Of a stretch of DNA of 64,000 bases, positions 1 through 64,000 are shown one piece after another. The notes below the pieces were generated by a model. That model saw only the letters and a list, made by a program, of their open reading frames with translations, did no database searches and was not told the DNA's origin. A program made the position numbers and the translations under genes. Location of the stretch: assembly GCA_947482825.1 (NCBI GenBank), contig CANKMT010000013.1, positions 1,714 to 65,713 of the forward strand. The letters run 5' to 3'. The stretch's first letter is position 1. Every line of letters begins with the position of its first letter. Source of the DNA: Betaproteobacteria bacterium (lineage in GTDB: Bacteria; Pseudomonadota; Gammaproteobacteria; Burkholderiales; SG8-39).

Positions 1-42
1 AAGACCTTCCGGGAAAGAAATCGAGTGCAGCGGAGCCAACCC

Positions 43-105
43 CTTGAACCCCTTGGTGCAGCCGACGCGCATGAAGCCGCGCGCAGCTGACCAAGTACGT
101 TCTGT
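43..105 (+). mobile_element. integron attC-like recombination site
   Basis: AAC(47-49)-5nt-GGTGCAGC(55-62, one extrahelical G)-23nt GC-rich arm-GCTGACC(86-92)-6nt-GTT(99-101). Spacing and pairing match canonical attC. An upstream frame ends with TGA(45-47) overlapping the R'' box. The bases flanking AAC and GTT deviate from RYYYAAC/GTTRRRY. Confidence 0.65.
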
Positions 106-106
106 A

Positions 107-1033
107 ATGACCGTGCGGACCAGCTCCAAGAAAGAAGCCACCGAGCAATCGGCCCGCAATGATTGGGGTTCCCTCTCAAGGTTGCTGCTGTCCGTTGTTT
201 CGGTGCACCGGGTCACCCGGTTGGGTTTGGCGAGCGCTACGCGGGCTGTCACCCGACAGCTGCTTTTGTTCGCTTTGGCAGCACCCGGCCTTGCTGCCGG
301 CCAAACGACTGGCGTGTCATTTCCAAACGCGGTTCTTTCGAGTAACGAGTCCTCGCGCGAGATCTCCGGTCTGCTCGCGAAACCCGAAGGCGCCGGGCCG
401 TTCCCAGCCGTCGTGCTACTGCACACATGCGGCGGCATAAAGCCGCACGTGAGCAACGATTGGCCGGCCTATTTGAATGGCCTGGGCTATGTAACGCTTA
501 CCGTGGACACCTTTGGCTCGCGCGGCCTGGGTCCCTGCGGCAATGCGCTACATCCATCAGGGCCGGGCCCGAAAACCGAGGCGTGTCATGAATTCACCCG
601 TGACGCCTACGGCGCTTTCGACTATCTCGCGAGACGGCCTTACGTAAGACCGGACCAGATTGCTGTAATTGGCTTCTCTCTGGGCGCCAATGCGATCAAC
701 AGTTACCTGATCCACAGACCGCGCTCGTCCTCCGGCAATTTCACTGCGGCGGTAGGCGTTTACGGCCGTTGCCATGACCTCTGGGGCTACAGGCCCGGCA
801 GTACGCCGTTAATGGAACTCGCTGGGGAACTCGATACGCACCATGTCGGCGCCTGCCGCGCCGTGTCCCCTCCGATCGAAGTCCACATTCTTCCGGGGGC
901 ACACCATTCGTGGGACAGTCCGCAGGCAAGTGGCAGGACAGCCGGTAGGGACTTTATGCTTTACGATTCAAACGCCACTGAGAAGTCTCGGGAACTGGTC
1001 AAGAACTTCCTGAGTCGTCACCTAGGCAAATGA
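107..1033 (+). CDS. dienelactone hydrolase family alpha/beta hydrolase (start uncertain)
   Basis: PAVVLLHTCGG, IGFSLGA nucleophile elbow, LPGAHHSWD His motif. Hydrophobic stretch ahead of the mature domain. Codon usage looks less GC3-biased than neighbours (by eye). Confidence 0.8.
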   Translation: MTVRTSSKKEATEQSARNDWGSLSRLLLSVVSVHRVTRLGLASATRAVTRQLLLFALAAPGLAAGQTTGVSFPNAVLSSNESSREISGLLAKPEGAGPFPAVVLLHTCGGIKPHVSNDWPAYLNGLGYVTLTVDTFGSRGLGPCGNALHPSGPGPKTEACHEFTRDAYGAFDYLARRPYVRPDQIAVIGFSLGANAINSYLIHRPRSSSGNFTAAVGVYGRCHDLWGYRPGSTPLMELAGELDTHHVGACRAVSPPIEVHILPGAHHSWDSPQASGRTAGRDFMLYDSNATEKSRELVKNFLSRHLGK

Positions 1034-1082
1034 GTGTCGGCACGCGGTCAGGTATGCGGACGAGCCGCCGCAGACCAAACTG

Positions 1083-1556
1083 TTAGCGGCGTAGAACGAA
1101 ATTCGTGACCACCGCCATCACGAGCGCGATCGCCCCGCTCGCCGCGATGGTCGCCACCAGCTTCGAGTTGGTTCCACGGACAAGCACGGCATAGGCCGGT
1201 TCGGACGGGTCGTAGAAGACCTCCACTTTCGAGCCGACCGCGTAGCGGTTGGCGATCAGCGCAGCAGCAGGTTGGTTCGTCGAACTTGTGCTGCCGACCC
1301 CGATGCGCGAGCCACTCAGGTTCCGGCCGCCGACCTGGTAGTCGTACGTGACCTCGGGGAAACAGGTGGTGCTGCGACTGCCGTCGGAATCCTCGGAAGT
1401 CGATTCGCGCACGCCCGTGGCCGTGATCATGCCGGTGGTTAGCGGCCAAGCCAGCGACTTCTGGCCGCGTTGGTGGGAAAACCAAGCCCAGGCAAAAAGC
1501 CCCAGGGCAATCAGCACCAGCACCGATTAGACGATGGTCGAGGTTGATCCGGTCAT
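1083..1556 (-). pseudogene. DUF3592-type membrane protein with in-frame TAA at codon 10 (or intact with GTG start at 1523)
   Basis: GGAG RBS + ATG at 1556 is in frame with the 1523-1083 ORF but blocked by TAA at 1529-1527. Two terminal TM helices and a PEVTYDYQV...VEVFYDPSEP pattern typical of DUF3592. Confidence 0.6.
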
Positions 1557-1633
1557 ATTTCACTCCCTTGATGAAAGCGCGGCCCGCATGCGTGCACAAT
1601 CCCGCATTCGAACATAGAGGACACAAACAAGCC

Positions 1634-2584
1634 ATGCTCCGAATTGCCGGAATATGCCTTGCGATGACATTCTCGATCGGCGCCGCGCTCGCCCAGTCCT
1701 ATCCCACGCGCCCGGTGCGCATCATCGTGCCCTTCCCGCCCGCCGGCGCGGTCGACATCCTCGGCCGCGTGGTCGGCCAGAAACTCAGCGAAAAGTGGAA
1801 GCAAAGCGTGGTCATCGAGAATCGCCCGGGCGGCGGCACCGTGCTCGGCACCGACCTCGTCGCGAAGTCCCCCGCCGACGGCTACACGCTGCTGGTCGCT
1901 GTGACCTCGCACACGATCAACGCAACCCTGGTCGAGAAACTCCCGTTCGATTCGATCAAGGACTTCGCGCCGATCACGCTGGCCGCCACGGGACTCACCA
2001 TTCTCGTCGCGCACCCTACGGTGCCCGCGAATTCGGTGACCGAACTCATCGCGCATGCCAAGGCGAACCCCGGAAAACTCAATTTCGGCTCGCCGGGCAG
2101 CGGCACCGCGATGCACCTCTCCGGCGAAATGTTCAAGTCGGCCGCCGGCATCAACGTCGTGCATGTCCCGTACAAGGGCACGCAGCCCGTGCTGAACGCC
2201 GTGCTTGCAGGCGAGATCAGCTTTACCTTCGACACCGGCATCTCGATCCCCCAGATCAGGGCCGGCAAGCTTAAGGCATTCGCGGTCACCAGCGCGAAGC
2301 GGACGGCGGCCGCACCCGAGTTGCCGACGATGGCCGAGGCCGGCTTGCCGGGGTTCGAGGCGCAGTCATGGTACGGATTCCTTGCGCCCGCCGGAACACC
2401 AGTGGTCGAACAGCTCAACCGCGACATCAACGAGGCGCTCAGGGACCCTGAAGTGCGCGAGCGGCTGGTGCGCCTCGCACTCGACCCCCAAGGTTCGACG
2501 CCCGCCGAATTCGAGCAGTACCTGAAAGCGGATATTGTGAAATGGGGACGCGTCGTGAAAGCTTCAGGCGCCAAGGCGGACTAA
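1634..2584 (+). CDS. Bug/TctC tripartite tricarboxylate transporter substrate-binding protein
   Basis: Signal peptide, YPTRPVRIIVPFPPAGAVD, ENRPGGG, HVPYKG motifs. AGAGG upstream of ATG 1634. Confidence 0.92.
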   Translation: MLRIAGICLAMTFSIGAALAQSYPTRPVRIIVPFPPAGAVDILGRVVGQKLSEKWKQSVVIENRPGGGTVLGTDLVAKSPADGYTLLVAVTSHTINATLVEKLPFDSIKDFAPITLAATGLTILVAHPTVPANSVTELIAHAKANPGKLNFGSPGSGTAMHLSGEMFKSAAGINVVHVPYKGTQPVLNAVLAGEISFTFDTGISIPQIRAGKLKAFAVTSAKRTAAAPELPTMAEAGLPGFEAQSWYGFLAPAGTPVVEQLNRDINEALRDPEVRERLVRLALDPQGSTPAEFEQYLKADIVKWGRVVKASGAKAD

Positions 2585-2595
2585 CCGGGGAAGCC

Positions 2596-3447
2596 ATGCC
2601 GATGAACCAATTTCCCGACCGGAGCTACCTCGTCGATGTGCGCGAGCTCGAGGAGCGCGCAGGTGCCGTCACCCTGCTCGACCTGCGCCCGGCCGAAGAC
2701 TTCGCGGTCGGGCACATCGAAGGCGCACGGTCGCTGGACATCTATGGCGTAAGCCTCAACGATTCCTCGCCGGCGCCGCTGAACGCATTTCTTGCGATCT
2801 TCAAGACGCTCTTCGGCGCGCGCGGCGTCACCACCGACAAGCCCGTCGTGATCTACGACCACGAATCCGGCGAACGCGCGGCACGCGCGGTGTGGCTCCT
2901 CGCGGTGCTCGGCCATCCCGACGTGAAGTTGCTCGACGGTGGAACGCACGCTTGGACGGCGGCGGGACACAAGCTCTCGCGCATCACCGAAGCGCCGGCG
3001 CCGGTCGACCCGGCCAAGGCGCCGCCGACGCCCCCGCCGTTCAAGGGCGAAACAAACCTCGACCTGCTGGCCACCCGGTTCGACGTGCACGCGGCGATCG
3101 GGAACAAGGACGCGGTGATCGTCGACGTGCGGCGCGAATCGGAACACCGGGGCACCGAAAAGCGCGCGCGCCGCGTCGGCACCATCCCCGGCGCAGTCCA
3201 TGTGTTCTGGCGCGAGCACATTGCCGCAAGCGGCGCCTATCGCCCGGCCGGGGAGATCCGCGCGCTGTACGAATCGCGCGGCGTCACGCCGGACAAGACC
3301 GTCATCCCCGTTTGTCAGGGCGGTTACCGGTCGGCAAGCACCTTCATCGCGCTGAAGTCGCTGGGCTACCCCCGTGTGCGCAACTACGTGTCCTCATGGG
3401 GCGAATGGGGCAACCGGGACGATTCCGTGATTGTCCTTCCGCCTTGA
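2596..3447 (+). CDS. tandem-domain rhodanese/sulfurtransferase
   Basis: LLDLRP..F..GHIEGA, LLDGG, IVDVR, active-site loop VCQGGYRS, NYVSSWGEWG. Confidence 0.9.
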   Translation: MPMNQFPDRSYLVDVRELEERAGAVTLLDLRPAEDFAVGHIEGARSLDIYGVSLNDSSPAPLNAFLAIFKTLFGARGVTTDKPVVIYDHESGERAARAVWLLAVLGHPDVKLLDGGTHAWTAAGHKLSRITEAPAPVDPAKAPPTPPPFKGETNLDLLATRFDVHAAIGNKDAVIVDVRRESEHRGTEKRARRVGTIPGAVHVFWREHIAASGAYRPAGEIRALYESRGVTPDKTVIPVCQGGYRSASTFIALKSLGYPRVRNYVSSWGEWGNRDDSVIVLPP

Positions 3448-3553
3448 ATTCAGGAGATTGTATTTCGGATCCCCTCGCCATTATTGACTCTCCGGTCAGT
3501 TGGTGTACTGATGTCGATACAATACGAGGATCCATGGACTGCGGGACGCCGCC

Positions 3554-3979
3554 ATGAAGATCAGGATTTTCTCCCCCGCCGATGAAGCGGCCGTCGTCGC
3601 CCTTTGGCAGCGCTGCGAGCTCACGCGGCCGTGGAACGACCCGCACAAGGACATCCATCGCAAGCTCGCCGTGCAGCCCGAGTTATTCCTCGTGGGTGAA
3701 AGGGACGGCGTGCTGATCGCCACCGTGATGGCCGGCTACGACGGGCACCGCGGCTGGGTCAACTACCTTGCCGTGGATCCGGATCACCGCAACGCCGGAT
3801 ACGGCCGGGCACTCATGCGCCATGTCGAAGCCGAGCTGGAAGCGCGCGGCTGCCCCAAGCTCAACATGCAGGTGCGGGCCTCGAACGCATTAGTGCTCGA
3901 TTTCTACCGCGCAATCGGCTACACGACGGACGACGCCGTCAGCCTGGGCAAGCGCCTGATCCCGGACACGCCGCCTTGA
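3554..3979 (+). CDS. ypeA: GNAT acetyltransferase, YpeA-like
   Basis: TRPWNDP, MAGYDGHRGWVNYLAVDP, GCPKLNMQVR, VSLGKRL motifs. Confidence 0.85.
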   Translation: MKIRIFSPADEAAVVALWQRCELTRPWNDPHKDIHRKLAVQPELFLVGERDGVLIATVMAGYDGHRGWVNYLAVDPDHRNAGYGRALMRHVEAELEARGCPKLNMQVRASNALVLDFYRAIGYTTDDAVSLGKRLIPDTPP

Positions 3980-4602
3980 TCCCCGCTCTCGAAGCCCTTT
4001 CGCGATTGCGCGAAGGCAACCTGCGCTTCGTCGCCGAGCAGCGCGAGGACGCTACCGCCGGCCGGGTGCGCCGCCGCGAGGTTGCCGTGGCGCAGGAACC
4101 CTTTGCGATCATCCTCGGCTGCTCGGACTCGCGCGTGCCGGCCGAGATCGTATTCGACCAGGGACTGGGCGATCTTTTCGTGATCCGCGTCGCAGGCAAC
4201 ATCGTGGCGCCTTCACAGATCGGCAGCGTCGAGTTCGCCACCGAACGCTTCGACACGCGGCTGGTCGTGGTTCTCGGGCATACGCAGTGCGGCGCTATCC
4301 TCGCCACGCTCGAGGAACTTGCGCGTCCCACGGTGGCGCGATCGAAGAACCTGCGCTCGATCGTTAGCCGGATCCGGCCCGCAGTGAGGGAGTTGATGTA
4401 CGCAAAGCCTCCGCTCGGGCACGAGGCGCTCGTGCGCCAGTCGGTGCGCGCCAACATCCGCGTGTCGGCCAGCCACCTGCGGCACGGCTCGACGATGCTC
4501 GAGCAGGCCATCCGGGACAACGGCCTTATCGTCGTCGGCGCGGAGTATTCGCTCGAAACCGGCCTGGTGGACTTCTTCGATGGCGTGCCTGGCCCGCGCT
4601 GA
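3976..4602 (+). CDS. beta-class carbonic anhydrase
   Basis: GCSDSRVP, RVAGN and GHTQCGA zinc motifs. TTG start overlaps the upstream stop. Confidence 0.93.
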   Translation: MIPALEALSRLREGNLRFVAEQREDATAGRVRRREVAVAQEPFAIILGCSDSRVPAEIVFDQGLGDLFVIRVAGNIVAPSQIGSVEFATERFDTRLVVVLGHTQCGAILATLEELARPTVARSKNLRSIVSRIRPAVRELMYAKPPLGHEALVRQSVRANIRVSASHLRHGSTMLEQAIRDNGLIVVGAEYSLETGLVDFFDGVPGPR

Positions 4603-4613
4603 CGCCGGGCGCT

Positions 4614-5141
4614 TCAACCCTTGAGGTGCGCTTCGCGGTTCTGGTAGAGCTGGTCGTCCGCGTAGCCCATCGCCTCCGGGCGGCCCTTGCCGAGCATGAC
4701 CTGGAAATAGACCGGCTCGAGGCTCTCGTTGATGTAGCCGTGGATCACGCCCGGCGGGCAGGCGATGCACTCCCAGGGGCCGAGTTTGATGTCGATGCGG
4801 CGTCCGGCCTCGTCCTGCACGAAAGCGGTGAGGTAGCCCTGCAGCACGAAGAAGATTTCCTCGACCTCGTGCGTGTGCGCCGCGTTGCCCTGGCCCGGCT
4901 CGACGTACATGATGCTGAGCGTGAACGCGCGCGGCGGGATGGCCGCAGTGTCGCCGTGCTTGCCCGAGCCGCCGGCGCCGATGAAACGATGCTGCGCGCG
5001 CTTGAAGCCTTCGATCTTCGCGTCCTCGAAGGCGGCCCAGTCGGGCTTGCGGTCGCGAAAGCGCGCGGTGAATTTCTGCGCGACCTCGTCGAGCGACAAG
5101 GCGGCGATCTCCTTGGGCATGGGGTGGCGTGCGATGGTCAT
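4614..5141 (-). CDS. cupin domain protein
   Basis: PGQGNAAHTHEVEEIFFVLQG and PPGVIHG metal-binding cupin motifs. ATGA overlap with the upstream amidohydrolase. Confidence 0.85.
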   Translation of the reverse strand: MTIARHPMPKEIAALSLDEVAQKFTARFRDRKPDWAAFEDAKIEGFKRAQHRFIGAGGSGKHGDTAAIPPRAFTLSIMYVEPGQGNAAHTHEVEEIFFVLQGYLTAFVQDEAGRRIDIKLGPWECIACPPGVIHGYINESLEPVYFQVMLGKGRPEAMGYADDQLYQNREAHLKG

Positions 5142-6526
5142 GATGCGTTCCTCTCCGTGGTGATTGCGGCACTCCTGCGCGCAGGCAGGATGCCGAGTTC
5201 GGTGACTCGCTCCTGGGTGTAGAGGTCGTTCCAGTTGGTCCAGGCCTGGTCGGTGACCTGGCGCGGGTCGTAGCCGCGTTCCGGGATGGAGATGCGCTTG
5301 CCGCCGACGTGCACATGCCGGATGCGCGACTTGTCCTGCAGGATGGAGACGTCTTCCAAAGGCGAGCCGGCCACGGCGATGAAGTCGGCGGCCCGGCCGG
5401 CTTCGAGCACGCCCAGCGATTCGCCCTTGGCCATGAAACCCGCAGTGACCGAGGTCGCCGCGCGAAGCGCCGCCGCCGGCGTGAAGCCGAGGTCGTTGAC
5501 GAAAATTTCGATTTCGCGTGCATGCCACTCGCCGTAGGGCGTGACCGCGAAACCGGAATCGGTACCGGTCATCATCGGGATGCCGGCTTCGCGCGCCCGG
5601 CGCAGGTTCACGCAGGCCGTCTCGTACTCTCGCTGCACGTCGCCGATGCGCCCCTTGAGCGAAGCGGGTTCGGTGGGCCGCGTGAAATCGACGATGTTGC
5701 GCGGGAAGGTGAGCGTCGGGCCGATCGCGCTGCCCGATTGGAGGATCGCGTCGATGCATTCCCGGTCGAGGTAGTACGCATGAAAGATCAGGTCGACGCC
5801 GGCGCGCGCCGAATAGAGCGTTGCCTCCCTGCCCCGCGCGTGGACAACGACCTTGCGACCTTGCCGGTGAGACTCGGTGACGATGTCGGTAATCTCCTGC
5901 TGGGTGAAAGCGGCGATGAACTCTCCGTCCGGCCGTCGCTGCACGCCGTCCATGGCAACCTTGATGCAGTCCACACCGTTCTTGGCCTGCACGCGGATCT
6001 CCTCGATCGATTCGTCGCGGCTGGTGACCAGGCGCCCGATCGACGTGTCGGGCACGCCGATCCAGGTCGGGTACCAATCCGTGAGTCCCTGGCGCGTGGT
6101 GAGGTAGCGGCCGGCCGCCGTCACCCGCGGGCCCTCGAACAGGCCGAAGTTGATTGAATTGCGCACCGAGAGCGAGATCTGGCCCGCATCGCCCGGCGAG
6201 CAGATCGACGTAAAGCCGGCCGAAAGGCATTTCTGCGCGAAGAACAGCCCGCGGATCGAGCGGAATTCCATCGGCTGGTAGAGATCGATGTCTTCCTCGG
6301 TCTTCGCATTGCCGTACGCAAGATGCGTGTGCACGTCCTGCAAACCGGGCATCACGAAGAACTCGCTGTAGTCGAGTTGCGTGTCGCCCTTGGCCGCCTT
6401 GGGGGCGGACGCGGTGGGGCCGGCGTAGGCGATCCGGCCGTTGGCGTCGATCACCATCAGCTGACCGGCGCGCGCAGTGTCCTCGGTGCCGGTGAAGAGC
6501 GAGCCGCAGTGTACGTAGGTGGCCAT
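5138..6526 (-). CDS. metal-dependent amidohydrolase (prolidase-like clade)
   Basis: PGLQDVHTH, CIKVAMD (carboxylatable Lys), VHARG, IFHA, TGTDSG. Confidence 0.88.
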   Translation of the reverse strand: MATYVHCGSLFTGTEDTARAGQLMVIDANGRIAYAGPTASAPKAAKGDTQLDYSEFFVMPGLQDVHTHLAYGNAKTEEDIDLYQPMEFRSIRGLFFAQKCLSAGFTSICSPGDAGQISLSVRNSINFGLFEGPRVTAAGRYLTTRQGLTDWYPTWIGVPDTSIGRLVTSRDESIEEIRVQAKNGVDCIKVAMDGVQRRPDGEFIAAFTQQEITDIVTESHRQGRKVVVHARGREATLYSARAGVDLIFHAYYLDRECIDAILQSGSAIGPTLTFPRNIVDFTRPTEPASLKGRIGDVQREYETACVNLRRAREAGIPMMTGTDSGFAVTPYGEWHAREIEIFVNDLGFTPAAALRAATSVTAGFMAKGESLGVLEAGRAADFIAVAGSPLEDVSILQDKSRIRHVHVGGKRISIPERGYDPRQVTDQAWTNWNDLYTQERVTELGILPARRSAAITTERNAS

Positions 6527-6551
6527 CGGTGCCTCCTTCAGCGTTCCGGTT

Positions 6552-7847
6552 TCAGTACAGGCGCTGCGGCAGCCACATCGCAAGGCCCGGGAAGAAGATG
6601 AGGATCCACACCATGAGGATCATCACGGCAAGGAAGGGCAGCGAGCTTCGCGCAATGAACATCACTGAGAACTTCGGCAACACGCCGTGGATCGTAAAGA
6701 GATTCAGTCCGAAAGGCGGCGTGACCAGGCCGATTTCGGCCAGCAGCACGAACGTGACGCCCCACCATACGGGGTCGTAGCCCAGCTTCAATATCACCGG
6801 CATGACGAACGACAGCGTCAGCAGCATCATCGCCATCGAATCGAAGAACATGCCCAGGATCAGGTACAGGATTACGATCGCGAGCATGGTGCCGTACTTG
6901 CCTATGCCGAGGTCCAGCACGGCGGAGGACACCTTGGCGGTGGCGCCGAGGTCCTGCAGCACGAACGAGAGCAGCCGCGCCGCGAAGATGATGAACGCGA
7001 TCATTGCCGTGACCTTCACCGCCGAGAGCAGCGCGTTCCTGACCATCGCGTAACTCAGCGTGTTGTAGTACCACGCGATGCACAGTGCGAGGATTGCGCC
7101 GAGCGCGGAGGCTTCGGTGGGGGTCATGAGCCCGCCGAAGATCGAGCCCATCACCAGCAGGATCACCGCGAGCCAGGGCAGCATGTCCTTGATCGCGTTG
7201 ATCCGCTCGCCCCACGACGCCGGCTGCGAGCGCGGCGCGAGTTCGGGCTTGAGCTTGACCATCACGATCACGGTGAGCATCAACAGGAGCATGAGCACCA
7301 TGCCCGGAATCAGCGCCGCGGCGAAGAGCCGCGCCACGGAGACGTTTTCCCACGAACCGTAGACGATCAGGATCAGGCTCGGCGGCACAAGCACGCTCAA
7401 GGTCCCGCCCACCGCGATCGCACCGATCGAGAGCTTGGGGTCGTACCCGCGTTTCTCCATTTCCGGGTACGCGATCATGCTGAACGTCGCCGCCGCCGCC
7501 ACGCTCGACCCTGAGATCGCGCCGAACACGCCGTTGGCCGCTATGACCACCGAAGCGAGCCCCCCCGGCAGCCAGCCCAGCCATTTGTCGAGCGCCGCGA
7601 AAAGGACGTTCACCGCGCCGCTGCCCGAAAACACCGCGCCCATGAAAATGAACAGCGGCATGGCGAGCAGCGTGAAGGAGTTGAGCGACTCCCAGGCCGT
7701 CCACGCCATTTGCACGAGCGGCTTGTCCACGGCAAACACCAGCCCGATCGAGGCGGCCACCGCCATCGCCACGCCGATCTCGACGCCGAGCGCGAGCAGG
7801 AGGAGCAACCCTCCCATGAGCAGCGCCGAAACGATCTCCGGGCTCAT
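6552..7847 (-). CDS. dctM: TRAP transporter large permease
   Basis: About 12 TM helices, AMPLFIFMG, GAISGSSVA, GGTLSVLVPPS, GLVTPPFGLNLF. Confidence 0.93.
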   Translation of the reverse strand: MSPEIVSALLMGGLLLLLALGVEIGVAMAVAASIGLVFAVDKPLVQMAWTAWESLNSFTLLAMPLFIFMGAVFSGSGAVNVLFAALDKWLGWLPGGLASVVIAANGVFGAISGSSVAAAATFSMIAYPEMEKRGYDPKLSIGAIAVGGTLSVLVPPSLILIVYGSWENVSVARLFAAALIPGMVLMLLLMLTVIVMVKLKPELAPRSQPASWGERINAIKDMLPWLAVILLVMGSIFGGLMTPTEASALGAILALCIAWYYNTLSYAMVRNALLSAVKVTAMIAFIIFAARLLSFVLQDLGATAKVSSAVLDLGIGKYGTMLAIVILYLILGMFFDSMAMMLLTLSFVMPVILKLGYDPVWWGVTFVLLAEIGLVTPPFGLNLFTIHGVLPKFSVMFIARSSLPFLAVMILMVWILIFFPGLAMWLPQRLY

Positions 7848-7848
7848 C

Positions 7849-8373
7849 TCAGAAATCCTCCGCGCCGAATTCGTCCACGACGCGGCCTGAGCGGAGGCGC
7901 TCGAGCGCCTTCACAAGCTGGCCCAGGAGGACCAGCGCGAACAGCGTGAAGCCCGCCGGAATCGCCATCTGCGGCCACTTGAGCGGCGTCCTCAGCAACG
8001 AATTGGAGCGCATGTCGCGCGTGAAGGAGTCGCCGAGAAACTTCCAGCTCACCCAGGCCGCCACCGAAACGCACGCCAGGCCCAGGACGAGCGACGCGAT
8101 GCGGATGTATCCGGTGGTTCGCGGATCCAGCCTTTCCACGATGAACGTGATGCGGATGTGCCCTTTCTCCTGCGCGCAGTAGGCCAGGCCCAGGAAGCTC
8201 ACCGCGACCATCGCGTAACCGCCCAGCTCGTCGCTGAGGATCATCGGGTTCTTCAGCACGTAGCGCGAGACCACCTCGAGCATCGTAAGCACGACGATGG
8301 CCAGCAGCACGGCACCGGCCGCGTAGCCGGTGCCGTACGACAGCCTTTCGACGAACCGCGCGAGCCTTTGCAT
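7849..8373 (-). CDS. dctQ: TRAP transporter small permease
   Basis: Four TM helices, SRYVLKNP..SDELG, GHIRITF. Lies between dctP and dctM. Confidence 0.9.
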   Translation of the reverse strand: MQRLARFVERLSYGTGYAAGAVLLAIVVLTMLEVVSRYVLKNPMILSDELGGYAMVAVSFLGLAYCAQEKGHIRITFIVERLDPRTTGYIRIASLVLGLACVSVAAWVSWKFLGDSFTRDMRSNSLLRTPLKWPQMAIPAGFTLFALVLLGQLVKALERLRSGRVVDEFGAEDF

Positions 8374-8394
8374 CGCCGCCGCGCCGGATTGCAG

Positions 8395-9486
8395 TTACTT
8401 CGCCATGTCGCGGATGAAGCCGACCGAAGGCCCTTTGGCATGGGTGGCCGCAATGCGCAACACGTCCTTGCCGCTTGGGCCCGCGGTGTCGAGCCATTCC
8501 TTGACCACCGGCTGCATGAGCGCCATGGCTTTGCGCACCTCGGCGTCGTCCGGGACGATCATCTCGGTCTTGGTCGAGCGGATCCACAGGTTGTAGGTGT
8601 TTTCCATCTGCTCGATCGCGGTCGCCATCTCGCCGGTCAACTGGGCCGAGGCGCGCAACAGGCCTTCCTTCTGCCGCTGATCGAGCTTGTCCCATGCCTT
8701 GACGTTGACGAGGATGTATTGGGGGAAGATCGGCGTGATCGGCCAGATGGATACGTACTTGGCAAGCGCGGTCAGGCCCCGCTCGGCGCCGAAGCTCTTG
8801 CTGGTCGTGATCGCATCGACCGTGCCGCGGGAAAGGGCCTCTTCGATCTCGGCCATCGACAGCGTGAGCGGGCTGCCGCCGAGGTCGCGCAGGGCCGAAG
8901 TCTGGGTGCGACCGGAAGCGCGCATCTTCACGCCCTTGAAATCGGCCAGCGTCTTGATCGGCTTGTTGCCCCAGAGCGCGTTGTTGGCCAGCGAAATCGC
9001 CGAGCCGAGCACCTTGAATCCGGCTTGTTTGGTTGCATTGTCGAGGACCGCCATCATTTTCGGGTCAGTGATCGCGAGGGCGTATTCGGTCGCGCCGTTG
9101 GGCATCTCGGAGAACAGCCCCGGGATGCCGCCGAAGTCGAGCAGCGGGTAGGTTCCCGAGGCCGCCGCGATCGACTGCGTGCCCATGAGCACACGGCCAT
9201 CGCCGACCGCGAAGGCCGAATCCATGATGCCGAAGAGTTTTTCCTTGATGTCGAGCTTGACCGTGCCACCAGTGTATTGAGTTACGAGCTGTTCGTAGCG
9301 GCCGCCCGGACGGAACGGCCAGACCAGGATGTTGCCGCGCCCGTAGGCGCCTTCCCAGTTGAACGAAAGCGTGGTGGGTGCGGCCGGTTTGGGTTGCGCG
9401 TGGACCGTGAATGAGGCGGCCGCAAATGCGATCGCGGAGCACAGCAACGGCAGTGCCGCCATCGTGAATCGTCTGCTGACTTTCAT
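8395..9486 (-). CDS. dctP: TRAP substrate-binding protein
   Basis: Signal peptide, DFKGVKMRASG (conserved Arg), EIEEALSRGTVDA. ATGA overlap with the upstream gene. Confidence 0.85.
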   Translation of the reverse strand: MKVSRRFTMAALPLLCSAIAFAAASFTVHAQPKPAAPTTLSFNWEGAYGRGNILVWPFRPGGRYEQLVTQYTGGTVKLDIKEKLFGIMDSAFAVGDGRVLMGTQSIAAASGTYPLLDFGGIPGLFSEMPNGATEYALAITDPKMMAVLDNATKQAGFKVLGSAISLANNALWGNKPIKTLADFKGVKMRASGRTQTSALRDLGGSPLTLSMAEIEEALSRGTVDAITTSKSFGAERGLTALAKYVSIWPITPIFPQYILVNVKAWDKLDQRQKEGLLRASAQLTGEMATAIEQMENTYNLWIRSTKTEMIVPDDAEVRKAMALMQPVVKEWLDTAGPSGKDVLRIAATHAKGPSVGFIRDMAK

Positions 9487-11849
9487 GATTTCCTCCCTGA
9501 GTGTTTGGTTTTCGCGTGGATTTCCCACAGAAGCAATTCCGGGACCACCGGCGTGTTGTTGATTTCTATCCCTAAGTGCGCAAGAGCGTCGCATACCGCA
9601 TTGGCCACGACCACCGGCGGCGAGACCGCGCCGCCCTCGCCCAAGCCTTTGACGCCCAACGGATTCAGCGGCGAGGGGATTTCCTGGTGAACCAGCACCA
9701 TCTCGGGCACATCGGAAGCGTTCGGCATCATGTAGTCCATGAATGTACCGGAAAGCAACTGGCCTTCGGCGTCGTAGGTGATTGCCTCGAACGTCGCGCC
9801 GCCGATGCCCTGCACCACGCCGCCCATGATCTGCGCTTCGGCGAGCATCGGGTTGACCACCACGCCGCAGTCGTGCGCCACGGCGTAGCGCTCGATCGCA
9901 ACGCGCCCGGTCTCGATATCCACCTCCACGATCGCCGCGTGCGTGGCGTAGGCCCACGTCACCGTGGGCGGCTCGAAGTAATGCGTTTCCTGCAGTCCCG
10001 CGTCCACGCCTGGCGGGCGGCCGTGATCCCATCCGGGGCGCGCCGCGTGCGCGATCTCGGCAAAGGTGAGTTCCGCTCCCGGCACGCCGGCCACGCCGAC
10101 CTTGCCGTCGCGCAACTCGAGGTCGGCGACCGCGCACTCGAGCTTGTGGCCGGCGATTGCGAACATCTTGTCGCGCAATTTGCGGCTCGCATGGTGGATC
10201 GCCGCCGACACGGTCACGGTAGTGCGGCTGGCAAAGGTACCGAACCCCATGGGGATCGACGCCGTGTCGCCAAAAGACACCATGATCCGGTCCGGATCGA
10301 CGCCCCACGCGTCGGCTGCTACCTGGGAGAACACGGTTTCCATCCCCTGCCCGTGCGGGCAAGCGCCGGAGGAAACATAGATCCGTCCGGTGGGATCGAT
10401 CCGCACCGTCGCGCCTTCGAACGAGCCGACGCCGGTGCCTTCGGTGTAGCAACCAATGCCCAGGCCCAGGAAGCGCCCATGGGCCCGTGCCTCAGCTTGC
10501 CGCTTGCGGAACGCCTCTACCCCGCCGAGCGCGGCCAGCGCCTTGGCCAGGGCCGCCGGGTAATCGCCGCTGTCGTACACGACCGGTTCTCCATCGCGAT
10601 ACGGGATCCCGACCGGGAACGGCATTTCCGCGCGAGTAATCATGTTGCGCCTGCGTACTTCGGCCGGTTCGAGGCCCAGTTCGTGCGCAATGAGGTCAAT
10701 CAGCCGCTCCATGACCTGCACCGCTTCGGGGCGGCCGGCGCCGCGATACGGGGCGTTCGGCGCCTTGTTGGTCGCCGCAACCCGGGCTTCGACCGAAAAA
10801 TGGGGGATCTTGTACGGACCGGCCATATGCGCCGCCGTGTTATAGACGACCGCAACGCCGAGCGGATTCCACGCACCGCAATCGACGACGAAGGTGTCGT
10901 GCAAGGCGAGAATGCGCCCCTCGTCGTCGAACGCGATCTCCGCCTCGTGGTGCTGGTCGCGCGAATGGCAGGAGCACAACAGGTGCTCCCCGCGCGTTTC
11001 GAGCCACCTGACCGGCCTGCCCACGAGCCGCGCAAGAAACGGCAACAGCATGTCCTCCGGATAGACGTGCCCCTTGACGCCGAACCCGCCGCCGACATCG
11101 GGGGCGATCACGCGGATGCGCGCCTCGGGCACGCCAAGCGTAGTCGCAATCTCGCGCTGCACCCAGTGCACGACCTGGGTCGATGACCAGACCGTGTAGG
11201 AATCGACCCGCTCGTCCCATTCGGCGGCCACACCGCGGCACTCCATCGGCATCGCGGCATAGCGGTGGTGGCTGAAGCGCCGTTTGATCCGGCGCGGGGC
11301 ATTCGCGATCGCGCGTTGCGCATCGCCCTTGGTGACATGAAACCAGCCGATCTCGTTGGTGTCGAGGTTCTCGTGCACGAGCGTCGCACCCGCATCGAGC
11401 GCCTTGTAGGGATCCACGACCGCCGGCAGGTGCTCGTAATCGACCTCGACCAGTTCGGCGGCATCTTCCGCGGCGACCCGCGTCTCGGCGATCACCACGG
11501 CCACCGCCTCGCCCACATGGCGCACCTTGTCCGTGCACAGCATGGGCTGGCGCGGATTCAGGATGCGGTGCGGGATGGCGGCCTTCCACTTGGCCGGCAG
11601 CGGCATCTGGTTGTCGCGCACCGGGGGCAAATACTTTTCGAGCTCCGCCCCGGTCAGCACGCGCACGACCCCGGGGGCCTTCGACGCTGCAGTCGTGTCC
11701 ACGCCGCGGATGCGCGCGTGGGCCACCTGGCTGCGCACGAACACGGCATGCGCCATGCCGGGCAGTTGGAGGTCGGCGACGTATTGCCCTCTGCCGCGCA
11801 GCAACCGCGCATCCTCACGCCGGCGTAGGGACTGGCCTACAAAACCCAT
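9483..11849 (-). CDS. xanthine dehydrogenase family molybdopterin-binding large subunit (CoxL form II-like)
   Basis: VGQSLRRRED, DVGGGFGVKG, PYRGAGRPE, HGQGMET, GVKGLGEGG. Confidence 0.92.
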   Translation of the reverse strand: MGFVGQSLRRREDARLLRGRGQYVADLQLPGMAHAVFVRSQVAHARIRGVDTTAASKAPGVVRVLTGAELEKYLPPVRDNQMPLPAKWKAAIPHRILNPRQPMLCTDKVRHVGEAVAVVIAETRVAAEDAAELVEVDYEHLPAVVDPYKALDAGATLVHENLDTNEIGWFHVTKGDAQRAIANAPRRIKRRFSHHRYAAMPMECRGVAAEWDERVDSYTVWSSTQVVHWVQREIATTLGVPEARIRVIAPDVGGGFGVKGHVYPEDMLLPFLARLVGRPVRWLETRGEHLLCSCHSRDQHHEAEIAFDDEGRILALHDTFVVDCGAWNPLGVAVVYNTAAHMAGPYKIPHFSVEARVAATNKAPNAPYRGAGRPEAVQVMERLIDLIAHELGLEPAEVRRRNMITRAEMPFPVGIPYRDGEPVVYDSGDYPAALAKALAALGGVEAFRKRQAEARAHGRFLGLGIGCYTEGTGVGSFEGATVRIDPTGRIYVSSGACPHGQGMETVFSQVAADAWGVDPDRIMVSFGDTASIPMGFGTFASRTTVTVSAAIHHASRKLRDKMFAIAGHKLECAVADLELRDGKVGVAGVPGAELTFAEIAHAARPGWDHGRPPGVDAGLQETHYFEPPTVTWAYATHAAIVEVDIETGRVAIERYAVAHDCGVVVNPMLAEAQIMGGVVQGIGGATFEAITYDAEGQLLSGTFMDYMMPNASDVPEMVLVHQEIPSPLNPLGVKGLGEGGAVSPPVVVANAVCDALAHLGIEINNTPVVPELLLWEIHAKTKHSGRKS

Positions 11850-11952
11850 GGGGACCTCTCCGAAGTCTTCGCGAGGGCAAACGCTACCAGATGAACCGGT
11901 TTTCCCGTGCGCTGGTTTGCAATTGCGAAATAGGTAGGCGTACAGTACCTGC

Positions 11953-12462
11953 ATGAGCGCCCTCGCCACCGCCCAAATGCTCACCCGCTACAGCGCGTGG
12001 GCCAACAAGGCGTTTTTCGACGCAGTTGCCGCCCTGCCCCCGGGTGAAGCGACCAAGGAGCGCAGGACGCTTTTCAAGAGCATCGTCCATACGCTCAACC
12101 ACAACTACGTCATCGACCGGATTTTCCAAGCGCACCTCGAGGGACGCGAGCACGGCTACACGGCGCGCAACACCGCCGAAACTCCACCGTTCGCGGAACT
12201 TCGGGCCGCGCAAGAAGCGATCGACGAGTGGTACGTGGCGTGGGGCGACCGGATGACCGAGACATTGATGGACGAAACGATCCGGTTCACGTTCGTCGGT
12301 GGCGGCGACGGCGTCATGACGCGCAGCGAGATCCTGCTCCATGTCGTCAACCACACGAGCTACCACCGGGGCTTTGCGGCCGACATGTTCTTCCAGGTGC
12401 CCGCGCGCCCGCCGACCACCGACCTGCCGGTGTACCTGCGCGACGCGCACCAGGCGGGCTGA
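11953..12462 (+). CDS. DinB family protein
   Basis: YSAWANK, SIVHTLNH, HVVNHTSYHRG His triad pattern. Confidence 0.88.
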   Translation: MSALATAQMLTRYSAWANKAFFDAVAALPPGEATKERRTLFKSIVHTLNHNYVIDRIFQAHLEGREHGYTARNTAETPPFAELRAAQEAIDEWYVAWGDRMTETLMDETIRFTFVGGGDGVMTRSEILLHVVNHTSYHRGFAADMFFQVPARPPTTDLPVYLRDAHQAG

Positions 12463-12475
12463 GGCGGAAGGCGCC

Positions 12476-13075
12476 GTGACTAGGAGCCTGCCGGTCCCGG
12501 CGCGGACCGGCGCCGCCGCGAGCATCGCCGAAGCGATCCTCAAGTTCATCCGCCGCATTCCCAAGTCGGACCAAACGAAGAGCCGCACGCCCGAAAAAGC
12601 CGCGCGAAGCAAGGCCAACGCAGCCGCCGCAAAAGCCGCCCTTGCGGCCGGGACACTCGCCCTGCCGCCCGGGCCTATGGGATGGCTCACGCTGCTCCCG
12701 GAGATGATGATCGTCTGGAGGATCCAGTCGCAGATGGTGGCCGACATCGCGGCGCTCTACGGCCGCCAGTCCACGCTGAACGAAGAACAGATGATCTACT
12801 GCCTGTTCAGGCACAGCGCGGCCCAGGCCGTGCGAGACCTGATCGTCCGCATGGGCGAACGCGTGCTGGTCAAGCGGGCTTCGATCGAGCTCCTGCAGAA
12901 GATCGCGCAGAAGATCGGGATCAAGCTGAGCCAGAAGGTGATCGGCAAGGGCCTGTCCCGCTTCATCCCTTTTGCGGGCGCCGTGGGCGTCGGTGCTTAC
13001 GCCTATTACGACACTGCGCAGGTCGCGGCCACCGCGATCGAGCTGTTCGAGCGGGAGATCGAAGTCGAGGGCTGA
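12476..13075 (+). CDS. EcsC-like protein
   Basis: LALPPGPMGWLTLLPE, QSQMVADIAALYG, RFIPFAGAVGVGA. GTG start chosen just after the DinB stop. Confidence 0.6.
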   Translation: MTRSLPVPARTGAAASIAEAILKFIRRIPKSDQTKSRTPEKAARSKANAAAAKAALAAGTLALPPGPMGWLTLLPEMMIVWRIQSQMVADIAALYGRQSTLNEEQMIYCLFRHSAAQAVRDLIVRMGERVLVKRASIELLQKIAQKIGIKLSQKVIGKGLSRFIPFAGAVGVGAYAYYDTAQVAATAIELFEREIEVEG

Positions 13076-13290
13076 CTTCGAAGCGGGCAGGCGCCCCCCA
13101 AGAGTAGCGCTACTTCGAGCCCACCCAAATCCGCACGGGTTCTTACTTCCGAACTCCTGATGCAGCGTCGTTCCTGAAGGATTCACATCTTTAGAAATAA
13201 TTTAATTCCTGAACTTTTTTCTGCAAACCCCCTGCCGATACTCAATCAACAGGCTATTTTGTACCGGTACCAGTACATTTATCAGCGGAA

Positions 13291-13539
13291 AGGATCGCCG
13301 GGTACTTCCAGCGCATCGTGGACGGCTATCACGGCAGGGATTGCCGCGCCTGCCGCTACAAGGATCTGGAGGCCCTGTCCCTCGGAAGAGATGCGACGCT
13401 TGGAACCGTCACCTGGGAGCTGCTGCGCAGCGACGCGAGCGTCCTGGCCTCGTGGCGCGAGTCCTACGGGCTGGCCCGTTCGGAGGGGGGTCTGAAGGTT
13501 CTTGTGTCGATCGACCACGCCGGTCAGGCGTTCGAATAA
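13291..13539 (+). pseudogene. probable 5'-truncated NTF2/SnoaL-like gene remnant
   Basis: Reads RIAGYFQRIVDGYHGRDCRAC...TVTWELLRSDASVLASWRESYGLARSEGGLKVLVSIDH, resembling an NTF2-like C-terminal half. Upstream the frame runs into AT-rich DNA with no start codon before a stop at 13210. Confidence 0.4.
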
Positions 13540-13549
13540 GGAGAAGAAG

Positions 13550-13795
13550 ATGGCGAGGGGCAGAAACGTCTTCAAACTGATCACGTTTGGTACGCTGTGG
13601 GCGATCGTGTTCTTTGTCGCCGCAATGATCCTCGTGGCAGTTGCGACCAGCTTGCTGAACCCGAATGACGCTGCCGCCGCCGGTCAGCGCGCCGGCCAGC
13701 TCCTGGCACTGCCTGTGATGGCGCTCTCGATCGCCAGTGCCATAGCGCTCACGGCCAAGGGATGGCTGCCGGGAACCCGGAAGCCCGAAGCCTGA
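13550..13795 (+). CDS. small two-helix membrane protein, unknown function (81 aa)
   Basis: AGGAG RBS, ATG at 13550, two hydrophobic segments. Confidence 0.65.
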   Translation: MARGRNVFKLITFGTLWAIVFFVAAMILVAVATSLLNPNDAAAAGQRAGQLLALPVMALSIASAIALTAKGWLPGTRKPEA

Positions 13796-13903
13796 ATCCC
13801 CATCTGCTTTGCACGAGGCTTCCAAAGTCGACGCCAGGTCCTGTCGGCTTCGGCCGACATGCAGCATCGAACCGCCCTGCCCGGCAGCGCGCACGGATAA
13901 CGG

Positions 13904-15085
13904 CTAGAGCTTGAGGCGCGTCTCGACCAGCCGCCCAAAAAAGGCGGCGCCCAGCGGCAAGGCATCGTCATTGAAATCGTAGCCGGGATTGTGCACTTCG
14001 CATCCGTGCCCCTCGCCCGGGCCGTTGCCGATGTTGATGTAGCAGCCGGGCACGCGCTCGAGCATGTAGGAGAAGTCCTCCGAACCCATCACGAGGTCGG
14101 GGTTGCGGTTGACGTTCTGTTCGCCGACCAGGTCGTTGCAGATCCGGGCGGCAAACTCGGCTTCCTTAGGGTCGTTGACGGTCGGGTTGAACAGGACGCG
14201 AAAATCCACCTCCGCCGTGGCGCCATGCGCTTCAGCCGTGCCTTTGGCGATGCGCTTCATCGAGGACTCGAGCTTGGCCATCACGTCCTTGCTGAAGGCG
14301 CGCGCCGTTCCGCCGATATGCGCGGTCTGCGGGATCACGTTGTAGGCGTCGCCCGCCTGGATCTTGGTGACCGACACGACCGCGGTGTCGATCGGCCGCA
14401 CGTTGCGCGACACGATGCTCTGGAGCGCAACCGCGATATGGGCTGCGACGAGCGTCGAGTCCACCCCGGTCTCCGGGCGCGCGCCGTGCGAACCCTTGCC
14501 GGTGACCTTGATGTCGAAAAATGCGCCGCCGGCCATCATCGGCCCGGACTTTACGTTGAAACTGCCGACCGGAATGCTCGGCCGGTTGTGCATGCCGAAA
14601 ATCGCCTCGCAAGGGAATTTCTCGAACAGGCCCTCGTCGACCATGGCCTTGGCGCCGCCCAGGCCTTCCTCGGCCGGCTGGAAGATGAAATGCACCGTGC
14701 CATCGAAATTGCGCGTCTCCGCGAGATACTTCGCCGCCCCAAGCAGCATCGTGGTGTGACCGTCATGGCCGCAGGCGTGCATGCGCCCCGTGTGAGTGGA
14801 TCGGTGGGCAAAGGTGTTCGCCTCCTCGATCGGCAGGGCGTCCATGTCGGCGCGCAATCCCAAGGTGCGGGGGCTGGTGCCGACGCGCAGCGTGCCGACC
14901 ACGCCGGTCTTGGCCAAGCCGCGGTGCACGTGGATGCCAAAAGACTTGAGCTTCGCGGCGACGAGGTCCGAAGTGCGCGTTTCCTGGAATCCGAGCTCCG
15001 GATGCGCATGGATGTCGCGCCTCCACTCGGTCATGTCCTTGTGGAAGGCGTAGAAATGCGGGTCGATGCGGTCCCTGGCGGTCAT
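13904..15085 (-). CDS. M20 aminoacylase/hippurate-hydrolase-like amidohydrolase
   Basis: HAHPELGFQE, LRADMDALP, MHACGHDGH, FQPAEEG, GSEDF, HNPGYDFND. Confidence 0.93.
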   Translation of the reverse strand: MTARDRIDPHFYAFHKDMTEWRRDIHAHPELGFQETRTSDLVAAKLKSFGIHVHRGLAKTGVVGTLRVGTSPRTLGLRADMDALPIEEANTFAHRSTHTGRMHACGHDGHTTMLLGAAKYLAETRNFDGTVHFIFQPAEEGLGGAKAMVDEGLFEKFPCEAIFGMHNRPSIPVGSFNVKSGPMMAGGAFFDIKVTGKGSHGARPETGVDSTLVAAHIAVALQSIVSRNVRPIDTAVVSVTKIQAGDAYNVIPQTAHIGGTARAFSKDVMAKLESSMKRIAKGTAEAHGATAEVDFRVLFNPTVNDPKEAEFAARICNDLVGEQNVNRNPDLVMGSEDFSYMLERVPGCYINIGNGPGEGHGCEVHNPGYDFNDDALPLGAAFFGRLVETRLKL

Positions 15086-15138
15086 GCTGGCGGCTCCCTG
15101 AGGCAGACTATCGCAACGAGGTCATTGCGACGAAGCCG

Positions 15139-16239
15139 CTATAGTACCCGCCCGCTCGCCTCGTCGATCAAGTGCATGTTCGCAAGATCGGCGACCAGTT
15201 TCATCGGCTTGCCAGCCAGGGCGCCGGCGTTCGGGTTGACCCGGCCACAGACCTCCGTGCCCTCGACGAGGAAATGCACCAGGGTCTCCATGCCCATGGG
15301 TTCGGTTACCTCCAGCGGCACCTCGAAAGGGTGCTGGTCGGGCTCCGCATGGGGGCGTTGCTCGATGAGGTGCTCCGGGCGGATCCCGAAGAGCAGCTTG
15401 CCGGCGCCGAGGTGTGCTTTGTACCGTTCGACGCGGTTGGCCGGCACCGGGAAGGCGATCGCCTCGGACAGCTTCACGCGCAAGCCCCCGGCCGCCGCCT
15501 CCAGCTTGCAGGGAATGAAGTTCATCGCCGGCGATCCGATGAAACCGGCCACGAAGCGCGTGGCCGGGAAATGGTAGAGGTCGTTGGGCGTGCCGACCTG
15601 CTCGATCAGGCCGCCGTTCATGACCACCACCCGGTCGGCCAGCGTCATCGCCTCGACCTGGTCGTGAGTGACGTAGACGGTGGTGGTGCGCACTTTCTGG
15701 TGGACTTTCTTGATCTCGGTGCGCATCTGCACGCGCAGTTTGGCATCGAGGTTCGACAGCGGCTCGTCGAACAGGAACACCTTGGGGTCGCGCACGATCG
15801 CGCGGCCCATCGCAACGCGCTGGCGCTGGCCGCCCGAGAGCTGCTTGGGCTTGCGCTCGAGCAATTCCGAGATGTCGAGGATCCTCGCCGCGTTCTCGAC
15901 ACGCCGGGCGATCTCGGCCTTTGGCGCCTTCTTCAGGCGCAGGCCGAACGACATGTTCTCGTACACCGTCATGTGCGGATACAGGGCGTAATTCTGGAAC
16001 ACCATCGCGATGTCGCGGTCCTTGGGAGGCACGTCGTTCACGACTTCCTCGCCGATCAGGATGTCACCGGCGGTGATGTCCTCCAGCCCGGCGATCATGC
16101 GCAGCGTCGTGCTCTTGCCGCAACCCGAAGGGCCAACCAGTACGACGAACTCCTCATCGGCGATCTCGAGATCGATGCCCCTCACCGCCGGCGTGTCGTC
16201 GTAATTCTTGACCACTTTGCGCAGTATTACCTTGGCCAT
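15139..16239 (-). CDS. CUT1 (MalK/UgpC-like) ABC ATPase
   Basis: [29 protein letters not shown]-terminal TOBE/OB region. Confidence 0.95.
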
Positions 16240-16245
16240 CGATCT

Positions 16246-17118
16246 CTATCCCTTGGTCGCGCCGGCGGTCAGGCCGGCGATGTAGTAGTCCATCAGGAAG
16301 GCGTAGATGATCAGCGGCGGCGCCGCCCCCAGCAGCGCGCCTGTCATGATCTGGCCCCACGTGAACACGTCGCCGCGAATCAGTGTGGTGATGATGCCCA
16401 CGGGGAGCACGAGCTGGTCGGCCGAGGTCGTGAAGGCCAGCGGGTACAGGAACTGCGCCCACGAAACGGTAAAGGCGAAGATGGTCGCTGCGATGATCCC
16501 GGGCAGCGCAACCGGGATGAAGATGCGCGTGAGGATCTGCAGGTACCCCGCCCCGTCGATCAGCGCGGCTTCGTCGAGCTCCTTGGGGATGCTCGCGAAG
16601 TAGCCGATCATGATCCAGGTCGCGAACGGCACGGTGAGCGTCGGATACAGGATCACGAGAACGTACCAGCGGTTGATCAGCTCGATGCCGGTGAACTCGG
16701 TCACCCAGACGAAGATCTGGAAAAGCGGGATGAACAACAGCGTCTCGGGAATCAGGTAGGTCAGGAACACACCGGTGGCGAGCGTGCCGGAGCCCCAGAA
16801 CTTCATGCGCGAGAGCGCGAACGCGGCCGGGATGCTGATCGCCATCGTGATCGCCACGACCAGCACCGACACCATGGCCGAATTGCGGAAGAACGTGAGG
16901 TAGGTCTCCGTCGTAAGCAGCTCGATGTAGTTGTCGAGCGTTGGCGCATGGACCCACCACGGCGAAGTGGCCGAAGCGATCTCGGCGTTCGACTTGAAGG
17001 AGGTCAGCAGCATGTAGAACGGCGGCGTGAGGAAGAACACCACGAAGATGCACAGGAAAAAGTACGACCAGATCATCGCCCGGCGGCGATCGTCTTTCAT
17101 GCTGCGTGACTTCGCCAT
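16246..17118 (-). CDS. carbohydrate-type ABC permease (MalG-like)
   Basis: EAA loop ELDEAALIDGA, six TM helices. Confidence 0.92.
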   Translation of the reverse strand: MAKSRSMKDDRRRAMIWSYFFLCIFVVFFLTPPFYMLLTSFKSNAEIASATSPWWVHAPTLDNYIELLTTETYLTFFRNSAMVSVLVVAITMAISIPAAFALSRMKFWGSGTLATGVFLTYLIPETLLFIPLFQIFVWVTEFTGIELINRWYVLVILYPTLTVPFATWIMIGYFASIPKELDEAALIDGAGYLQILTRIFIPVALPGIIAATIFAFTVSWAQFLYPLAFTTSADQLVLPVGIITTLIRGDVFTWGQIMTGALLGAAPPLIIYAFLMDYYIAGLTAGATKG

Positions 17119-17990
17119 CAGTTCTCGGCCCCTCGTTTGGTGATGTCGCGCAGGATGAAGATCGCGAAGATCGCGAGGATCGGGAACATGAACAGCGACA
17201 CCGAGGCGCCCAGCGGCAGGTCGCTGCCCTCGATGCCCACCTTGAAGGCCCAGGTGGCGAAGACGTGCGTGTTGTCCAGCGGACCGCCGGCCGTCAGCAC
17301 GCGCACGATGTCGAAGTTGGCGAACGTCACGATCAGCGAGAAGAGCACCGTGATCGCGATGATGTTGCGCATCATCGGGATCGTGATGTACCAGAGCTTC
17401 TGCCACCAGTTGGCCCCGTCGATCGCGGCCGCCTCGTAGAGCTGCTCCGGAACGGATTTCAGCGCCGCAAGGTACATGATCATGAAAAACGGTGCCCCAA
17501 CCCACACATTGACCAGGATCACCGCGAAGCGCGCCCAGCCAACCTCGCCCAGCCAGCCGATCGGCTCGAAACCGCCTTTGACGAGCAGCCAGTTGAACGC
17601 GCTATAGGACGGGTCGAACAGCCACAGCCACGCGAGCGTGCTCATGGCCGGCGGGATCACCCAGGGCACCAGCAGCATGCCGCGCCATTTGCGCTGGCCC
17701 TTGACCGGCACGTTGTGCACGAAATGCGCGACGCAAAATCCGATGAGCGCTTTGAAGACCACAGCGGTGACGGCGAACACGACCGATTGCTTCACCACCA
17801 TCCAGAACGTTTCCCGACTGAACAGGAAAGTGAAGTTGTCGAATCCGACGAAGCGCTCCATCCCCTTGTTCAGCGTCGCCAGGTGCAGCGAGTAGAGCGC
17901 CGGGTAGAGCACCAGCAGGACGATGATGAGGATGAGCGGAAGCGCCATCGCGAACGCAATGGTCGACTTCCGCCGCAGGAATTTCCGCAC
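17118..17990 (-). CDS. carbohydrate-type ABC permease (MalF-like)
   Basis: LYEAAAIDGA EAA loop, LLVPWVIP. Confidence 0.92.
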   Translation of the reverse strand: MRKFLRRKSTIAFAMALPLILIIVLLVLYPALYSLHLATLNKGMERFVGFDNFTFLFSRETFWMVVKQSVVFAVTAVVFKALIGFCVAHFVHNVPVKGQRKWRGMLLVPWVIPPAMSTLAWLWLFDPSYSAFNWLLVKGGFEPIGWLGEVGWARFAVILVNVWVGAPFFMIMYLAALKSVPEQLYEAAAIDGANWWQKLWYITIPMMRNIIAITVLFSLIVTFANFDIVRVLTAGGPLDNTHVFATWAFKVGIEGSDLPLGASVSLFMFPILAIFAIFILRDITKRGAEN

Positions 17991-18005
17991 CGCCGGGTCT
18001 TTGCT

Positions 18006-19355
18006 TCAGGTGCGCATGAAGCCTTCGAGCTCGGTAGCCGCCCAGCCGAGGACCTTGTCCATCGACTCGCCCCCTTGCGTGTACTTGCCCACCATCTTGG
18101 TCATGATCGCCTGGGTGTAGATCTGGTTGGCGATCTTGGGCGGCGCAGGGTAGGCCGAGATCTGAAGCACCTGCCCCGGCTTGGGCGGGTAGTGGTACAG
18201 GGTTCCCTTAGGCGGCCCTTCTTCGGCCCAGGTCTTGAAGTCGTTGAATTTCCCGAAAGCCGGAATGTCGTAGCCCTGGCTCGCGGCCACCATCTTCTCG
18301 ACCACCGCGCGCTCGGAGATATGCATCATCAGGCTCTTGGCCGCGGCCTTGTTCTTGGAGAACTTCCAGATCCCCCAGAAATACGGCAGGTACGGCTGCA
18401 CGCGCCCCTTGGGGCCGGCCGGCGCCGGGAACGTCCAGCACTGTTCGGCCACCTTCGGAGCGTCGCGCTTGGCCACCGCCCATGCGCTCGGCGGATTCAT
18501 GATCAGCGAGCCCTTGCCCGAGACCAGCCATCGGTTGTTCGAACCGTCGTCCCACGCGAATACGTCCGAAGGCAGCGCGGCGATGAGCTTCTTCATGTAC
18601 TCCATCACCTGCTTTACGTTGTCGGATTTCACGGTTATGTTCCCCTTGGCATCGACCAGAGTCGCGCCATAGGCTGCGAAGATCGTGCCCGCAGTGTCCA
18701 CCGAGTCCGACGTCTGGCCGAAGCCGATGCCGAAAGGCACGCCGGCCTTGTTGCATTTGACCGCAGCGTCGAGGAAAGCGTCCCACGTCCACTTGTCGGC
18801 CAATGCCTTGTCGGGGGCGGCGCCTGCCGGATACATCTTCACTACATCGAGACCGGCATGCTGCTTGAGCAGGTCGATACGGCCGCAAGGTCCCTTGATC
18901 TGGCTGCCGGGCGTCGCGGGAATCGCGACCCACTTCCCATCGACCTTGCCGAGGTATTCGATCAACGGCGACACCGGGCCGTTCTTCGCCACCAGCGCCT
19001 TCATCACGTCATCGACCGGCTCGAGGTCCTTCGACTTGTCCGCCGGCCACCAAGTGGGGAACGCGAGCATGTCGTGGCCCGCCTTGGCCTGCGCCTCGGC
19101 TGCGATCGTCAGCAGGTTCTTCTGCCCCTGCGACGGAATGTAGTCGATCTTGATGTCGACCTTCTCCTTCGCGGCCCACTCCTTGCAAGCAGCGGTGAGC
19201 ACATCATTCGCGCCCGGCACCCAGTGATCCCAGAAGCCGACTTCGAGCTTGCCGGCGGCGTACGAGGTGCGGATATGCGGGAACCCCAGCGTGGCGGCGG
19301 ACACCGCTGCGGTGGACTTCAGAAAACGACGACGCGTGAATTTCCTTGTGGTCAT
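18006..19355 (-). CDS. CUT1 ABC substrate-binding protein with Tat signal
   Basis: TRRRFLK twin-arginine signal, SBP_bac-type fold, first gene of the ABC operon. Confidence 0.88.
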   Translation of the reverse strand: MTTRKFTRRRFLKSTAAVSAATLGFPHIRTSYAAGKLEVGFWDHWVPGANDVLTAACKEWAAKEKVDIKIDYIPSQGQKNLLTIAAEAQAKAGHDMLAFPTWWPADKSKDLEPVDDVMKALVAKNGPVSPLIEYLGKVDGKWVAIPATPGSQIKGPCGRIDLLKQHAGLDVVKMYPAGAAPDKALADKWTWDAFLDAAVKCNKAGVPFGIGFGQTSDSVDTAGTIFAAYGATLVDAKGNITVKSDNVKQVMEYMKKLIAALPSDVFAWDDGSNNRWLVSGKGSLIMNPPSAWAVAKRDAPKVAEQCWTFPAPAGPKGRVQPYLPYFWGIWKFSKNKAAAKSLMMHISERAVVEKMVAASQGYDIPAFGKFNDFKTWAEEGPPKGTLYHYPPKPGQVLQISAYPAPPKIANQIYTQAIMTKMVGKYTQGGESMDKVLGWAATELEGFMRT

Positions 19356-19443
19356 TCGAGCCTCCCCTTCGTGATCGATCGATGGATGCGGCGGGCTCTT
19401 GCGGCCCTTGTTTGTCAGGGCAATCCTAACGATCTGCGCGAAA

Positions 19444-19502
19444 CACTGCCGCACTTTCGATGCGGCAGTGCAGCGCCCGCGAATAAGAAAAGCGGGGGCG
19501 CT
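19444..19502 (-). terminator. two tandem GC hairpins downstream of the ferredoxin operon
   Basis: CACTGCCGCA/TGCGGCAGTG perfect 10-bp stem (19444-19470) plus an imperfect AGCGCCCGC/GCGGGGGCGCT stem. U-tract is weak. Confidence 0.4.
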
Positions 19503-19513
19503 TGGAAAGGGTT

Positions 19514-19855
19514 TTAGGCTTCGCTCCCGGAGCCAGCCGTTGGCGGGAGGACTCTTGGCGCAGGTCTCGGGCGTGGCTGCCACGAAACACTGACATCGCC
19601 GTTGACGAACGTCTGGCATGCCATGCGGTAACCGTTGGCGAAATCGGCTTCGGTGAGGTGCTTGCGCTCCTTGTCCTTGATGGCGTCGGTGTTCTCGAGG
19701 CCCGACTCGATCCGGCACTTGCATGTGCCGCACAGCCCCCCGCCGCACTTGAAAGGGATTCCACCCTTCTCCCTCAACGAGACGCGAAGCAGGTTGCTGT
19801 GCGCCGGCGCCTGCGCCGACTTGTTGTCGTTGGTGACGAAGGTGACCGTGACCAT
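19514..19855 (-). CDS. [2Fe-2S] ferredoxin (plant/adrenodoxin type)
   Basis: CGGGLCGTC...RMACQ (C-x4-C-x2-C...C). Confidence 0.92.
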   Translation of the reverse strand: MVTVTFVTNDNKSAQAPAHSNLLRVSLREKGGIPFKCGGGLCGTCKCRIESGLENTDAIKDKERKHLTEADFANGYRMACQTFVNGDVSVSWQPRPRPAPRVLPPTAGSGSEA

Positions 19856-20172
19856 CAGATCTTCACCAGCCGGTTGCCGCTCCGCCCCGGCGCACCGGCC
19901 TTGAGGTCGGCCAGCTGCCCGAGTTCGTGCCGGGCCTTATCCAAGCTGTCGAAATGGGGAAAAAACTTGGCCGGAACCTGGTTTACGACTGGGGGGATTG
20001 CTTCGTCGATCACCAGGATTTTGGCCTCGCTCAGCAATTCACCGATAACGAAACGGGCGCGGATCCGACCATGGGCGAAATAGTCGTAGGTTTCTGCCGG
20101 ACGGACCCCGTCGCCGGGCTCGGTCCGGAACTGGCCGGGCTTGCTGGTGAGAATGACGTACGTGGGAGGCAT
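19855..20172 (-). CDS. hypothetical protein between two ferredoxins (105 aa)
   Basis: Stop overlaps the next start by 1 nt, 7 nt from the upstream ferredoxin, ordinary globular composition, no Cys. Confidence 0.7.
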   Translation of the reverse strand: MPPTYVILTSKPGQFRTEPGDGVRPAETYDYFAHGRIRARFVIGELLSEAKILVIDEAIPPVVNQVPAKFFPHFDSLDKARHELGQLADLKAGAPGRSGNRLVKI

Positions 20173-20179
20173 GCCGGGG

Positions 20180-20509
20180 TCAGGCGGCGGCCGGCCGAGA
20201 CGGAACGATGGCCGGAATTCCGTCCTGGGACAGTTCGAGATCGTGGGTGATCCATAGCTGGCAAATCAGGCGGCAACCGTCGGCGATGTGTTCGCCGAGG
20301 ACCTTTTTCTCCTTCCAGTTGGGTTCCGGCAGGTGCTCTGCGCCCGACAGAATCCGGCTGGTGCACTTGCCGCACTTCCCCATTCCGCAGCCATACGACA
20401 GGTTCGGAAACGGGAATTGCTTGATGCCGGCGCGCACGACGAGGTTGGTGTTTTCCTTGACCTCGCCTGCGTGGGCCTGGCCGTTCTTGTGCATGACGAT
20501 CTTGGGCAT
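20180..20509 (-). CDS. [2Fe-2S] ferredoxin
   Basis: CGMGKCGKC...RLICQ. Confidence 0.9.
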   Translation of the reverse strand: MPKIVMHKNGQAHAGEVKENTNLVVRAGIKQFPFPNLSYGCGMGKCGKCTSRILSGAEHLPEPNWKEKKVLGEHIADGCRLICQLWITHDLELSQDGIPAIVPSRPAAA

Positions 20510-20535
20510 TAGACTCACATCAGTCGCAGAAATCG

Positions 20536-20705
20536 TAAAACAGTATACTAAAATCCATAAAAAGATGCTTGGTCTTGACCGATAACAATTAATGTCAAAT
20601 GTACAGTATAATATTTACTATGTTGATTATCAATACTTATTTTTAAAACAATACCGCCCCTTCTTCGCTTCAACTTGCGTATGGCTGCCATCTAAAATAG
20701 TATAC
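20536..20705. promoter_or_regulatory. AT-rich divergent promoter region with repeated TAAAAYAGTATAC sites
   Basis: TAAAACAGTATAC (20536-20548) and TAAAATAGTATAC (20693-20705), 12/13 identical with palindromic GTATAC core. Partial third site CAGTATA near 20604 overlapping TATAAT (20607-20612). Confidence 0.6.
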
Positions 20706-20737
20706 GTAATTGCTCATATTACCCAACGGAGACCCCC

Positions 20738-21508
20738 ATGGCCCAGCTGATGAACCAGGATGAATTCCGCTCTGCCCTCGAAAACGCAATCAAGGGAAAG
20801 AGCGCTAACAAGTCTCCCTTCAGCGTGGCATGGGCCAGCGGCAAGCTATCCCGCGCGCACCTGTGCCGCTGGGCCGAGAACCATTATCACTACGTGGGCC
20901 CGTTCGCCGACTATCTCGCCGCGATCTACTCGCGCATGCCCGCCCACTACGTGGAGGCCAAGGACTTCCTGCTGGCCAACATGTACGAGGAGGAGATCGG
21001 CGGCGACCGGCATACCGACCTGTTGATCCGGTTCGCCGAGTCCTGCGGCACGACGCGCGAACGGATCACCGACCCTGACAACATGTCGGCGACCACCCGA
21101 GGCCTGCAGAGCTGGTGCTACGCGGTGGCGATGCGCGAAGACCCGATCGTCGCAGTCGCCGGCCTGGTTGTCGGCCTGGAGTCGCAGGTGCCGTCGATCT
21201 ATCGCCGGCAGGCGCCCACCCTGCGCGAAAAGTACAAGTTCACCGATGAGGAGATCGAATTCTTCGACCTGCACATCGTCTCGGACGAGATCCATGGCGA
21301 GCGCGGCTACCAGATCGTGCTCGAACACGCCGACACCCCGGAGATGCAGCAACGCTGCCTCAAGATCTGCGAAGTCGGTGCCCAGATGCGCCTGCTTTAC
21401 ACGACGGCCCTCTACAACGACTACGTGGCGAAAGACATTCCGCTGTCGGAGCTGGAGATGGCCGAACAGCGCGTCCCGGTTGCAGAACGCGAGTTGCTGC
21501 AGGCCTAG
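20738..21508 (+). CDS. heme-oxygenase-like diiron oxidase (TenA/PqqC/CADD superfamily)
   Basis: E85-x6-H92, E148 (GLESQVP), H179-x3-D183-x2-H186: the CADD-type diiron ligand pattern. GGAG RBS. Confidence 0.85.
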   Translation: MAQLMNQDEFRSALENAIKGKSANKSPFSVAWASGKLSRAHLCRWAENHYHYVGPFADYLAAIYSRMPAHYVEAKDFLLANMYEEEIGGDRHTDLLIRFAESCGTTRERITDPDNMSATTRGLQSWCYAVAMREDPIVAVAGLVVGLESQVPSIYRRQAPTLREKYKFTDEEIEFFDLHIVSDEIHGERGYQIVLEHADTPEMQQRCLKICEVGAQMRLLYTTALYNDYVAKDIPLSELEMAEQRVPVAERELLQA

Positions 21509-21512
21509 ACCC

Positions 21513-21992
21513 TTGAAGACCGCATTCAAACTGGAACTTTCCGAGGCGCAGGCCATGGCCGCCGCGGCGCTCGCCAAAGCGGCCGCCATCGGCGTCACCG
21601 AAACCGTCTGCGTCTGTGACGATGGCGGCTATCCGATTTGCCTCGAGCGCATGGACGGCGCGCGTATCACCGGCCCGCAGATCGCCTGGAACAAGGCGTT
21701 CACGGCGGCCGGTCACCGCCGCTCGACCCACCTCTTCAACCAGCCGCCGAATGGCCCCGCCCTGCCCGGCAACGAGGCTTTCGGGATCCAGTGGAGCTTC
21801 GAGGGCAAGTTCGCCGTTTTCGTAGGCGGCTTCCCGATCGTGGTGAACGGCGAAGTCGTCGGCGGCATCGGGCTCTCGGGCGGCAACGGCGAGCAGGACA
21901 TTGCCTGCGGCCTTGCCGGGCTGAAAGCGCTCAGTGACTTGCTGGCGCGGCAAGGGCATTCCGTGCTGGTCGAAGCGGACATCAAGAAGTGA
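21513..21992 (+). CDS. GlcG/HbpS-type heme-binding protein
   Basis: VCDDGG..LERMDGA, IAWNKAFTA, GGFPIVVNGEVVGGIGLSGG. Confidence 0.88.
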   Translation: MKTAFKLELSEAQAMAAAALAKAAAIGVTETVCVCDDGGYPICLERMDGARITGPQIAWNKAFTAAGHRRSTHLFNQPPNGPALPGNEAFGIQWSFEGKFAVFVGGFPIVVNGEVVGGIGLSGGNGEQDIACGLAGLKALSDLLARQGHSVLVEADIKK

Positions 21993-22684
21993 CGATTCAA
22001 CGGCCGGGCTCACTTGGCAAGGAGGTCGCCGACCAGCTGCGCCGCCTGATCCTCACTGGCCGGCACAAGCCCGGGGACCGGCTCGTCGAGGACAGGCTGT
22101 CCGCCCAACTCGGGGTTTCGCGGGTCCCGGTTCGGGAGGCGTTGCGAACGCTTGCTGCCGAAGGCCTGGTAGATATCCCTCCCCGGCGCGGCGCATCGGT
22201 TGCAGCGATCTCACCCGGCATCGCGACAGACCTGGTCGAAGTCCGCGCAACCCTCGAAGGGCTCAACGCCCGGCTCGCCGCACGCCACAACGAGGACGCC
22301 ATCATCGGGCAGCTGCGCCAGGTGCTCAGCGAAGGAAACAGCGCGGCCGAATCAGGCAACGTAGATGATCTGGTCCGGCTGAATGCGGCGTTCCACGACA
22401 AGCTCGCCGAGGCCGGAAGGAACAGCATCCTGTGGGACATCATGCGCACGCTGCGCGAGCGTACCGCGCTGGTCTTTGCGGCGAACACGGCCTCCCGCTC
22501 GCACGAGGACTGGGACGAGCATTCACGCATCCTTGCCGCAGTCATCGACGGTGATGAGGAACTCGCTGCCCTCCTCGCGACGCGGCATGTGTATCAGGCA
22601 GCGGATGCTGCTTTTGCCGCCAAGGCTGCGGCGACCGGCGAGCCTGCAGCCGAGTCGGAGCAGTTAACGAAGAGGAGCCTCTAG
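21989..22684 (+). CDS. GntR/FadR (FCD) transcriptional regulator
   Basis: PGDRLVE..LSAQLGVSRVPVREAL wHTH, FCD NAAFH...EHSRI. GTGA overlap with the upstream gene. Confidence 0.93.
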   Translation: MTIQRPGSLGKEVADQLRRLILTGRHKPGDRLVEDRLSAQLGVSRVPVREALRTLAAEGLVDIPPRRGASVAAISPGIATDLVEVRATLEGLNARLAARHNEDAIIGQLRQVLSEGNSAAESGNVDDLVRLNAAFHDKLAEAGRNSILWDIMRTLRERTALVFAANTASRSHEDWDEHSRILAAVIDGDEELAALLATRHVYQAADAAFAAKAAATGEPAAESEQLTKRSL

Positions 22685-24777
22685 GCTTCCTGCGGCAACC
22701 TCACCGCATCCGCCCGGCGCAAGTCCTCGAGGGGGATGTGACAGGCAATGCGATGCGCGGGGCTCGCAATCCTCCAGGGCGGCGCCTCGGTTTCGCACAG
22801 CTTTCCGATCTTGCGCGGGCACCGATGCTGAAACCTGCACCCGCCGATCAGCCCGTCCTTTTCAACCACATCGCCGCGCAGCCGAATGCGTCCTCGTCCT
22901 GCGCTGCTGCCGGGCGAGCGGCCCACTTCGGGGATCGCGGACAGCAGGGCTTCGGTATACGGGTGGAACGGCGGCTTCAGCACCTCTGCGGCCGGCCCTT
23001 CCTCGACGATCGCGCCCCGGTACATGACGGCCACGCGGTCGGCAATGTGCGCGATGACCGACAGGTCGTGGGAAATGAACAGATAGGCCACATTGAGCCG
23101 ATCGCGCAGTTCCGCCAGCACGTTGAGCACATAGGCCTGCACCGAAACGTCGAGCGCGGAAACCGCTTCGTCGCAAACAATGAAGCGCGGCTCGGTGGCC
23201 AGCGCGCGCGCAATGCCGACGCGCTGTTTTTCGCCGCCTGACAACTGGTGAGGGTAGCGGCTTGCGTAGGAGGAAGGCAGGCGGACCAGGTCGAGCAGCG
23301 CCGCGACCTTTGCATCCAGTTCGTTGCCGCGCGCAAGGCCGAAGAGCGTCAGCGGCCGCGCCACGATCTCGCCCACCGTCTTGCGCGGGTTGAGCGACGA
23401 ATCCGGGTTCTGGAAAATGATCTGGGCGATGCGCCGATGCTCGTGCAGCGCCTTGCCGGAAAGCCTGCCGAAATCCTCACCCAGGATACGGACCTCGCCA
23501 TCGGAGGGCTCGATGAGGCGCACCAGCATACGCCCGAGCGTCGACTTGCCGCAGCCGGACTCGCCGACCAGGCCGAGGACTTCGCCCGGGGCGATGTCGA
23601 GCGTCACGCCATCGACCGCCCGCACGCGCGGCGGATCGAAGCGCAGCGGAAAGCCGCCGGAGCGATCAAACCTGAGATTGTCGAACACGCCTCCCATCTC
23701 GTACTGCTTGGCAAGGTCCTTCATCTCGACGAGCGGCGCGGCATCCGGGTGCGCGGCCGACCTGGCGCCACGCGCTTGTGCTTCCGGCGCCGGCCAAGGT
23801 GTGTCGGCAAGTTCTTCCGCGCGCCAGCAACTCACGGCATGCCCGATGCCGGAAAGGACCGGCGGCTCGCCTTTGCAGCGCTCGACGACGAAATGGCAAC
23901 GCGGATGAAAGATGCAACCCGAGGGCGGCGAAGCCAGGTCCGGGAAACGTCCCGGGATCGGCGCGAGGCGAAGCTGGCGCTCGGCCACCCGCGGCAGCGA
24001 CGCCAAAAGGCCCTTGGTGTAGGGATGCTTCGGCGCGTACAACACGTCGCTGGTTGGACCGCTCTCGACGACGCGACCCGCGTAAAGCACGCACACGTCG
24101 TCGCAGATCCGCGCCACGACGCCCAGATTGTGGGTGATGTAGAGCATCGACAGCCCTCGGTCGCGCCGCAGGCGCTCGAGAAGGTCGAGGATCTGCGCCT
24201 CGATCGTCACGTCGAGCGCGGTCGTCGGCTCGTCCAGGACCAGCAGTTCAGGCGAACACGCGAGTGCGGTAGCGATCAGCGCGCGCTGTTTCATGCCGCC
24301 CGAAAGCTGGTGCGGGTAGGCGCGCGCCACGTCTTCGGGGCGGGGAATGCCGACCTCTTCGAGCAATCGCCTCGCTTCGATGGCGGCGTCGCCATCGGAC
24401 AGCGCGCGGTGCAGTACGAGCGGCTCGGCGATCTGGCGGCCGACCTGGATCGCGGGATTCAGCGAAGTGAACGGGTCCTGAAACACCATGCTGATGCGCT
24501 CGCCGCGCAACAGCCTGCGCTCTTCCGCCGCCAGGTCGAGCAAGGATCGGCCGCCGAACAGGATGCGTCCGCCGGGGATTCGCGCTTCGCTTGCAAGCAG
24601 GCCCAGCACCGCCAGCGCCGTCGTGCTCTTGCCGGAACCCGACTCACCCACCAGCCCGAGCGCCCGGCCCTTGCCGATCTCGAACGAAACGTTATCAAGC
24701 GCGCGCAGCCAGCCGCCGCCGGCCGGGTATTCGAGCGTGAGGCTCTCGACCTTGAGGACGGGAACTTCCGTGCTCAT
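22681..24777 (-). CDS. fused DppD-DppF peptide/nickel ABC ATPase
   Basis: Two GESGxGKS Walker A motifs, two YPHQLSGG signatures, two oligopeptide C-terminal Cys motifs (CIFHPRC, CRFQHRC). Confidence 0.92.
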
Positions 24778-25634
24778 CCGCGGCCCTTGCGAAGGCGCGG
24801 GTCGAGGATCTCGCGCAGGCCGTCTCCGACCAGATTGACTGCGATCACGGTAATGCACAGGAGCGCGCCCGGCGCGAGCGCCACCCACGGCGCGGTGTCG
24901 ATGAAGGGACGCGCTTCGGCGATCATCAGACCCCAGTCGGAACTCGGCGGCTGCACGCCAAGTCCGAGAAAGCTGAGCGCGGCGCCGAGCATGATGGCAA
25001 ACGTCACGCGCAGGGCTGCCTCGACGATGATCGGCGGCCATGCGTTCGGCAGGATCTCGGCTGCGAGGATGTACCACAGCCGCTCGCCGCGGGCGCGCGC
25101 CGCCAGCACGAACTCCTCGCGCGCGATCTCGAGCGTGACGGCCCGCGTGAGCCGCGCCATGATCGGCACGTAGATGATCCCGACCGCGAACGCGGTCTTC
25201 CACACATTGGGCGTGGAAAGCGAAAGCAGCAGCAGGCCCATGAGGATCGGCGGGACCGAAATGACCAGGTCGATCGCGCGCATGATCGACTCGTCGATCC
25301 GCCCCCCTTTGTAACCGGCCGTCAGCCCGAGCGGGACGCCGACCAGCAGGCTCACGAAGGTCGCGCCCAATCCCATCAGCAGCGACAGGCGCGCGCCGTA
25401 CAGCAACCGGCTGAGGACATCGCGCCCGAACTCGTCGGTGCCGAGCCAATGCGTCGCGTCGGGCGGCGTCATCCTCGCCATGATGTCCATCTGGTCGTAC
25501 GGGAACGGCGCGACCAGCGGCCCGAAGAGCGCCGCGAGCACAACCAATCCGAAAATAGTTCCGCCTGCGACGAAGCTCGCAGGCCACGCGCGACGGTACG
25601 CCGCCGTGGCCTCAGTGAGCGGCAGAGCTGCCAT
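24774..25634 (-). CDS. DppC-like ABC permease
   Basis: HWLGTDEFGRDVLSR, EFVLAARARG, ILPN, LSFLGLG. Confidence 0.92.
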   Translation of the reverse strand: MAALPLTEATAAYRRAWPASFVAGGTIFGLVVLAALFGPLVAPFPYDQMDIMARMTPPDATHWLGTDEFGRDVLSRLLYGARLSLLMGLGATFVSLLVGVPLGLTAGYKGGRIDESIMRAIDLVISVPPILMGLLLLSLSTPNVWKTAFAVGIIYVPIMARLTRAVTLEIAREEFVLAARARGERLWYILAAEILPNAWPPIIVEAALRVTFAIMLGAALSFLGLGVQPPSSDWGLMIAEARPFIDTAPWVALAPGALLCITVIAVNLVGDGLREILDPRLRKGRG

Positions 25635-26571
25635 AGCGGATCCGCGGGTTGAAGAACGCGTAGAGGAGATCGGCCGCAAGGTTGGCGAGCGCATAGACCG
25701 CGGTCACCACCAGAATTCCCGCCTGGATCATGGGCAGGTCTTTTTGCTCGATGGCGAAGATCAGCAGCCGCCCGAGGCCGGGGTAGGCAAACACCGTTTC
25801 GACGACGACGATGCCGCCCATCAGCAGGCCGACGTCGATGGCAAGCACCGTGATTGTCGGCACCAGCGCATTGCGCAAGGCGTGGCGGCGGATGACGATA
25901 TTCTCGGGCAGGCCTTTGGCACGCGCCGCGGTGATGTACTGCGCCTGCATGGTCTCGATCATCGAGGAGCGCGTGAGGCGCGAAACATGCGCCACCAAGC
26001 CGGACACGAGAGTCGCCACAGGCAGGACGATATGCCTGGCCCAGGTCCAGAACCCCTCGTCGAGCGACGCATACCCGGTGGACGGGAACCAGCCCAGGTA
26101 CCCCGTGAACAGCATCACCGCAAGGATCGCCCAGAAAAACTCAGGCACCGAAATGAAGAAATAGCTGCCGACCGAGATGAACCGGTCGGCCCGCGTGCCG
26201 CGCCGAACGCCGGCATACACGCCCAGCCAGATGCCGATCACGGCCACCAGCACGATCGAGATGCCCGCCAGCACCGCCGATCGCGCCATGGCCTCGCCGA
26301 TCAGCGGGCCCAGGGGGCGGTCCATCATCATCGACTTGCCGAAGTCGCCCTGCAGGAATCCGCCCGCCCAGCGCAGATACTGGACATGCGCCGGATCGTC
26401 CAGGTGCAGCCGGCCGCGCACCGCTTTGACCTGGTCGTCGGTGGCGAACTGCCCGACGATCATCTGTGCCACGTCGCCGGGCAGCACCTGCGTGATGGAG
26501 AAAATCGCGACCGACATCACCGCGAGGATCGCGATGACGGTGAGCAGCCGGCGGATGGTGTAGGCGATCAA
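25612..26571 (-). CDS. DppB-like ABC permease
   Basis: PGDVA, GDFGKS, YITAARAKGL, HALRNA, VETVFAYPGLG. Confidence 0.92.
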   Translation of the reverse strand: MIAYTIRRLLTVIAILAVMSVAIFSITQVLPGDVAQMIVGQFATDDQVKAVRGRLHLDDPAHVQYLRWAGGFLQGDFGKSMMMDRPLGPLIGEAMARSAVLAGISIVLVAVIGIWLGVYAGVRRGTRADRFISVGSYFFISVPEFFWAILAVMLFTGYLGWFPSTGYASLDEGFWTWARHIVLPVATLVSGLVAHVSRLTRSSMIETMQAQYITAARAKGLPENIVIRRHALRNALVPTITVLAIDVGLLMGGIVVVETVFAYPGLGRLLIFAIEQKDLPMIQAGILVVTAVYALANLAADLLYAFFNPRIRYGSSAAH

Positions 26572-26595
26572 GCGGGACCCGGCCGGCGGGAGACC

Positions 26596-28098
26596 TCAGT
26601 CCACGGTCGTGTTGCGCAGATCCAGCCAGAGGTAGGGATGGGTGCGGAAGCCCTTGACCGTTTTCTTGTAGGCGTTCGCGAAGTTCATCACGTAAGCGAT
26701 CACGCCGGGCACGTCCTCGACCGCATAGGCCTGGAACTGCTGGTAAAGCCTGTTCAGCTCCTTCTCGTCCTTGGTCACGCGCGCCTTGTCCAGCACTTCG
26801 TCGATGCGCTTGCTCGAGAAATGCCACATGCGCGAATTCCACGATCCCGTACTGTGATACCAGGGATAGGTCGAGGTATCGATCGAGGGGCGGGTGAAAT
26901 AGCCGTCCATGTAGAACGGCGACTTGCCGGAAACCTCGGTCTGGAAGCGGTTGTAGGGCATGCGTTGCACTTCGACCTCGATGCCGACCTGGCGCAGCAT
27001 CTGCTGCACGGCCACGCCCATTCTTTCGCGCGTCGGGCGACCGACCGGGACATGCAACACGATCTTGAAACCGTTCGGGTAGCCGGCCTCGGCGAGCAGT
27101 TTCTTGGCCTGCGGGATGTCCTGCTTGATCGACAGCTCCTTGTTGAAATACGGGTGGCGCGGGGAAATCGGCGAATGCGTAGGCATGCCGTGCCCGAACA
27201 CCGCGAACTGCGTGAGCTGCGCCTTGTCGAGCGCAAGCAGCACCGCGCGCCGCACCCGCACGTCGTCGAACGGCTTGGTCTTGTTGCCCATCACGATGCC
27301 ATCCCAGGTCGAGGTCGGCACCGCGTCGACCGTCACTTTCGGATTGGCTTTCATCTTGTCGATCGACTCGAGCGGCAGGTTCCACAGCAGGTCGATGTCT
27401 CCGGCCTCGAGCGCCGCCACGCGCGATGCGTTCTCCGGCATGATCCGGAACACGACGCCGTCGAGCTTGGGCAAACCCTTCTCGTAATAGTTCGGGTTCT
27501 TCACCAGCTCGAGCCGGTCGCCCGGCGTGAAGGACTTGAACATGAACGGCCCGGTGCCGCTGGGCTCGGTCGAAAGCTTGTCCATGCGGTCGGCCGGCAC
27601 GATCTTGAGCTGGCGTTCGACCATGAGGTCTGCGAAACCCGCATAGGGAATCTTCAGCTTGAAGCGCACCGTGTGCTTGTCCACGGCATCGAACGATTCG
27701 ATGAGGTCCATGTGCGTGCGGCCGCTCGAACCGGTGGCCGGGTCGGCGATGTGCTTGAAGGTGGCAACCACGTCGTCGGCGCCGAAGTCCTTGCCGTGGT
27801 GAAACTTCACGCCCTTGCGCAAGTGAAAGGTCCACGTCCTGAGGTCTTCGCTAGTGTCCCAGCGCTCGGCCAGTTCGCCGCGGTACTTGAGGTTCTCGTC
27901 AATGGCGACCAGGCCACCGAAGACCAGCACGCCGTAGATGTACTCGTCGCCGATCGTGTGCCGCGCCGGATCGAGCTGGTTGAGGCTGGTGCTGATCGTT
28001 GCGCGCAGGATGCCCTTGGCCGCGGCCGGCATCGCGGCGAGTGCCGCAAACGAAACTGCAATTGCGAATGCCAGAGGACGAATCAACTTGACTTGCAT
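26596..28098 (-). CDS. DppA-like (SBP family 5) substrate-binding protein
   Basis: Signal peptide, TFHLRKGVKFH, GTGPF, NPNYY, PFDDVRVRRA. Confidence 0.92.
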   Translation of the reverse strand: MQVKLIRPLAFAIAVSFAALAAMPAAAKGILRATISTSLNQLDPARHTIGDEYIYGVLVFGGLVAIDENLKYRGELAERWDTSEDLRTWTFHLRKGVKFHHGKDFGADDVVATFKHIADPATGSSGRTHMDLIESFDAVDKHTVRFKLKIPYAGFADLMVERQLKIVPADRMDKLSTEPSGTGPFMFKSFTPGDRLELVKNPNYYEKGLPKLDGVVFRIMPENASRVAALEAGDIDLLWNLPLESIDKMKANPKVTVDAVPTSTWDGIVMGNKTKPFDDVRVRRAVLLALDKAQLTQFAVFGHGMPTHSPISPRHPYFNKELSIKQDIPQAKKLLAEAGYPNGFKIVLHVPVGRPTRERMGVAVQQMLRQVGIEVEVQRMPYNRFQTEVSGKSPFYMDGYFTRPSIDTSTYPWYHSTGSWNSRMWHFSSKRIDEVLDKARVTKDEKELNRLYQQFQAYAVEDVPGVIAYVMNFANAYKKTVKGFRTHPYLWLDLRNTTVD

Positions 28099-28148
28099 AT
28101 CCACACCCCCCTTCTCTTTTTATGGTCCCTCTTACAACTCAGGATAAC

Positions 28149-28808
28149 TCAGCCGCCGCCCGGCACCGAGTCCGGGTCGACCGCGCGCGAAACGTAGAGG
28201 TTGGCCGAAGGTTCGTAGATTTCCCACAGCCATCGCAGTTGCTCCAGCGGGCGCGGGTCGTAGTCCACACGCAGGTCCACATACGGAAAGCTTTCCTTGT
28301 GCGCCACCAGCAACGCCGCGGACTTGACCTGCTTGGGCTCGCCGCCGGCCGCGTGGCCGGCCTCGATCGCGCGCATCAGGCGCTCGGGCAATGCGAGCGA
28401 CACATCGGCATCGCAGGCGTCGACCATGGCTTTCGTCACTTGCGTGTTGCGGATGATATTGCCGGCGGCGACGCAATGCACCCCGGTGTGCGCCGAGTGC
28501 ACCGACTTGATGCGCTCGCCGTGGAACCAGGCGGTGCCGCCTTGAGTATCGACAACGAGAAGCTGGCGCCATCCCATGGTCGGCACGTCGCGCGTCAGGG
28601 CTTCGATCGTGGCGCCCGCGGAAAGTCCTTGAGCAAGCAGGTCCAGTCCCTTGGGTCCTAACCGAGGATCGGTGCGGTGCTGCGTGAGCACTGCGCCTAC
28701 GCCCGCCCGCACGAAAGCGCAGCGGCTCCCCACCGCGATACTCGAGGTCGTGACGGCCACGCCGAACATCCCGGTGCGAGGGCATTTGGCTGCGATCGAA
28801 TAAGTCAT
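28149..28808 (-). CDS. DUF1028 family protein (Ntn-hydrolase-like)
   Basis: MTYSIAA..TGMFGVAVTTSS..VGSRC, LPERLMRAIEAG..AGGE, DLRVD. N-terminal Thr after Met removal. Confidence 0.88.
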   Translation of the reverse strand: MTYSIAAKCPRTGMFGVAVTTSSIAVGSRCAFVRAGVGAVLTQHRTDPRLGPKGLDLLAQGLSAGATIEALTRDVPTMGWRQLLVVDTQGGTAWFHGERIKSVHSAHTGVHCVAAGNIIRNTQVTKAMVDACDADVSLALPERLMRAIEAGHAAGGEPKQVKSAALLVAHKESFPYVDLRVDYDPRPLEQLRWLWEIYEPSANLYVSRAVDPDSVPGGG

Positions 28809-28859
28809 TTTTCCCTTATAGTTGCCCTTCGCAAGCATCATGCCAAAGGAGTCGGTGGA

Positions 28860-29273
28860 ATGCCACACGTTCGCCTGCGCAAGTTCAATACCAAGGAAGT
28901 CTATCCCGGCGGCCGGATGGACAACGACATGTGCATGGTGGTCCGGGCCGGCCGCACGATCTTCGTCCGCGGCCAGACGGGCCTCGACCTCGACAACCAT
29001 TTCGTCGGTGTCGGCGACCCGGCGGCCCAGGCCGAGCAGGCGATCGCGAACGTCAAGGTCCTGCTCGAAGAAGCCGGTTCGAAACTAGAACACATCTGCA
29101 AGCTCACGACCTACATCACCGACCGCGGCCACCGCGAAGCGGTCTACAACGCGATCGGCCGCCAGCTAAAAGGGATCCACCCCTGCGGCACCGGCATCAT
29201 CGTGCGCGGCCTCGCAATGCCGGAAATGCTGATGGAGATCGACGTCGAGGCCATGATCCCGGAGGACGAATAA
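28860..29273 (+). CDS. Rid (YjgF/YER057c/UK114) protein, Rid7-like
   Basis: HVRLRKFNT...IFVRGQTG...GDPAAQAEQA...LMEIDV. AAGGAG RBS. Lacks the catalytic Arg of RidA. Confidence 0.88.
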   Translation: MPHVRLRKFNTKEVYPGGRMDNDMCMVVRAGRTIFVRGQTGLDLDNHFVGVGDPAAQAEQAIANVKVLLEEAGSKLEHICKLTTYITDRGHREAVYNAIGRQLKGIHPCGTGIIVRGLAMPEMLMEIDVEAMIPEDE

Positions 29274-29283
29274 AAAGGGGTCT

Positions 29284-29364
29284 AAAAAGGGGCCAGGTTC
29301 GATTTTCGGCGACGCGCGTTGAATCTTTACGGTCTACACCGAAAATCGAGCCTGGCCCCTTTTT
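29284..29364. repeat. 26-bp inverted repeat (REP-like or bidirectional terminator)
   Basis: AAAAAGGGGCCAGGTTCGATTTTCGG (29284-29309) versus CCGAAAATCGAGCCTGGCCCCTTTTT (29339-29364): 25/26 complementary, between convergent genes. Confidence 0.85.
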
Positions 29365-29779
29365 ATTCTTCCTTGATCGCGTCCACGTCGATTTCCATCA
29401 GCATCTCCGGGCGCGCGAGGCCGTCGATGATGACTTCGGACGAAACCACCGGGATGCCGCGCAAATGCCGGCCGACGACTTGCATGACCGGCTCAAGATA
29501 GGCGCGATCGGTGACCCAGACCTTGATCCGGCAGACGTCCTCCATGCGCGAACCCACTTCCTCGAGCAACTGCCGCACGTTCTGCATCGCCTGCTCGGCC
29601 TGCGCCGCCGCGTCGCCAATGCCGATGAACTTGCGCTCGGTCGGGTGAATCGAGTAGCCGGTCTGTCCGCGCAGGAAGATGCGCTCGCCGGTGACCACCG
29701 CACCGCAGAAGTCGGCCTGGATGGTGCGTTCCGGGTGCTGGTTCTGGACGTTGTGCAGGCGATGGCGCTGATGAGGCAT
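29363..29779 (-). CDS. second Rid family protein (divergent paralog)
   Basis: IFLRGQTG, GDAAAQAEQAMQNV, GLARPEMLMEIDV. No catalytic Arg. Confidence 0.85.
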   Translation of the reverse strand: MPHQRHRLHNVQNQHPERTIQADFCGAVVTGERIFLRGQTGYSIHPTERKFIGIGDAAAQAEQAMQNVRQLLEEVGSRMEDVCRIKVWVTDRAYLEPVMQVVGRHLRGIPVVSSEVIIDGLARPEMLMEIDVDAIKEE

Positions 29780-29838
29780 GATCTAAGCTTGATTGAATCG
29801 ACCAGGACGTGCAAGCGTCCTTCCTCAGGAGCACGCAG

Positions 29839-30894
29839 GTGACCTATCCGGATTGGGGCGAAATCAGCGGCGGGCATCGCATCAAAGGACGCGAGATCCC
29901 GATGCTCGCACCTGACATGCCGACCTTCATGGGCGTGCCCCATGCGCGCACGACGGCCGACCTCGCCGGTGCCGGCGCCGTCATCATTGGGGCGCCCTAC
30001 GTCGCCAATGCGGGCGGCCGGTATGCAGGCGTCCCGGCTACCGAATGGCTCGCCGGCCCCAAGCGGGTGCGCCAACAATCGGCCCGCTATCCCACGGGCT
30101 ACATCCAGGACTTCGACCTCGACGTATTCGAGCACATGAAGGTGGTCGACTTCGGCGACGCCGAGATCCCCGAAGACGCCAATTTCAATCCCACCGCGGA
30201 CAACATCCTGCGCGCGCAGGCCGTGGTGGAAGCCAAAGTCAACGCGGTCCTCGATGCCGGCGCCATCCCGGTCGTGATCGGCCAGAACTCCCCCTGCGGT
30301 TCGTATGCGATCGCCAAGCCGATCGCGGAACGGACCAAAGGGCTGGTGGGCATGGTGAGCCTCGACACGCACTGGGATTCGGCCGCAATCGATCGCCTCA
30401 CCCAGGACCCGCGCATCGCCGGCAGCGGCAGCTGGAAAGCCAAGACCTTCGAGTTCCACAGGAATTTCAGCGTGCCCCACCTGGTCGAAATCGGCGAGCG
30501 TGGCATGCTCGAGAGGAAGGAACTCGTGCGCGGCTACCTGAGTCGCGGCGCGCATTTCTACCCGATGTGGAGAGTGCGCACGGAACTGGGCATCGAAGGC
30601 TTGTGCAATGAGCTGCGCCACGCCTATGAAGGCAGCCAGGCCGTGTATGCGCATTTCGACATGGACGTCATGGGCGGCGCGGGCCCCGCACCGGGGGACC
30701 TGCTCGGCGAGCTTGCCGAGCCGATCGGCATGACCGATTTCGAAGCGATCCGCATCGCGCACGAAGTCGGCAAGCGCGGGCTCGCGGGGCTGTCGTTCAT
30801 CTGCATCGCCCCGGGCTCGGCCGTGATCTATCGCACCATCGTCTACATGATCCTCTACCTGCTCGCCGGCCGCGTGCTCGCGACCCGGCGCTGA
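29839..30894 (+). CDS. ureohydrolase (arginase/agmatinase family), atypical metal site
   Basis: TFMGVP, DTHWD, VEIGERG, HFDMD. GQNS replaces GGDHS. AGGAG RBS before GTG 29839. Confidence 0.82.
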   Translation: MTYPDWGEISGGHRIKGREIPMLAPDMPTFMGVPHARTTADLAGAGAVIIGAPYVANAGGRYAGVPATEWLAGPKRVRQQSARYPTGYIQDFDLDVFEHMKVVDFGDAEIPEDANFNPTADNILRAQAVVEAKVNAVLDAGAIPVVIGQNSPCGSYAIAKPIAERTKGLVGMVSLDTHWDSAAIDRLTQDPRIAGSGSWKAKTFEFHRNFSVPHLVEIGERGMLERKELVRGYLSRGAHFYPMWRVRTELGIEGLCNELRHAYEGSQAVYAHFDMDVMGGAGPAPGDLLGELAEPIGMTDFEAIRIAHEVGKRGLAGLSFICIAPGSAVIYRTIVYMILYLLAGRVLATRR

Positions 30895-30904
30895 AGGCAC
30901 CGCG

Positions 30905-32272
30905 ATGGACGCCAAGTTCCTGAACGCCACGGTCGTCACTTGTGACGACCAGCGGCGGGTCCTGCGCAACGCCGGAGTCGCTATCCAGGGAGATCGAATC
31001 AAGGCGGTCGGCCCGAGCGGCGAGATCGACGGCCTTCACACCCACCTGCCGACGATCGACGCGCGCGGCAAGGCGATCCTGCCTGGCATTGTCAACGCGC
31101 ACACCCACGTGCTGTTGCTGGCCTTGCGCGGCACGATTGAAGACATGGGCGCCGAGGCGATCTACGGCTACATGACGCCGATCTCCTTTGCGATGACGCC
31201 GACTGAGCGCGAGGCGATCTCGCTATTGGGCTGCCTCGAAGCGATCCGCTCGGGCACCACCACGCTGGTCGAGCCTTTCCGCCATGTGGTGAACTACGCA
31301 GGCGCGATGGCCGAAACCGGAATGCGCCTGTATTTCAGCGAGAACTGTGCCGATGCGCTGACCCTCAAGATCCGCTCGGGGGTCTACGAGTTCGACCAAT
31401 CCTGGGGCGAGCAGTTCCTCGAGCGCCAGCGCGAACTGATCGCGCGCTTCCACGACACCAGCGACGGCCGCGTGATGTGCCAGGTCGCGGCCCATGCCCC
31501 CGACAACTGCTCGCCCTGGATGCTGCGCCAACTGAACGACCTGCACGAAAAGCACGGCCTGCGGCGCACCGTCCACATGGCGCAGAGCCGCGGCGAGGTC
31601 GCGCAAGTCCGGCGATATGCAGACTGCACGCCGGCGCAGTATCTCGAGCGCAACGGTTGGCTCGGCCCGGATGTGGTCGGGGCGCACTGGACCTACTGCA
31701 CCCACGAAGACGTCGAATTGCTCGCAGGGCATGACGTGCACATGGCGCATTGCCCCGCCAACAGTTCGCGCCGCGGCCCGCACCAGGCGCCGGTAGCCAG
31801 GATCATGGACGCGGGTGTCAACATCGCGCTGGGTACCGACAACATGACCGAAGACATGTTCCAGGCCATGACCATCGGCAGCGTCGTGCATCGCGGCAGC
31901 CGGGGCGGCGGCATCCAGCCCCAGCCGCAGGCCCTGCTCGACGCGGCCACCCGCAACGGCGCGCATTCCCTCGGCCGGCTGGCCGATTTCGGCTCCATCG
32001 AGCCCGGCAAGAAGGCCGACCTCATGCTGATCAATCTCGACCACCCCAGTTTGCGCCCGGCAATCAACGTCGTCTCGAACATCGTTCACTACGGGCATCC
32101 GGGCGTTGTCGACTCCGTCCTGGTCGACGGGGAGTTCCTCATGCTCGGAGGCCAGGTCGTCTGCCTGGACGAGCGCGCCGTGGTTGAAAACGCCCAGGCT
32201 GCAGTCGAAAGTGCGTGGCGGCGGCTCCACAGCCAGTCGCCCGATGTCCCGCTCCCGGCCAGCCTGCGATAG
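30905..32272 (+). CDS. amidohydrolase, AtzA/GuaD/MTA-SAH deaminase-like
   Basis: PGIVNAHTH, RSGTTT, HMAQ (HxxE position), HCP, LGTD, GKKADL. Confidence 0.88.
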   Translation: MDAKFLNATVVTCDDQRRVLRNAGVAIQGDRIKAVGPSGEIDGLHTHLPTIDARGKAILPGIVNAHTHVLLLALRGTIEDMGAEAIYGYMTPISFAMTPTEREAISLLGCLEAIRSGTTTLVEPFRHVVNYAGAMAETGMRLYFSENCADALTLKIRSGVYEFDQSWGEQFLERQRELIARFHDTSDGRVMCQVAAHAPDNCSPWMLRQLNDLHEKHGLRRTVHMAQSRGEVAQVRRYADCTPAQYLERNGWLGPDVVGAHWTYCTHEDVELLAGHDVHMAHCPANSSRRGPHQAPVARIMDAGVNIALGTDNMTEDMFQAMTIGSVVHRGSRGGGIQPQPQALLDAATRNGAHSLGRLADFGSIEPGKKADLMLINLDHPSLRPAINVVSNIVHYGHPGVVDSVLVDGEFLMLGGQVVCLDERAVVENAQAAVESAWRRLHSQSPDVPLPASLR

Positions 32273-32283
32273 TCCCGCCCCCC

Positions 32284-35200
32284 ATGGCCACTCCCGACAC
32301 CCGTTTCAGGGTCCTCACGGTCGACGATTCCGAGGACATTCTCGCGTTGCTGGAAGTCACGCTGGGCAAGGACTACGACGTCAAGACCGCCACTGACGTC
32401 CGCACCGCGCTCAAGGCCGCCTTCGAAAAACCGCGTCCCGACCTGATCCTGCTGGATGTCGAGATGCCCGGATCGAGCGGTTACGACGTTTGCCGGGCGA
32501 TCAAGGCGAGCCCCGCGCTGGCCGACATCCCGTTGATCTTCCTCACCCAGCGCGACGACGCTCGCGATGTGGTGCAGGGATTCCAGCTCGGCGCGATCGA
32601 CTACTTCGCCAAGCCCATCAACCCGCCGGTGCTCCTTGCCCGCATCCGCGCGCACGTGGAACTCATCAAACGCCGCGGCCTGCAGGACCAGATCATCCGC
32701 GAACGCACCACGCAGCTGGAGCAAACCCGCCTGCAGCTCATCCGAAGGCTCGGTCGCGCAATGGAGTACCACGAGACCTCCGCGGTTGGAAACCGGGTCG
32801 TGCGTCTCGGGCACTACGCGCGGGCGCTGGCCGAAGCCAGCGGCGCGAAAACCGAGTTGTGCGACCTCATCATGAAAGCCGCTCCGCTGCACGATATCGG
32901 CAAGCTCGGCGTGCCGGCGCAGATCCTGCGCAAGGCCGAAAAGCTCACGGCCCCCGAGCACGCCCAGATGCAGCGCCACCCGGAAATCGGCGCCGAGATC
33001 ATCGGCGAACACGACGACCCCCTGCTCAAGCTCGCCCGCACGCTCGCCCTCACCCACCACGAGCGCTGGGACGGCAGCGGCTACCCCGCCGGCATCAAAG
33101 GCAACGACATCCCCTGGCCGGGGCGCGTGATGGCGGTGGTGGACGCCTTCGAGGGCATGACCGCCACGCAGTTCCACCGCGAGCCGTTGCCACTGCAGCT
33201 TGCTTTCGATGAAATCATCCGTGGTGCGGGCAAGCAGTTCGACCCGGGCATGGTCGAAGCCTTCCGCAAGTGCCTCCCGGAATTCCGCAAGATCAAGGAA
33301 ACCTACGCCGACTCCCTCGGCGACATGCTCGACCTCGATTTCTCCACGCTGGGCCCTGCTCCATCGGCCCCGGTGCCCGTCGCGGAGGCGCAGGCGGTTG
33401 CGCCGGCCGGCAGGGCGGCAACCGCGGAGCAACGCGAACTCGCCGAATCCACAGCCCTGCAGAAGATGCGCGAAGCCGACGAAGCGCGGGCGAGCCAGCT
33501 GGCCGGCGAGCAGGCGCGGATCAAGGTCGAGCGCGACCTGCTGTCCGCCGCCACCAAGGACATCTCCAGCCAGCAGGCGGCGCGCAAGCGCGCCGAATCG
33601 GCGGCCGCGCGCGAAGCGGAGGTGATCGGCCTGAACAAGCGGCGCATTGCCGAGGAAACCGCGGCGGCGCAAGCCGCCCGCGAAGCCGCCAAAGCCGAGG
33701 CCGAGGCCGCCAGCATCGCCGCGCAAGCCGAGCAGGAAAAAGCCAGCGCCCTCGCCGAGGCGGAGACCCGCCTCGCCGCGGAACAGGCCCTCGTGGCCGC
33801 CACCGAAGAGCGCAAGAAGGCGGAAGCCGCGCTTGCCGCCACCGCCGCCAATCTCGTGGCTCGCGATACCGAAGCCCTCGAAACCGCCGGCAAGCGCCTC
33901 ATCCAAGAGCGGGAGGCGAACCGCCTTGCCCAGGAGCGCATGAAGACCGAGCAGGCCGCGACGGAAATCGCCCTCAAGGCCGCCGAAGCGCAGGCCCTGC
34001 TGCTCGCCGAAACCGAAGCGCGGATCAGGGCCGAAGAAGCCCTGGCCCTGGCCGCAGAGGAAAAGCGCGAGGCCGAGGCGGCCGCAACCCAGTCGACCGA
34101 GGCGCTATTGCGAGCCGAGGCGGACGCAGCGCGCGCAGCGGAAAAGAAGCGTGCGGCCGAAGAGTCGGCGCTCGAATCAGCACAAGCCCGTGCTCGTGCC
34201 GAAGAGGCCGCGGCCCTTATGGCGGCGGAGAAGCGCACGGCGGAGGAAGCCGCCGCAAGAGCCGCCGAAGCGCAGGCTGAAGTCGAACAGCAGACCGCCC
34301 GCGCCGCCGAGCAACGGGCAACAGAAGAGGCCGCGGCCAAGGAAGCGATCGAAAAGCGCCTCGCTGCAGAGGTCGAGGCGGCGCGAAACGTAAACCTTGC
34401 GCAAGCCGCGATTGGCCGCTCGCAGGCCGTATCCGATGCGATTGCGGAGCTCAAGGCACGCGCTGCGGCCGCACGCGAGGCCGCACTCGCGGCCGCAATG
34501 AAGGCCGCCGAGGAGCGGGCGGCGGCTGAAGCGGCACGCGAACAGGCCGAACTCGAAGCCGAAAAGCTCGAGGCCGAACGGCAACACATCGCGCAGGAAG
34601 AGGCCGCGAGCGAGGCTGCACAGGAAAGAGCCGGCGCGGAAACCGCCGCGGCGCACGCTGCTGAAAAACGCGCGGCCGCCGAACACGCGAAAATGGCCGC
34701 GATGTCGCGGCGAGCCGTGAGCGAAGCCGCCGCCAAGTCAGCGCTCGAGAAGCGGCTCCTGATCGAAAACGAAGCGGCGCGCACCGCGCACGAGGTAAAG
34801 GAACTCGAGGCACGCACGCCGATACCAAAGCCATTGCCGAGTTGCAGGCCAGGATTGCGGCGGCAATCAGGGGCGCGGAGGAGCGCGCCGCGGCGGCGGT
34901 CGCACGCGAAAAGGCAAAGCTTGAAACCGACGCGCTCGAAGCTGCGAGACGACGCCTCGCCGAAGAAGAGACTGCAAGCATTGCCTCGATGGATCGCGCG
35001 CAAGCCGACGAAGCTGCGCGCAAGTCCGCGAGCGAAAGGGCGAGCGCCGAAGAGGCCGCTGCAAAAGCTGCCGAGGAGCGTGCGGAGTTCGAGGAGTCAG
35101 CACGCCAGGCGGCTCTGGAGCGCGCGCGCGCCGAGGAATCCTCACGCAGGACCGCCGAAGCCCGGATGCAGGCTGAAGAAATGGCGCGCCGGTCCGCCGA

Positions 35201-35547
35201 AGAACATGTGCAAGCTGAGGAAAGCGCACGGCAGGAAGCAGTCAAACGCGCCAAGGCCGAAGAGGCTGCAGGCCAAGCCGCCGAGTAGCGCGAGCAAGCC
35301 GAGGAAAGCGCGCGTCAACTCGCCGAGAAGCGGGTGCAATCAGAAGAAGCCGCACGCAAGTCCGCGGAAGAACGCATGCAAGTCGAAGAGGCCGCACTTC
35401 AGGTCGCCGAGGAGCGTGCCAGAGCAGAGGAAGTCGCACGCCTGGCCGCCGAAGAGCGTGCAGAAGCTGAAGAGACTGCGAATCGGAAGGCCGCCGAACG
35501 CGCCGAAGCCGAGGACGCCGCCGCAAGGGCAGCGTTTGAGCATGTGA
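32284..35547 (+). CDS. response regulator receiver + HD-GYP domain + long Ala/Glu helical stalk (as-read ORF; after about 34815 it reads off-frame)
   Basis: TVDD, LLDVEMP, AKP receiver motifs; PLHDIGK, HHERWDGSGYP HD-GYP motifs; Ala/Glu/Arg-rich region from about 33420. Confidence 0.88.
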   Translation: MATPDTRFRVLTVDDSEDILALLEVTLGKDYDVKTATDVRTALKAAFEKPRPDLILLDVEMPGSSGYDVCRAIKASPALADIPLIFLTQRDDARDVVQGFQLGAIDYFAKPINPPVLLARIRAHVELIKRRGLQDQIIRERTTQLEQTRLQLIRRLGRAMEYHETSAVGNRVVRLGHYARALAEASGAKTELCDLIMKAAPLHDIGKLGVPAQILRKAEKLTAPEHAQMQRHPEIGAEIIGEHDDPLLKLARTLALTHHERWDGSGYPAGIKGNDIPWPGRVMAVVDAFEGMTATQFHREPLPLQLAFDEIIRGAGKQFDPGMVEAFRKCLPEFRKIKETYADSLGDMLDLDFSTLGPAPSAPVPVAEAQAVAPAGRAATAEQRELAESTALQKMREADEARASQLAGEQARIKVERDLLSAATKDISSQQAARKRAESAAAREAEVIGLNKRRIAEETAAAQAAREAAKAEAEAASIAAQAEQEKASALAEAETRLAAEQALVAATEERKKAEAALAATAANLVARDTEALETAGKRLIQEREANRLAQERMKTEQAATEIALKAAEAQALLLAETEARIRAEEALALAAEEKREAEAAATQSTEALLRAEADAARAAEKKRAAEESALESAQARARAEEAAALMAAEKRTAEEAAARAAEAQAEVEQQTARAAEQRATEEAAAKEAIEKRLAAEVEAARNVNLAQAAIGRSQAVSDAIAELKARAAAAREAALAAAMKAAEERAAAEAAREQAELEAEKLEAERQHIAQEEAASEAAQERAGAETAAAHAAEKRAAAEHAKMAAMSRRAVSEAAAKSALEKRLLIENEAARTAHEVKELEARTPIPKPLPSCRPGLRRQSGARRSAPRRRSHAKRQSLKPTRSKLRDDASPKKRLQALPRWIARKPTKLRASPRAKGRAPKRPLQKLPRSVRSSRSQHARRLWSARAPRNPHAGPPKPGCRLKKWRAGPPKNMCKLRKAHGRKQSNAPRPKRLQAKPPSSASKPRKARVNSPRSGCNQKKPHASPRKNACKSKRPHFRSPRSVPEQRKSHAWPPKSVQKLKRLRIGRPPNAPKPRTPPQGQRLSM

Positions 35548-36070
35548 GCGCCGGAAAGGCCAGGTTGGTTTCGGCCGAGGAACGCGCCGCAAGCGAAGCG
35601 GCCGCGAAAGCCGCGCTAGAAAAGCGCCTCGCGAACGAGGCCGAGGCGGCGCGAGTCGCAGCTCGAGTGACCGAAGCGGACGAGCGAAGCGCGGTCCTGG
35701 CTCGCGAGAATGCCGAACTCGAGGCGCGCATCGCAGCCGAACTGGAAGCGGCCTCCGTCTCGACGGGCAAGGCAAACGCCGAGCGCACGGCCGAAGCGCT
35801 CGTGCGCGAACGCGCATCGCTAGAGGCGAAGGCCCTTGATGTGTCCCGGCAGCGCCTGGCAGAAGATCAGGCCGCGACCCGCGCGGCCGCGGACCGCGCA
35901 AAGGCCGAAGAGGATGCCGGACGCATTGCGCGCGAGGCGGCCCAGGCTTCGGCGCAAATTCTCGCAAGCGCACAGGCGCGGGTGAAAGCCGAGGAAGCAC
36001 TTGCGACCGCGACAGTGGAGCGGCTCGCGGCCGAATCGGGGGCGGTCGAAATCGGACGCGATGCAACCGC
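33420..36070 (+). repeat. 14-aa (42-nt) periodic Ala/Glu/Arg helical repeat region
   Basis: About 16 consecutive units at 34986-35657, e.g. AEERAEFEESARQA, AEARMQAEEMARRS, AEERARAEEVARLA. Same register visible upstream of the frameshift. Confidence 0.8.
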
Positions 36071-36344
36071 TGCAACCCGCGCGTCGAAAATCGGCAAACC
36101 TTCGATCCAGGCGCCTCTTGCGCCTCGTGCCCGCCATACGGGCCTGTTCGCCGTCGCAATCATTGCAGTTGCCGCCGCAGCGGCGTTCTACTTGCTCGAC
36201 AGCCAGGCGCCCCAGCCCCCTGCTCTGTCCGTCGCAGCGTCGATGGAGGCCAAACCGGTTCCCGGGATTTCCGAGGGACCGCCGCTGGAACTGCGCCTGA
36301 ATTCGGACGTGACGAAACTCGCACCGAAAGAAACCGCAAAGTAG
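34815..36344 (+). pseudogene. C-terminal continuation of the HD-GYP-stalk gene: frameshift at about 34815, in-frame TAG at 35286-35288, C-terminal TM helix
   Basis: ORFs 34842-35288 and 35334-36344 share a frame and a repeat register across the TAG. A one-base shift at GCACGC/ACGCC restores ELEARHADTKAIAELQAR. TM GLFAVAIIAVAAAAAFYLL at 36141-36197. Confidence 0.78.
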
Positions 36345-36391
36345 CACCCGGCAGCGCTTCTCGCCGCCGGCACCGTCGAACGGAGGAGAAG

Positions 36392-36784
36392 ATGACCATC
36401 ACGATGATCACTGCGGGCGTGCTCGGCCTGCTTCTGTTGTTTCTGGGCGGCTACGTCATCGCGGGGCGAGTCGCCTTCAAGATCAACCTGGGCGACGGCG
36501 GCAACGACGCGATGTAACGCCGAATGCGCGCACAGGCCAACTTCGTCGAGTACGTTCCAATGGCGCTGATCCTGATCGCGCTTTTGGAGAACGCGTCCAT
36601 CGGCCCGCACTGGTTGCTGCCCACCCTCGCCACCTTGCTGATCGTCGGACGGTTGTGGCACGCCCAGGGGTTGCTGTCGAGCTCGGGCACTTCGGCCGGG
36701 CGCTTCGCCGGCACCAACATGACCTTGATCGTGATTGTGGTCGGCTCGGTCGCCTGTCTCGGCCGTGGGGTCGGCGCCTGGTAG
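36392..36784 (+). pseudogene. MAPEG family protein with in-frame TAA
   Basis: GGAGG RBS + ATG 36392; MTITMITAGVLG...NLGDGGNDAM*RRMRAQANFVEYVP...GRLWHAQG; stop at 36515-36517. Confidence 0.82.
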
Positions 36785-36870
36785 CCGAAATGTCAGGAAG
36801 TTCACCGGAGAGTCAATAGCGGCGAGGGGGTCACCGCCATGAATGTCAGTAGCCTGTCCGGCAGAAAAGC

Positions 36871-38046
36871 CTACGGCGCCACAGCCGCCGCCCCCCGCGC
36901 CGCGATCGCCTGGATCAGCGCGCCGAAGATCGCGCCCCTCTGCGCCAGGCTGGCGATCTCGATTTTTTCGCGCCGGCTGCAGGTGTCATGGCAGATCGGC
37001 CCGAGGCCGTCCAGCGTCGGCCGGCCAAGCGCGCCGGCAAAGCTTCCATCCGATCCGCCGCTCGAAACCACCGGCCTAATCGGTGCATCGATCTCTTTCG
37101 CCAACCCTTCGGCCAAGGCATACAGCGCTTTGCCCGCCGATTCCGGGAACAGCGGGCGCGACCATCCGCCTTCGATCCTGACCGTCACCCGCGGGTCGCC
37201 GGTGTCCGCGACGATGCGGCGCACATCGGCCTCGAGTCTCGGGATGTCCTCAGGATAGGCTGCGCGCAGATCGACATGCATCTCGGCCTCGTGGGGCACC
37301 ACCTGCCGCGCAGCACCGGACTTGAGGATGCCGACGTTGACGACGAGCTCTCTCGGCAGATCGGACAGCGCCTCCAGAGAAAGCACCGCGCGGCAAGCCG
37401 CGCGCAGGGCGCTCGCCCCTTCGGCGGCATTGACCGCGGCATGTGCTGAACGCCCGGTGTAGAAAGCCTTGATCGCCCCGACAGCACGCCGGCCGACGAC
37501 GACGCCGCCGCCTTGGGGACGCGTCGGCTCGAGGACGAGCACCGCGTCTGCATCACGCACGCAGTCCTCGATCCATTTGCGCGAGCCGACCGAGCCGATC
37601 TCCTCGTCGGGCACCAGCACCATCGAAAGGTCCGCCGGCAGCGCGTGCCCCGCCTTGATGAGCGCATCGACCGCGAACCACGCCATCGCGAGCCCGCCTT
37701 TCATGTCGCCAACCCCCGGCCCGTAAGCGTGCGTGCCGTCCGCGCTGAAACCCCAGTCGGGCTGGCTGCCCGCTGGCCATACGGTATCGGCGTGCCCGAG
37801 GATGACAAGCTTGCCTTTGCCCGCGCCTTTGAAATGAAATGACCGCTGCGGCCCGCGCTCGGCGAGCGGGTGCTGCTTCTCGGAGAAACCAAGCGACTTC
37901 CATCGCGCGCCATACGCCTCGCCGACCTTGGCGACCTGCGCCGCATCGTAGGAACCGGCTTCGATCGCGACGAGTTCCTTCACGAACGCGAGCATCTCCC
38001 CAGTGCGCGGCTCAAGGGCTGCGTGCAGGTCCCGGACGACGCTCAT
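36871..38046 (-). CDS. M20 metallohydrolase, glutamate carboxypeptidase G2-like
   Basis: [42 protein letters not shown]. Confidence 0.88.
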
Positions 38047-39431
38047 TGCGGCGTCCCCGTTTCGCCCAGGTCCCAGAACACGCCGGTCATGATGCGCAAT
38101 GCGTCGCGCGCCACCGGCGCCAGCATGTGCTCGTTCGGCGCATGTTGTGAGCATGCGGCATACGAGTGCGGGATCCACACGGTCGGCAGCCCGAGCACGT
38201 CGGCGAAAACGTCATTCGGAAGCGAGCCGCCGACGTTCGGCAGGATCGCCGGTTTGGTGCCCGTGGTGCGCTCGATCGAGGCCGCTGTCCAGCGGACCCA
38301 CGGATGATCCGGATCGAGCCGCGTCGCCGCGAAATAGCCCTCGCGCGAAGGCGTCATCGTCACCATCTGGAAACCGTGCGCGTCGAGGTGCCGTCGCAAG
38401 GCCGGCAGGATGTCGTCCGGGTTCACCCCGACCACGTAGCGCAACTGGCAATGCGCGCTCGCGCGCGGGGGAATTGCATTGACCGGCTTGTCGGGGTTGC
38501 CGGTGACGAACGCCAGGACCTCGAAGCTGCACCAGCCGAAAACCCTTTCGGCCGGGGTCAGCCCGGGCTCGCCCCAGTCGGCATCGATCTGCGGGCCGTC
38601 GTCCCCGCCTTCGACCACCAGCCCGTCGATTGCGCGCTTCACGGAATCGGTCAGCGAATTCGGGCGCCACTCTGGCACGCGGATCGCGCCGTTGACGTCG
38701 GTGATCGAAGCAATCGCATGCGCGAGCACGATCCCCGGATTGCGCAGCAGCCCGCCCCAGTTGCCGGAATGGTGGCCGCCCTTGCGCAGGTCGAGGCTGA
38801 GGTCGAAGTTGTACGCGCCGCGCGAGCCGAGGAACATCGTCGCACGCTGCGGCTGCAGGCGCGGGCCGTCGGAAGCAATCAGCACGTCGGCCGCAAAAAG
38901 GTCCTTGTGCGTCGAGCACAGGTCTTTGAGGCCGGGCGAGCCGACTTCCTCGCCGGTTTCGATGAGCACCTTGAGATTGAATCCGAGGCGGCCGCGGCGC
39001 TCCAGCACGGCTTGCATTGCCGCAAGGTTGATCGTGTGCTGGCCTTTGTTGTCCGCGGTGCCGCGGCCGTAGAGGCGGTCACCCTCGCGCGTGACCTTCC
39101 AGGGCGACAGGCCACTGCGCCATTGCTCGTCCTGCCCGCGAATGACGTCGCCATGGCCGTAGGTGAGCACAGTAGGCAGCGCCGGATCCTCGATCCGCTC
39201 GGCCAGCAGGAACGGGCCGTACTTGGCAACCGGATTCGGCAGGATGGTGCAACGGAAACCGCGTCGCTCGAGGATCGGTTGCATCTCGTCCGTCAGGTAG
39301 GCCGCGAGCGCCGCGCCCCGCTCCGGATTCTGGCTTTCGGTGGGAATCGCGACTCGCCGCGCGAGGTCGGTGACGAAACCGCCGCCGTCGAAATAGCGCT
39401 CGATGTCCTGCAGTGACGCTTCGCGGGTCAT
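38043..39431 (-). CDS. M20 family metallopeptidase
   Basis: [43 protein letters not shown]. Confidence 0.9.
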
Positions 39432-39475
39432 TCTGGTACCTCGTTCGGAAATCCGTTCATGGGATACTGCCATAG

Positions 39476-40132
39476 ATGGTCCGCCCCGATCCCGAAATGA
39501 AGGCGTACTACGCGGCCCGCGCGTGGGAGTACGAGCGTATTTTCGCCAAGCCCGAGCGGCAGGCCGACCTTCGAATTCTGGAAGAAAGGATTCCCTCGTT
39601 GCTTGCGGAAAAGCGGGTTCTGGAAATCGCCTGCGGCACCGGCTATTGGACGCAGCACATCGCGGGCACTGCCCGCCGCATCCTCGCCACCGACCTCACC
39701 ACGGAGACCCTCGCAGTCGCGCGTAACAAGAACCTGCCGGAGGAGAAAGTTCGATTCGCGATCGCCGACGCCTTCGACCTGCCCGCAGCCGAAGGGCCGT
39801 TCGACGGGGCTTACGCGGGGTTCTGGTGGTCCCACCTGAGGCACTCGGAATGCCGGCCTTTTCTGAAATCCCTGCGCCGCTGCCTCGCGCCCGGCGCCTT
39901 AGTCGTTCTGTTGGACAACCTGTACGTCGAAGGCAGCAGCACGCCGGTCTCGCGCACAGATTCGGAAGGCAACACCTGGCAGGAAAGAAAACTCCTGAAC
40001 GGCGAAAAGCACGAGGTGCTGAAGAATTTCCCGACCGAAGGAGAGCTTTCTGAAGCAGTTAAGGGCTTTGGGACAAACCCGCAATACGCGGCCCTCGAGT
40101 ACTACTGGCTCTTTTCCTTCGAGGCTGTCTGA
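39476..40132 (+). CDS. class I SAM-dependent methyltransferase
   Basis: [22 protein letters not shown]. Confidence 0.88.
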
Positions 40133-41070
40133 CCGGGAGGTTGGAGCTCTAATTCCCAGTACTCGCCGACGAGGTCCACGCCGAAGCTGTTGTGCGGCTC
40201 GGTGCTGACCAGCTTGAATCCGGCCTGCTTGTAGATCTGCCTCGCGGCGAGCAGGTTGCTCTGCGTCCAAAGCGTGAGCTTTCGATACCCCAGCGTCCGC
40301 GCATGCGTGATGCATTCGTCGACCAGTCGCTTGCCGATGCCCAGGCCGCGCGCCTTTGGGTCGAGAATCAGCAAGCGCAGCTTGGCGACGGTCTTCGACT
40401 GCCGCACCAGGAAAACCGAGCCGACCGGCTCCCCGTCCATCTCGGCAATCCAGCAGCGCTCCCGCCCGGAATCGAACTTGCGGATGAACTGCACCGCGAT
40501 CTCGGCAACGAGCATCTCGAAATTTTCATTCCAGCCGAACTCCTGTGCGTAGAACGCGCCGTGCGCCGAGATGACCCAGCCCATGTCGCCGGGCCGATGC
40601 GTGCGCAGCGTGGCGTCAGGCGGGCGTTCCGTGTCTCCAAGCAGCGCCTCGATCGTGCGCATGGCGGCGACCACCTTGCCCTGCGCCACCGCAGGCAGGC
40701 TGCCCAGCATGGCTGCCACTTCTTTCTTGGTGCGGTTCTCGAGCGGAGCGAAGGTTGCGCGACCCTTGCGGGTGAGCCAAAGATGGGCGCGTCGGGCGTC
40801 ATCCTTCGCCGGGGCAGTTGCAACGAGGCCTTGCTTGCGAAAGCGCTTCAGGATGCGGCTGAGGTAACCGGCGTCCAGGCCGAGCGCGTCGCCGAGGTCG
40901 GTCGCGGTGGGACGGCCGTCGCCGGGCCAGCGCGCGAGCTCGTACATCACGCGCACTTCGGTAAGCGAATACGGGCTATCGAGCAGCCCGCCTTGAAGCA
41001 CGCCGATCCGCCGTGTATAGAACCGGTTGAATTGCCGGACGGCGGAGACTTTCTGTTGCGTGGTCGCCAT
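40102..41070 (-). CDS. MarR-type HTH-GNAT fusion protein
   Basis: VRQFNRFYTRRIG, LDAGYLSRIL, then GNAT LRLLILDPKARGLGIG, LTLWT. Confidence 0.9.
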   Translation of the reverse strand: MATTQQKVSAVRQFNRFYTRRIGVLQGGLLDSPYSLTEVRVMYELARWPGDGRPTATDLGDALGLDAGYLSRILKRFRKQGLVATAPAKDDARRAHLWLTRKGRATFAPLENRTKKEVAAMLGSLPAVAQGKVVAAMRTIEALLGDTERPPDATLRTHRPGDMGWVISAHGAFYAQEFGWNENFEMLVAEIAVQFIRKFDSGRERCWIAEMDGEPVGSVFLVRQSKTVAKLRLLILDPKARGLGIGKRLVDECITHARTLGYRKLTLWTQSNLLAARQIYKQAGFKLVSTEPHNSFGVDLVGEYWELELQPPGQTASKEKSQ

Positions 41071-41092
41071 GCCGCGATTCTGGTTCAACTAC

Positions 41093-41105
41093 TTGACGGA
41101 GTCAA
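41093..41105. promoter_or_regulatory. TTGAC-N3-GTCAA palindrome, candidate autoregulatory operator
   Basis: Perfect 5-bp arms 23-35 nt upstream of the MarR-GNAT start. Confidence 0.45.
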
Positions 41106-41111
41106 CCAATC

Positions 41112-43010
<1,899 letters not shown>

Positions 43011-43015
43011 CCGGG

Positions 43016-43645
43016 CTACTTGCGCCGTGCGCGAACTGCGTCGAGCTTTCGGTCGAGGAAGTCGAGCCGGTCCTGGCCCCAGAATCTTTCGCCTTCGAGG
43101 ATGTAGGTCGGTGCACCGAAGACGCCGTGCTCTACCGCCTCGTCGCTGTAACGCCTGTAAAGCGCCTGGACCGGTGCGCTGGTCTCTGCCTTCACGAGCG
43201 CGTCACCGTCCATGCCGTTCTCCGTCGCGACTTCGCGGCGCACTTCGGGTTTGGAGGTGTCGCGTTCCTCGGCCCAGAGGGCCCGCAGCAACGCGTGCGA
43301 AAGGCGCATCGCGTCGAGCCCGGCTTCCTGCGCCGTGATCACCATCCAGCCCGGCGGTTTGTTCCAGCCTGCGGGCTTGCCGTCGGCCGGGTAGAACTTC
43401 GGTTCGAGGTTGAGCGGCATGCCGAGGTACTGGCGCCAGCGATCGAGCTCCAGCGCATGATAAGTGCGCCGCGGCTCGGGACGCGTTCGGATCGGCACGC
43501 CGCCGGTCTTCGGCGCCACTTCCTGGAAGTCGTAGGGCTTGAGCACCAGCTTCGCATGGTGCCGGCGCACGATGTCCTGGACCCTCGGGCCGGCAAAGTA
43601 GGCCCAAGGCGAGGACAGGCTGTAATAGCAGGAAACTTCGATCAT
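43016..43645 (-). CDS. 2-hydroxychromene-2-carboxylate isomerase / kappa-GST (DsbA-like)
   Basis: YYSLSSPWAY, GVFGAPTY, FWGQDRL. Confidence 0.88.
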   Translation of the reverse strand: MIEVSCYYSLSSPWAYFAGPRVQDIVRRHHAKLVLKPYDFQEVAPKTGGVPIRTRPEPRRTYHALELDRWRQYLGMPLNLEPKFYPADGKPAGWNKPPGWMVITAQEAGLDAMRLSHALLRALWAEERDTSKPEVRREVATENGMDGDALVKAETSAPVQALYRRYSDEAVEHGVFGAPTYILEGERFWGQDRLDFLDRKLDAVRARRK

Positions 43646-43702
43646 CGGGCGAACTCGTGGCGGATAGACGGGATAATCACGCCTTGGGGGGCCAGAGTTT
43701 AA

Positions 43703-45148
43703 ATGATCGACGGACTGAAAACGCTCGAGAACGAAGCAAGACGCGACTTGCAGCGCCTGAACTGGCCCGCGGCGAACTGGGTGTTGCCGACGAACGCGCC
43801 GGATGGAAAGCACGCGCTCCACGTATTGGTGGTCGGTGGCGGCCTATGCGGCCAGGCGGCGGCCTTTGCGCTGATGCGCGAAGGCGTGCGAAACCTGCGG
43901 ATCGTCGAACGCAAGGCCGCCGGTCTCGAGGGCCCCTGGGCCACGTTCGCCCGCATGGACACGCTGCGTTCACCCAAGCACCTGACCGGCCCCGATCTCG
44001 GCGTGCCTTCGCTCACCTTCCGCGCTTGGTACGAAGCGCAGCATGGCGCAGACGGTTGGCAAGCGCTCTACAAGATCCCGCGCATGGATTGGGCCGAGTA
44101 CCTGCTGTGGGTCCGCCTGGTGCTCGAGCTGCCGATCGAGAACCTGACTGAAGTCACGGCGCTCGAACTCGACGGCCGATTCGTGCGGGCCAGCCTGCAA
44201 GGGCTCAGCGGGACGGAAACATTGATTGCCCGCAAGGTCGTCCTCGCGCTCGGGCGCGACGGCAGCGGCGCACCGCGCTGGCCGCAGTTCGACTCTTTCG
44301 ACCCCGGCGGCGAACACGCGAAGGCGCGCGTCTTCCACTCCGCAGACGATATCGACTTCGAGTCATTGAAAGGAAGGCGCCTCGGCATTCTGGGCGCCGG
44401 CGCTTCGGGGTTCGACAACGCAGGCACCGCACTCGAAGCCGGCGCAGCGCAGGTCACCATGTTCGCCCGAAGGCCCTACCTGCCGCAGGTCAACAAGTCC
44501 AAGTGGACTTCTTTTCCCGGCTTCCTGCACGGCTTCTACAGCCTGGACGATGCGCGCCGGTGGCGCTTGTTCACCTACATCTTCTCCGAACAAGTGCCGC
44601 CACCGTTCGAATCCGTCCTGCGTTGCGAGAAGTACGCTGGTTTCTCAGTGCGGACCGGCGCGCCCTGGAGCGACATTGCCGCAGACTCGGAAGGCGTCAC
44701 GGTCACGACCCCAAAGGGCACGCATCGATTCGACGCTGTAATCGTCGCTACGGGGTTCGACGTCGACATGATGGAGCGCGCCGAAGTCAGCGCCTTCAGG
44801 GAGCATGCGATGGTCTGGGCCGACCGGGTTTCAGAGGCCGAGGCGCGCGACCACCCGGAAGAGTCCCGCTTTCCTTATCTTGGCGATGCCTTCCAGTTAC
44901 AAGAGAAAGTGAAGGGCGCCGCGCCGGGCATCGGCAACGTCCATGTCTTCAACTGGGGCTGCACGATGAGCCACGGCGCGTTGGCCGGCGACATTCCCGG
45001 ATTGGCCATCGGCGCAGACCGGCTCGTCGAAGGCGTCGTGCGTGACCTGTTTGTCGCGGACTCGGACAGACATTTCGAAGCACTGCTGGCGCACGAAGAG
45101 GAAGAACTCAAGCCGACCGGGTTGTATGTGCCGAAGGAACGGCGGTAG
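43703..45148 (+). CDS. FAD/NAD(P)-dependent flavin monooxygenase (class B-like)
   Basis: VVGGGLCG and LGAGASG dinucleotide motifs, VFHSAD, VATGF. Confidence 0.82.
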   Translation: MIDGLKTLENEARRDLQRLNWPAANWVLPTNAPDGKHALHVLVVGGGLCGQAAAFALMREGVRNLRIVERKAAGLEGPWATFARMDTLRSPKHLTGPDLGVPSLTFRAWYEAQHGADGWQALYKIPRMDWAEYLLWVRLVLELPIENLTEVTALELDGRFVRASLQGLSGTETLIARKVVLALGRDGSGAPRWPQFDSFDPGGEHAKARVFHSADDIDFESLKGRRLGILGAGASGFDNAGTALEAGAAQVTMFARRPYLPQVNKSKWTSFPGFLHGFYSLDDARRWRLFTYIFSEQVPPPFESVLRCEKYAGFSVRTGAPWSDIAADSEGVTVTTPKGTHRFDAVIVATGFDVDMMERAEVSAFREHAMVWADRVSEAEARDHPEESRFPYLGDAFQLQEKVKGAAPGIGNVHVFNWGCTMSHGALAGDIPGLAIGADRLVEGVVRDLFVADSDRHFEALLAHEEEELKPTGLYVPKERR

Positions 45149-45211
45149 CGGTTGGTGGCGTTGCGTGGCGTCGCGGAATGCGAAGCCCAAATGTTTCTGG
45201 TTTACCCCAGG

Positions 45212-45264
45212 TCTCCCTCTTTTGAGTATTGCGGGCTTCACCCGCAATACTCAAAAGAGGGAGA
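45212..45264. repeat. perfect 24-bp hairpin with 5-nt loop
   Basis: TCTCCCTCTTTTGAGTATTGCGGG-CTTCA-CCCGCAATACTCAAAAGAGGGAGA between convergent genes. Confidence 0.9.
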
Positions 45265-45313
45265 TTATCGAAAGGCGATAAGCACCTCGCCCTGTCGTTA
45301 CGCGATGCCCTTC

Positions 45314-46285
45314 TCAATCCACACTCGCCCCGGAAGCCTTTACCACCGCCGCCCAACTCGCCCGATCGGCCTTGATCGTAGACTTGAACTGGTCCGGCGT
45401 TTCATGCCTCGGCGTATTTCCAAGCTCGGCCAACCGCTGCCGCACCGAGGGCGTTTCGACGGCTTTCTTCACGGCGGCGTTCAGCGCGTTGACGATCTGC
45501 GGATCGAGCCCCTTGGGGCCGTGCAGCCCGAACCAGATATAGCTCTCGTAACCTGGGACACCGGCTTCCGAAATCGTCGGGATTTCGGGCACCGCCGCGA
45601 CGCGCGACTTTGTGGTCACGCCAAGCAACCGCACCGTGCCGCCTTTCCACTGCCCAAGCACCGACTGCACCTGGTTGAAGATGCAGCAGACGTCGCCCTT
45701 GACCACCGCGGCCAGCGCTTCCGGACCGCCCTTATACGGCACATGCACCATGTTCAGCGCGGCGAGCGAATTGAATTCGGCGAATGCCAGGTGCGTCCCG
45801 GTGCCGTTGCCGGTCGAGGCAAAGTTGTACTTGCCCGGATTGGCCTTGACCATCGCGATGAATTCCTTGACCGAATGCGCGTCGATGATCGCGGGATTGA
45901 CGGTCAGCACGTTGGAGACGTCGACGAGCGGGGCGATCGGCGTGAAGTCGTTTTCCACGTCGAACGCGAGCCGCTTGTACAGTGCGGCATTCACGCCATG
46001 CGTGGCGGCCGTGCTGAGGAGGATCGTGTACCCGTCGGGCTTGGCGCGTGCCACGGCCTCGGAGGCGATGTTGCCGCCGGCCCCGGTTCGATAGTCCATC
46101 ACGAACCTGGCGCCCAACGCCTGCTCCATGGGCACCTGGAAGAGGCGCGCGACGATGTCGACTCCCGATCCGGCCGGAAATCCCATGACGATCGTGATCG
46201 GCGCGCCACCGGGCCACGTTTGGGCGATGGCGGGTACGGCGGCCAGTGAGGCCAGAAGGCTGATCAGGATGCGTTTCATCGGCAC
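45314..46285 (-). CDS. Bug/TctC substrate-binding protein
   Basis: GFPAGSGVD, GAGGNIA, FASTGNG, HVPYKGG. Confidence 0.92.
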   Translation of the reverse strand: MPMKRILISLLASLAAVPAIAQTWPGGAPITIVMGFPAGSGVDIVARLFQVPMEQALGARFVMDYRTGAGGNIASEAVARAKPDGYTILLSTAATHGVNAALYKRLAFDVENDFTPIAPLVDVSNVLTVNPAIIDAHSVKEFIAMVKANPGKYNFASTGNGTGTHLAFAEFNSLAALNMVHVPYKGGPEALAAVVKGDVCCIFNQVQSVLGQWKGGTVRLLGVTTKSRVAAVPEIPTISEAGVPGYESYIWFGLHGPKGLDPQIVNALNAAVKKAVETPSVRQRLAELGNTPRHETPDQFKSTIKADRASWAAVVKASGASVD

Positions 46286-46333
46286 ACTTTGCTGCTAGGG
46301 ATCGGGAAGCTTACGCGGATTCGGCGGTTGCGA

Positions 46334-47218
46334 TCAATCGGCGGGCGGCGGTGCAAACCCGTTCCTGCGCAAGAACCCGGCAAGCAGTGCGGCGAAGCGC
46401 TCCGGCTCGTCGATGAAGAGCGCATGGCCGGCGCCCTCGAAGACTTCAATCTCGGTTGCCGGCCGGTGGGCCTTGAGGCTTTGCGCCTGGCTGGCCAACG
46501 GCGGCGTGACGACATAGAGCAAAGGACGAGAAAAAGCATTCACGGTGTCGCGCCAGCGCTCGCGCGGGATCCTGTCACCCGGAAAAAGGGACAGGCTCGC
46601 CTCCAGCGGCATGCGCAGTACGCTGTTTTTCAGCGAGTCAATCCACCAGTCCGGTTGAGGATGGCGGAACATGCCCCGCACGAATTCGTCGACCACATTG
46701 ACCCGGTCCCGCCGCAGTTCGTCCTGGAAGCCGAGCGCCCCCGCCGGGCGCGGAGGCGGCGCCGGACCTTCGCCGATGGAACTGTCCACGATGACCAGCG
46801 CGCGGACCTCCCCGTCACCGTGGTCGTGAACGTATTGCAATGCCTCGAGTGAACCCAACGACCAGGTCACCAGGACCACGGGCGCGTAGCGACCGATGAA
46901 ATCATGGAGATCCTTTGCACGGCGTTCCGTCGAATAGCCGCCGGCGGCGATTTCGGATTCCCCCTGCCCGCGTGGGTCGAGAGCGACGACCTTGTGTGTC
47001 TTTGCGAGGGCCTCGAGTTGCGACGCCCAGATCGACGCAGGCATTGACCACCCGGGTACGAACGCGACAACCGGCTGGCCCGGCCTTCCCTGCCCGGCCT
47101 CGACGACGTGGAGGCGGACGCCGTCGGAAGTCAGGAAACTGGTGCGATTCACTGGCGCAGCGTGCAGCGCAGAAAGCGAAGTTGCAAGGGCCAGGGCGAG
47201 CAGCCCGGCAGCCCTCAC
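46334..47218 (-). CDS. secreted alpha/beta hydrolase (non-heme haloperoxidase/arylesterase-like)
   Basis: Signal-like N-terminus, FVPGWSM, LDPRGQGES, TWSLG elbow, GAGHALF. Confidence 0.82.
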   Translation of the reverse strand: MRAAGLLALALATSLSALHAAPVNRTSFLTSDGVRLHVVEAGQGRPGQPVVAFVPGWSMPASIWASQLEALAKTHKVVALDPRGQGESEIAAGGYSTERRAKDLHDFIGRYAPVVLVTWSLGSLEALQYVHDHGDGEVRALVIVDSSIGEGPAPPPRPAGALGFQDELRRDRVNVVDEFVRGMFRHPQPDWWIDSLKNSVLRMPLEASLSLFPGDRIPRERWRDTVNAFSRPLLYVVTPPLASQAQSLKAHRPATEIEVFEGAGHALFIDEPERFAALLAGFLRRNGFAPPPAD

Positions 47219-47219
47219 G

Positions 47220-48467
47220 TCAATAGACGCGCTTCTGCGCCGAAGGGTTCGTCGCCATGCGCCTTGCATTGCGTGCTGGCTTGGGCGCCGCGTCGTCGAC
47301 CTGCGCGGTCTGCAACGGCCGCAAGCCGACCATCACGTTGGAGCGCTCGTCGCGGGCATCGTGGAACTGGTAGCCGAATACGAAAGGCAGCGGCGTCGTC
47401 CTCTGCGACTTGTACGCTCGATCCAGCGACACCTGGAACGCGCCCTGGAAAGGCGGAATCGGCACGCCGTACGTGCCAAAGAGATTCATCTTCCAGCCGC
47501 GCGCCTCGAGCATCGGGTACGGCAGCCCTGAATCGTCCTGCACCAGGAATCCGCTCACGTCGAGGAGCGCGGCGCGGATCTGGCGGAACTCGTTGCTGTG
47601 CAGGAGGTAGGACGCCGACTTGATGAAGGTCGTCGTCGGACCCAGGTTGCGGATGAAGGTCATGAACTCCGGGTAATGCGCGAGGCCCTTGTCGGTCACG
47701 TCGACGGTGAAGTAATGCACCCGGCGGGTGACGGAAGAACCCGGCGAGCGGAACTCGATCGTGATGCCTTTGAGTTGGTGCATCGGCCGCCCTTTGTGCA
47801 CGGCCACGGTGCGCGCAGCGGGCGCGAACTCGAACGGGCTGATGCGCAGGATATCGACGCTGGCCAGCGCCATCGGGATCATGAACAGCGGGATCACGCC
47901 GCGCAACTGGGCCGTGCGAAGCTGCCTCGACATGTACTCGGTGATGAAGTAGTTGCGACCGAAGAAGTCCGTCGTCGCAGTGCGAACGTCGGCGAGCAAC
48001 CGCGCGAATTGCTGCTCGTTCATGCGCTCCAGGTCCGGCACCTCGCCCGCATGCTCGAGGCCGAACATGACGAAAGTCTCGCACTCCGGGAAAAGCCAGT
48101 AGGCGTTGAAGAAGTCCGGGCCGCTGAAAGGGTAGAGCAGCGTCTTGCCCACCGGGCAGGCGTTCGGGAAGGCCGAATTGCGCCACGCGGTGAGCGCCGC
48201 GACCTGCTTTTCGTTCATGCGCGCCCACGCGGCCTTGATGTGGTTGCTATGCTCTTTCCAGGCGTCGGTCTCCGACAGTTCGACGTGCGCCGGCATCGTC
48301 GGCGAAAGGCCAGAAAGCAGCCGCGCGGTCGAATTCACGCGCCATTGCTCGCCAAGGTCCGTATCGGTGCGCAGGGCCTGGGCCCGGGAGGCCGGTGCAA
48401 CCGAAACGAGGAAGAGAAAAAGCGCGAAAAAGCAGGCCGCCAGACGGCTCTTGTTGTTCTGCAGCAT
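47220..48467 (-). CDS. secreted hypothetical protein (about 415 aa)
   Basis: Signal peptide, long ORF with host-like codon usage, YPFSGPDF and FIKSASYLLH motifs, stop 1 nt before the hydrolase start. Confidence 0.75.
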   Translation of the reverse strand: MLQNNKSRLAACFFALFLFLVSVAPASRAQALRTDTDLGEQWRVNSTARLLSGLSPTMPAHVELSETDAWKEHSNHIKAAWARMNEKQVAALTAWRNSAFPNACPVGKTLLYPFSGPDFFNAYWLFPECETFVMFGLEHAGEVPDLERMNEQQFARLLADVRTATTDFFGRNYFITEYMSRQLRTAQLRGVIPLFMIPMALASVDILRISPFEFAPAARTVAVHKGRPMHQLKGITIEFRSPGSSVTRRVHYFTVDVTDKGLAHYPEFMTFIRNLGPTTTFIKSASYLLHSNEFRQIRAALLDVSGFLVQDDSGLPYPMLEARGWKMNLFGTYGVPIPPFQGAFQVSLDRAYKSQRTTPLPFVFGYQFHDARDERSNVMVGLRPLQTAQVDDAAPKPARNARRMATNPSAQKRVY

Positions 48468-48536
48468 CAGATTGAAGGCATCGCCCGGCGACCCGGGACA
48501 CGTTGAAGACAAACGGGATTTTACCAGCGATTCAGC

Positions 48537-49283
48537 CTATCTTCCCCCGGCAATCAGCAAATTCGCGCCGGTCATGTAGGCCGCCTCACCGGACATCAGC
48601 CAGACGATCGCCTCGGCGCATTCCTGGGCGGTGCCGATGCGGCCCATGGGGACCATCGGAATCACTTTCTGCAGGCGATCGCCGACGCCGGCCTCCGTGT
48701 GGATTTCGGTGTCGATGAGTCCAGGCATGATTGCGTTGACGCGAATGCCCTCGGCCGCGAACTCCTTGGACGCGCCAGTCGTGATGCTGTTGACCGCGCC
48801 CTTGGCTGCGCCATAGGGAATCCACTGGTTGGCCCCGCCCAGTTGCGCGGCAACCGAAGAGACATTGACGATCGCCCCACCCTGTCCGCCCTCTTTGGTG
48901 GACATGCGCTTCACAGCCTGCTGTGTGCAAAGCAGGGTCCCGATGACGCTGACATCGAGGATGCGACGCATTGTTGCCGCGTCGAAAGTCTCCAAACGGC
49001 CGGCGCGGCCGGTGATACCGGCGTTGTTCACCAGCGCCGTGACGCGCCCGAGCCCGGCGTCGACCGCTTCGAACAGGCGCTTCACATCGCTTTCGTTTGC
49101 AGTGTCGGCCTGCACCGCGATCGCCTTGCCGCCGCCTGCGCGGATGGTGGAGACCACCTGCTCCGCGCGATCGGCTTTGCTTACGTAGTTGACGCAGACC
49201 GCCCAACCGCGTTGCGCGGCCAGGATCGCGGTCGCCGCGCCGATGCCGCGGCTTGAGCCTGTGATGAGAACGATTCCCGCCAT
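48537..49283 (-). CDS. short-chain dehydrogenase/reductase
   Basis: TGSSRGIG, VNNAG, YGAAKG, PMGRIG. Confidence 0.93.
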   Translation of the reverse strand: MAGIVLITGSSRGIGAATAILAAQRGWAVCVNYVSKADRAEQVVSTIRAGGGKAIAVQADTANESDVKRLFEAVDAGLGRVTALVNNAGITGRAGRLETFDAATMRRILDVSVIGTLLCTQQAVKRMSTKEGGQGGAIVNVSSVAAQLGGANQWIPYGAAKGAVNSITTGASKEFAAEGIRVNAIMPGLIDTEIHTEAGVGDRLQKVIPMVPMGRIGTAQECAEAIVWLMSGEAAYMTGANLLIAGGR

Positions 49284-49294
49284 TTGCTTTCTCC

Positions 49295-50296
49295 TCAGTC
49301 GAGCTTGATGCCGAGTTCCTGGATCAGCGGCTTGAATTGCGCCACCTGCGTCTTGAGCACCGCTTCCTGCTCGGCCGGCGTCGATCCGACGGGTTCGGCA
49401 GCCAGTTCGTTCAGGCGCTTGAGAGTCTCCGGATGCTTGATCGCGGCAGCGGCCTCTTTGGACAGGCGCTCGATGATCTCGCGAGGCGTTTTCGCGGGAG
49501 CGAACAGACCGTTCCATCCCTGGAACTCCAGGCGAGCGAAGCCCTGCTCGCGCACGGTTGGCACATCCGGCAACACGGCAAGGCGCTGCGAAGAACCGGT
49601 GGCGAAGGCTTTGAGCTGGCCTCTCTTCACTTCGGCCAGCGAGCTCGACAACTGGTCGCCGCCGAACTCGATGCGGCCGGCGAGCAGCTCCTGCTTGAGC
49701 GGCGCGGCGCCCTTGAAGGGAATATGCGTCATCTCGATGTTGCCGTCACGCTTGATGAGCTCGCCGAAGACGTGCATTGCGGAGCCCGGGCCGGTGGAGC
49801 CGTAGTTGTATTTGAGCGTGCGGTCCTTTTGCAGGAAGGCCACAAGTTCCTTCAGGTCGTTGGCCGGCACCTTGGGGTGCGCGGTGAAGATGAACGGCAC
49901 GTTGACCGAAACGCCGATGCCCGCGAAATCGGTGTCGATGTTGTAGGGCAGGCGATTGGCCATCGCGAGCGCCGCCGAAGCAAGGGGGAACGTGATGTTG
50001 TGCATCAGCATCGTGTAACCGTCGGCCGGTGCCTTGGCGACCGCGTCGGCGCCGAGCGTGCCCCCGGCCCCACCGCGATTCTCGACCAGCACCGGCTGGC
50101 CCATCGTCTCGGACATGCGTTGCGCCACGAGGCGTGCAACTACGTCCGTGGTGCCGCCGGCCGGGAAAGGCACCACGATGCGCATCGGTTTGGCAGGGAA
50201 AGCCTGCGCAAAGGCAGGGGCCGATGGCACTGCGGCCAATATCGCCGCCGCAATGAGGCCCGTGAGGATCGGCCCGGCTTTTTTCGGTTGCTTCAT
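49295..50296 (-). CDS. Bug/TctC substrate-binding protein
   Basis: FPAKPMRIVVPFPAGGTTD, ENRGGAGG, HIPFKG. Confidence 0.92.
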   Translation of the reverse strand: MKQPKKAGPILTGLIAAAILAAVPSAPAFAQAFPAKPMRIVVPFPAGGTTDVVARLVAQRMSETMGQPVLVENRGGAGGTLGADAVAKAPADGYTMLMHNITFPLASAALAMANRLPYNIDTDFAGIGVSVNVPFIFTAHPKVPANDLKELVAFLQKDRTLKYNYGSTGPGSAMHVFGELIKRDGNIEMTHIPFKGAAPLKQELLAGRIEFGGDQLSSSLAEVKRGQLKAFATGSSQRLAVLPDVPTVREQGFARLEFQGWNGLFAPAKTPREIIERLSKEAAAAIKHPETLKRLNELAAEPVGSTPAEQEAVLKTQVAQFKPLIQELGIKLD

Positions 50297-50320
50297 GTGC
50301 TTGTCTCCCAGCGTTGGGTT

Positions 50321-51055
50321 CTATTTTTTTGCATGCATCGCCCGCATGGCGACATTAGCCTTTCTACCCTCTTCCAGCCCTTGCGCAAGCGGTAGATCGA
50401 CGACCTTGTGAAACAGTTGCTTGATTGCGAAAAGTGCTTCCGGGTTGTACGCAGCCAGGGACTGGGCCAGCGCAACCGCCTCGTCCATCAGGTTCGCGTC
50501 CGGCACCACCTTGTTGACCGCGCCCAGTTCGTAGGCGCGTGCGGCAGTGATGGGATCGCCCTTGGTCACCAGTTCGAAGGCGGCCTTGCGGCCGACCTGG
50601 CGCACGAGATTGGTGATCACGATGGCCGGCAGGATGCCGTGCTTGATCTCGGGGTAGCCGAGCTTCATGTTCTCCGAGGCCACCACCATGTCCGAAGCCA
50701 GCGCGAGGCCCGCCCCGCCCCCCATGGCCGCGCCGCGAACGGCGGCAATCACCGGTTTCCTGATCTGGGAAAAAACATGGTGGGACTGCATGGTGAGTTG
50801 CGCCCGGTGCTCTACACGGGCCGTCTGGTCCGGCGTCAGGTCCTTGAACTCGCCGATGTCCGCGCCGGCGCAGAACGCGCGGCCGGCGCCTGTGAGCACG
50901 ATGACCGAAACCGAATCATCGCGGTCCGATTGCCGGAGCCACGCAAGCAGCGCTTCGGTAAGCGCCGTGTTCAGCGCGTTGAGTTTCTCCGGGCGGTTCA
51001 TGGTGAGGATCCTCACCCGGCCACGGTCCTCGGTCAGCATGACTTCTTCGCTCAT
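50321..51055 (-). CDS. enoyl-CoA hydratase/isomerase family protein
   Basis: MNRPEKLNAL, AFCAGAD, MGGGAGL, GYPEIKHG. Confidence 0.92.
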   Translation of the reverse strand: MSEEVMLTEDRGRVRILTMNRPEKLNALNTALTEALLAWLRQSDRDDSVSVIVLTGAGRAFCAGADIGEFKDLTPDQTARVEHRAQLTMQSHHVFSQIRKPVIAAVRGAAMGGGAGLALASDMVVASENMKLGYPEIKHGILPAIVITNLVRQVGRKAAFELVTKGDPITAARAYELGAVNKVVPDANLMDEAVALAQSLAAYNPEALFAIKQLFHKVVDLPLAQGLEEGRKANVAMRAMHAKK

Positions 51056-51546
51056 TTTTCGTGCATCCCGTCCAATGACTGGTTGAGTTCCGCCTCCAGG
51101 ACGCGCGCTTGCTCGGCCAACCGCTCGAGCATGTCCATCAGCGCCGCGCTCTCCTCGGCAGTCAGTACCGACAGCCACGCCTCGCTGCGCGCCACCGCGT
51201 CGTCGAACACTTTGCGATACAGCGCCCGGCCGGGCCGCGTGAGCTCGAACAGCTTTCCGCGTGCGTCGCGGTCGTCCGGCGTGCTCGATACGAGCTTACG
51301 CTTGATGAGCCCCGCCGCGGTGCGGCTCGCATAGCTCTTCTCCAACCCGGCGCCGCGCGCCAACTCGTTCAGCGATTGCGGGCCATAGCCGCCAAGCAGC
51401 GCTATGGCGCGCCATTCCAGTAGCTTGAGGCCGAAACGCTGCTGGTAGCGCGCCTCGGCCCAGCGCGCCGAAAGGTTCGCGAGCACATGCAGCCGGTACG
51501 AGACCAGGTCGCGGATCCCCTCCGGCGGAGAGAGCAATTGATTCAT
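51052..51546 (-). CDS. MarR family regulator
   Basis: LKLLEWRAI, ASRTAAGL, DDRDARGKLFELT. Confidence 0.88.
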   Translation of the reverse strand: MNQLLSPPEGIRDLVSYRLHVLANLSARWAEARYQQRFGLKLLEWRAIALLGGYGPQSLNELARGAGLEKSYASRTAAGLIKRKLVSSTPDDRDARGKLFELTRPGRALYRKVFDDAVARSEAWLSVLTAEESAALMDMLERLAEQARVLEAELNQSLDGMHEK

Positions 51547-51576
51547 GAGAATAGCTCTGCGCTTGGTCTTGCAGAT

Positions 51577-51601
51577 AGATAGTTGTCAAAGTAAACTATC
51601 T
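51577..51601. promoter_or_regulatory. candidate MarR operator, AGATAGTT-N9-AACTATCT
   Basis: Perfect 8-bp inverted repeat in the 57-nt divergent gap between marR and the lyase gene. Confidence 0.6.
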
Positions 51602-51603
51602 GC

Positions 51604-52554
51604 ATGCGATCGTCAACGAATCAAGCTGAAGTCACCCTGTGCGAATGTTTCGCGCGCGACGGGCTCCAGCACGAGCCGGGGTTCTTGGCGACGGCGACCA
51701 AACGAGCCCTGATCGAACGGTTTGCCGCGCTCGGGTTCTGCCGCATCGAAGCCACCTCGTACTCGAATCCAAAGGTCGTGCCGCAGTTCGCCGATGCGAG
51801 CGACCTGCTGCGCAGCCTGCCGCGTGCCGAAGGCGTTTTCTACAAGGCCACGTGCGCCAACGTGCGGGCCGTGGAGCGGGCTGGGGCGGACCTCGAAGCA
51901 GGCTTCGGCGCCAACGAGATTTCGCTGCTCGTTTCGGCCACCGAGGCGCATACGCAGAAGAACCTGCGACGCAACCGCGCCGTGCAGTGGCAAAACGTGG
52001 CCGAAATGGTGGCCGCATCACGCGGCCGGTTCCGGCTGATCGGCACGGTGTCGGTCGCTTTCGGCTGCCCGTTCGAAGGCGCGGTCGATGCGGGTTCGGT
52101 CGTCGCGGATGTCACGCGCTTCGTGGAACACGGCGTCGGGCATGTCGCGCTCGGCGACACCACCGGCATGGCGACTCCGAAGTCCGTCCGCGAAATGTTC
52201 GGGCATATCGCGCGAGACGTGCCGGGCGCCACACCGATCGCGCACTTCCACGACACGCGCGGCACCGGACTCACCAACTACATGGCCGCGTTCGAAGCCG
52301 GCGTTCTGTTCTTCGATTGCTCGTTCGGCGGCGTCGGCGGGCATCCGGCAAAAGTAAAATACGGCGGCGGCTTCACCGGGAACGTCTGTACCGAAGATCT
52401 CGTGAGCCTGTTCGAATCGCAGGGTGTGGGCACCGGGATCGACCTCGACGGATTGCTGGAGGTGGCCGAATTCTGCGAGCAGGCGCTTGGCCGTGAGCTG
52501 CACGGCCGCGTGACCCGGAGCGGGCTGCACCCGCTCCTTCGGAAACCAAAATGA
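51604..52554 (+). CDS. HMG-CoA lyase-like (DRE-TIM) enzyme
   Basis: ARDGLQHE, AFGCPFEG, LGDTTG, HFHDTRG, GNVCTEDLV. Confidence 0.88.
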   Translation: MRSSTNQAEVTLCECFARDGLQHEPGFLATATKRALIERFAALGFCRIEATSYSNPKVVPQFADASDLLRSLPRAEGVFYKATCANVRAVERAGADLEAGFGANEISLLVSATEAHTQKNLRRNRAVQWQNVAEMVAASRGRFRLIGTVSVAFGCPFEGAVDAGSVVADVTRFVEHGVGHVALGDTTGMATPKSVREMFGHIARDVPGATPIAHFHDTRGTGLTNYMAAFEAGVLFFDCSFGGVGGHPAKVKYGGGFTGNVCTEDLVSLFESQGVGTGIDLDGLLEVAEFCEQALGRELHGRVTRSGLHPLLRKPK

Positions 52555-53639
52555 AACCACCCTTTCGCGCCGACCAGGTCGGCAGCCTCCTGCGCCCAGC
52601 CGAACTCGCCGAGGCGCGCGCCAAATTCAAGCGCAAGGAAATCGATGCCGCCGCCCTGCGCGAAGCCGAAGACCGCGCGATCCGCGCGGCCGTCGCCAAG
52701 CAGGAATCGATCGGCCTGCAGGCCGTGACTGACGGCGAGTTCCGTCGCGACTGGTGGCATGTGGATTTCCTCGCCGGGTTCGACGGCGTCGAAGGCTACG
52801 TCGCCCCGCTCGTGGTCGGCTTCAAGGACACCGAAGAGCAGCCGCCGATGATCCGCGTCACCGGCAAGGTGCGCCGCACGAAGCCGGTCTTCGTCGACTC
52901 GTTCAAGTTCATGAAATCCGCGGTGCGCAATACGGCAAAGCAGACGATCCCCGCACCCGCGATGCTTCACCTGCGCCCCGGGCGTTCCGGCATCAGCAAG
53001 GAGGCCTACCCCGACCTCGGCCAGTTCTGGCAGGACGTCGGCGAGGCTTACCGGGCGGAGATCAAGGATTTGGGCGCCGCGGGCTGCACCTATTTGCAGT
53101 TGGACGACACGAGCTTCGCGTACCTGTGCGATGAGAAGTTCGCCGGGGCCCTCGCCCAGCGCGGCGATGACCCCAAGAAGCTCGCCTGGACCTATGCCGA
53201 GGCGATCAACGCGGCGGTCAAGGACCGTCCCGCCGGCATGGCGATCACGATGCACACCTGCCGCGGCAATTTCAAGAGCACCTGGGTGGCTTCGGGCGGC
53301 TACGAGCCGGTGGTCGAGGCGCTCTTCTCGGCTGACCTCGACGGGTTCTTCATGGAGTTCGACTCCGAGCGCGCCGGCACCTTCGAGCCGCTGCGTTACG
53401 TGCCCAAGGGCAAGAAGGTGGTGCTCGGCCTGGTGACCACCAAGTTCGGCCAGCTCGAGGACAAGGACACGATCAAGCGAAGGATCGACGCGGCGGCGAA
53501 GTACGTGCCGCTCGAGAACCTGGCCCTGTCACCGCAGTGCGGATTCTCTAGCACCTACCACGGCAACGACCTCTCGCAGGACGACCAGTGGAGGAAACTG
53601 CAGCGGATCGTCGAGGTGGCGAAGGAAGTCTGGGGCTGA
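52551..53639 (+). CDS. cobalamin-independent methionine synthase II (single-domain MetE-like, YxjH/MesD type)
   Basis: RADQVGSLLRP, TDGEFRR, MHTCRGN, FMEFD, LSPQCGFSS zinc ligands. Confidence 0.9.
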   Translation: MKPPFRADQVGSLLRPAELAEARAKFKRKEIDAAALREAEDRAIRAAVAKQESIGLQAVTDGEFRRDWWHVDFLAGFDGVEGYVAPLVVGFKDTEEQPPMIRVTGKVRRTKPVFVDSFKFMKSAVRNTAKQTIPAPAMLHLRPGRSGISKEAYPDLGQFWQDVGEAYRAEIKDLGAAGCTYLQLDDTSFAYLCDEKFAGALAQRGDDPKKLAWTYAEAINAAVKDRPAGMAITMHTCRGNFKSTWVASGGYEPVVEALFSADLDGFFMEFDSERAGTFEPLRYVPKGKKVVLGLVTTKFGQLEDKDTIKRRIDAAAKYVPLENLALSPQCGFSSTYHGNDLSQDDQWRKLQRIVEVAKEVWG

Positions 53640-53648
53640 ACCGCTTAA

Positions 53649-53708
53649 CGGGGACAGACCACGATTTCCTGAAAGCAACTCGCTCAAAGAAAACGTGGTC
53701 TGTCCCCG
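53649..53708. repeat. REP-like inverted repeat
   Basis: CGGGGACAGACCACG (53649-53663) / CGTGGTCTGTCCCCG (53694-53708): 15 bp perfect, extending inward 4/5, between convergent genes. Confidence 0.85.
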
Positions 53709-53717
53709 GTTTCGATT

Positions 53718-54557
53718 CTATTTCCCCATCGCAGGCCGGAGCACGAAATCGTAGTGCGCGGTGTATTCGCCTGATGGCGACTTCTTGAAGTCCACAATGA
53801 GTGAATCCTTGACCCCGAACACCGCATCCGAATCGAGGTACTTGTCGCCCTTGACGAAGAGGTGCGTGACCAGCGTGTCGTAACCCTGCGCGGTGAGGAT
53901 CGTGTGCAGGTGGCCGGGGCGCATCGGGTGGCGCTCGGTCGCAGTCAGCATGTTTCCCACCGGCCCGTCATGCGGCACCGGGTAGCTCGGAGGCAGCACG
54001 CACTTGAAGTGAAACTTTCCTTCGGCATCGGAGCGAAAGCGGGCGCGCAGGTTGGTGCCTTCCTTCTTCTGCACGTCGTAGAAGCCGTCGCCCCCGGCCT
54101 CCCAGACGTCGATCAGCGCGCCTGTGACCGGCTTTCCGTCCGTGCCCTTGATGGTGCCCGTGACCGCGCAAGGCTCGCCTGGGGTGCCGGGCTTCGCGAT
54201 GTTCGCGCCGAGCGGCAAGTCGGGCGCCCCCTCGACAAAAAAGGGCCCGAGCACCGTCGATTCAGTAGTGCCTTCGGCCTTCCCGTAGTTGACGAAATCC
54301 ACCAGCATCGAAACGCCCAGCGTATCCGACATCAGGATGAATTCCTGGCGGCCGTCCTCGCACCAGTGCCCGGTCTCGGTCAGGAAATCGATGCCCGCCT
54401 TCCACTCTTCCGGCGTCGGCTTCACTTCGCGCACGAACCCATGCAGGTGCTTCACCAGGCTGCCCATCACTTCCTTGAGGCGCGGGTTCGGCGTTTTCTC
54501 CATGCGCCGCAACACTTCAGCGGTTAGGGAGTCTTCGTTGAAATTTCGAATGCTCAT
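53718..54557 (-). CDS. intradiol ring-cleavage dioxygenase (hydroxyquinol/catechol 1,2-dioxygenase family)
   Basis: RQEFILMSDTLGVS, TVLGPFF, DGFYDVQ, PSYPVP, RPGHLH iron ligands. Confidence 0.92.
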   Translation of the reverse strand: MSIRNFNEDSLTAEVLRRMEKTPNPRLKEVMGSLVKHLHGFVREVKPTPEEWKAGIDFLTETGHWCEDGRQEFILMSDTLGVSMLVDFVNYGKAEGTTESTVLGPFFVEGAPDLPLGANIAKPGTPGEPCAVTGTIKGTDGKPVTGALIDVWEAGGDGFYDVQKKEGTNLRARFRSDAEGKFHFKCVLPPSYPVPHDGPVGNMLTATERHPMRPGHLHTILTAQGYDTLVTHLFVKGDKYLDSDAVFGVKDSLIVDFKKSPSGEYTAHYDFVLRPAMGK

Positions 54558-54570
54558 CGCATGTCTCCAG

Positions 54571-55029
54571 TCAGGCGGGGAGGTCAGAGGCCATTAATTC
54601 GACTCTGACACCATTTACTTCCGAGTTGGCGAAATTGAGTTCGACCTTGACTTCGTTGGGGTCGAAGAGAAAGAGCTGGAACAGCCCCTGGTCGTTCACC
54701 ATGCGTTTCGTGAACGGCACGCCCAAGCGCGTGAGGTGCTCCATCATCTCGGGCAGGCCAGTCGCGCGAAACGCGACGTGGTCGACGACCCCGGAGCCGG
54801 TGGTCGCCTCGGATTGCTGGCCGAGGTACTTCTTGCGGTTCTCGCTGGTGTTCGCGCCGCCTTCGGTCAGGTGCAGCACATCCTTCTCGCCGATATACAG
54901 CCAGCAAACCGGGAACTTGAAATCCGGCGAAGGACCGACCCGCATCCCGAGAACGTTCACGTACCAGTCACGGGTCTTCGCGAGGTCCTCGGTCTGGATC
55001 AGGAAATGCTCGAGATGGCTTAGCGGCAT
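54571..55029 (-). CDS. VOC/glyoxalase family protein
   Basis: LEHFLI, VLHL, VDHVAF, FDPNEVKVELN. Confidence 0.85.
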   Translation of the reverse strand: MPLSHLEHFLIQTEDLAKTRDWYVNVLGMRVGPSPDFKFPVCWLYIGEKDVLHLTEGGANTSENRKKYLGQQSEATTGSGVVDHVAFRATGLPEMMEHLTRLGVPFTKRMVNDQGLFQLFLFDPNEVKVELNFANSEVNGVRVELMASDLPA

Positions 55030-55045
55030 GTCATCGGCCTTGGTC

Positions 55046-56392
55046 TCAATGCAGACCGAGTTCGGCGAGGATTCGCCGTCCCGAAGCGAGCAACTCGTGC
55101 TTGCGTTGCTCGATCTTCGGGTAAACCAGCCGTCCGCGACGCTTGCGAACCTGCCCCGCAATCAGCACGGTGTCGACGTTTCCGGTGCCTGCCTGCATGA
55201 CCACGCTGGCCACCGGATCGTGGACCGGCCACATATTGAGGTCGTTGGCGCGGATCATCACGATGTCGGCTTGCTTGCCCGGCGTGAGCGAACCGAGGCG
55301 GTCCTCCATCTTGAGCATGCGCGCCCCTTCAGTCGTGATCCAGCCGAGGGCTTCAAGGCAGCGCACGGTCGAAGTGTCGGGGAGCTTCCCGGTCGTTGCG
55401 CGCGATTCGGCGTTGTCAAAGGCGCGCTGACTTGCAAGGGCCACGCGGGCCACGGTGAACAAATCGCCGCTGATGCCGGACTCGAGATCCACGCCGAGCG
55501 AAGGCTGTGCGCCGAGCTTGCGCAACCGGCCGGTAATCGCAAACCCGTGGCCCTGCAGCATCTCGGTCTCGGGCGTGAGCGAGAACGTCACGCCGCGCTC
55601 GAGCATCAGCGCGAGCTGCGCGTCGGTAAGCGTCTGGCCATGCACGATGTTGTTGTTGTCGCCGAGGAGCCCTTCGGCCGCGAGACGGTCCCAGCCGTCA
55701 GGGGTGCGCGCCTCGCCGCCGGCGCAATGCATGCTCGCGATGAGGCCGAACTCACGGGCCAGGCGAAAATCGTGCTGCGCGACTTCATAGGTCGAGTAAT
55801 GCGGGCCGAGAATCGCGAGGCCGAGCGTGACCAGGCCGTCGTTCGCCGGGAGCGTCTTCATGAGGCGCTCGACTTCGTTCCTCGGGTGCGGCATCTCCCA
55901 GAACGGCTTCTGCCCCGGCTTGGGGTCCGGTTTCGGCGAGCCGTGAAAAAACGCGGCGCGGATTCCGGATTCGACCAGGCCCTTGACCGCGCCATCGGTA
56001 TGTTCCCGCGTGGGATTGTTGTGGCACCAGTCGACCAGCGTAGTGGTGCCGCAATTGATCTGATTGAGCGCCCCCACGAGGGTGGCGATGTAGATGTCTT
56101 CCGGACTGAATTTTGTCGCCAGCCCTGCATGCACGTGGTGGAAATATTCGAGGATCGTCCAGTTGCCGGCCACGCCCCGCAAGGCCGTCTGCCAAGTGTG
56201 TTGGTGGGCATTGACGAGACCCGGGATCACGATGAAGCCTGCCGCATCGAGGATCTCCGCCCCCGGGGCATCGAGGCTCGGCCCGACCGCCCTGATGAGC
56301 GCGCCGTCGATCAGCACGTCGCCCTGGGGCAGGTCGCCCACGGCGAGGTCCATGCTGACCACGGTGCCGCCGCGGATGAGCGTCTGGCCCAC
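55046..56392 (-). CDS. amidohydrolase family protein (deaminase-like clade)
   Basis: PGLVNAHQHTWQ, CGTTT, MHCAG, VHG, LGVD, GKQAD. Confidence 0.88.
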   Translation of the reverse strand: MGQTLIRGGTVVSMDLAVGDLPQGDVLIDGALIRAVGPSLDAPGAEILDAAGFIVIPGLVNAHQHTWQTALRGVAGNWTILEYFHHVHAGLATKFSPEDIYIATLVGALNQINCGTTTLVDWCHNNPTREHTDGAVKGLVESGIRAAFFHGSPKPDPKPGQKPFWEMPHPRNEVERLMKTLPANDGLVTLGLAILGPHYSTYEVAQHDFRLAREFGLIASMHCAGGEARTPDGWDRLAAEGLLGDNNNIVHGQTLTDAQLALMLERGVTFSLTPETEMLQGHGFAITGRLRKLGAQPSLGVDLESGISGDLFTVARVALASQRAFDNAESRATTGKLPDTSTVRCLEALGWITTEGARMLKMEDRLGSLTPGKQADIVMIRANDLNMWPVHDPVASVVMQAGTGNVDTVLIAGQVRKRRGRLVYPKIEQRKHELLASGRRILAELGLH

Positions 56393-56397
56393 GTCGC

Positions 56398-57345
56398 CTA
56401 CCTTGGCGCCAGTCCGTCGCTGACCTTGATCTTCTCGGGCTTGAGCTTCATGCCGGCGGCTTTCGCAAGCTCCAGGAGCAGCACCGAGAAGTCGACGTCC
56501 TCATAGCCGCGCCCGACTGTGTTCTGCACGCATTCGCGCGTGGTTGCTGCGGTTGGCATCTGAACGCCGTACTTGCGCGCAGCGCCCAGGCCCAGGTCCA
56601 TGTCCTTGAGCAGCAGTTTCGGCGTGAAGGTCACCGAGAAATCGAGGTTCACCAGCGCCGGCGTCTTGTAGCGCGTGTACATCGAGCCGAGCACGCTGTT
56701 GTTGATCGAGTCGAGGAACACATGGCGCGGGATGCCCGCCTTTTCGGCAAGGATCGTGATCTCGCAAAGCGACTGGATGATCACGCCGAACATCGTGTTG
56801 TGCGCGATCTTCCAAACGCGGGCGAGTTCGCCTTCGCCGACATAGGTGACGCCGCGTCCGAACACCTTGAGGTAAGGCTCCGAGAGCGTGAAGAGTTTCT
56901 TCGGGCCGGAAGCCACCACCCACAACAATCCTGCCTTGGCCACCTTGCCATTGCCGGACACCGGCGCGCAGAGGTAGCCGACCCCGAGTTCGTCGCAACG
57001 CGCGCGGACTTCGGCCGAGCCGTCGTCCGAGATCGACGAGCAGTCGATCACGACCTTCGGGTGCTTCTTTCCCGTGAGCAGGCCGCCCTTTTCGAACAAT
57101 ACCTGCTTGAGGTCCGTGGTCGTCGAGACCATGGTGAAGACGATGTCGCAGCCCGAGAGGTCCGTGATCCTGGCGGCAATCTTCGCGCCGTGCGCGGCGA
57201 GCGGCTCGGCCTTGCTGCGCGTGCGGTTCCAGACCGTGACATCGCATTTCGCTTCCAGCAGCCGGGACGCCATGGCATAGCCCATGCGCCCCATGCCGAT
57301 CCAGCCGATCCTGTGCGCGGATTTCGCCGCCGGTTTGCGTGCCAC
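56398..57345 (-). CDS. NAD(P)-dependent beta-hydroxyacid dehydrogenase family protein
   Basis: IGWIGMGRMG, WNRTRSK, APVSGN, KIAHN, KDMDLG. Confidence 0.88.
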   Translation of the reverse strand: MARKPAAKSAHRIGWIGMGRMGYAMASRLLEAKCDVTVWNRTRSKAEPLAAHGAKIAARITDLSGCDIVFTMVSTTTDLKQVLFEKGGLLTGKKHPKVVIDCSSISDDGSAEVRARCDELGVGYLCAPVSGNGKVAKAGLLWVVASGPKKLFTLSEPYLKVFGRGVTYVGEGELARVWKIAHNTMFGVIIQSLCEITILAEKAGIPRHVFLDSINNSVLGSMYTRYKTPALVNLDFSVTFTPKLLLKDMDLGLGAARKYGVQMPTAATTRECVQNTVGRGYEDVDFSVLLLELAKAAGMKLKPEKIKVSDGLAPR

Positions 57346-57420
57346 GAGGTGCTTCTCCTGCGCTTCTGTTCAGGAGGGAATGCTACCATCCCGCCGCTAT
57401 GTTTCCGCCCGGGAATCCTC

Positions 57421-58380
57421 ATGAACCTGCTGCGAATTTTCGTCCTGCTGTTCCTTGCATGCACCGCCTTCGCGGCCGCCGCGCAAGACAAGACGCTGCG
57501 TATCGTGCTCGGATATCCGCCCGGTGCTTCGAGCGACACGTTGACCCGCCTGCTCGCCGATCGCATGCGGCCGCTGATCGGGCAGAACGTGATTGTGGAG
57601 AACAAAGCGGGCGCCGGCGGCATCGTCGGCAATGAAACCGTCAAGGCTGCGTCGCCCGACGGCACGACGATCCTGCTCACGCCGGTGGCAACCATGGCGG
57701 CTTTTCCGCACTCGCACGGCGCGAGCCTGCGCTACGACCCGTTCAAGGATTTCGAAGCGGTCGCCCATCTCGCAAATTTCCAGCTTTCGCTACTGCTGAA
57801 CTCGGAAGTCCCGGCCAGGAACGTCGCTGAATACATCGCACTTGTGAAGAAAGACCCGAAGATGGGCGACTACGCCTCAGCGGCCGCCGGCAGCCTGCCG
57901 CATTACTTCGGCGTGTTGTTTGCGAAAAGCGCCGCAATCGAGATGACGCACATCCCTTACAAGGGGACCGGCCCGGCGCTGCAGGCGCTTGCCGGCGGCG
58001 AGATCAAGGCCGCCATGTTCGTGCTGGCTGACGCGCTAACACTGGTGCGTTCGGGCAAGGCGCGCGTGGTGGCGGTTTCTGGCGGCCAGCGCTCCGGCCT
58101 CTCGCCCGAGGTGCCGACCTTCAAGGAGCTCGGCTACAACATCGAGGGCAACGGCTGGTACGCGCTGTTTGCGCCGGCGAAGACGCCCAAGGACATCGTC
58201 GACCGCTACGCCAAGGCGGCGATCGAAGTCATCCGCGCGCCGGACATGAAGCAAAGGCTCGAACAGATGGGTCTGGAGCCCACCGGCCTCGGTCCGGCGG
58301 AACTTGCCGGTATCCTCAAGGCCGACTACGACAAATGGGGCCCCGTCATCCGCGCATCGGGGTTCAAGCCGAACCAATGA
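57421..58380 (+). CDS. Bug/TctC substrate-binding protein
   Basis: GYPPGASSD, ENKAGAGG, HIPYKG, VPTFKE. Confidence 0.92.
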   Translation: MNLLRIFVLLFLACTAFAAAAQDKTLRIVLGYPPGASSDTLTRLLADRMRPLIGQNVIVENKAGAGGIVGNETVKAASPDGTTILLTPVATMAAFPHSHGASLRYDPFKDFEAVAHLANFQLSLLLNSEVPARNVAEYIALVKKDPKMGDYASAAAGSLPHYFGVLFAKSAAIEMTHIPYKGTGPALQALAGGEIKAAMFVLADALTLVRSGKARVVAVSGGQRSGLSPEVPTFKELGYNIEGNGWYALFAPAKTPKDIVDRYAKAAIEVIRAPDMKQRLEQMGLEPTGLGPAELAGILKADYDKWGPVIRASGFKPNQ

Positions 58381-59303
58381 ACATCCTCTATCTTTCCGAC
58401 ATCGAGCACCCGGACCGCTGGATCCCGGCCCTCTCGAAGCAGTTGCCGCACGACCGGTTCTTCACCGTGGACGCCTTCGATCCGGCATCGATCGACATCG
58501 TTCTCCTCGCCCGCCCGCCGGCCGGCATCGTGGGCCGGCTCTCGAACGTGAAGCTCATCCAGTCCCTGTTCATGGGGGTGGACGGCTTGCTGGCCGACCC
58601 GACTTTTCCGCGCCGCAAGCCGCTCTCGCGCCTGATCGACCCGGGCATGGTTGCGGCGATGGTCGAGTCCGTGGTCGCGCATGTGCTCGACTATCACCGC
58701 CACCACTATGCCTATCGCAACGACCAAGCGATCAGGAAATGGGATCGCTTGCCGCAGTACATGACCTGCGAGCGCACGGTCGGCCTCCTCGGACTGGGGG
58801 AACTGGGCACCGCGGCGGCTAAGTCGCTGCTTTCGTTCGGCTTCAAGGTCGCAGGCTGGAAACGGCGTCCCGGCGAGCTTGCGGGGATCGAGGTATTTTC
58901 CGGCCCGGCAGGCGTGGGCGGGATGCTCGCCCTCAGCAATGTGGTGGTCTGCCTCCTGCCGCTGACGGCCGAGACACGCGGAGTGCTGAACGCGGCGGCG
59001 TTCGCGAAGATGCCCAAGGGAAGCGCCATCATCAACGTGGCGCGCGGCGGCCATGTCGTCGTGCCGGATCTTCTCGCCGCGCTCGACTCGGGCCAACTGG
59101 CGCATGCTTATCTCGACGTGTTCGACAAGGAGCCGTTGCCTGCCGACTCACCCCTTTGGTCACATCCGGGCGTGACAGTCACTCCACATACCGCGGCCCT
59201 CACCGAGCCGCGCACCGCAATGGCGCGTGTGATCGAGAACATCGAGCGCGTCCGGGCCGGACGGCCGGCGTTGAGCCTGGTGGATTTCGGCGCCGGGTAC
59301 TGA
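58377..59303 (+). CDS. ghrA: glyoxylate/hydroxypyruvate reductase A-like 2-hydroxyacid dehydrogenase
   Basis: GVD, VGLLGLGELG, LPLTAET, INVARG, LDVF..EPLP, TPH. Confidence 0.85.
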   Translation: MNILYLSDIEHPDRWIPALSKQLPHDRFFTVDAFDPASIDIVLLARPPAGIVGRLSNVKLIQSLFMGVDGLLADPTFPRRKPLSRLIDPGMVAAMVESVVAHVLDYHRHHYAYRNDQAIRKWDRLPQYMTCERTVGLLGLGELGTAAAKSLLSFGFKVAGWKRRPGELAGIEVFSGPAGVGGMLALSNVVVCLLPLTAETRGVLNAAAFAKMPKGSAIINVARGGHVVVPDLLAALDSGQLAHAYLDVFDKEPLPADSPLWSHPGVTVTPHTAALTEPRTAMARVIENIERVRAGRPALSLVDFGAGY

Positions 59304-59322
59304 TTTACGGCGGACGAGCAGG

Positions 59323-60075
59323 CTACCTGGCGAGATATCCGGAGTCCACCGGCAAAGTCACGCCGGTGATGAACCGCGCCGCAGGACTCGAGAGGAAAAG
59401 GATTGCTGCCGCAATATCGCCGGCCTCGGGCAAATCGCCGAGCGGCGTATGCGCCCTGACCTTGGCCAGCACTTCGGGATTGGAAAAGATCGGCACCGTC
59501 AGGTCGGTCTTCACGAACGTCGGCGCCACGGCGTTGACACGGATCTTCTTGTCGGCCCATTCGAGGGCAAGGGCTCGTGTGAGGTTCACCACGCCGCCCT
59601 TGGACGCCTGGTACGAAGCATTCGGGAAGATGCCGCCGGAGAATCCCATGATCGAGGCAAGGTTCACGATGGAACCGCCGCCCTGCGCGATCATCATGCG
59701 TGCTGCCACGCGCGAGCAGAGGAACACCGCCGCGAGGTTGAGGTCGAGGATGCGGTGCCATTCCTCCATCGAAAGTTCGAGTGCGGGCTTCCTGACCGCC
59801 GCCCCGGCATTGTTGACCAACACGTCGATGCGCCCCATTCGCCCGGCGACTTCGGCAAACACCGATTCAACCGCCGCCTCGGATGTGACATCGCAGGCCC
59901 ACGCGGCGGCTTTGCCGCCGATGCGCCTGGCCTCGGCGGTTGCGGTCTCTGAGTCGACATCGAGCAGCGCCACGGAGGCGCCCGCCTCCGCAAGCAATTG
60001 CGCGGTTGCAAGGCCGATGCCGCGCGCAGCACCGGTGACGACGGCGACCTGGCCGGAAATCTCGAATAGTTTCAT
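59323..60075 (-). CDS. short-chain dehydrogenase/reductase
   Basis: TGAARGIG, VNNAG, YQASKGG, VNAVAP. Confidence 0.93.
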   Translation of the reverse strand: MKLFEISGQVAVVTGAARGIGLATAQLLAEAGASVALLDVDSETATAEARRIGGKAAAWACDVTSEAAVESVFAEVAGRMGRIDVLVNNAGAAVRKPALELSMEEWHRILDLNLAAVFLCSRVAARMMIAQGGGSIVNLASIMGFSGGIFPNASYQASKGGVVNLTRALALEWADKKIRVNAVAPTFVKTDLTVPIFSNPEVLAKVRAHTPLGDLPEAGDIAAAILFLSSPAARFITGVTLPVDSGYLAR

Positions 60076-60122
60076 ATCGGGAGGCAGACTATTGGATTGC
60101 GAGGCGCTATCCTATCAGCCAC

Positions 60123-61802
60123 ATGTATCAGTTCATCATCCGAAACGCCACCCTCTACGATGGCCTGGGCTCGCCGGGCGTCCGGGCCGACCTCGCGGTA
60201 CGGGACGGCCGCATTGCAGCGATCGGGCCGATTGATGCGCCCGCAGGCGAAATAATCGATGCCGAAGGCCTCGCCCTGATGCCCGGCATCATCGACAACC
60301 ACACCCATTACGACGCGCAATTGACCTGGGATCCGTTCGCGACCCCGTCGCCCGCGCATGGCGTGACCACCGCCATCATCGGCAATTGCGGTTTCACGAT
60401 CGCGCCGTGCAAGCCCGAGGACCGCGAGCAGGTCATGCAAAATCTCACCCAGGTCGAAGGCATGGGCCTGGAAACCCTGCGGGCCGGCGTTCGATGGGAT
60501 TTCGAGAGCTTCCCGGAATACATGGACCTGCTCGAGAAACAGGGCACCGCGCTCAACATTGCAGCCTTCGTCGGGCATTCGTCGGTCCGCACGTTCGTCA
60601 TGGGTTCAGACGCGCCGAAACGCGCGGCCACCCCGGCAGAGATCGCCAGCATGCGCGCCATCGTCGTCGAAGCAATGCAGGCCGGCGCGGTGGGTTTCGC
60701 GACCTCGACTTCGCCCGCGCACAACGGCCACGGCGGGCTGCCGATGCCTTCGCGCCTGGCGCAGGACGACGAATTGCGCGCGCTGGTGACCAGCCTCAAG
60801 GAATCCGGGCGAGGGGTTTTCATGCTGACCAAGGGTGGACAGAGCACGCCAGCCTTCCTCGAGTCCCTTGCGGCGGAAAGCGGCCGGCCCGTGGTGGTGG
60901 CCGCGCTCTTGCACAACCCGACCAACCCGAACGTGGTCTTCGACGAACTCGACGCGATCAGCGCGGCCAACGCGCGCGGCCGCACGATGATGGGCGCCAT
61001 CTCGTGTTGCCCGTTGTCGTTCGACTTCACGCTCGAGTCCCCCTACCCGATAGAAAGCCTCGCGGCGTGGAAACCGGCGTTCGCGCTCAAGGGCGAGGCG
61101 CGCAAGGCGATGCTGGCCGATCCGGCCTTCCGGCAATCGATCCGCGACGAGTTGTCGCTCCCGGCGCAGGTGCGCAATTTCAACGGCGAATGGGACAAGG
61201 TGCAGGTCGTGGAAACCTTTCTCCCTGCGCACGCGAAGTACGAGCAGCGCACACTGGCCGATCTTGCGGCCGAAGCCGGCAAGGATCCGCTCGACTTCTT
61301 CTTCGACCTGGCGCTGGCCGAAGACCTGCGCACCGTGTTCGTGGCCTTGACGCTCAATTCGGACGAGGATGCCGTCGCGCGCCTGATCCGCCATCCTTAC
61401 AGCCTCGTCTCGCTGTCCGATGCCGGGGCGCACCTGACATTCTTCAATGACGCGGGTTTCGGCCTGCACCTTCTCGGCCATTGGGTGCGAGCCAAAGGGG
61501 TGCTGGACCTCCCGCAGGCGATCTACCGTCTCACGGGCCAGCCCGCGAAGCTCTTCGGGATCCGCGATCGGGGCGCACTCAGCGTCGGGAATGCGGCAGA
61601 CCTCGTGATTTTCGACCCAAAGACGGTCGACCGCGGCCCCAAGGAAAGGGTCCGCGATCTTCCTGCCGGTGGCGCACGCCTGACGACGCGCGCGATCGGC
61701 GTGCACGGCGTGTGGGTCAACGGCGAGCGGATTGCAGACGAGAACGGCATGCTTCCCCTCAAGCATCTGCCGGGCCGCCTGCTGCGCGAATTCGCCGCCT
61801 GA
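60123..61802 (+). CDS. N-acyl-D-amino-acid deacylase family amidohydrolase
   Basis: PGIIDNHTHYD, GVTT.IIGNCG, SDAGAH, ADLVIFDP. Confidence 0.88.
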   Translation: MYQFIIRNATLYDGLGSPGVRADLAVRDGRIAAIGPIDAPAGEIIDAEGLALMPGIIDNHTHYDAQLTWDPFATPSPAHGVTTAIIGNCGFTIAPCKPEDREQVMQNLTQVEGMGLETLRAGVRWDFESFPEYMDLLEKQGTALNIAAFVGHSSVRTFVMGSDAPKRAATPAEIASMRAIVVEAMQAGAVGFATSTSPAHNGHGGLPMPSRLAQDDELRALVTSLKESGRGVFMLTKGGQSTPAFLESLAAESGRPVVVAALLHNPTNPNVVFDELDAISAANARGRTMMGAISCCPLSFDFTLESPYPIESLAAWKPAFALKGEARKAMLADPAFRQSIRDELSLPAQVRNFNGEWDKVQVVETFLPAHAKYEQRTLADLAAEAGKDPLDFFFDLALAEDLRTVFVALTLNSDEDAVARLIRHPYSLVSLSDAGAHLTFFNDAGFGLHLLGHWVRAKGVLDLPQAIYRLTGQPAKLFGIRDRGALSVGNAADLVIFDPKTVDRGPKERVRDLPAGGARLTTRAIGVHGVWVNGERIADENGMLPLKHLPGRLLREFAA

Positions 61803-61803
61803 A

Positions 61804-62223
61804 ATGCAGATCCCGGCCGGATTCGAACCGCTCCAGCGCACCAGCCCCTTCAGCGCGCTCGTGGGCCCTTTGCATACCAAGGGGGAAGGCGCCGGGCGAG
61901 TCATCGGACTGCTCGTCGAGGACAAGCACTGCAATTCGCGCGGCATCGTCCATGGCGGGCTGCTCGCCACGCTGGCCGACCTTGCGCTCGGCTACACGAT
62001 CGCATTCCTGTCGAACCCGCCCAAAAGCGCGGTCATGGCCAGCCTGACGATCGATTACGTCGGCAGCGCCAGGGTCGGCGACTGGCTCGAGGTGCATACC
62101 GACTTCCAGAAAAGCGGCGGCCGCCTCACCTTTGCGAACTGCTACGTGCACGCGGGAGATGCACGCATCGTGCGCGCCAGCGCCGTATTCGCGTCCTCGG
62201 GCGAGCGCCGGCCGGGAAGCTGA
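61804..62223 (+). CDS. PaaI-type hotdog thioesterase
   Basis: HCNSRGIVHGGLLATLAD, LTIDYV. Confidence 0.88.
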   Translation: MQIPAGFEPLQRTSPFSALVGPLHTKGEGAGRVIGLLVEDKHCNSRGIVHGGLLATLADLALGYTIAFLSNPPKSAVMASLTIDYVGSARVGDWLEVHTDFQKSGGRLTFANCYVHAGDARIVRASAVFASSGERRPGS

Positions 62224-62229
62224 CAGGCG

Positions 62230-62808
62230 TCAGAGGGAAAGCACCAGCCAGAGGCCCGCGAAGGTGATCACGGCACCGCCCGCGCGAAACGCTGCGGCCT
62301 GCGGCCTCAGCGTCCATGCCGCGGCGATTCCGAAAGCATGGAGCGCGGCCGTGGCCATGAGGAACCCGACGATGTAGCTCCCCGGGTTCGCGAACTCCGG
62401 CACCTCGGTCCCATGCGCGTAGCCATGGAACAAGCCGATGATCGCCGCCAGCGGTGCGGCCCAATGCCACGATCCGCGCACCGCCAGCGCCAGGAGCATA
62501 CCGAGGACCACGACCGATGCGGCGACCCCGGCCTCGGCCAGCGGAATGGTCCCCCCCGCGATTCCCACAGCGGCGCCCAGCACCATCGCAGCCATGAACG
62601 CGGCCGGCATCGCAATCAGGTTGCGCGCCCCCGAGCGCGCCGCCCACAGGCCCACGGCGATCATTGCGATCAGGTGATCGATGCCCGAGAACGGGTGCAG
62701 CAACCCGGACTCGAAACTGCCGTTGGCGTGAACGCCGATGTGCGCGTGGACGACATTGCTGCGGACGAGCCCGATGACGAGAAGAGCGACTCCGCACGCA
62801 TGGTTCAT
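62230..62808 (-). CDS. HupE/UreJ family nickel/cobalt permease
   Basis: AHIG, HPFSGIDHLIAM, FHGYAHG, ATAALHA. Confidence 0.9.
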   Translation of the reverse strand: MNHACGVALLVIGLVRSNVVHAHIGVHANGSFESGLLHPFSGIDHLIAMIAVGLWAARSGARNLIAMPAAFMAAMVLGAAVGIAGGTIPLAEAGVAASVVVLGMLLALAVRGSWHWAAPLAAIIGLFHGYAHGTEVPEFANPGSYIVGFLMATAALHAFGIAAAWTLRPQAAAFRAGGAVITFAGLWLVLSL

Positions 62809-62895
62809 GCCTTTCTCCCGGCTATTGTTATATGCGCGGATTCTAGCAAGGGGCATGCCGGAAGTTCGCGACGCCCTTATTGTATTCTTCGCGCC

Positions 62896-63839
62896 ATGAG
62901 TCCCCCAGTCGAGAAAGGCCTCGCCCACTGGTCTTTCGCGATCGCGATCGCCCTGATGGTCATCTGGGGCATCAACTTTTCAGTCACCAAGACGATCCTG
63001 GAGCAGGTCTCGGTGCCTGAGATGCTTTTCGTGCGCTTCCTGTGGATGATGCTGCTGGGCATCGTCATGTTGGCGTGGCTGTACCGCGGACGGCTGCGCG
63101 CCTCAATCCCGAACCGGCGCGACTGGCCGCGCTTCGTCGCCGCGGGACTCATCGGCCACACGGCGCATGTCGGCATTGTCACCGTGGGCCTGCACATGTC
63201 GACGCCGTTTTCGAGTTCGCTCGTTTTGACCAGCGGCCCGTTGTGGACCCTGCTGATCCTCGCCGCGCTCGGCGCCGAGCGGCTGCGCAGGGCGCAGGTG
63301 GTCGGCACGGTGTTGGCGTTCCTCGGGATCCTGCTCTTCATGTCGGACAAGTTCACCAGCGGCGTGCTTCGCGCCGGGTTGGGTGACCTCGTGCTGCTGT
63401 TCGCCGCCGGCCTCTTTTCGCTCTACACCGTGGTGGCGCGGCCCCTCAGCTCGCGCTACGGCGCCCCGGTGCTCCTGGGCTACACGCTCGTGGTCGGGGC
63501 GCGCCGCCGGTGCTTCTGTTCACCCTGCCCGCCTTCCTCTCGGAGCCATGGCGCCAAGTCCCCATGGCCGTCTGGCTGTCGATGTTCTATGCGGTGACGA
63601 TCTCTTCTTTCCTCGGCTGGCTGAGCTGGGCCAGGATCAACCAGGTCCGCGGCGTCGCGAAAAGCGCACCGCTCATGTACCTGATGCCGCCGATTGCGGG
63701 ACTCGTATCATGGATTACGCTCGGCGAAACGTTTACGTGGCTCAAGATCATCGGCGCGCTGGTGACGATGATCGGCGTAGCCTGGGCGCAGTTCGCCGGC
63801 GGACTGCGCAATACGGTGGTGCAGGCCGAAAGCGGCTAA
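62896..63839 (+). pseudogene. DMT/EamA transporter with frameshift at about 63502
   Basis: WGINF, RFL, multi-TM segments. Removing the extra CG at 63502-63503 joins the two ORFs as VGAPPVLLF. Confidence 0.82.
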
Positions 63840-63848
63840 ACTGCGGGC

Positions 63849-64000
63849 ATGCACACGAACTCGCCAAGGCCGGCCCGGTTTGCAGCCGTGTTGTCCATCC
63901 TGACATTGTGCGCCGGACCGGCGCTCGCGCACAAGCCTTCGCTCCAGGAGTGCCGCGAGGCCGGGGAGTTCGTCCGCAATGCCGCCCTTGCGCGAGATGC
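63849..64000 (+). CDS. secreted hypothetical protein, 5' part (runs off window)
   Basis: MHTNSPRPARFAAVLSILTLCAGPALAHKPSLQECREAGEFVRNAALARD: signal peptide, open to the window end. Confidence 0.55.
   Translation, partial: MHTNSPRPARFAAVLSILTLCAGPALAHKPSLQECREAGEFVRNAALARD

Follow-up and report, generated by a model that had tools for sequence, protein, structure and literature searches.

A minimal dip cluster in a betaproteobacterial genome probably encodes the core of a dipicolinate 3-monooxygenase with a heme-oxygenase-like diiron component

The six genes located between positions 19514 and 22684 of the window (the whole stretch of 64,000 nucleotides that was analysed) very probably constitute the conserved core of a dip (dipicolinic acid catabolism) cluster, encoding a dipicolinate 3-monooxygenase controlled by the repressor DipR (probability of about 0.85). 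This reading follows from the orthology of their products to DipD, DipF, DipJ and DipR and from the presence of putative DipR operators. Judged by this orthology, the system is not new and corresponds to the published dip cluster, of which the window carries a minimal form, with six genes versus thirteen. The preliminary description of the locus had proposed a regulated, ferredoxin-linked diiron oxygenase of the heme-oxygenase-like (HDO) fold acting on an external small molecule, and the DipD orthology argues for this view. Its statement that no characterised example of the architecture was known does not hold, as the HDO is a DipD ortholog and the GntR-type regulator is a DipR ortholog with a published operator.

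The link to the characterised system was established through the sequences of two DipR footprints reported from Alcaligenes faecalis JQ135 (Jiang 2024, PMC11472048). Searches with the 24-nt footprint gave four exact matches among metagenome contigs (L086-L089) and none in 317 genomes from the family to which the window belongs. On contig L088 both published footprints were matched exactly, and their positions, combined with the published distances from transcription start site to start codon (14 and 30 bp), lead exactly to the ORF starts at 3528 and 3699. The regulator encoded there reproduces the published DipR numbering (F28, R63, R67, V89, M100, H196 and H218), and the structural gene in fourth place, which is preceded by a GTATAC box (i.e. 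at the dipD position), encodes an HDO. The HDO of the window, present as a single copy in its genome, is 82% identical to this protein (over 241 aa, E-value 2e-152) and is thus orthologous to a characterised protein, DipD of A. faecalis JQ135. In that strain dipD was shown by mutation to be essential for making 3-hydroxydipicolinate, the hydroxyl oxygen of which originates from O2. Work by Mu et al. (2022, AEM) is said to have implicated dipF, dipG, dipJ, dipK and dipL in dipicolinate hydroxylation. The named hosts of dip clusters are Bordetella, Achromobacter and Cupriavidus necator (PMC11472048), and the same genera are found among the loci compared here.

All six ORFs of the preliminary description were found again at the same positions (Table 1), and the layout that it had read from them, with HDO, GlcG/HbpS and GntR genes diverging from a ferredoxin-105-aa protein-ferredoxin unit, was borne out by the ORF and Pfam analyses. 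The start of dipR and the stop of dipF overlap by 4 nt. Comparison of gene neighbourhoods in 85 loci of Alpha- and Betaproteobacteria revealed that the HDO, ferredoxin-small protein-ferredoxin, GlcG and GntR genes occur together in nearly all of them, in several differing arrangements, which is a linkage far beyond chance; the HDO does co-occur with the ferredoxin trio (small protein in 81/85).

Table 1. Features of the dip locus and of its neighbourhood in the window.
Feature	Position	Strand	Evidence or remark
M20 amidohydrolase (neighbour)	13904-15085	-	TIGR01891, 381 bits
Sugar-type ABC importer, ATPase	15139-16239	-	UgpC/MalK-like
ABC importer, permeases	16246-17118, 17118-17990	-	Neighbours
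ABC importer, binding protein	18006-19355	-	Neighbour
Fer2 ferredoxin at dipL position, 113 aa	19514-19855	-	Pfam Fer2, 1e-12
dipK-position protein, 105 aa	19855-20172	-	Without Pfam family
DipJ ortholog, ferredoxin, 112 aa	20180-20518	-	Pfam Fer2, 3.7e-07
Divergent promoter/operator region, 219 bp	20519-20737		AT-rich; two GTATAC
DipD ortholog, HDO, 256 aa	20738-21508	+	Haem_oxygenas_2 (PF14518), 1e-37; TENA_THI-4
DipF ortholog, GlcG/HbpS-like (DUF336)	21513-21992	+	PF03928, 3e-33
DipR ortholog, GntR/FadR-type repressor	21989-22684	+	GntR and FCD domains

DipR of A. faecalis JQ135 represses the dip cluster at 5'-GTATAC-3' operators and is released by dipicolinate; its residues R63 and R67 are involved in DNA binding, and H196 and H218 in effector binding (Jiang 2024 NAR, PMC11472048). 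The window regulator shares 55% identity (over 200 aa) with DipR of L088, and in the alignment these residues correspond to R45, R49, H178 and H200. The spacer separating the divergent units has a GC content of approx. 44% (approx. 63% in the surrounding DNA), in agreement with the AT-rich shared promoter described before. Within it, GTATAC hexamers, the putative DipR operators, are present in both divergent promoters (20543-20548 and 20700-20705), each inside a common 13-nt repeat, TAAAA[C/T]AGTATAC, and an imperfect copy, GTATAA (20606-20611), overlaps a -10-like hexamer of the minus strand. The window contains three GTATAC sequences, including the two in the spacer, and the entire genome (5.06 Mb) contains 156, and in 74 of 78 related loci the 200 nt preceding the HDO gene contain the hexamer. 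A genome-wide GTATAC search, covering also the surroundings of two candidates for a BenC/MmoC-like reductase (on C14 and C12), revealed no convincing further DipR-regulated units. The hexamer on C14 does not look like an operator, being placed inside a GC-rich stretch under long ORFs, and nor does the only other close pair (on C4), which is GC-rich and overlapped by long ORFs.

The window cluster shares with the thirteen-gene cluster of A. faecalis JQ135 (compared via L088) orthologs of dipD, dipF, dipJ and dipR (82%, 74%, 79% over the part available, and 55% identity, respectively), the ferredoxin-small protein-ferredoxin order, GTATAC in the promoters and the tested DipR residues. In contrast to the latter, it lacks dipA (TauE-like), dipB (encoding a 505-aa membrane protein), dipC (GGT-like), dipE (aldehyde dehydrogenase), dipG (FNR-type reductase), dipH and dipM; dipD and the ferredoxin unit are directly divergent, dipR closes the dipD-dipF unit in the same orientation, and the cluster is bordered by genes for an M20 amidohydrolase and an ABC importer. 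In tblastn searches of the whole genome, DipA and DipB of L088 gave no match, and the best matches of DipC (29%), DipE (37%) and DipG (39%) were all located on other contigs and are not orthologs. The genome without orthologs of dipA, dipB, dipC, dipE and dipG is a metagenome-assembled one of 91% completeness; a DipG ortholog is also absent from relatives with the minimal cluster.

It is uncertain whether the M20 and ABC importer genes belong to the dip system. The same neighbours were found in close relatives (L001, L002, L004 and L085), in L006 an M20 gene lies 24 nt downstream of the ferredoxin gene without a transporter, and M20 genes adjoin the core also in other arrangements (L068, 30% identity, and L081, 48% identity). 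No GTATAC was found upstream of the M20/ABC unit, hairpins are present between this unit and the ferredoxin operon, and a terminator-like hairpin (19503-19490) follows the last ferredoxin gene. The differing importer and the recurring M20 gene (L006, L068 and L081), together with the lack of dipA, dipB, dipC, dipE and dipG and a regulator that shares just 55% identity with A. faecalis DipR, could point to the same machinery acting on another substrate, e.g. a carboxylate of a different pyridine or aza-aromatic ring, or an N-acylated precursor freed by the M20 hydrolase. Such a specificity is unlikely, given that DipD shares 82% identity with its characterised counterpart and belongs to one tight family lacking sub-clades at that level, that clusters with and without dipE/dipG carry DipD at an equal level of identity, that the effector-binding histidines and the operator are kept, and that the transporter unit is set apart by hairpins and has no operator. 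Members of the DipD family from hundreds of species share 80-96% identity, and the closest full-length protein outside it reaches 47%; therefore a single substrate specificity is likely. With dipicolinate as the substrate, the lack of dipE, of the permease genes dipA and dipB and of the hydrolase gene dipC implies that uptake and any later steps would be encoded differently.

Sequence and structural modelling place DipD of the window in the HDO superfamily, as it combines the seven-helix heme-oxygenase-like fold with the E/H/E/H/D/H ligands. In a phmmer alignment to CtCADD, the CADD ligands E81, H88, E142, H174, D178 and H181 correspond to E85, H92, E148, H179, D183 and H186, the full set recognised in the preliminary description; among 48 homologs (down to 23% identity) the last five are invariant and E85 is kept in at least 90%. 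The AF2 model (pLDDT of 93.9) has its best PDB fold match in CtCADD (TM 0.92, rmsd 1.9 Å), and its Foldseek matches include CADD, UndA, HrmI, FlcD and BesC. Public databases annotate the HDO only as "iron-containing redox enzyme family protein" or "pyrroloquinoline-quinone synthase", the literature searched contains no link between HDOs and dipicolinate, and the paper on MboA/MboB (2026, PMC13185094) calls its own pair possibly the first characterised dedicated HDO-redox pair. These facts would suit an uncharacterised, orphan multicomponent HDO system; the direct orthology to the published dip cluster, anchored through the footprints on L088, makes this quite improbable.

CtCADD and PqqC are the best PDB matches of the protein in both sequence and fold, but a self-sacrificing p-aminobenzoate synthase of the CADD type or a cofactor synthase like PqqC is hardly conceivable here. 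The former is excluded because the sacrificial Tyr27 and Lys152 are missing (Ser29 and Gln158 at these positions, exactly as given in the preliminary description, which had argued against such a synthase) and the TIGR04305 score of 100 bits is below the cut-off of 200, and the latter because the TIGR02111 score (52.7 bits) is below its cut-off of 240 and the genome lacks pqqE: a search of the whole genome gave no PqqE match, consistent with the absence of pqq genes reported before. Moreover, the genomic context is catabolic and under repressor control. DipD resembles CtCADD and NePabS (PDB 1rcw, 8va9 and 9pj4) in fold and in the six identical ligands at approx. 25% identity, and, unlike these self-sacrificing proteins, is predicted to hydroxylate an external substrate catalytically and in dependence on partner proteins. 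An oxygenase cleaving the C-S bond of organosulfonates, suggested by TauE (PF01925) and Oxidored_molyb genes adjoining the cluster in Achromobacter (L081-L084), was dropped as barely plausible, since the published cluster contains the TauE-like gene as dipA, the sulfite-oxidase-like molybdoenzyme is not kept in other loci, and the window carries neither.

Among the partner proteins, the DipJ ortholog (Cys motif C-x4-C-x2-C...C), whose 79% identity refers to the ORF opening the dipJ unit of L088, and the ferredoxin at the dipL position are both of the plant type with a [2Fe-2S] cluster; they were found in 81 and 79 of the 85 loci, respectively, and the nearest solved relatives of the latter are plant-type ferredoxins and NqrF. 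The putative DipK and DipL assignments were made by conserved gene order only. The 105-aa protein at the dipK position, which is always encoded between the ferredoxins, has approx. 100 homologs, some of which are named "ferredoxin" by NCBI; this identity was rejected because the window protein contains no cysteine. It had no match in Pfam or NCBIfam, nor in the PDB by profile or sequence, and its AF2 model (pLDDT of 88, six beta-strands and one helix) matches no PDB fold (best E-value 0.5, TM 0.33), for which reason an MmoB/DmpM-like effector was also rejected. DipF (74% identity to its L088 counterpart, 159 aa) has homology to the A. faecalis protein starting from TTG at 21513, giving 159 aa, and the gene caller placed the start at ATG 21555 (145 aa); its nearest solved relatives are 2a2l, NahX and EfgA.

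In the proposed mechanism, DipD would be the component that activates O2 and attaches a hydroxyl group to C3 of dipicolinate (pyridine-2,6-dicarboxylate), yielding 3-hydroxydipicolinate. A flavin/[2Fe-2S] reductase would pass electrons from NAD(P)H to the two [2Fe-2S] ferredoxins DipJ and DipL, these would re-reduce the diiron site, and a diiron-peroxo species would then attack the pyridine ring. Since the minimal form is devoid of the dedicated reductase gene dipG, the electrons must come from a reductase encoded outside the cluster. DipF and the Cys-less DipK may be obligate helpers, e.g. in coupling, assembly or metal loading, because they accompany DipD in nearly every genome. The chances appear evenly balanced that DipD is the first known HDO-fold hydroxylase of an aromatic (pyridine) ring and is active solely within a multi-protein assembly. 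In this view, and as indicated by the six-gene form, the essential components would be two plant-type ferredoxins, the DUF336 protein and the 105-aa protein, which has no cysteine and whose fold is not represented in the PDB; the reductase would be interchangeable, and the recurring M20 amidohydrolases would perhaps stand in for the GGT-like DipC where the downstream route is a variant one.

[quoted passage not shown] Within the papers searched, HDO enzymology and dip-gene microbiology do not cite each other. The DipD system may therefore constitute a natural HDO example that is validated by genetics, has a multi-protein electron supply of its own and adds a new reaction type, aromatic hydroxylation, to this superfamily; the minimal cluster indicates the core partners and could guide in vitro reconstitution.

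With MboA/MboB of mangotoxin biosynthesis the system has in common an HDO encoded together with a dedicated Fe2S2/flavin electron donor. However, MboB, encoded in a biosynthetic cluster, is a single reductase and MboA desaturates a peptide (PMC13185094), whereas the window encodes two free ferredoxins and two non-redox small proteins, predicted to serve a catabolic ring hydroxylation, and no cluster reductase. The arrangement also resembles the ferritin-like diiron monooxygenases of bacteria such as sMMO, T4MO and phenol hydroxylase, in which electrons flow from an NADH reductase through a ferredoxin to a diiron hydroxylase assisted by a small cofactor-less protein, and DipG of other genomes is BenC/MmoC-like, as in the logic of these multicomponent monooxygenases. 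The components themselves are different: DipD is a single 28-kDa subunit of an unrelated, heme-oxygenase-like fold, DipK shows neither sequence nor fold similarity to the MmoB/DmpM effectors, and the ferredoxins of the window are of the plant type, not of the Rieske type.

The six genes of the preliminary description, which had been read there as a ferredoxin-fed system around a heme-oxygenase-like diiron oxygenase (HDO), were confirmed by the ORF list and domain scans. Their cluster is, with a probability of about 0.85, a dipicolinate (DPA) monooxygenase core under the control of the repressor DipR.

Features of the dip-type cluster in the window
Feature	Position (nt)	Strand	Remarks
FdxA (dipL position)	19514-19855	-	Fer2 domain
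105-aa protein (dipK position)	19855-20172	-	no family in domain scans
FdxB (DipJ)	20180-20518	-	Fer2 domain
GTATAC	20543		25 nt from ferredoxin start
Spacer between FdxB and HDO			219 bp; GC falls to ~44%
GTATAC	20700		38 nt from HDO start
HDO (DipD)	20738-21508	+	PF14518 (1e-37), plus TENA/THI-4
GlcG/HbpS-like protein (DipF)	end 21992	+	domain scan
GntR/FCD regulator (DipR)	21989-22684	+	domain scan

DipF probably starts at a TTG at 21513, 4 nt past the HDO stop; this gives 159 aa, as long as the A. faecalis protein, and the codon is also where homology sets in. A gene caller had chosen the ATG at 21555. Its nearest solved relatives are the DUF336 proteins 2a2l, NahX and EfgA.

In Alcaligenes faecalis JQ135, dipD is essential for the conversion of DPA to 3-hydroxy-DPA, with oxygen coming from O2, and DipR, a GntR/FadR repressor, binds GWATAC (GTATAC) until DPA releases it; two DipR DNase I footprint sequences have been published (Jiang et al. 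2024, PMC11472048). The 24-nt dipB-promoter footprint has exact matches in four metagenome contigs, and both footprints, spaced 92 nt, are present in the contig used as reference (L088). The dipA footprint (+1 to -22, TSS 14 bp from the start codon) and the dipB footprint (-12 to -35, TSS 30 bp from the start codon) predict starts at 3528 and 3699, respectively, both of which are L088 ORF starts, and the L088 regulator matches the published residue numbers F28, R63, R67, V89, M100, H196 and H218. The contig carries dipR (GntR/FadR regulator), dipA (TauE-like), dipB (505-aa membrane protein), dipC (GGT-like hydrolase), dipD (HDO), dipE (aldehyde dehydrogenase, ketoglutarate-semialdehyde-dehydrogenase-like), dipF (HbpS-like), dipG (Fer2-FAD-NAD reductase, BenC/MmoC-like), the putative small gene dipH and dipJ (ferredoxin), with one GTATAC box between dipC and dipD and two between dipH and dipJ. 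Window proteins share 82% (DipD), 74% (DipF) and 79% (DipJ, over the partial DipJ of L088) identity with these; DipR is 55% identical and keeps all four mutationally tested residues. The preliminary description knew of no characterised example of this architecture and had named orthology to a characterised enzyme as grounds for abandoning its proposal; the cluster is an orthologue of a published, genetically characterised system and is therefore already known.

GTATAC occurs 156 times in the 5.06-Mb genome and three times in the 64-kb window; two of these three copies lie inside the 219-bp spacer, each embedded in one copy of a shared 13-nt repeat. Among related loci, 74 of 78 carry GTATAC in the 200 nt preceding the HDO gene.

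Alignment by phmmer to CtCADD, a self-sacrificing pABA synthase, pairs CADD E81/H88/E142/H174/D178/H181 with HDO E85/H92/E148/H179/D183/H186, and bears out the replacement of Tyr27 and Lys152 by Ser29 and Gln158 given in the preliminary description. In 48 homologs, down to 23% identity, E85 shows at least 90% conservation and the other five ligands do not vary. In the structure and HMM comparison that had been proposed, the AF2 model (pLDDT 93.9) superposed best on CtCADD (TM 0.92, rmsd 1.9 Å), followed by PqqC, UndA, HrmI, FlcD and BesC, and the HDO scored far under the cut-offs of the curated CADD and PqqC models; pqqE was not found in the genome.

The HDO belongs to a large and unusually tight family: the search gave more than 1300 proteins, of which the top 120 all have at least 81% identity, at least 557 species genomes carry a relative, and clustering at 50% gave a single full-length representative, the next full-length relative being at 47%. 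Comparison of 85 loci (Bradyrhizobium, Cupriavidus, Achromobacter, Bordetella, Azospirillum, Ramlibacter and others) placed the ferredoxin-small protein-ferredoxin trio beside the HDO in 79-81, the GlcG protein in 75 and GntR in 73. Gene order and orientation vary among these loci. Lack of co-occurrence, which the preliminary description had named as a refutation, is thus not what the loci show; the linkage is real, and this part of the earlier interpretation stands, unlike the novelty of the system. Near the core, dipE (54 loci), dipB (45), dipG (30), dipA (25) and dipC (6) are found in only part of the 85, which leaves D, F, J, K, L and R as the invariable core.

Compared with the A. faecalis cluster, the window has a six-gene form in a genome without dipA, dipB, dipC, dipE and dipG orthologs. 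A whole-genome tblastn with L088 proteins found only DipD, DipF and DipR: DipA and DipB had no match, and the best matches of DipC, DipE and DipG (just 29%, 37% and 39%) were all on other contigs. The six-gene form recurs in relatives (L001 and L085, on contigs of 279 and 296 kb, and L002-L006), whose genomes each encode a reductase homolog at 36-40% identity but no DipG ortholog; in C. necator, by contrast, an ortholog is present (51%).

Beyond the orthology, operators, ligand set, fold and conserved partners established here, a catalytic route can be proposed. Electrons from NAD(P)H would enter a flavin/[2Fe-2S] reductase encoded outside this cluster and pass through DipJ/DipL to diferric DipD; the resulting diferrous form would activate O2 and hydroxylate DPA at C3, with the assistance of DipF and DipK. 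Mu et al. (2022) reportedly also implicated dipF, dipG and dipJ/K/L in DPA hydroxylation, and are said to have described DipD as without similarity to known oxygenases. Two BenC/MmoC-type Fer2-FAD-NAD reductase genes lie on other contigs of the genome (C14:22497-23507 and C12:20262-21224; 39% and 37% to DipG), with no DipR-type operator nearby; they are the only candidates there to feed the dip ferredoxins. An explicit link of DipD to the HDO class was not found in the literature searched, and a 2026 paper (PMC13185094) still presents MboA/MboB as perhaps the first characterised pair of an HDO and its dedicated redox partner, so that the cluster offers a modest opening for enzymology rather than a new kind of system.

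The 105-aa protein was rejected as a ferredoxin, as it has no cysteine, and as an MmoB-like effector, as neither PDB folds (best E 0.5, TM 0.33) nor a PDB profile search gave a match to its model (pLDDT 88; six strands and a C-terminal helix) or sequence. Some homologs (Roseococcus, Siccirubricoccus, Leptothrix) are labelled 'ferredoxin' at NCBI; as the window protein lacks cysteine and its confident model has no counterpart among PDB folds, this name looks wrong.

Adjoining the core in the window are genes for a sugar-type ABC importer and an M20 amidohydrolase, which seem to form a separate unit, judging from terminator-like hairpins and the absence of an operator. M20 amidohydrolases adjoin the dip core in four arrangements (window 13904-15085 (-), L006 3618-4754, L068 8446-9558 and L081 3958-5148), in L006 directly after the ferredoxin. 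They recur, in contrast to the GGT-like dipC with its 6 of 85 loci, and the M20 enzyme may serve instead as the hydrolase in one of the later steps of dipicolinate degradation. In Achromobacter (L081-L084), a sulfite-oxidase-like molybdoenzyme (8123-9355) and a 104-aa partner (7798-8112) lie directly upstream of the dip cluster; not seen in the other loci, the molybdoenzyme is probably an unrelated neighbour. On the other side of the window core, a peptide-type ABC transporter-like unit abuts dipR convergently. Its 968-aa ORF (22681-25587, -) is artefactual, owing to a long in-frame extension at the upstream end, past which the translation, inspected by eye, resembles a fused double-ATPase; two permease-like ORFs and one binding-protein-like ORF follow, to ~28104, and the third GTATAC of the window (22955) falls within coding sequence of this unit.

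Follow-up and report, generated by a model that had tools for sequence, protein, structure and literature searches.

We suggest that the locus at 32284-36344 (+ strand) of the window, the whole 64,000-nucleotide stretch of DNA that was analysed, is a decayed copy of a tail-anchored RpfG-type response regulator of uncultured freshwater Burkholderiales, which in its intact relatives carries a tether-like stalk; we give this reading a probability of about 0.6. No published description of a tail-anchored RpfG-type family was found. The locus encodes, in order, a receiver (REC) domain, an HD-GYP domain, a Pro/Ala linker, a helical Ala/Glu/Arg region, one C-terminal transmembrane (TM) helix and a tail, and reading through two lesions yields a product of ~1352 aa. 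A first-pass annotation of this DNA had proposed this architecture, including the two lesions and a Pro-rich tail, and the reading frames, Pfam, hydropathy and a 14-residue autocorrelation all bear it out. It had also called the arrangement unusual for the RpfG family, and it is: the RpfG-type paralogues in the same genome have 371 and 413 aa, HD-GYP usually forms the output domain at the C-terminus, and a census of HD-GYP architectures records no such extension (bioRxiv 10.1101/2021.11.05.467447). Here, ~1000 residues, including the TM helix, follow HD-GYP, and the two-domain soluble format of RpfG is thus exceeded.

Frame 1 is open from an ATG at 32284, which lies 11 nt past the TAG stop of an upstream amidohydrolase gene, and keeps its sense until ~34818. 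Both the start Met (MAAPDARF, MGAPENRF) and, wherever the flank was examined, the amidohydrolase gene are common to the orthologues. This 5' part of the gene (32284-34818, +) encodes aa 1-845, comprising REC, HD-GYP, the linker and the first ~460 residues of the stalk. Sense resumes at ~34821 in frame 3, which terminates at the stop codon 36342-36344. The frame changes within GCACGCACGCC (34810-34822, +), where an orthologue reads EARTRADTKAIAELQ, and implies a 1-nt loss or a 2-nt gain; it would most simply be a 1-nt loss within ...E-A-R-T-A-D-T-K.... The second lesion is an in-frame amber codon, TAG, at 35286-35288 (+; context GCC GAG TAG CGC), at a repeat position normally occupied by Glu. 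As the stalk uses GAG, CAG and AAG more often than any other codons, TAG is the stop codon nearest by mutation.

Contigs from four independent lake-water runs (X1-X4; two studies, 2020-2022) span both lesions with 0 differences and 0 gaps, a comparison of assembled contigs, which drop rare variants, so that a minor intact allele is possible, and of runs that may represent a single lake population. A 40-nt exact match in X5 also covers the amber codon. The lesions are letter-identical in all four contigs. It is very improbable that the lesions are artefacts of a repetitive, GC-rich region, or that they are bypassed, through programmed -1 frameshifting and amber read-through, to produce the full 1350-aa protein. 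The frame change is indeed a -1 shift, the reading frame beyond it is open and retains the TM helix and the tail motif, and L032, a second MAG, likewise has a single in-frame TAG in its stalk. This proposal is nevertheless largely refuted by the identity of four independently sequenced and assembled runs, by the lack of DNA-level tandem repeats able to confuse assembly, and by the lack of an X XXY YYZ slippery heptamer at 34800-34830. No suppressor was detected among the 39 tRNAs found in the genome, none of which has the anticodon CUA; a tRNA-Sec is present and reads UGA, and the adjacent gene uses TAG as its ordinary stop. The sequence evidence indicates that both lesions are real and not sequencing or assembly slips, and the repaired ~1352-aa protein would therefore not be made by this organism. 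In the sampled population, the 1-nt frameshift and the amber codon are fixed, and they deprive the protein of its distal stalk, anchor and tail.

The architecture itself is well represented among relatives. Four intact, single-frame orthologues occur in the same genus, with 1234 (G017), ~1207 (G011), 1145 (G012) and 777 aa (G014), and the wider family comprises ~35 long forms of 690-1380 aa, each of them from a MAG or metagenome of Burkholderiales/Betaproteobacteria. The first-pass annotation had named a misassembly of two genes as the finding that would undo its reading, and had called for a search for full-length homologues; these one-frame genes of the same architecture dispose of the former, and the alignments support a real, conserved single gene in the relatives, not a chimeric join. 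As for its second reservation, that homologues might end after HD-GYP, the long forms do not, and three members of the clade defined by Arg171 (discussed below) do, ending right after the motif LDLDF (L035, ~355 aa; G018, 388 aa; G003, ~380 aa). With such short forms, devoid of a stalk, in the same clade, the head can presumably function on its own.

What remains in this genome is a pseudogene or, at best, a gene for an anchorless product. Frame 1 is extended out of frame across 34819-35547 (+) by 242 aa, 48% of which (116/242) are Arg, Pro or Lys, and then stops, for a product of ~1087 aa with no TM helix; at most, this would be a soluble protein in which half a stalk and a basic nonsense tail follow the head. 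We consider it unlikely that this represents a functional split or truncated system, in which frame 1 yields a soluble regulator and the 3' ORF (35334-36344, +; GTG start, 336 aa, covering distal stalk, TM helix and tail) is made separately. The natural stalk-less members L035, G018 and G003 would provide a precedent, anchor loss recurs, as the stalk TAG of L032 illustrates, the lesions are stable across samples from 2020 to 2022, and the head shares 86-98% identity with its counterpart in G017, the closest orthologue, and 78-94% with those in G012 and G011. On the other hand, the nonsense tail is absent from every relative, neither a promoter-like site nor any recognisable start context was detected for the 3' ORFs, and two independent lesions within 470 nt are what neutral decay would be expected to leave. 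We hence retain the reading of a decayed copy. As the gene is genuinely broken, nothing would be tethered in this genome, and the anchor here is out of frame with the head.

The head has the two domains of an RpfG-type regulator. The receiver (32311-32649, +; aa 10-122) matches Pfam PF00072 (Response_reg) with 83 bits, above a cut-off of 30, and REC structures of PleD with ~100 bits; D14/D15, the phospho-acceptor D58 (LLDVEMP), T88 and K110, as read from alignments, are all present, and the AF2 model of the domain has a pLDDT >90. A long helix, modelled by AF2 at aa 114-166 (32623-32781, +), connects it to HD-GYP (32779-33306, +; aa 166-341), which is recognised above cut-off by Pfam HD_5 (PF13487; aa 166-321, 106 bits) and matches the structures of PmGH (4mcw, E = 3e-35) and PA4781 (4r8z, E = 3e-30). 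The motifs HD (H203-D204), H232, HH (H258-H259), D287 and GYP (G266-Y267-P268) are retained, in the strings LHDIGK, RHPEIG, THHERWDGSGYP and VVDAF. Of the eight metal ligands of PmGH (E185, H189, H221, D222, H250, H276, H277, D305), six are kept. The equivalent of E185 is ambiguous, as the alignment puts Ser166 in its column and a Glu (Glu164) lies two residues before it, and the column of H189, a His in canonical paralogues too, is occupied by Arg171, invariant in 27/27 aligned family members. In PmGH, the H189A substitution abolished activity, and the X. campestris RpfG likewise has no His equivalent to H189 (PMC4159591). The eponymous protein lacking this same His, its loss does not bar membership of the RpfG family. 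With an Arg in place of this metal-site His in all 27 members, however, the hydrolytic activity of the head is uncertain and c-di-GMP hydrolysis is an assumption; by analogy with a Lysobacter RpfG that has no equivalent His and is reported active, the head may also be a normal phosphodiesterase. No HisKA domain was found anywhere on the contig, in keeping with the absence of a cognate kinase from the window that had been noted at first pass.

The head ends with the conserved stretch YAD.LGDMLDLDF and is followed by a Pro/Ala-rich linker of ~35 residues (33322-33429, +; aa 347-382), predicted to be disordered (AF2 pLDDT 32-49, no secondary structure) and of low identity to the orthologues. Composition, periodicity and AF2 then delimit a helical Ala/Glu/Arg stalk (33430-36140, +) of ~900 aa, or 928 aa if everything between the DLDF motif and the TM helix is included, which is 34% Ala, 18% Glu, 11% Arg and 36% charged, and has no Pro between stalk positions 16 and 914. 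Relative to shuffles, its residue autocorrelation rises at lags 14, 28 and 42 (z = 10.8, 10.9 and 11.8), with no signal at lag 7. The 14-residue signal peaks at stalk residues 600-750, the same stretch that contains the lesions, and the repeat unit of the variable part is R-x-x-A-E-E-x-A-R-x-x-A-E-E. Family-wide conservation is confined to the first ~150 stalk residues. In monomer AF2 models, the stalk forms helices at 383-640 and 645-843, with a pLDDT of 55-70, and at 2-90, 96-158 and 161-264 of the last modelled piece.

A coiled-coil or single-alpha-helix (SAH) prediction had been proposed as a check. Pairs of Arg or Lys with Glu at i+4 occur 77 times (z = 10.7), and a crude, home-made and uncalibrated heptad count found no heptad core: in most 35-residue windows, no more than 0.1-0.3 of the a/d positions are occupied by bulky hydrophobics (Leu, Ile, Val, Met, Phe), and the highest value is 0.5. 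Where the repeat region is read in its best heptad register, 60-70% of a/d positions are charged, and hydrophobic periodicity of 3.5 residues gives only a weak signal (z = 2.0). On this crude count, the charged a/d positions and the missing hydrophobic seam argue against a classical heptad coiled coil, and the stalk looks like a single charged helix, a resemblance drawn from measures, monomer AF2 and the heptad count, that cannot separate a single helix from a dimeric coiled coil.

One may instead picture the intact stalk as a parallel dimeric coiled coil or cytoskeleton-like scaffold, a polar or septal platform capped by REC-HD-GYP, although we regard this as quite doubtful. HD-GYP enzymes are usually dimers, and crystallise as such, which would favour a paired stalk. 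The conserved first ~150 residues also hold the best heptad signal (aa 386-420, where up to half of a/d positions are bulky hydrophobics), and distant members keep stalk and TM helix while their REC or HD-GYP motifs degenerate, P0024 reading YD and YR and P0037 having lost the acceptor region. FrzS and AglZ, in which a receiver is joined to a long coiled coil and which serve as polar beacons, provide the model for such a platform (PMC1974792, PMC9811614). Against it stand the charged residues at would-be core positions over most of the stalk, the poor conservation of stalk length and sequence, the lack of detectable similarity to any solved coiled-coil protein, and neighbourhoods none of which links the gene to pili, flagella, division or polarity; no conserved neighbour or partner gene was found in the neighbourhoods compared. 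The scaffold or filament entertained in the first-pass annotation thus sits poorly with a sequence typical of neither a classical coiled coil nor a filament-forming protein, and a part in polar or local signalling would be speculative. Its other suggestion, a module kept at a distance from the membrane, would call for a rigid ruler, but the stalk ranges from ~400 to ~900 aa across one genus and is mostly unconserved. Since its length varies more than 2-fold within the genus, the stalk would be a tether rather than a ruler.

The membrane anchor is a single C-terminal TM helix, GLFAVAIIAVAAAAAFYLL (36141-36197, +; aa 1286-1304), which AF2 models as helix 286-305 of the last piece. It is the sole TM-like segment in 19-residue Kyte-Doolittle windows (2.48, against 1.35 for the next best) and is conserved in the orthologues. 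Basic residues (PRARH) flank it on the N-terminal side, and an acidic, Pro-rich tail follows. With one TM helix near the C-terminus, neither a signal nor a TM segment at the N-terminus and a basic cytoplasmic flank, the protein has the features of a tail-anchored inner-membrane protein. The tail (36198-36344, +; 48 aa and stop codon), delimited by alignment and disordered in AF2, contains 8 Pro and consists of a Pro-rich spacer followed by a family motif of ~20 residues, KPVPGISEGPPLELRLNSDVTKLAPK (36252-36329), which among 301 genomes of the order is confined to the stalked HD-GYP family. Its placement in the periplasm is predicted by the positive-inside rule only.

In the relatives, the intact form hence comprises a canonical receiver, HD-GYP, a flexible linker of ~35 residues, a Pro-free helix of 400-900 residues, a TM helix and the motif-bearing tail. 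We propose that head and stalk would be cytoplasmic and the tail periplasmic, as expected from the positive-inside rule and from REC being a cytoplasmic domain. An unlinked histidine kinase would phosphorylate the receiver and thereby switch the HD-GYP head, toward c-di-GMP hydrolysis or, an alternative we consider because the metal site is altered, toward binding of c-di-GMP or of partner proteins, as in Xanthomonas RpfG. The stalk would act as a semi-flexible tether, resembling a single helix and stabilised by ion pairs from Arg to Glu at i+4, that keeps the head within a shell of some tens of nm, and at most ~130 nm, from the inner membrane, and an envelope partner may hold the anchor in place through the periplasmic motif. 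The tethered c-di-GMP module put forward at first pass would therefore apply to the relatives, which have the anchor, and not to the broken gene described here; the non-canonical metal site qualifies its c-di-GMP part.

The closest known system is the RpfG family (X. campestris RpfG, Thermotoga TM0186; PmGH, 4MCW; PA4781, 4R8Z), with which the present family shares a homologous head, the domain order, the long helix joining the domains and the HD, H, HH, D and GYP motifs. X. campestris RpfG has likewise lost the equivalent of PmGH H189, there replaced by Phe and here by an invariant Arg. RpfG proteins are soluble, have 350-420 aa and end with HD-GYP, whereas the present family adds the linker, a 400-900-aa helix, the TM helix and the tail, and the locus, unlike that of RpfG, has no adjacent RpfC-type kinase.

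In FrzS and AglZ of Myxococcus xanthus, an N-terminal receiver likewise heads a very long helical C-terminal region (PMC1974792, PMC9811614), and by this analogy cell position is the likely point of the design in both cases. The sequence relationship is limited to REC, however. FrzS has an atypical, non-phosphorylatable receiver, a canonical coiled coil, and neither an enzymatic domain nor an anchor, in contrast with the canonical receiver, HD-GYP, membrane-embedded C-terminus and missing heptad core of the present family.

The stalk itself can be likened to SAH (ER/K) spacers, such as those of myosin VI/X, known examples of which span tens to ~200 aa, and to TolA domain II, an Ala/Lys/Glu-rich helix. 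Common to all are a long Pro-free helix, dense opposite-charge pairs from i to i+4, no hydrophobic seam, and a role, here putative, as spacer between anchor and domain; no homology is detectable. Compared with SAHs, the stalk is far longer (to ~900 aa), richer in Ala (34%) and less charged (36%), and uses Arg over Lys as its main base, while TolA has the opposite topology to the present family, in which the anchor is C-terminal and the helix cytoplasmic. TipF of Caulobacter (TM, coiled coil and degenerate EAL) and the polar scaffolds FimV/HubP embody a similar concept, that of an anchor, an extended region and a c-di-GMP-type domain leading to spatially restricted signalling, and differ in their EAL or LysM/TPR domains, their N-terminal anchor and the lack of a receiver or of any homology. 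Finally, the ribosome-binding proteins ElaB/YqjD (~100 aa) also place a single TM helix near the C-terminus of a largely helical, cytoplasmic protein; they have almost no periplasmic tail, whereas the present family has a 1300-aa cytoplasmic part and a tail with a conserved motif.

We suggest, at a probability of roughly 0.6, that the gene at 32284-36344 (forward strand) is the decayed copy of a tail-anchored, tethered regulator of the RpfG type. It reads as three successive open pieces. Frame 1, starting with the ATG at 32284, is meaningful up to ...HEVKELEART, near 34818, beyond which frame 3 carries on the same protein (...ADTKAIAELQARIAA), meets one TAG on the way (35286-35288), and runs to the stop at 36342-36344. 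The sequence context of the frame change is GCACGCACGCC; because the orthologue has EARTRADTKAIAELQ at the same point, the change is most simply explained as the loss of one nucleotide. The TAG falls where the repeat otherwise has Glu. If both lesions are ignored, the protein comes to about 1352 residues, in line with the length of about 1350 aa that the first-pass annotation had estimated after repair.

Both lesions are real. The source metagenome-assembled genome (MAG) comes from lake water (196 contigs, 91% complete), and positions 34600-35500, which include both lesions, show no differences and no gaps against the Logan contigs of four independent lake-water runs (X1-X4; two studies, 2020-2022), compared as assembled contigs; one more run, belonging to a third study, contains a 40-nt exact match spanning the TAG. 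These identical contigs, together with the absence of DNA-level tandem repeats in the lesion region, rule out sequencing error. Amber suppression or recoding is likewise ruled out: no suppressor tRNA (tRNA-CUA) is present among the 39 tRNAs of the 91% complete genome, and the adjacent amidohydrolase gene ends with TAG as a normal stop. A programmed -1 frameshift can also be dismissed, there being no slippery heptamer at the site, and it would still leave the amber codon in place. Given lesions that recur in independent runs, no suppressor tRNA and no slippery heptamer, no protein of 1350 aa is made in this organism. At most, the locus could yield a product of about 1087 aa, consisting of the head (the receiver and HD-GYP domains), half of the stalk and a nonsense tail of 242 aa rich in Arg, Pro and Lys; a promoter scan for the 3' open reading frames found nothing. 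This copy of the gene is dead, and its annotation should read pseudogene, in place of a protein of 1350 aa. The MAG also carries a tRNA-Sec (contig position 89964-90059, aragorn), and UGA would thus be recoded somewhere in the genome, with no bearing on the TAG studied here.

Relatives of the gene are intact. Four members of the same genus carry orthologues in a single frame (G017, 1234 aa; G011, about 1207 aa; G012, 1145 aa; G014, 777 aa), and the same amidohydrolase gene lies directly upstream in the window, G017 and G011, the three loci whose flanks were examined. The full-length homologues proposed as a check in the first-pass annotation also exist more widely: a search of 5.8 billion proteins returned about 35 further long forms of 690-1380 aa with the same architecture, all found in MAGs or metagenomes of Burkholderiales or Betaproteobacteria, where the annotation is no more than "response regulator" or "HD domain phosphohydrolase". 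All members of the family belong to uncultured Burkholderiales. The objection that the gene might be a misassembly joining two genes fails because the orthologues and the wider family carry the whole architecture in one frame, and independent contigs run across the region. Two of the six complete loci examined are interrupted, the window and L032, a locus of a groundwater Betaproteobacteria MAG (JACPYS010000061.1). The latter has a single in-frame TAG in the stalk (8296-8298, GCC GAC TAG GCG), past which the frame stays open for 393 aa to a normal transmembrane (TM) helix and tail motif, reflecting either recurrent anchor loss or an assembly error in that MAG. In two metagenome proteins, P0002 (1329 aa) and P0003 (1379 aa), the whole REC-HD-GYP head is tandemly duplicated in two nearly identical copies, followed by acidic repeats rich in Pro and Glu and then by a shorter helical region that leads to a TM helix and a tail; the duplication may be genuine, making a "two-headed" variant, or may have arisen in assembly.

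The order of domains, the helical stalk and the single C-terminal TM helix are as the first-pass annotation had described them, with support from Pfam, hydropathy and the single-frame orthologues. Pfam places a receiver domain at aa 10-122 and an HD_5/HD-GYP domain at aa 166-321, both well above cut-off, and finds nothing on the other approximately 1000 residues; NCBIfam adds nothing further, and the stalk and tail have no homology to known families in Pfam, NCBIfam or PDB sequences. An AlphaFold2 model of head and stalk, built with 27 family members, gives confident REC and HD-GYP folds with a long helix between them (114-166); residues 347-386 are a Pro/Ala linker predicted as disordered (pLDDT about 33), and uninterrupted helices follow at 383-640 and 645-843. 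The last 351 residues are modeled as three long helices (pLDDT about 90), then the TM helix and a disordered tail. The sole hydropathy peak lies at aa 1286-1304, with basic residues N-terminal to it, and is followed by a tail of 48 residues, eight of them Pro. The TM-plus-tail module contains the conserved motif P-x-P-x-(I/L)-S-E-G-x-P-L-x-L-R-L-D. An eight-sequence profile of the module, run against 301 genomes from 142 genera of the order, matched this motif only in its own family, the remaining matches scoring about 20 bits and lying nearly all over the TM and Pro-rich part only; reuse of the module on other proteins is thereby ruled out for these genomes.

The stalk measures 928 aa from the end of the DLDF motif of the head to the TM helix, with a composition of 34% Ala, 18% Glu and 11% Arg and a run of about 900 residues without proline. 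The 14-residue period of the first-pass annotation is borne out statistically (z about 11 at lags 14, 28 and 42, with no signal at lag 7), and the repeat unit is R-x-x-A-E-E-x-A-R-x-x-A-E-E. In a crude best-register count of heptad a/d positions, bulky hydrophobics (Leu, Ile, Val, Met, Phe) occupy 10-30% over most of the stalk and at most 50% anywhere, and 60-70% of these positions are charged where the periodicity is strong; hydrophobic periodicity at 3.5 residues is weak (z = 2.0), and Arg/Lys-to-Glu i+4 pairs are strongly enriched (77 observed, z = 10.7). As far as so crude a test can tell, such a pattern would mark a single alpha-helix (SAH) that is charged and rich in Ala, not a classical coiled coil, although textbook ER/K helices have a higher charge density. 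Against the congeners, identity per 50-residue bin is 64-98% in the head (mostly 86-98% for G017, the closest orthologue) and 57-94% over the first 150 or so residues of the stalk; beyond these it is 30-60%, with many indels. Because the longest stalk in the genus has more than twice the length of the shortest (about 900 against about 400 residues), the stalk is, judging from these alignments, a tether or spacer and not a ruler. The span of about 130 nm given in the first-pass annotation holds as a contour length (about 0.15 nm per residue over 900 residues). ER/K helices have a reported persistence length of about 15 nm, and at this value the stalk would on average reach closer to 60 nm.

The receiver has every phosphorylation residue, and the HD-GYP domain keeps HD, H232, HH, D287 and GYP. 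The motif E-T-G-x-H, found in PmGH (HD-GYP structure 4MCW), in the canonical paralogues of the same genome and in one short relative, is replaced in every family member by E-T-S-A-V-G-N-R, with Arg171 in 27 of 27 sequences. The corresponding H189 of PmGH binds metal, and PmGH loses its activity when Ala replaces this residue (PMC4159591). RpfG of X. campestris also lacks the equivalent His and is predicted to be binuclear (PMC4159591); Galperin and Chou describe RpfG activity as weak and that of a Lysobacter homologue as robust (bioRxiv 10.1101/2021.11.05.467447), so the His may not be essential. Among distant long forms, P0024 and P0025 have YD for HD and YR for HH, and P0037 has a gutted receiver; all three keep stalk and anchor. 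The Arg171 clade also has members without a stalk, in a Lake Erken MAG (L035), in G018 and in G003. Those at L035:5989-7077 and L025:5671-6984 (G003) show LYDIGK, with YD for the HD dyad, besides the His-to-Arg change, and are probably catalytically dead HD-GYP proteins. With the metal-site His absent, mixed evidence from RpfG and Lysobacter, and some motifs degenerate, catalysis by the head is possible but unproven, and a role as sensor or adaptor is a serious alternative.

The regulator ATG lies 11 nt past the amidohydrolase stop (32270-32286, TCCCGCCCCCC), with the same spacing in G017 and no recognisable Shine-Dalgarno sequence before it; with this spacing, the regulator may share a transcript with the ureohydrolase-amidohydrolase pair upstream. 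No HisKA domain occurs on the whole 72-kb contig, which extends the earlier remark that the window holds no cognate kinase, and the neighbourhoods yield no conserved partner or kinase, three distant members sitting among unrelated metabolic genes. Just one candidate cognate kinase turned up for the clade, a 1260-aa multi-PAS histidine kinase in the sister genus, where a 388-aa stalk-less member (G018) lies 83 nt upstream on the same strand (L024:3893-8924, reverse). This pairing is not conserved at other loci, and gene context was rejected as a guide to a partner. In G017, a 296-aa arginase/formiminoglutamase-family gene (L018:5662-6552) stands between the regulator and a MAPEG-like gene; it is missing from the window, where only about 180 nt (36345-36525) separate the two.

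How dozens of c-di-GMP enzymes avoid cross-talk is an open question, for which "local" signalling is the favoured answer; to our knowledge, physical devices enforcing such locality are rarely evident from sequence. By established rules, the intact protein would lie N-in/C-out with its head switched by phosphorylation. More speculatively, c-di-GMP might be depleted locally, or partners captured, within a membrane-proximal shell, and the tail motif might be anchored to an envelope partner. Within the overall picture of a tethered regulator, a local phosphodiesterase mechanism specifically is a tentative proposal, somewhat short of even odds. The fullest joint reading is unlikely to hold as a whole. 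It would make the intact relatives a new class of tail-anchored regulators, with a phospho-switched HD-GYP head on the longest SAH-type tether so far observed in bacteria (60-130 nm contour), an evolvable tether length setting the depth of a membrane-proximal zone of c-di-GMP removal or partner capture, a conserved 20-residue periplasmic motif pinning the anchor to an envelope structure, and the substitution of an invariant Arg for the first metal-binding His defining a mechanistically distinct HD-GYP subtype. The natural range of tethers among close relatives (about 400 to about 900 residues) would permit a test of the effect of membrane reach, the stalk may exemplify very long SAH-type helices in bacteria, and the invariant His-to-Arg change touches on how to tell enzymes from sensors among HD-GYP proteins, possibly as the mark of a separate subtype. 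The interest that the family holds for work on local c-di-GMP signalling and on long single helices in bacteria is tempered by the dead copy, by the restriction of the family to uncultured Burkholderiales, and by the lack of any link found to a cellular process.

We found no description in the literature of a REC-HD-GYP protein with a C-terminal helical membrane tether, and a census of HD-GYP architectures mentions no C-terminal extension of this kind (bioRxiv 10.1101/2021.11.05.467447). Homology places the head in the RpfG family, and the head lacks the same His as RpfG itself, but the whole protein falls outside the two-domain, soluble definition of that family. Its nearest functional analogues are FrzS and AglZ, which combine a receiver with a long coiled coil (PMC1974792, PMC9811614), SAH spacers and TolA domain II, anchored scaffolds of the TipF/FimV/HubP type, and ElaB and similar tail-anchored proteins; beyond REC it shares no homology with any of them.
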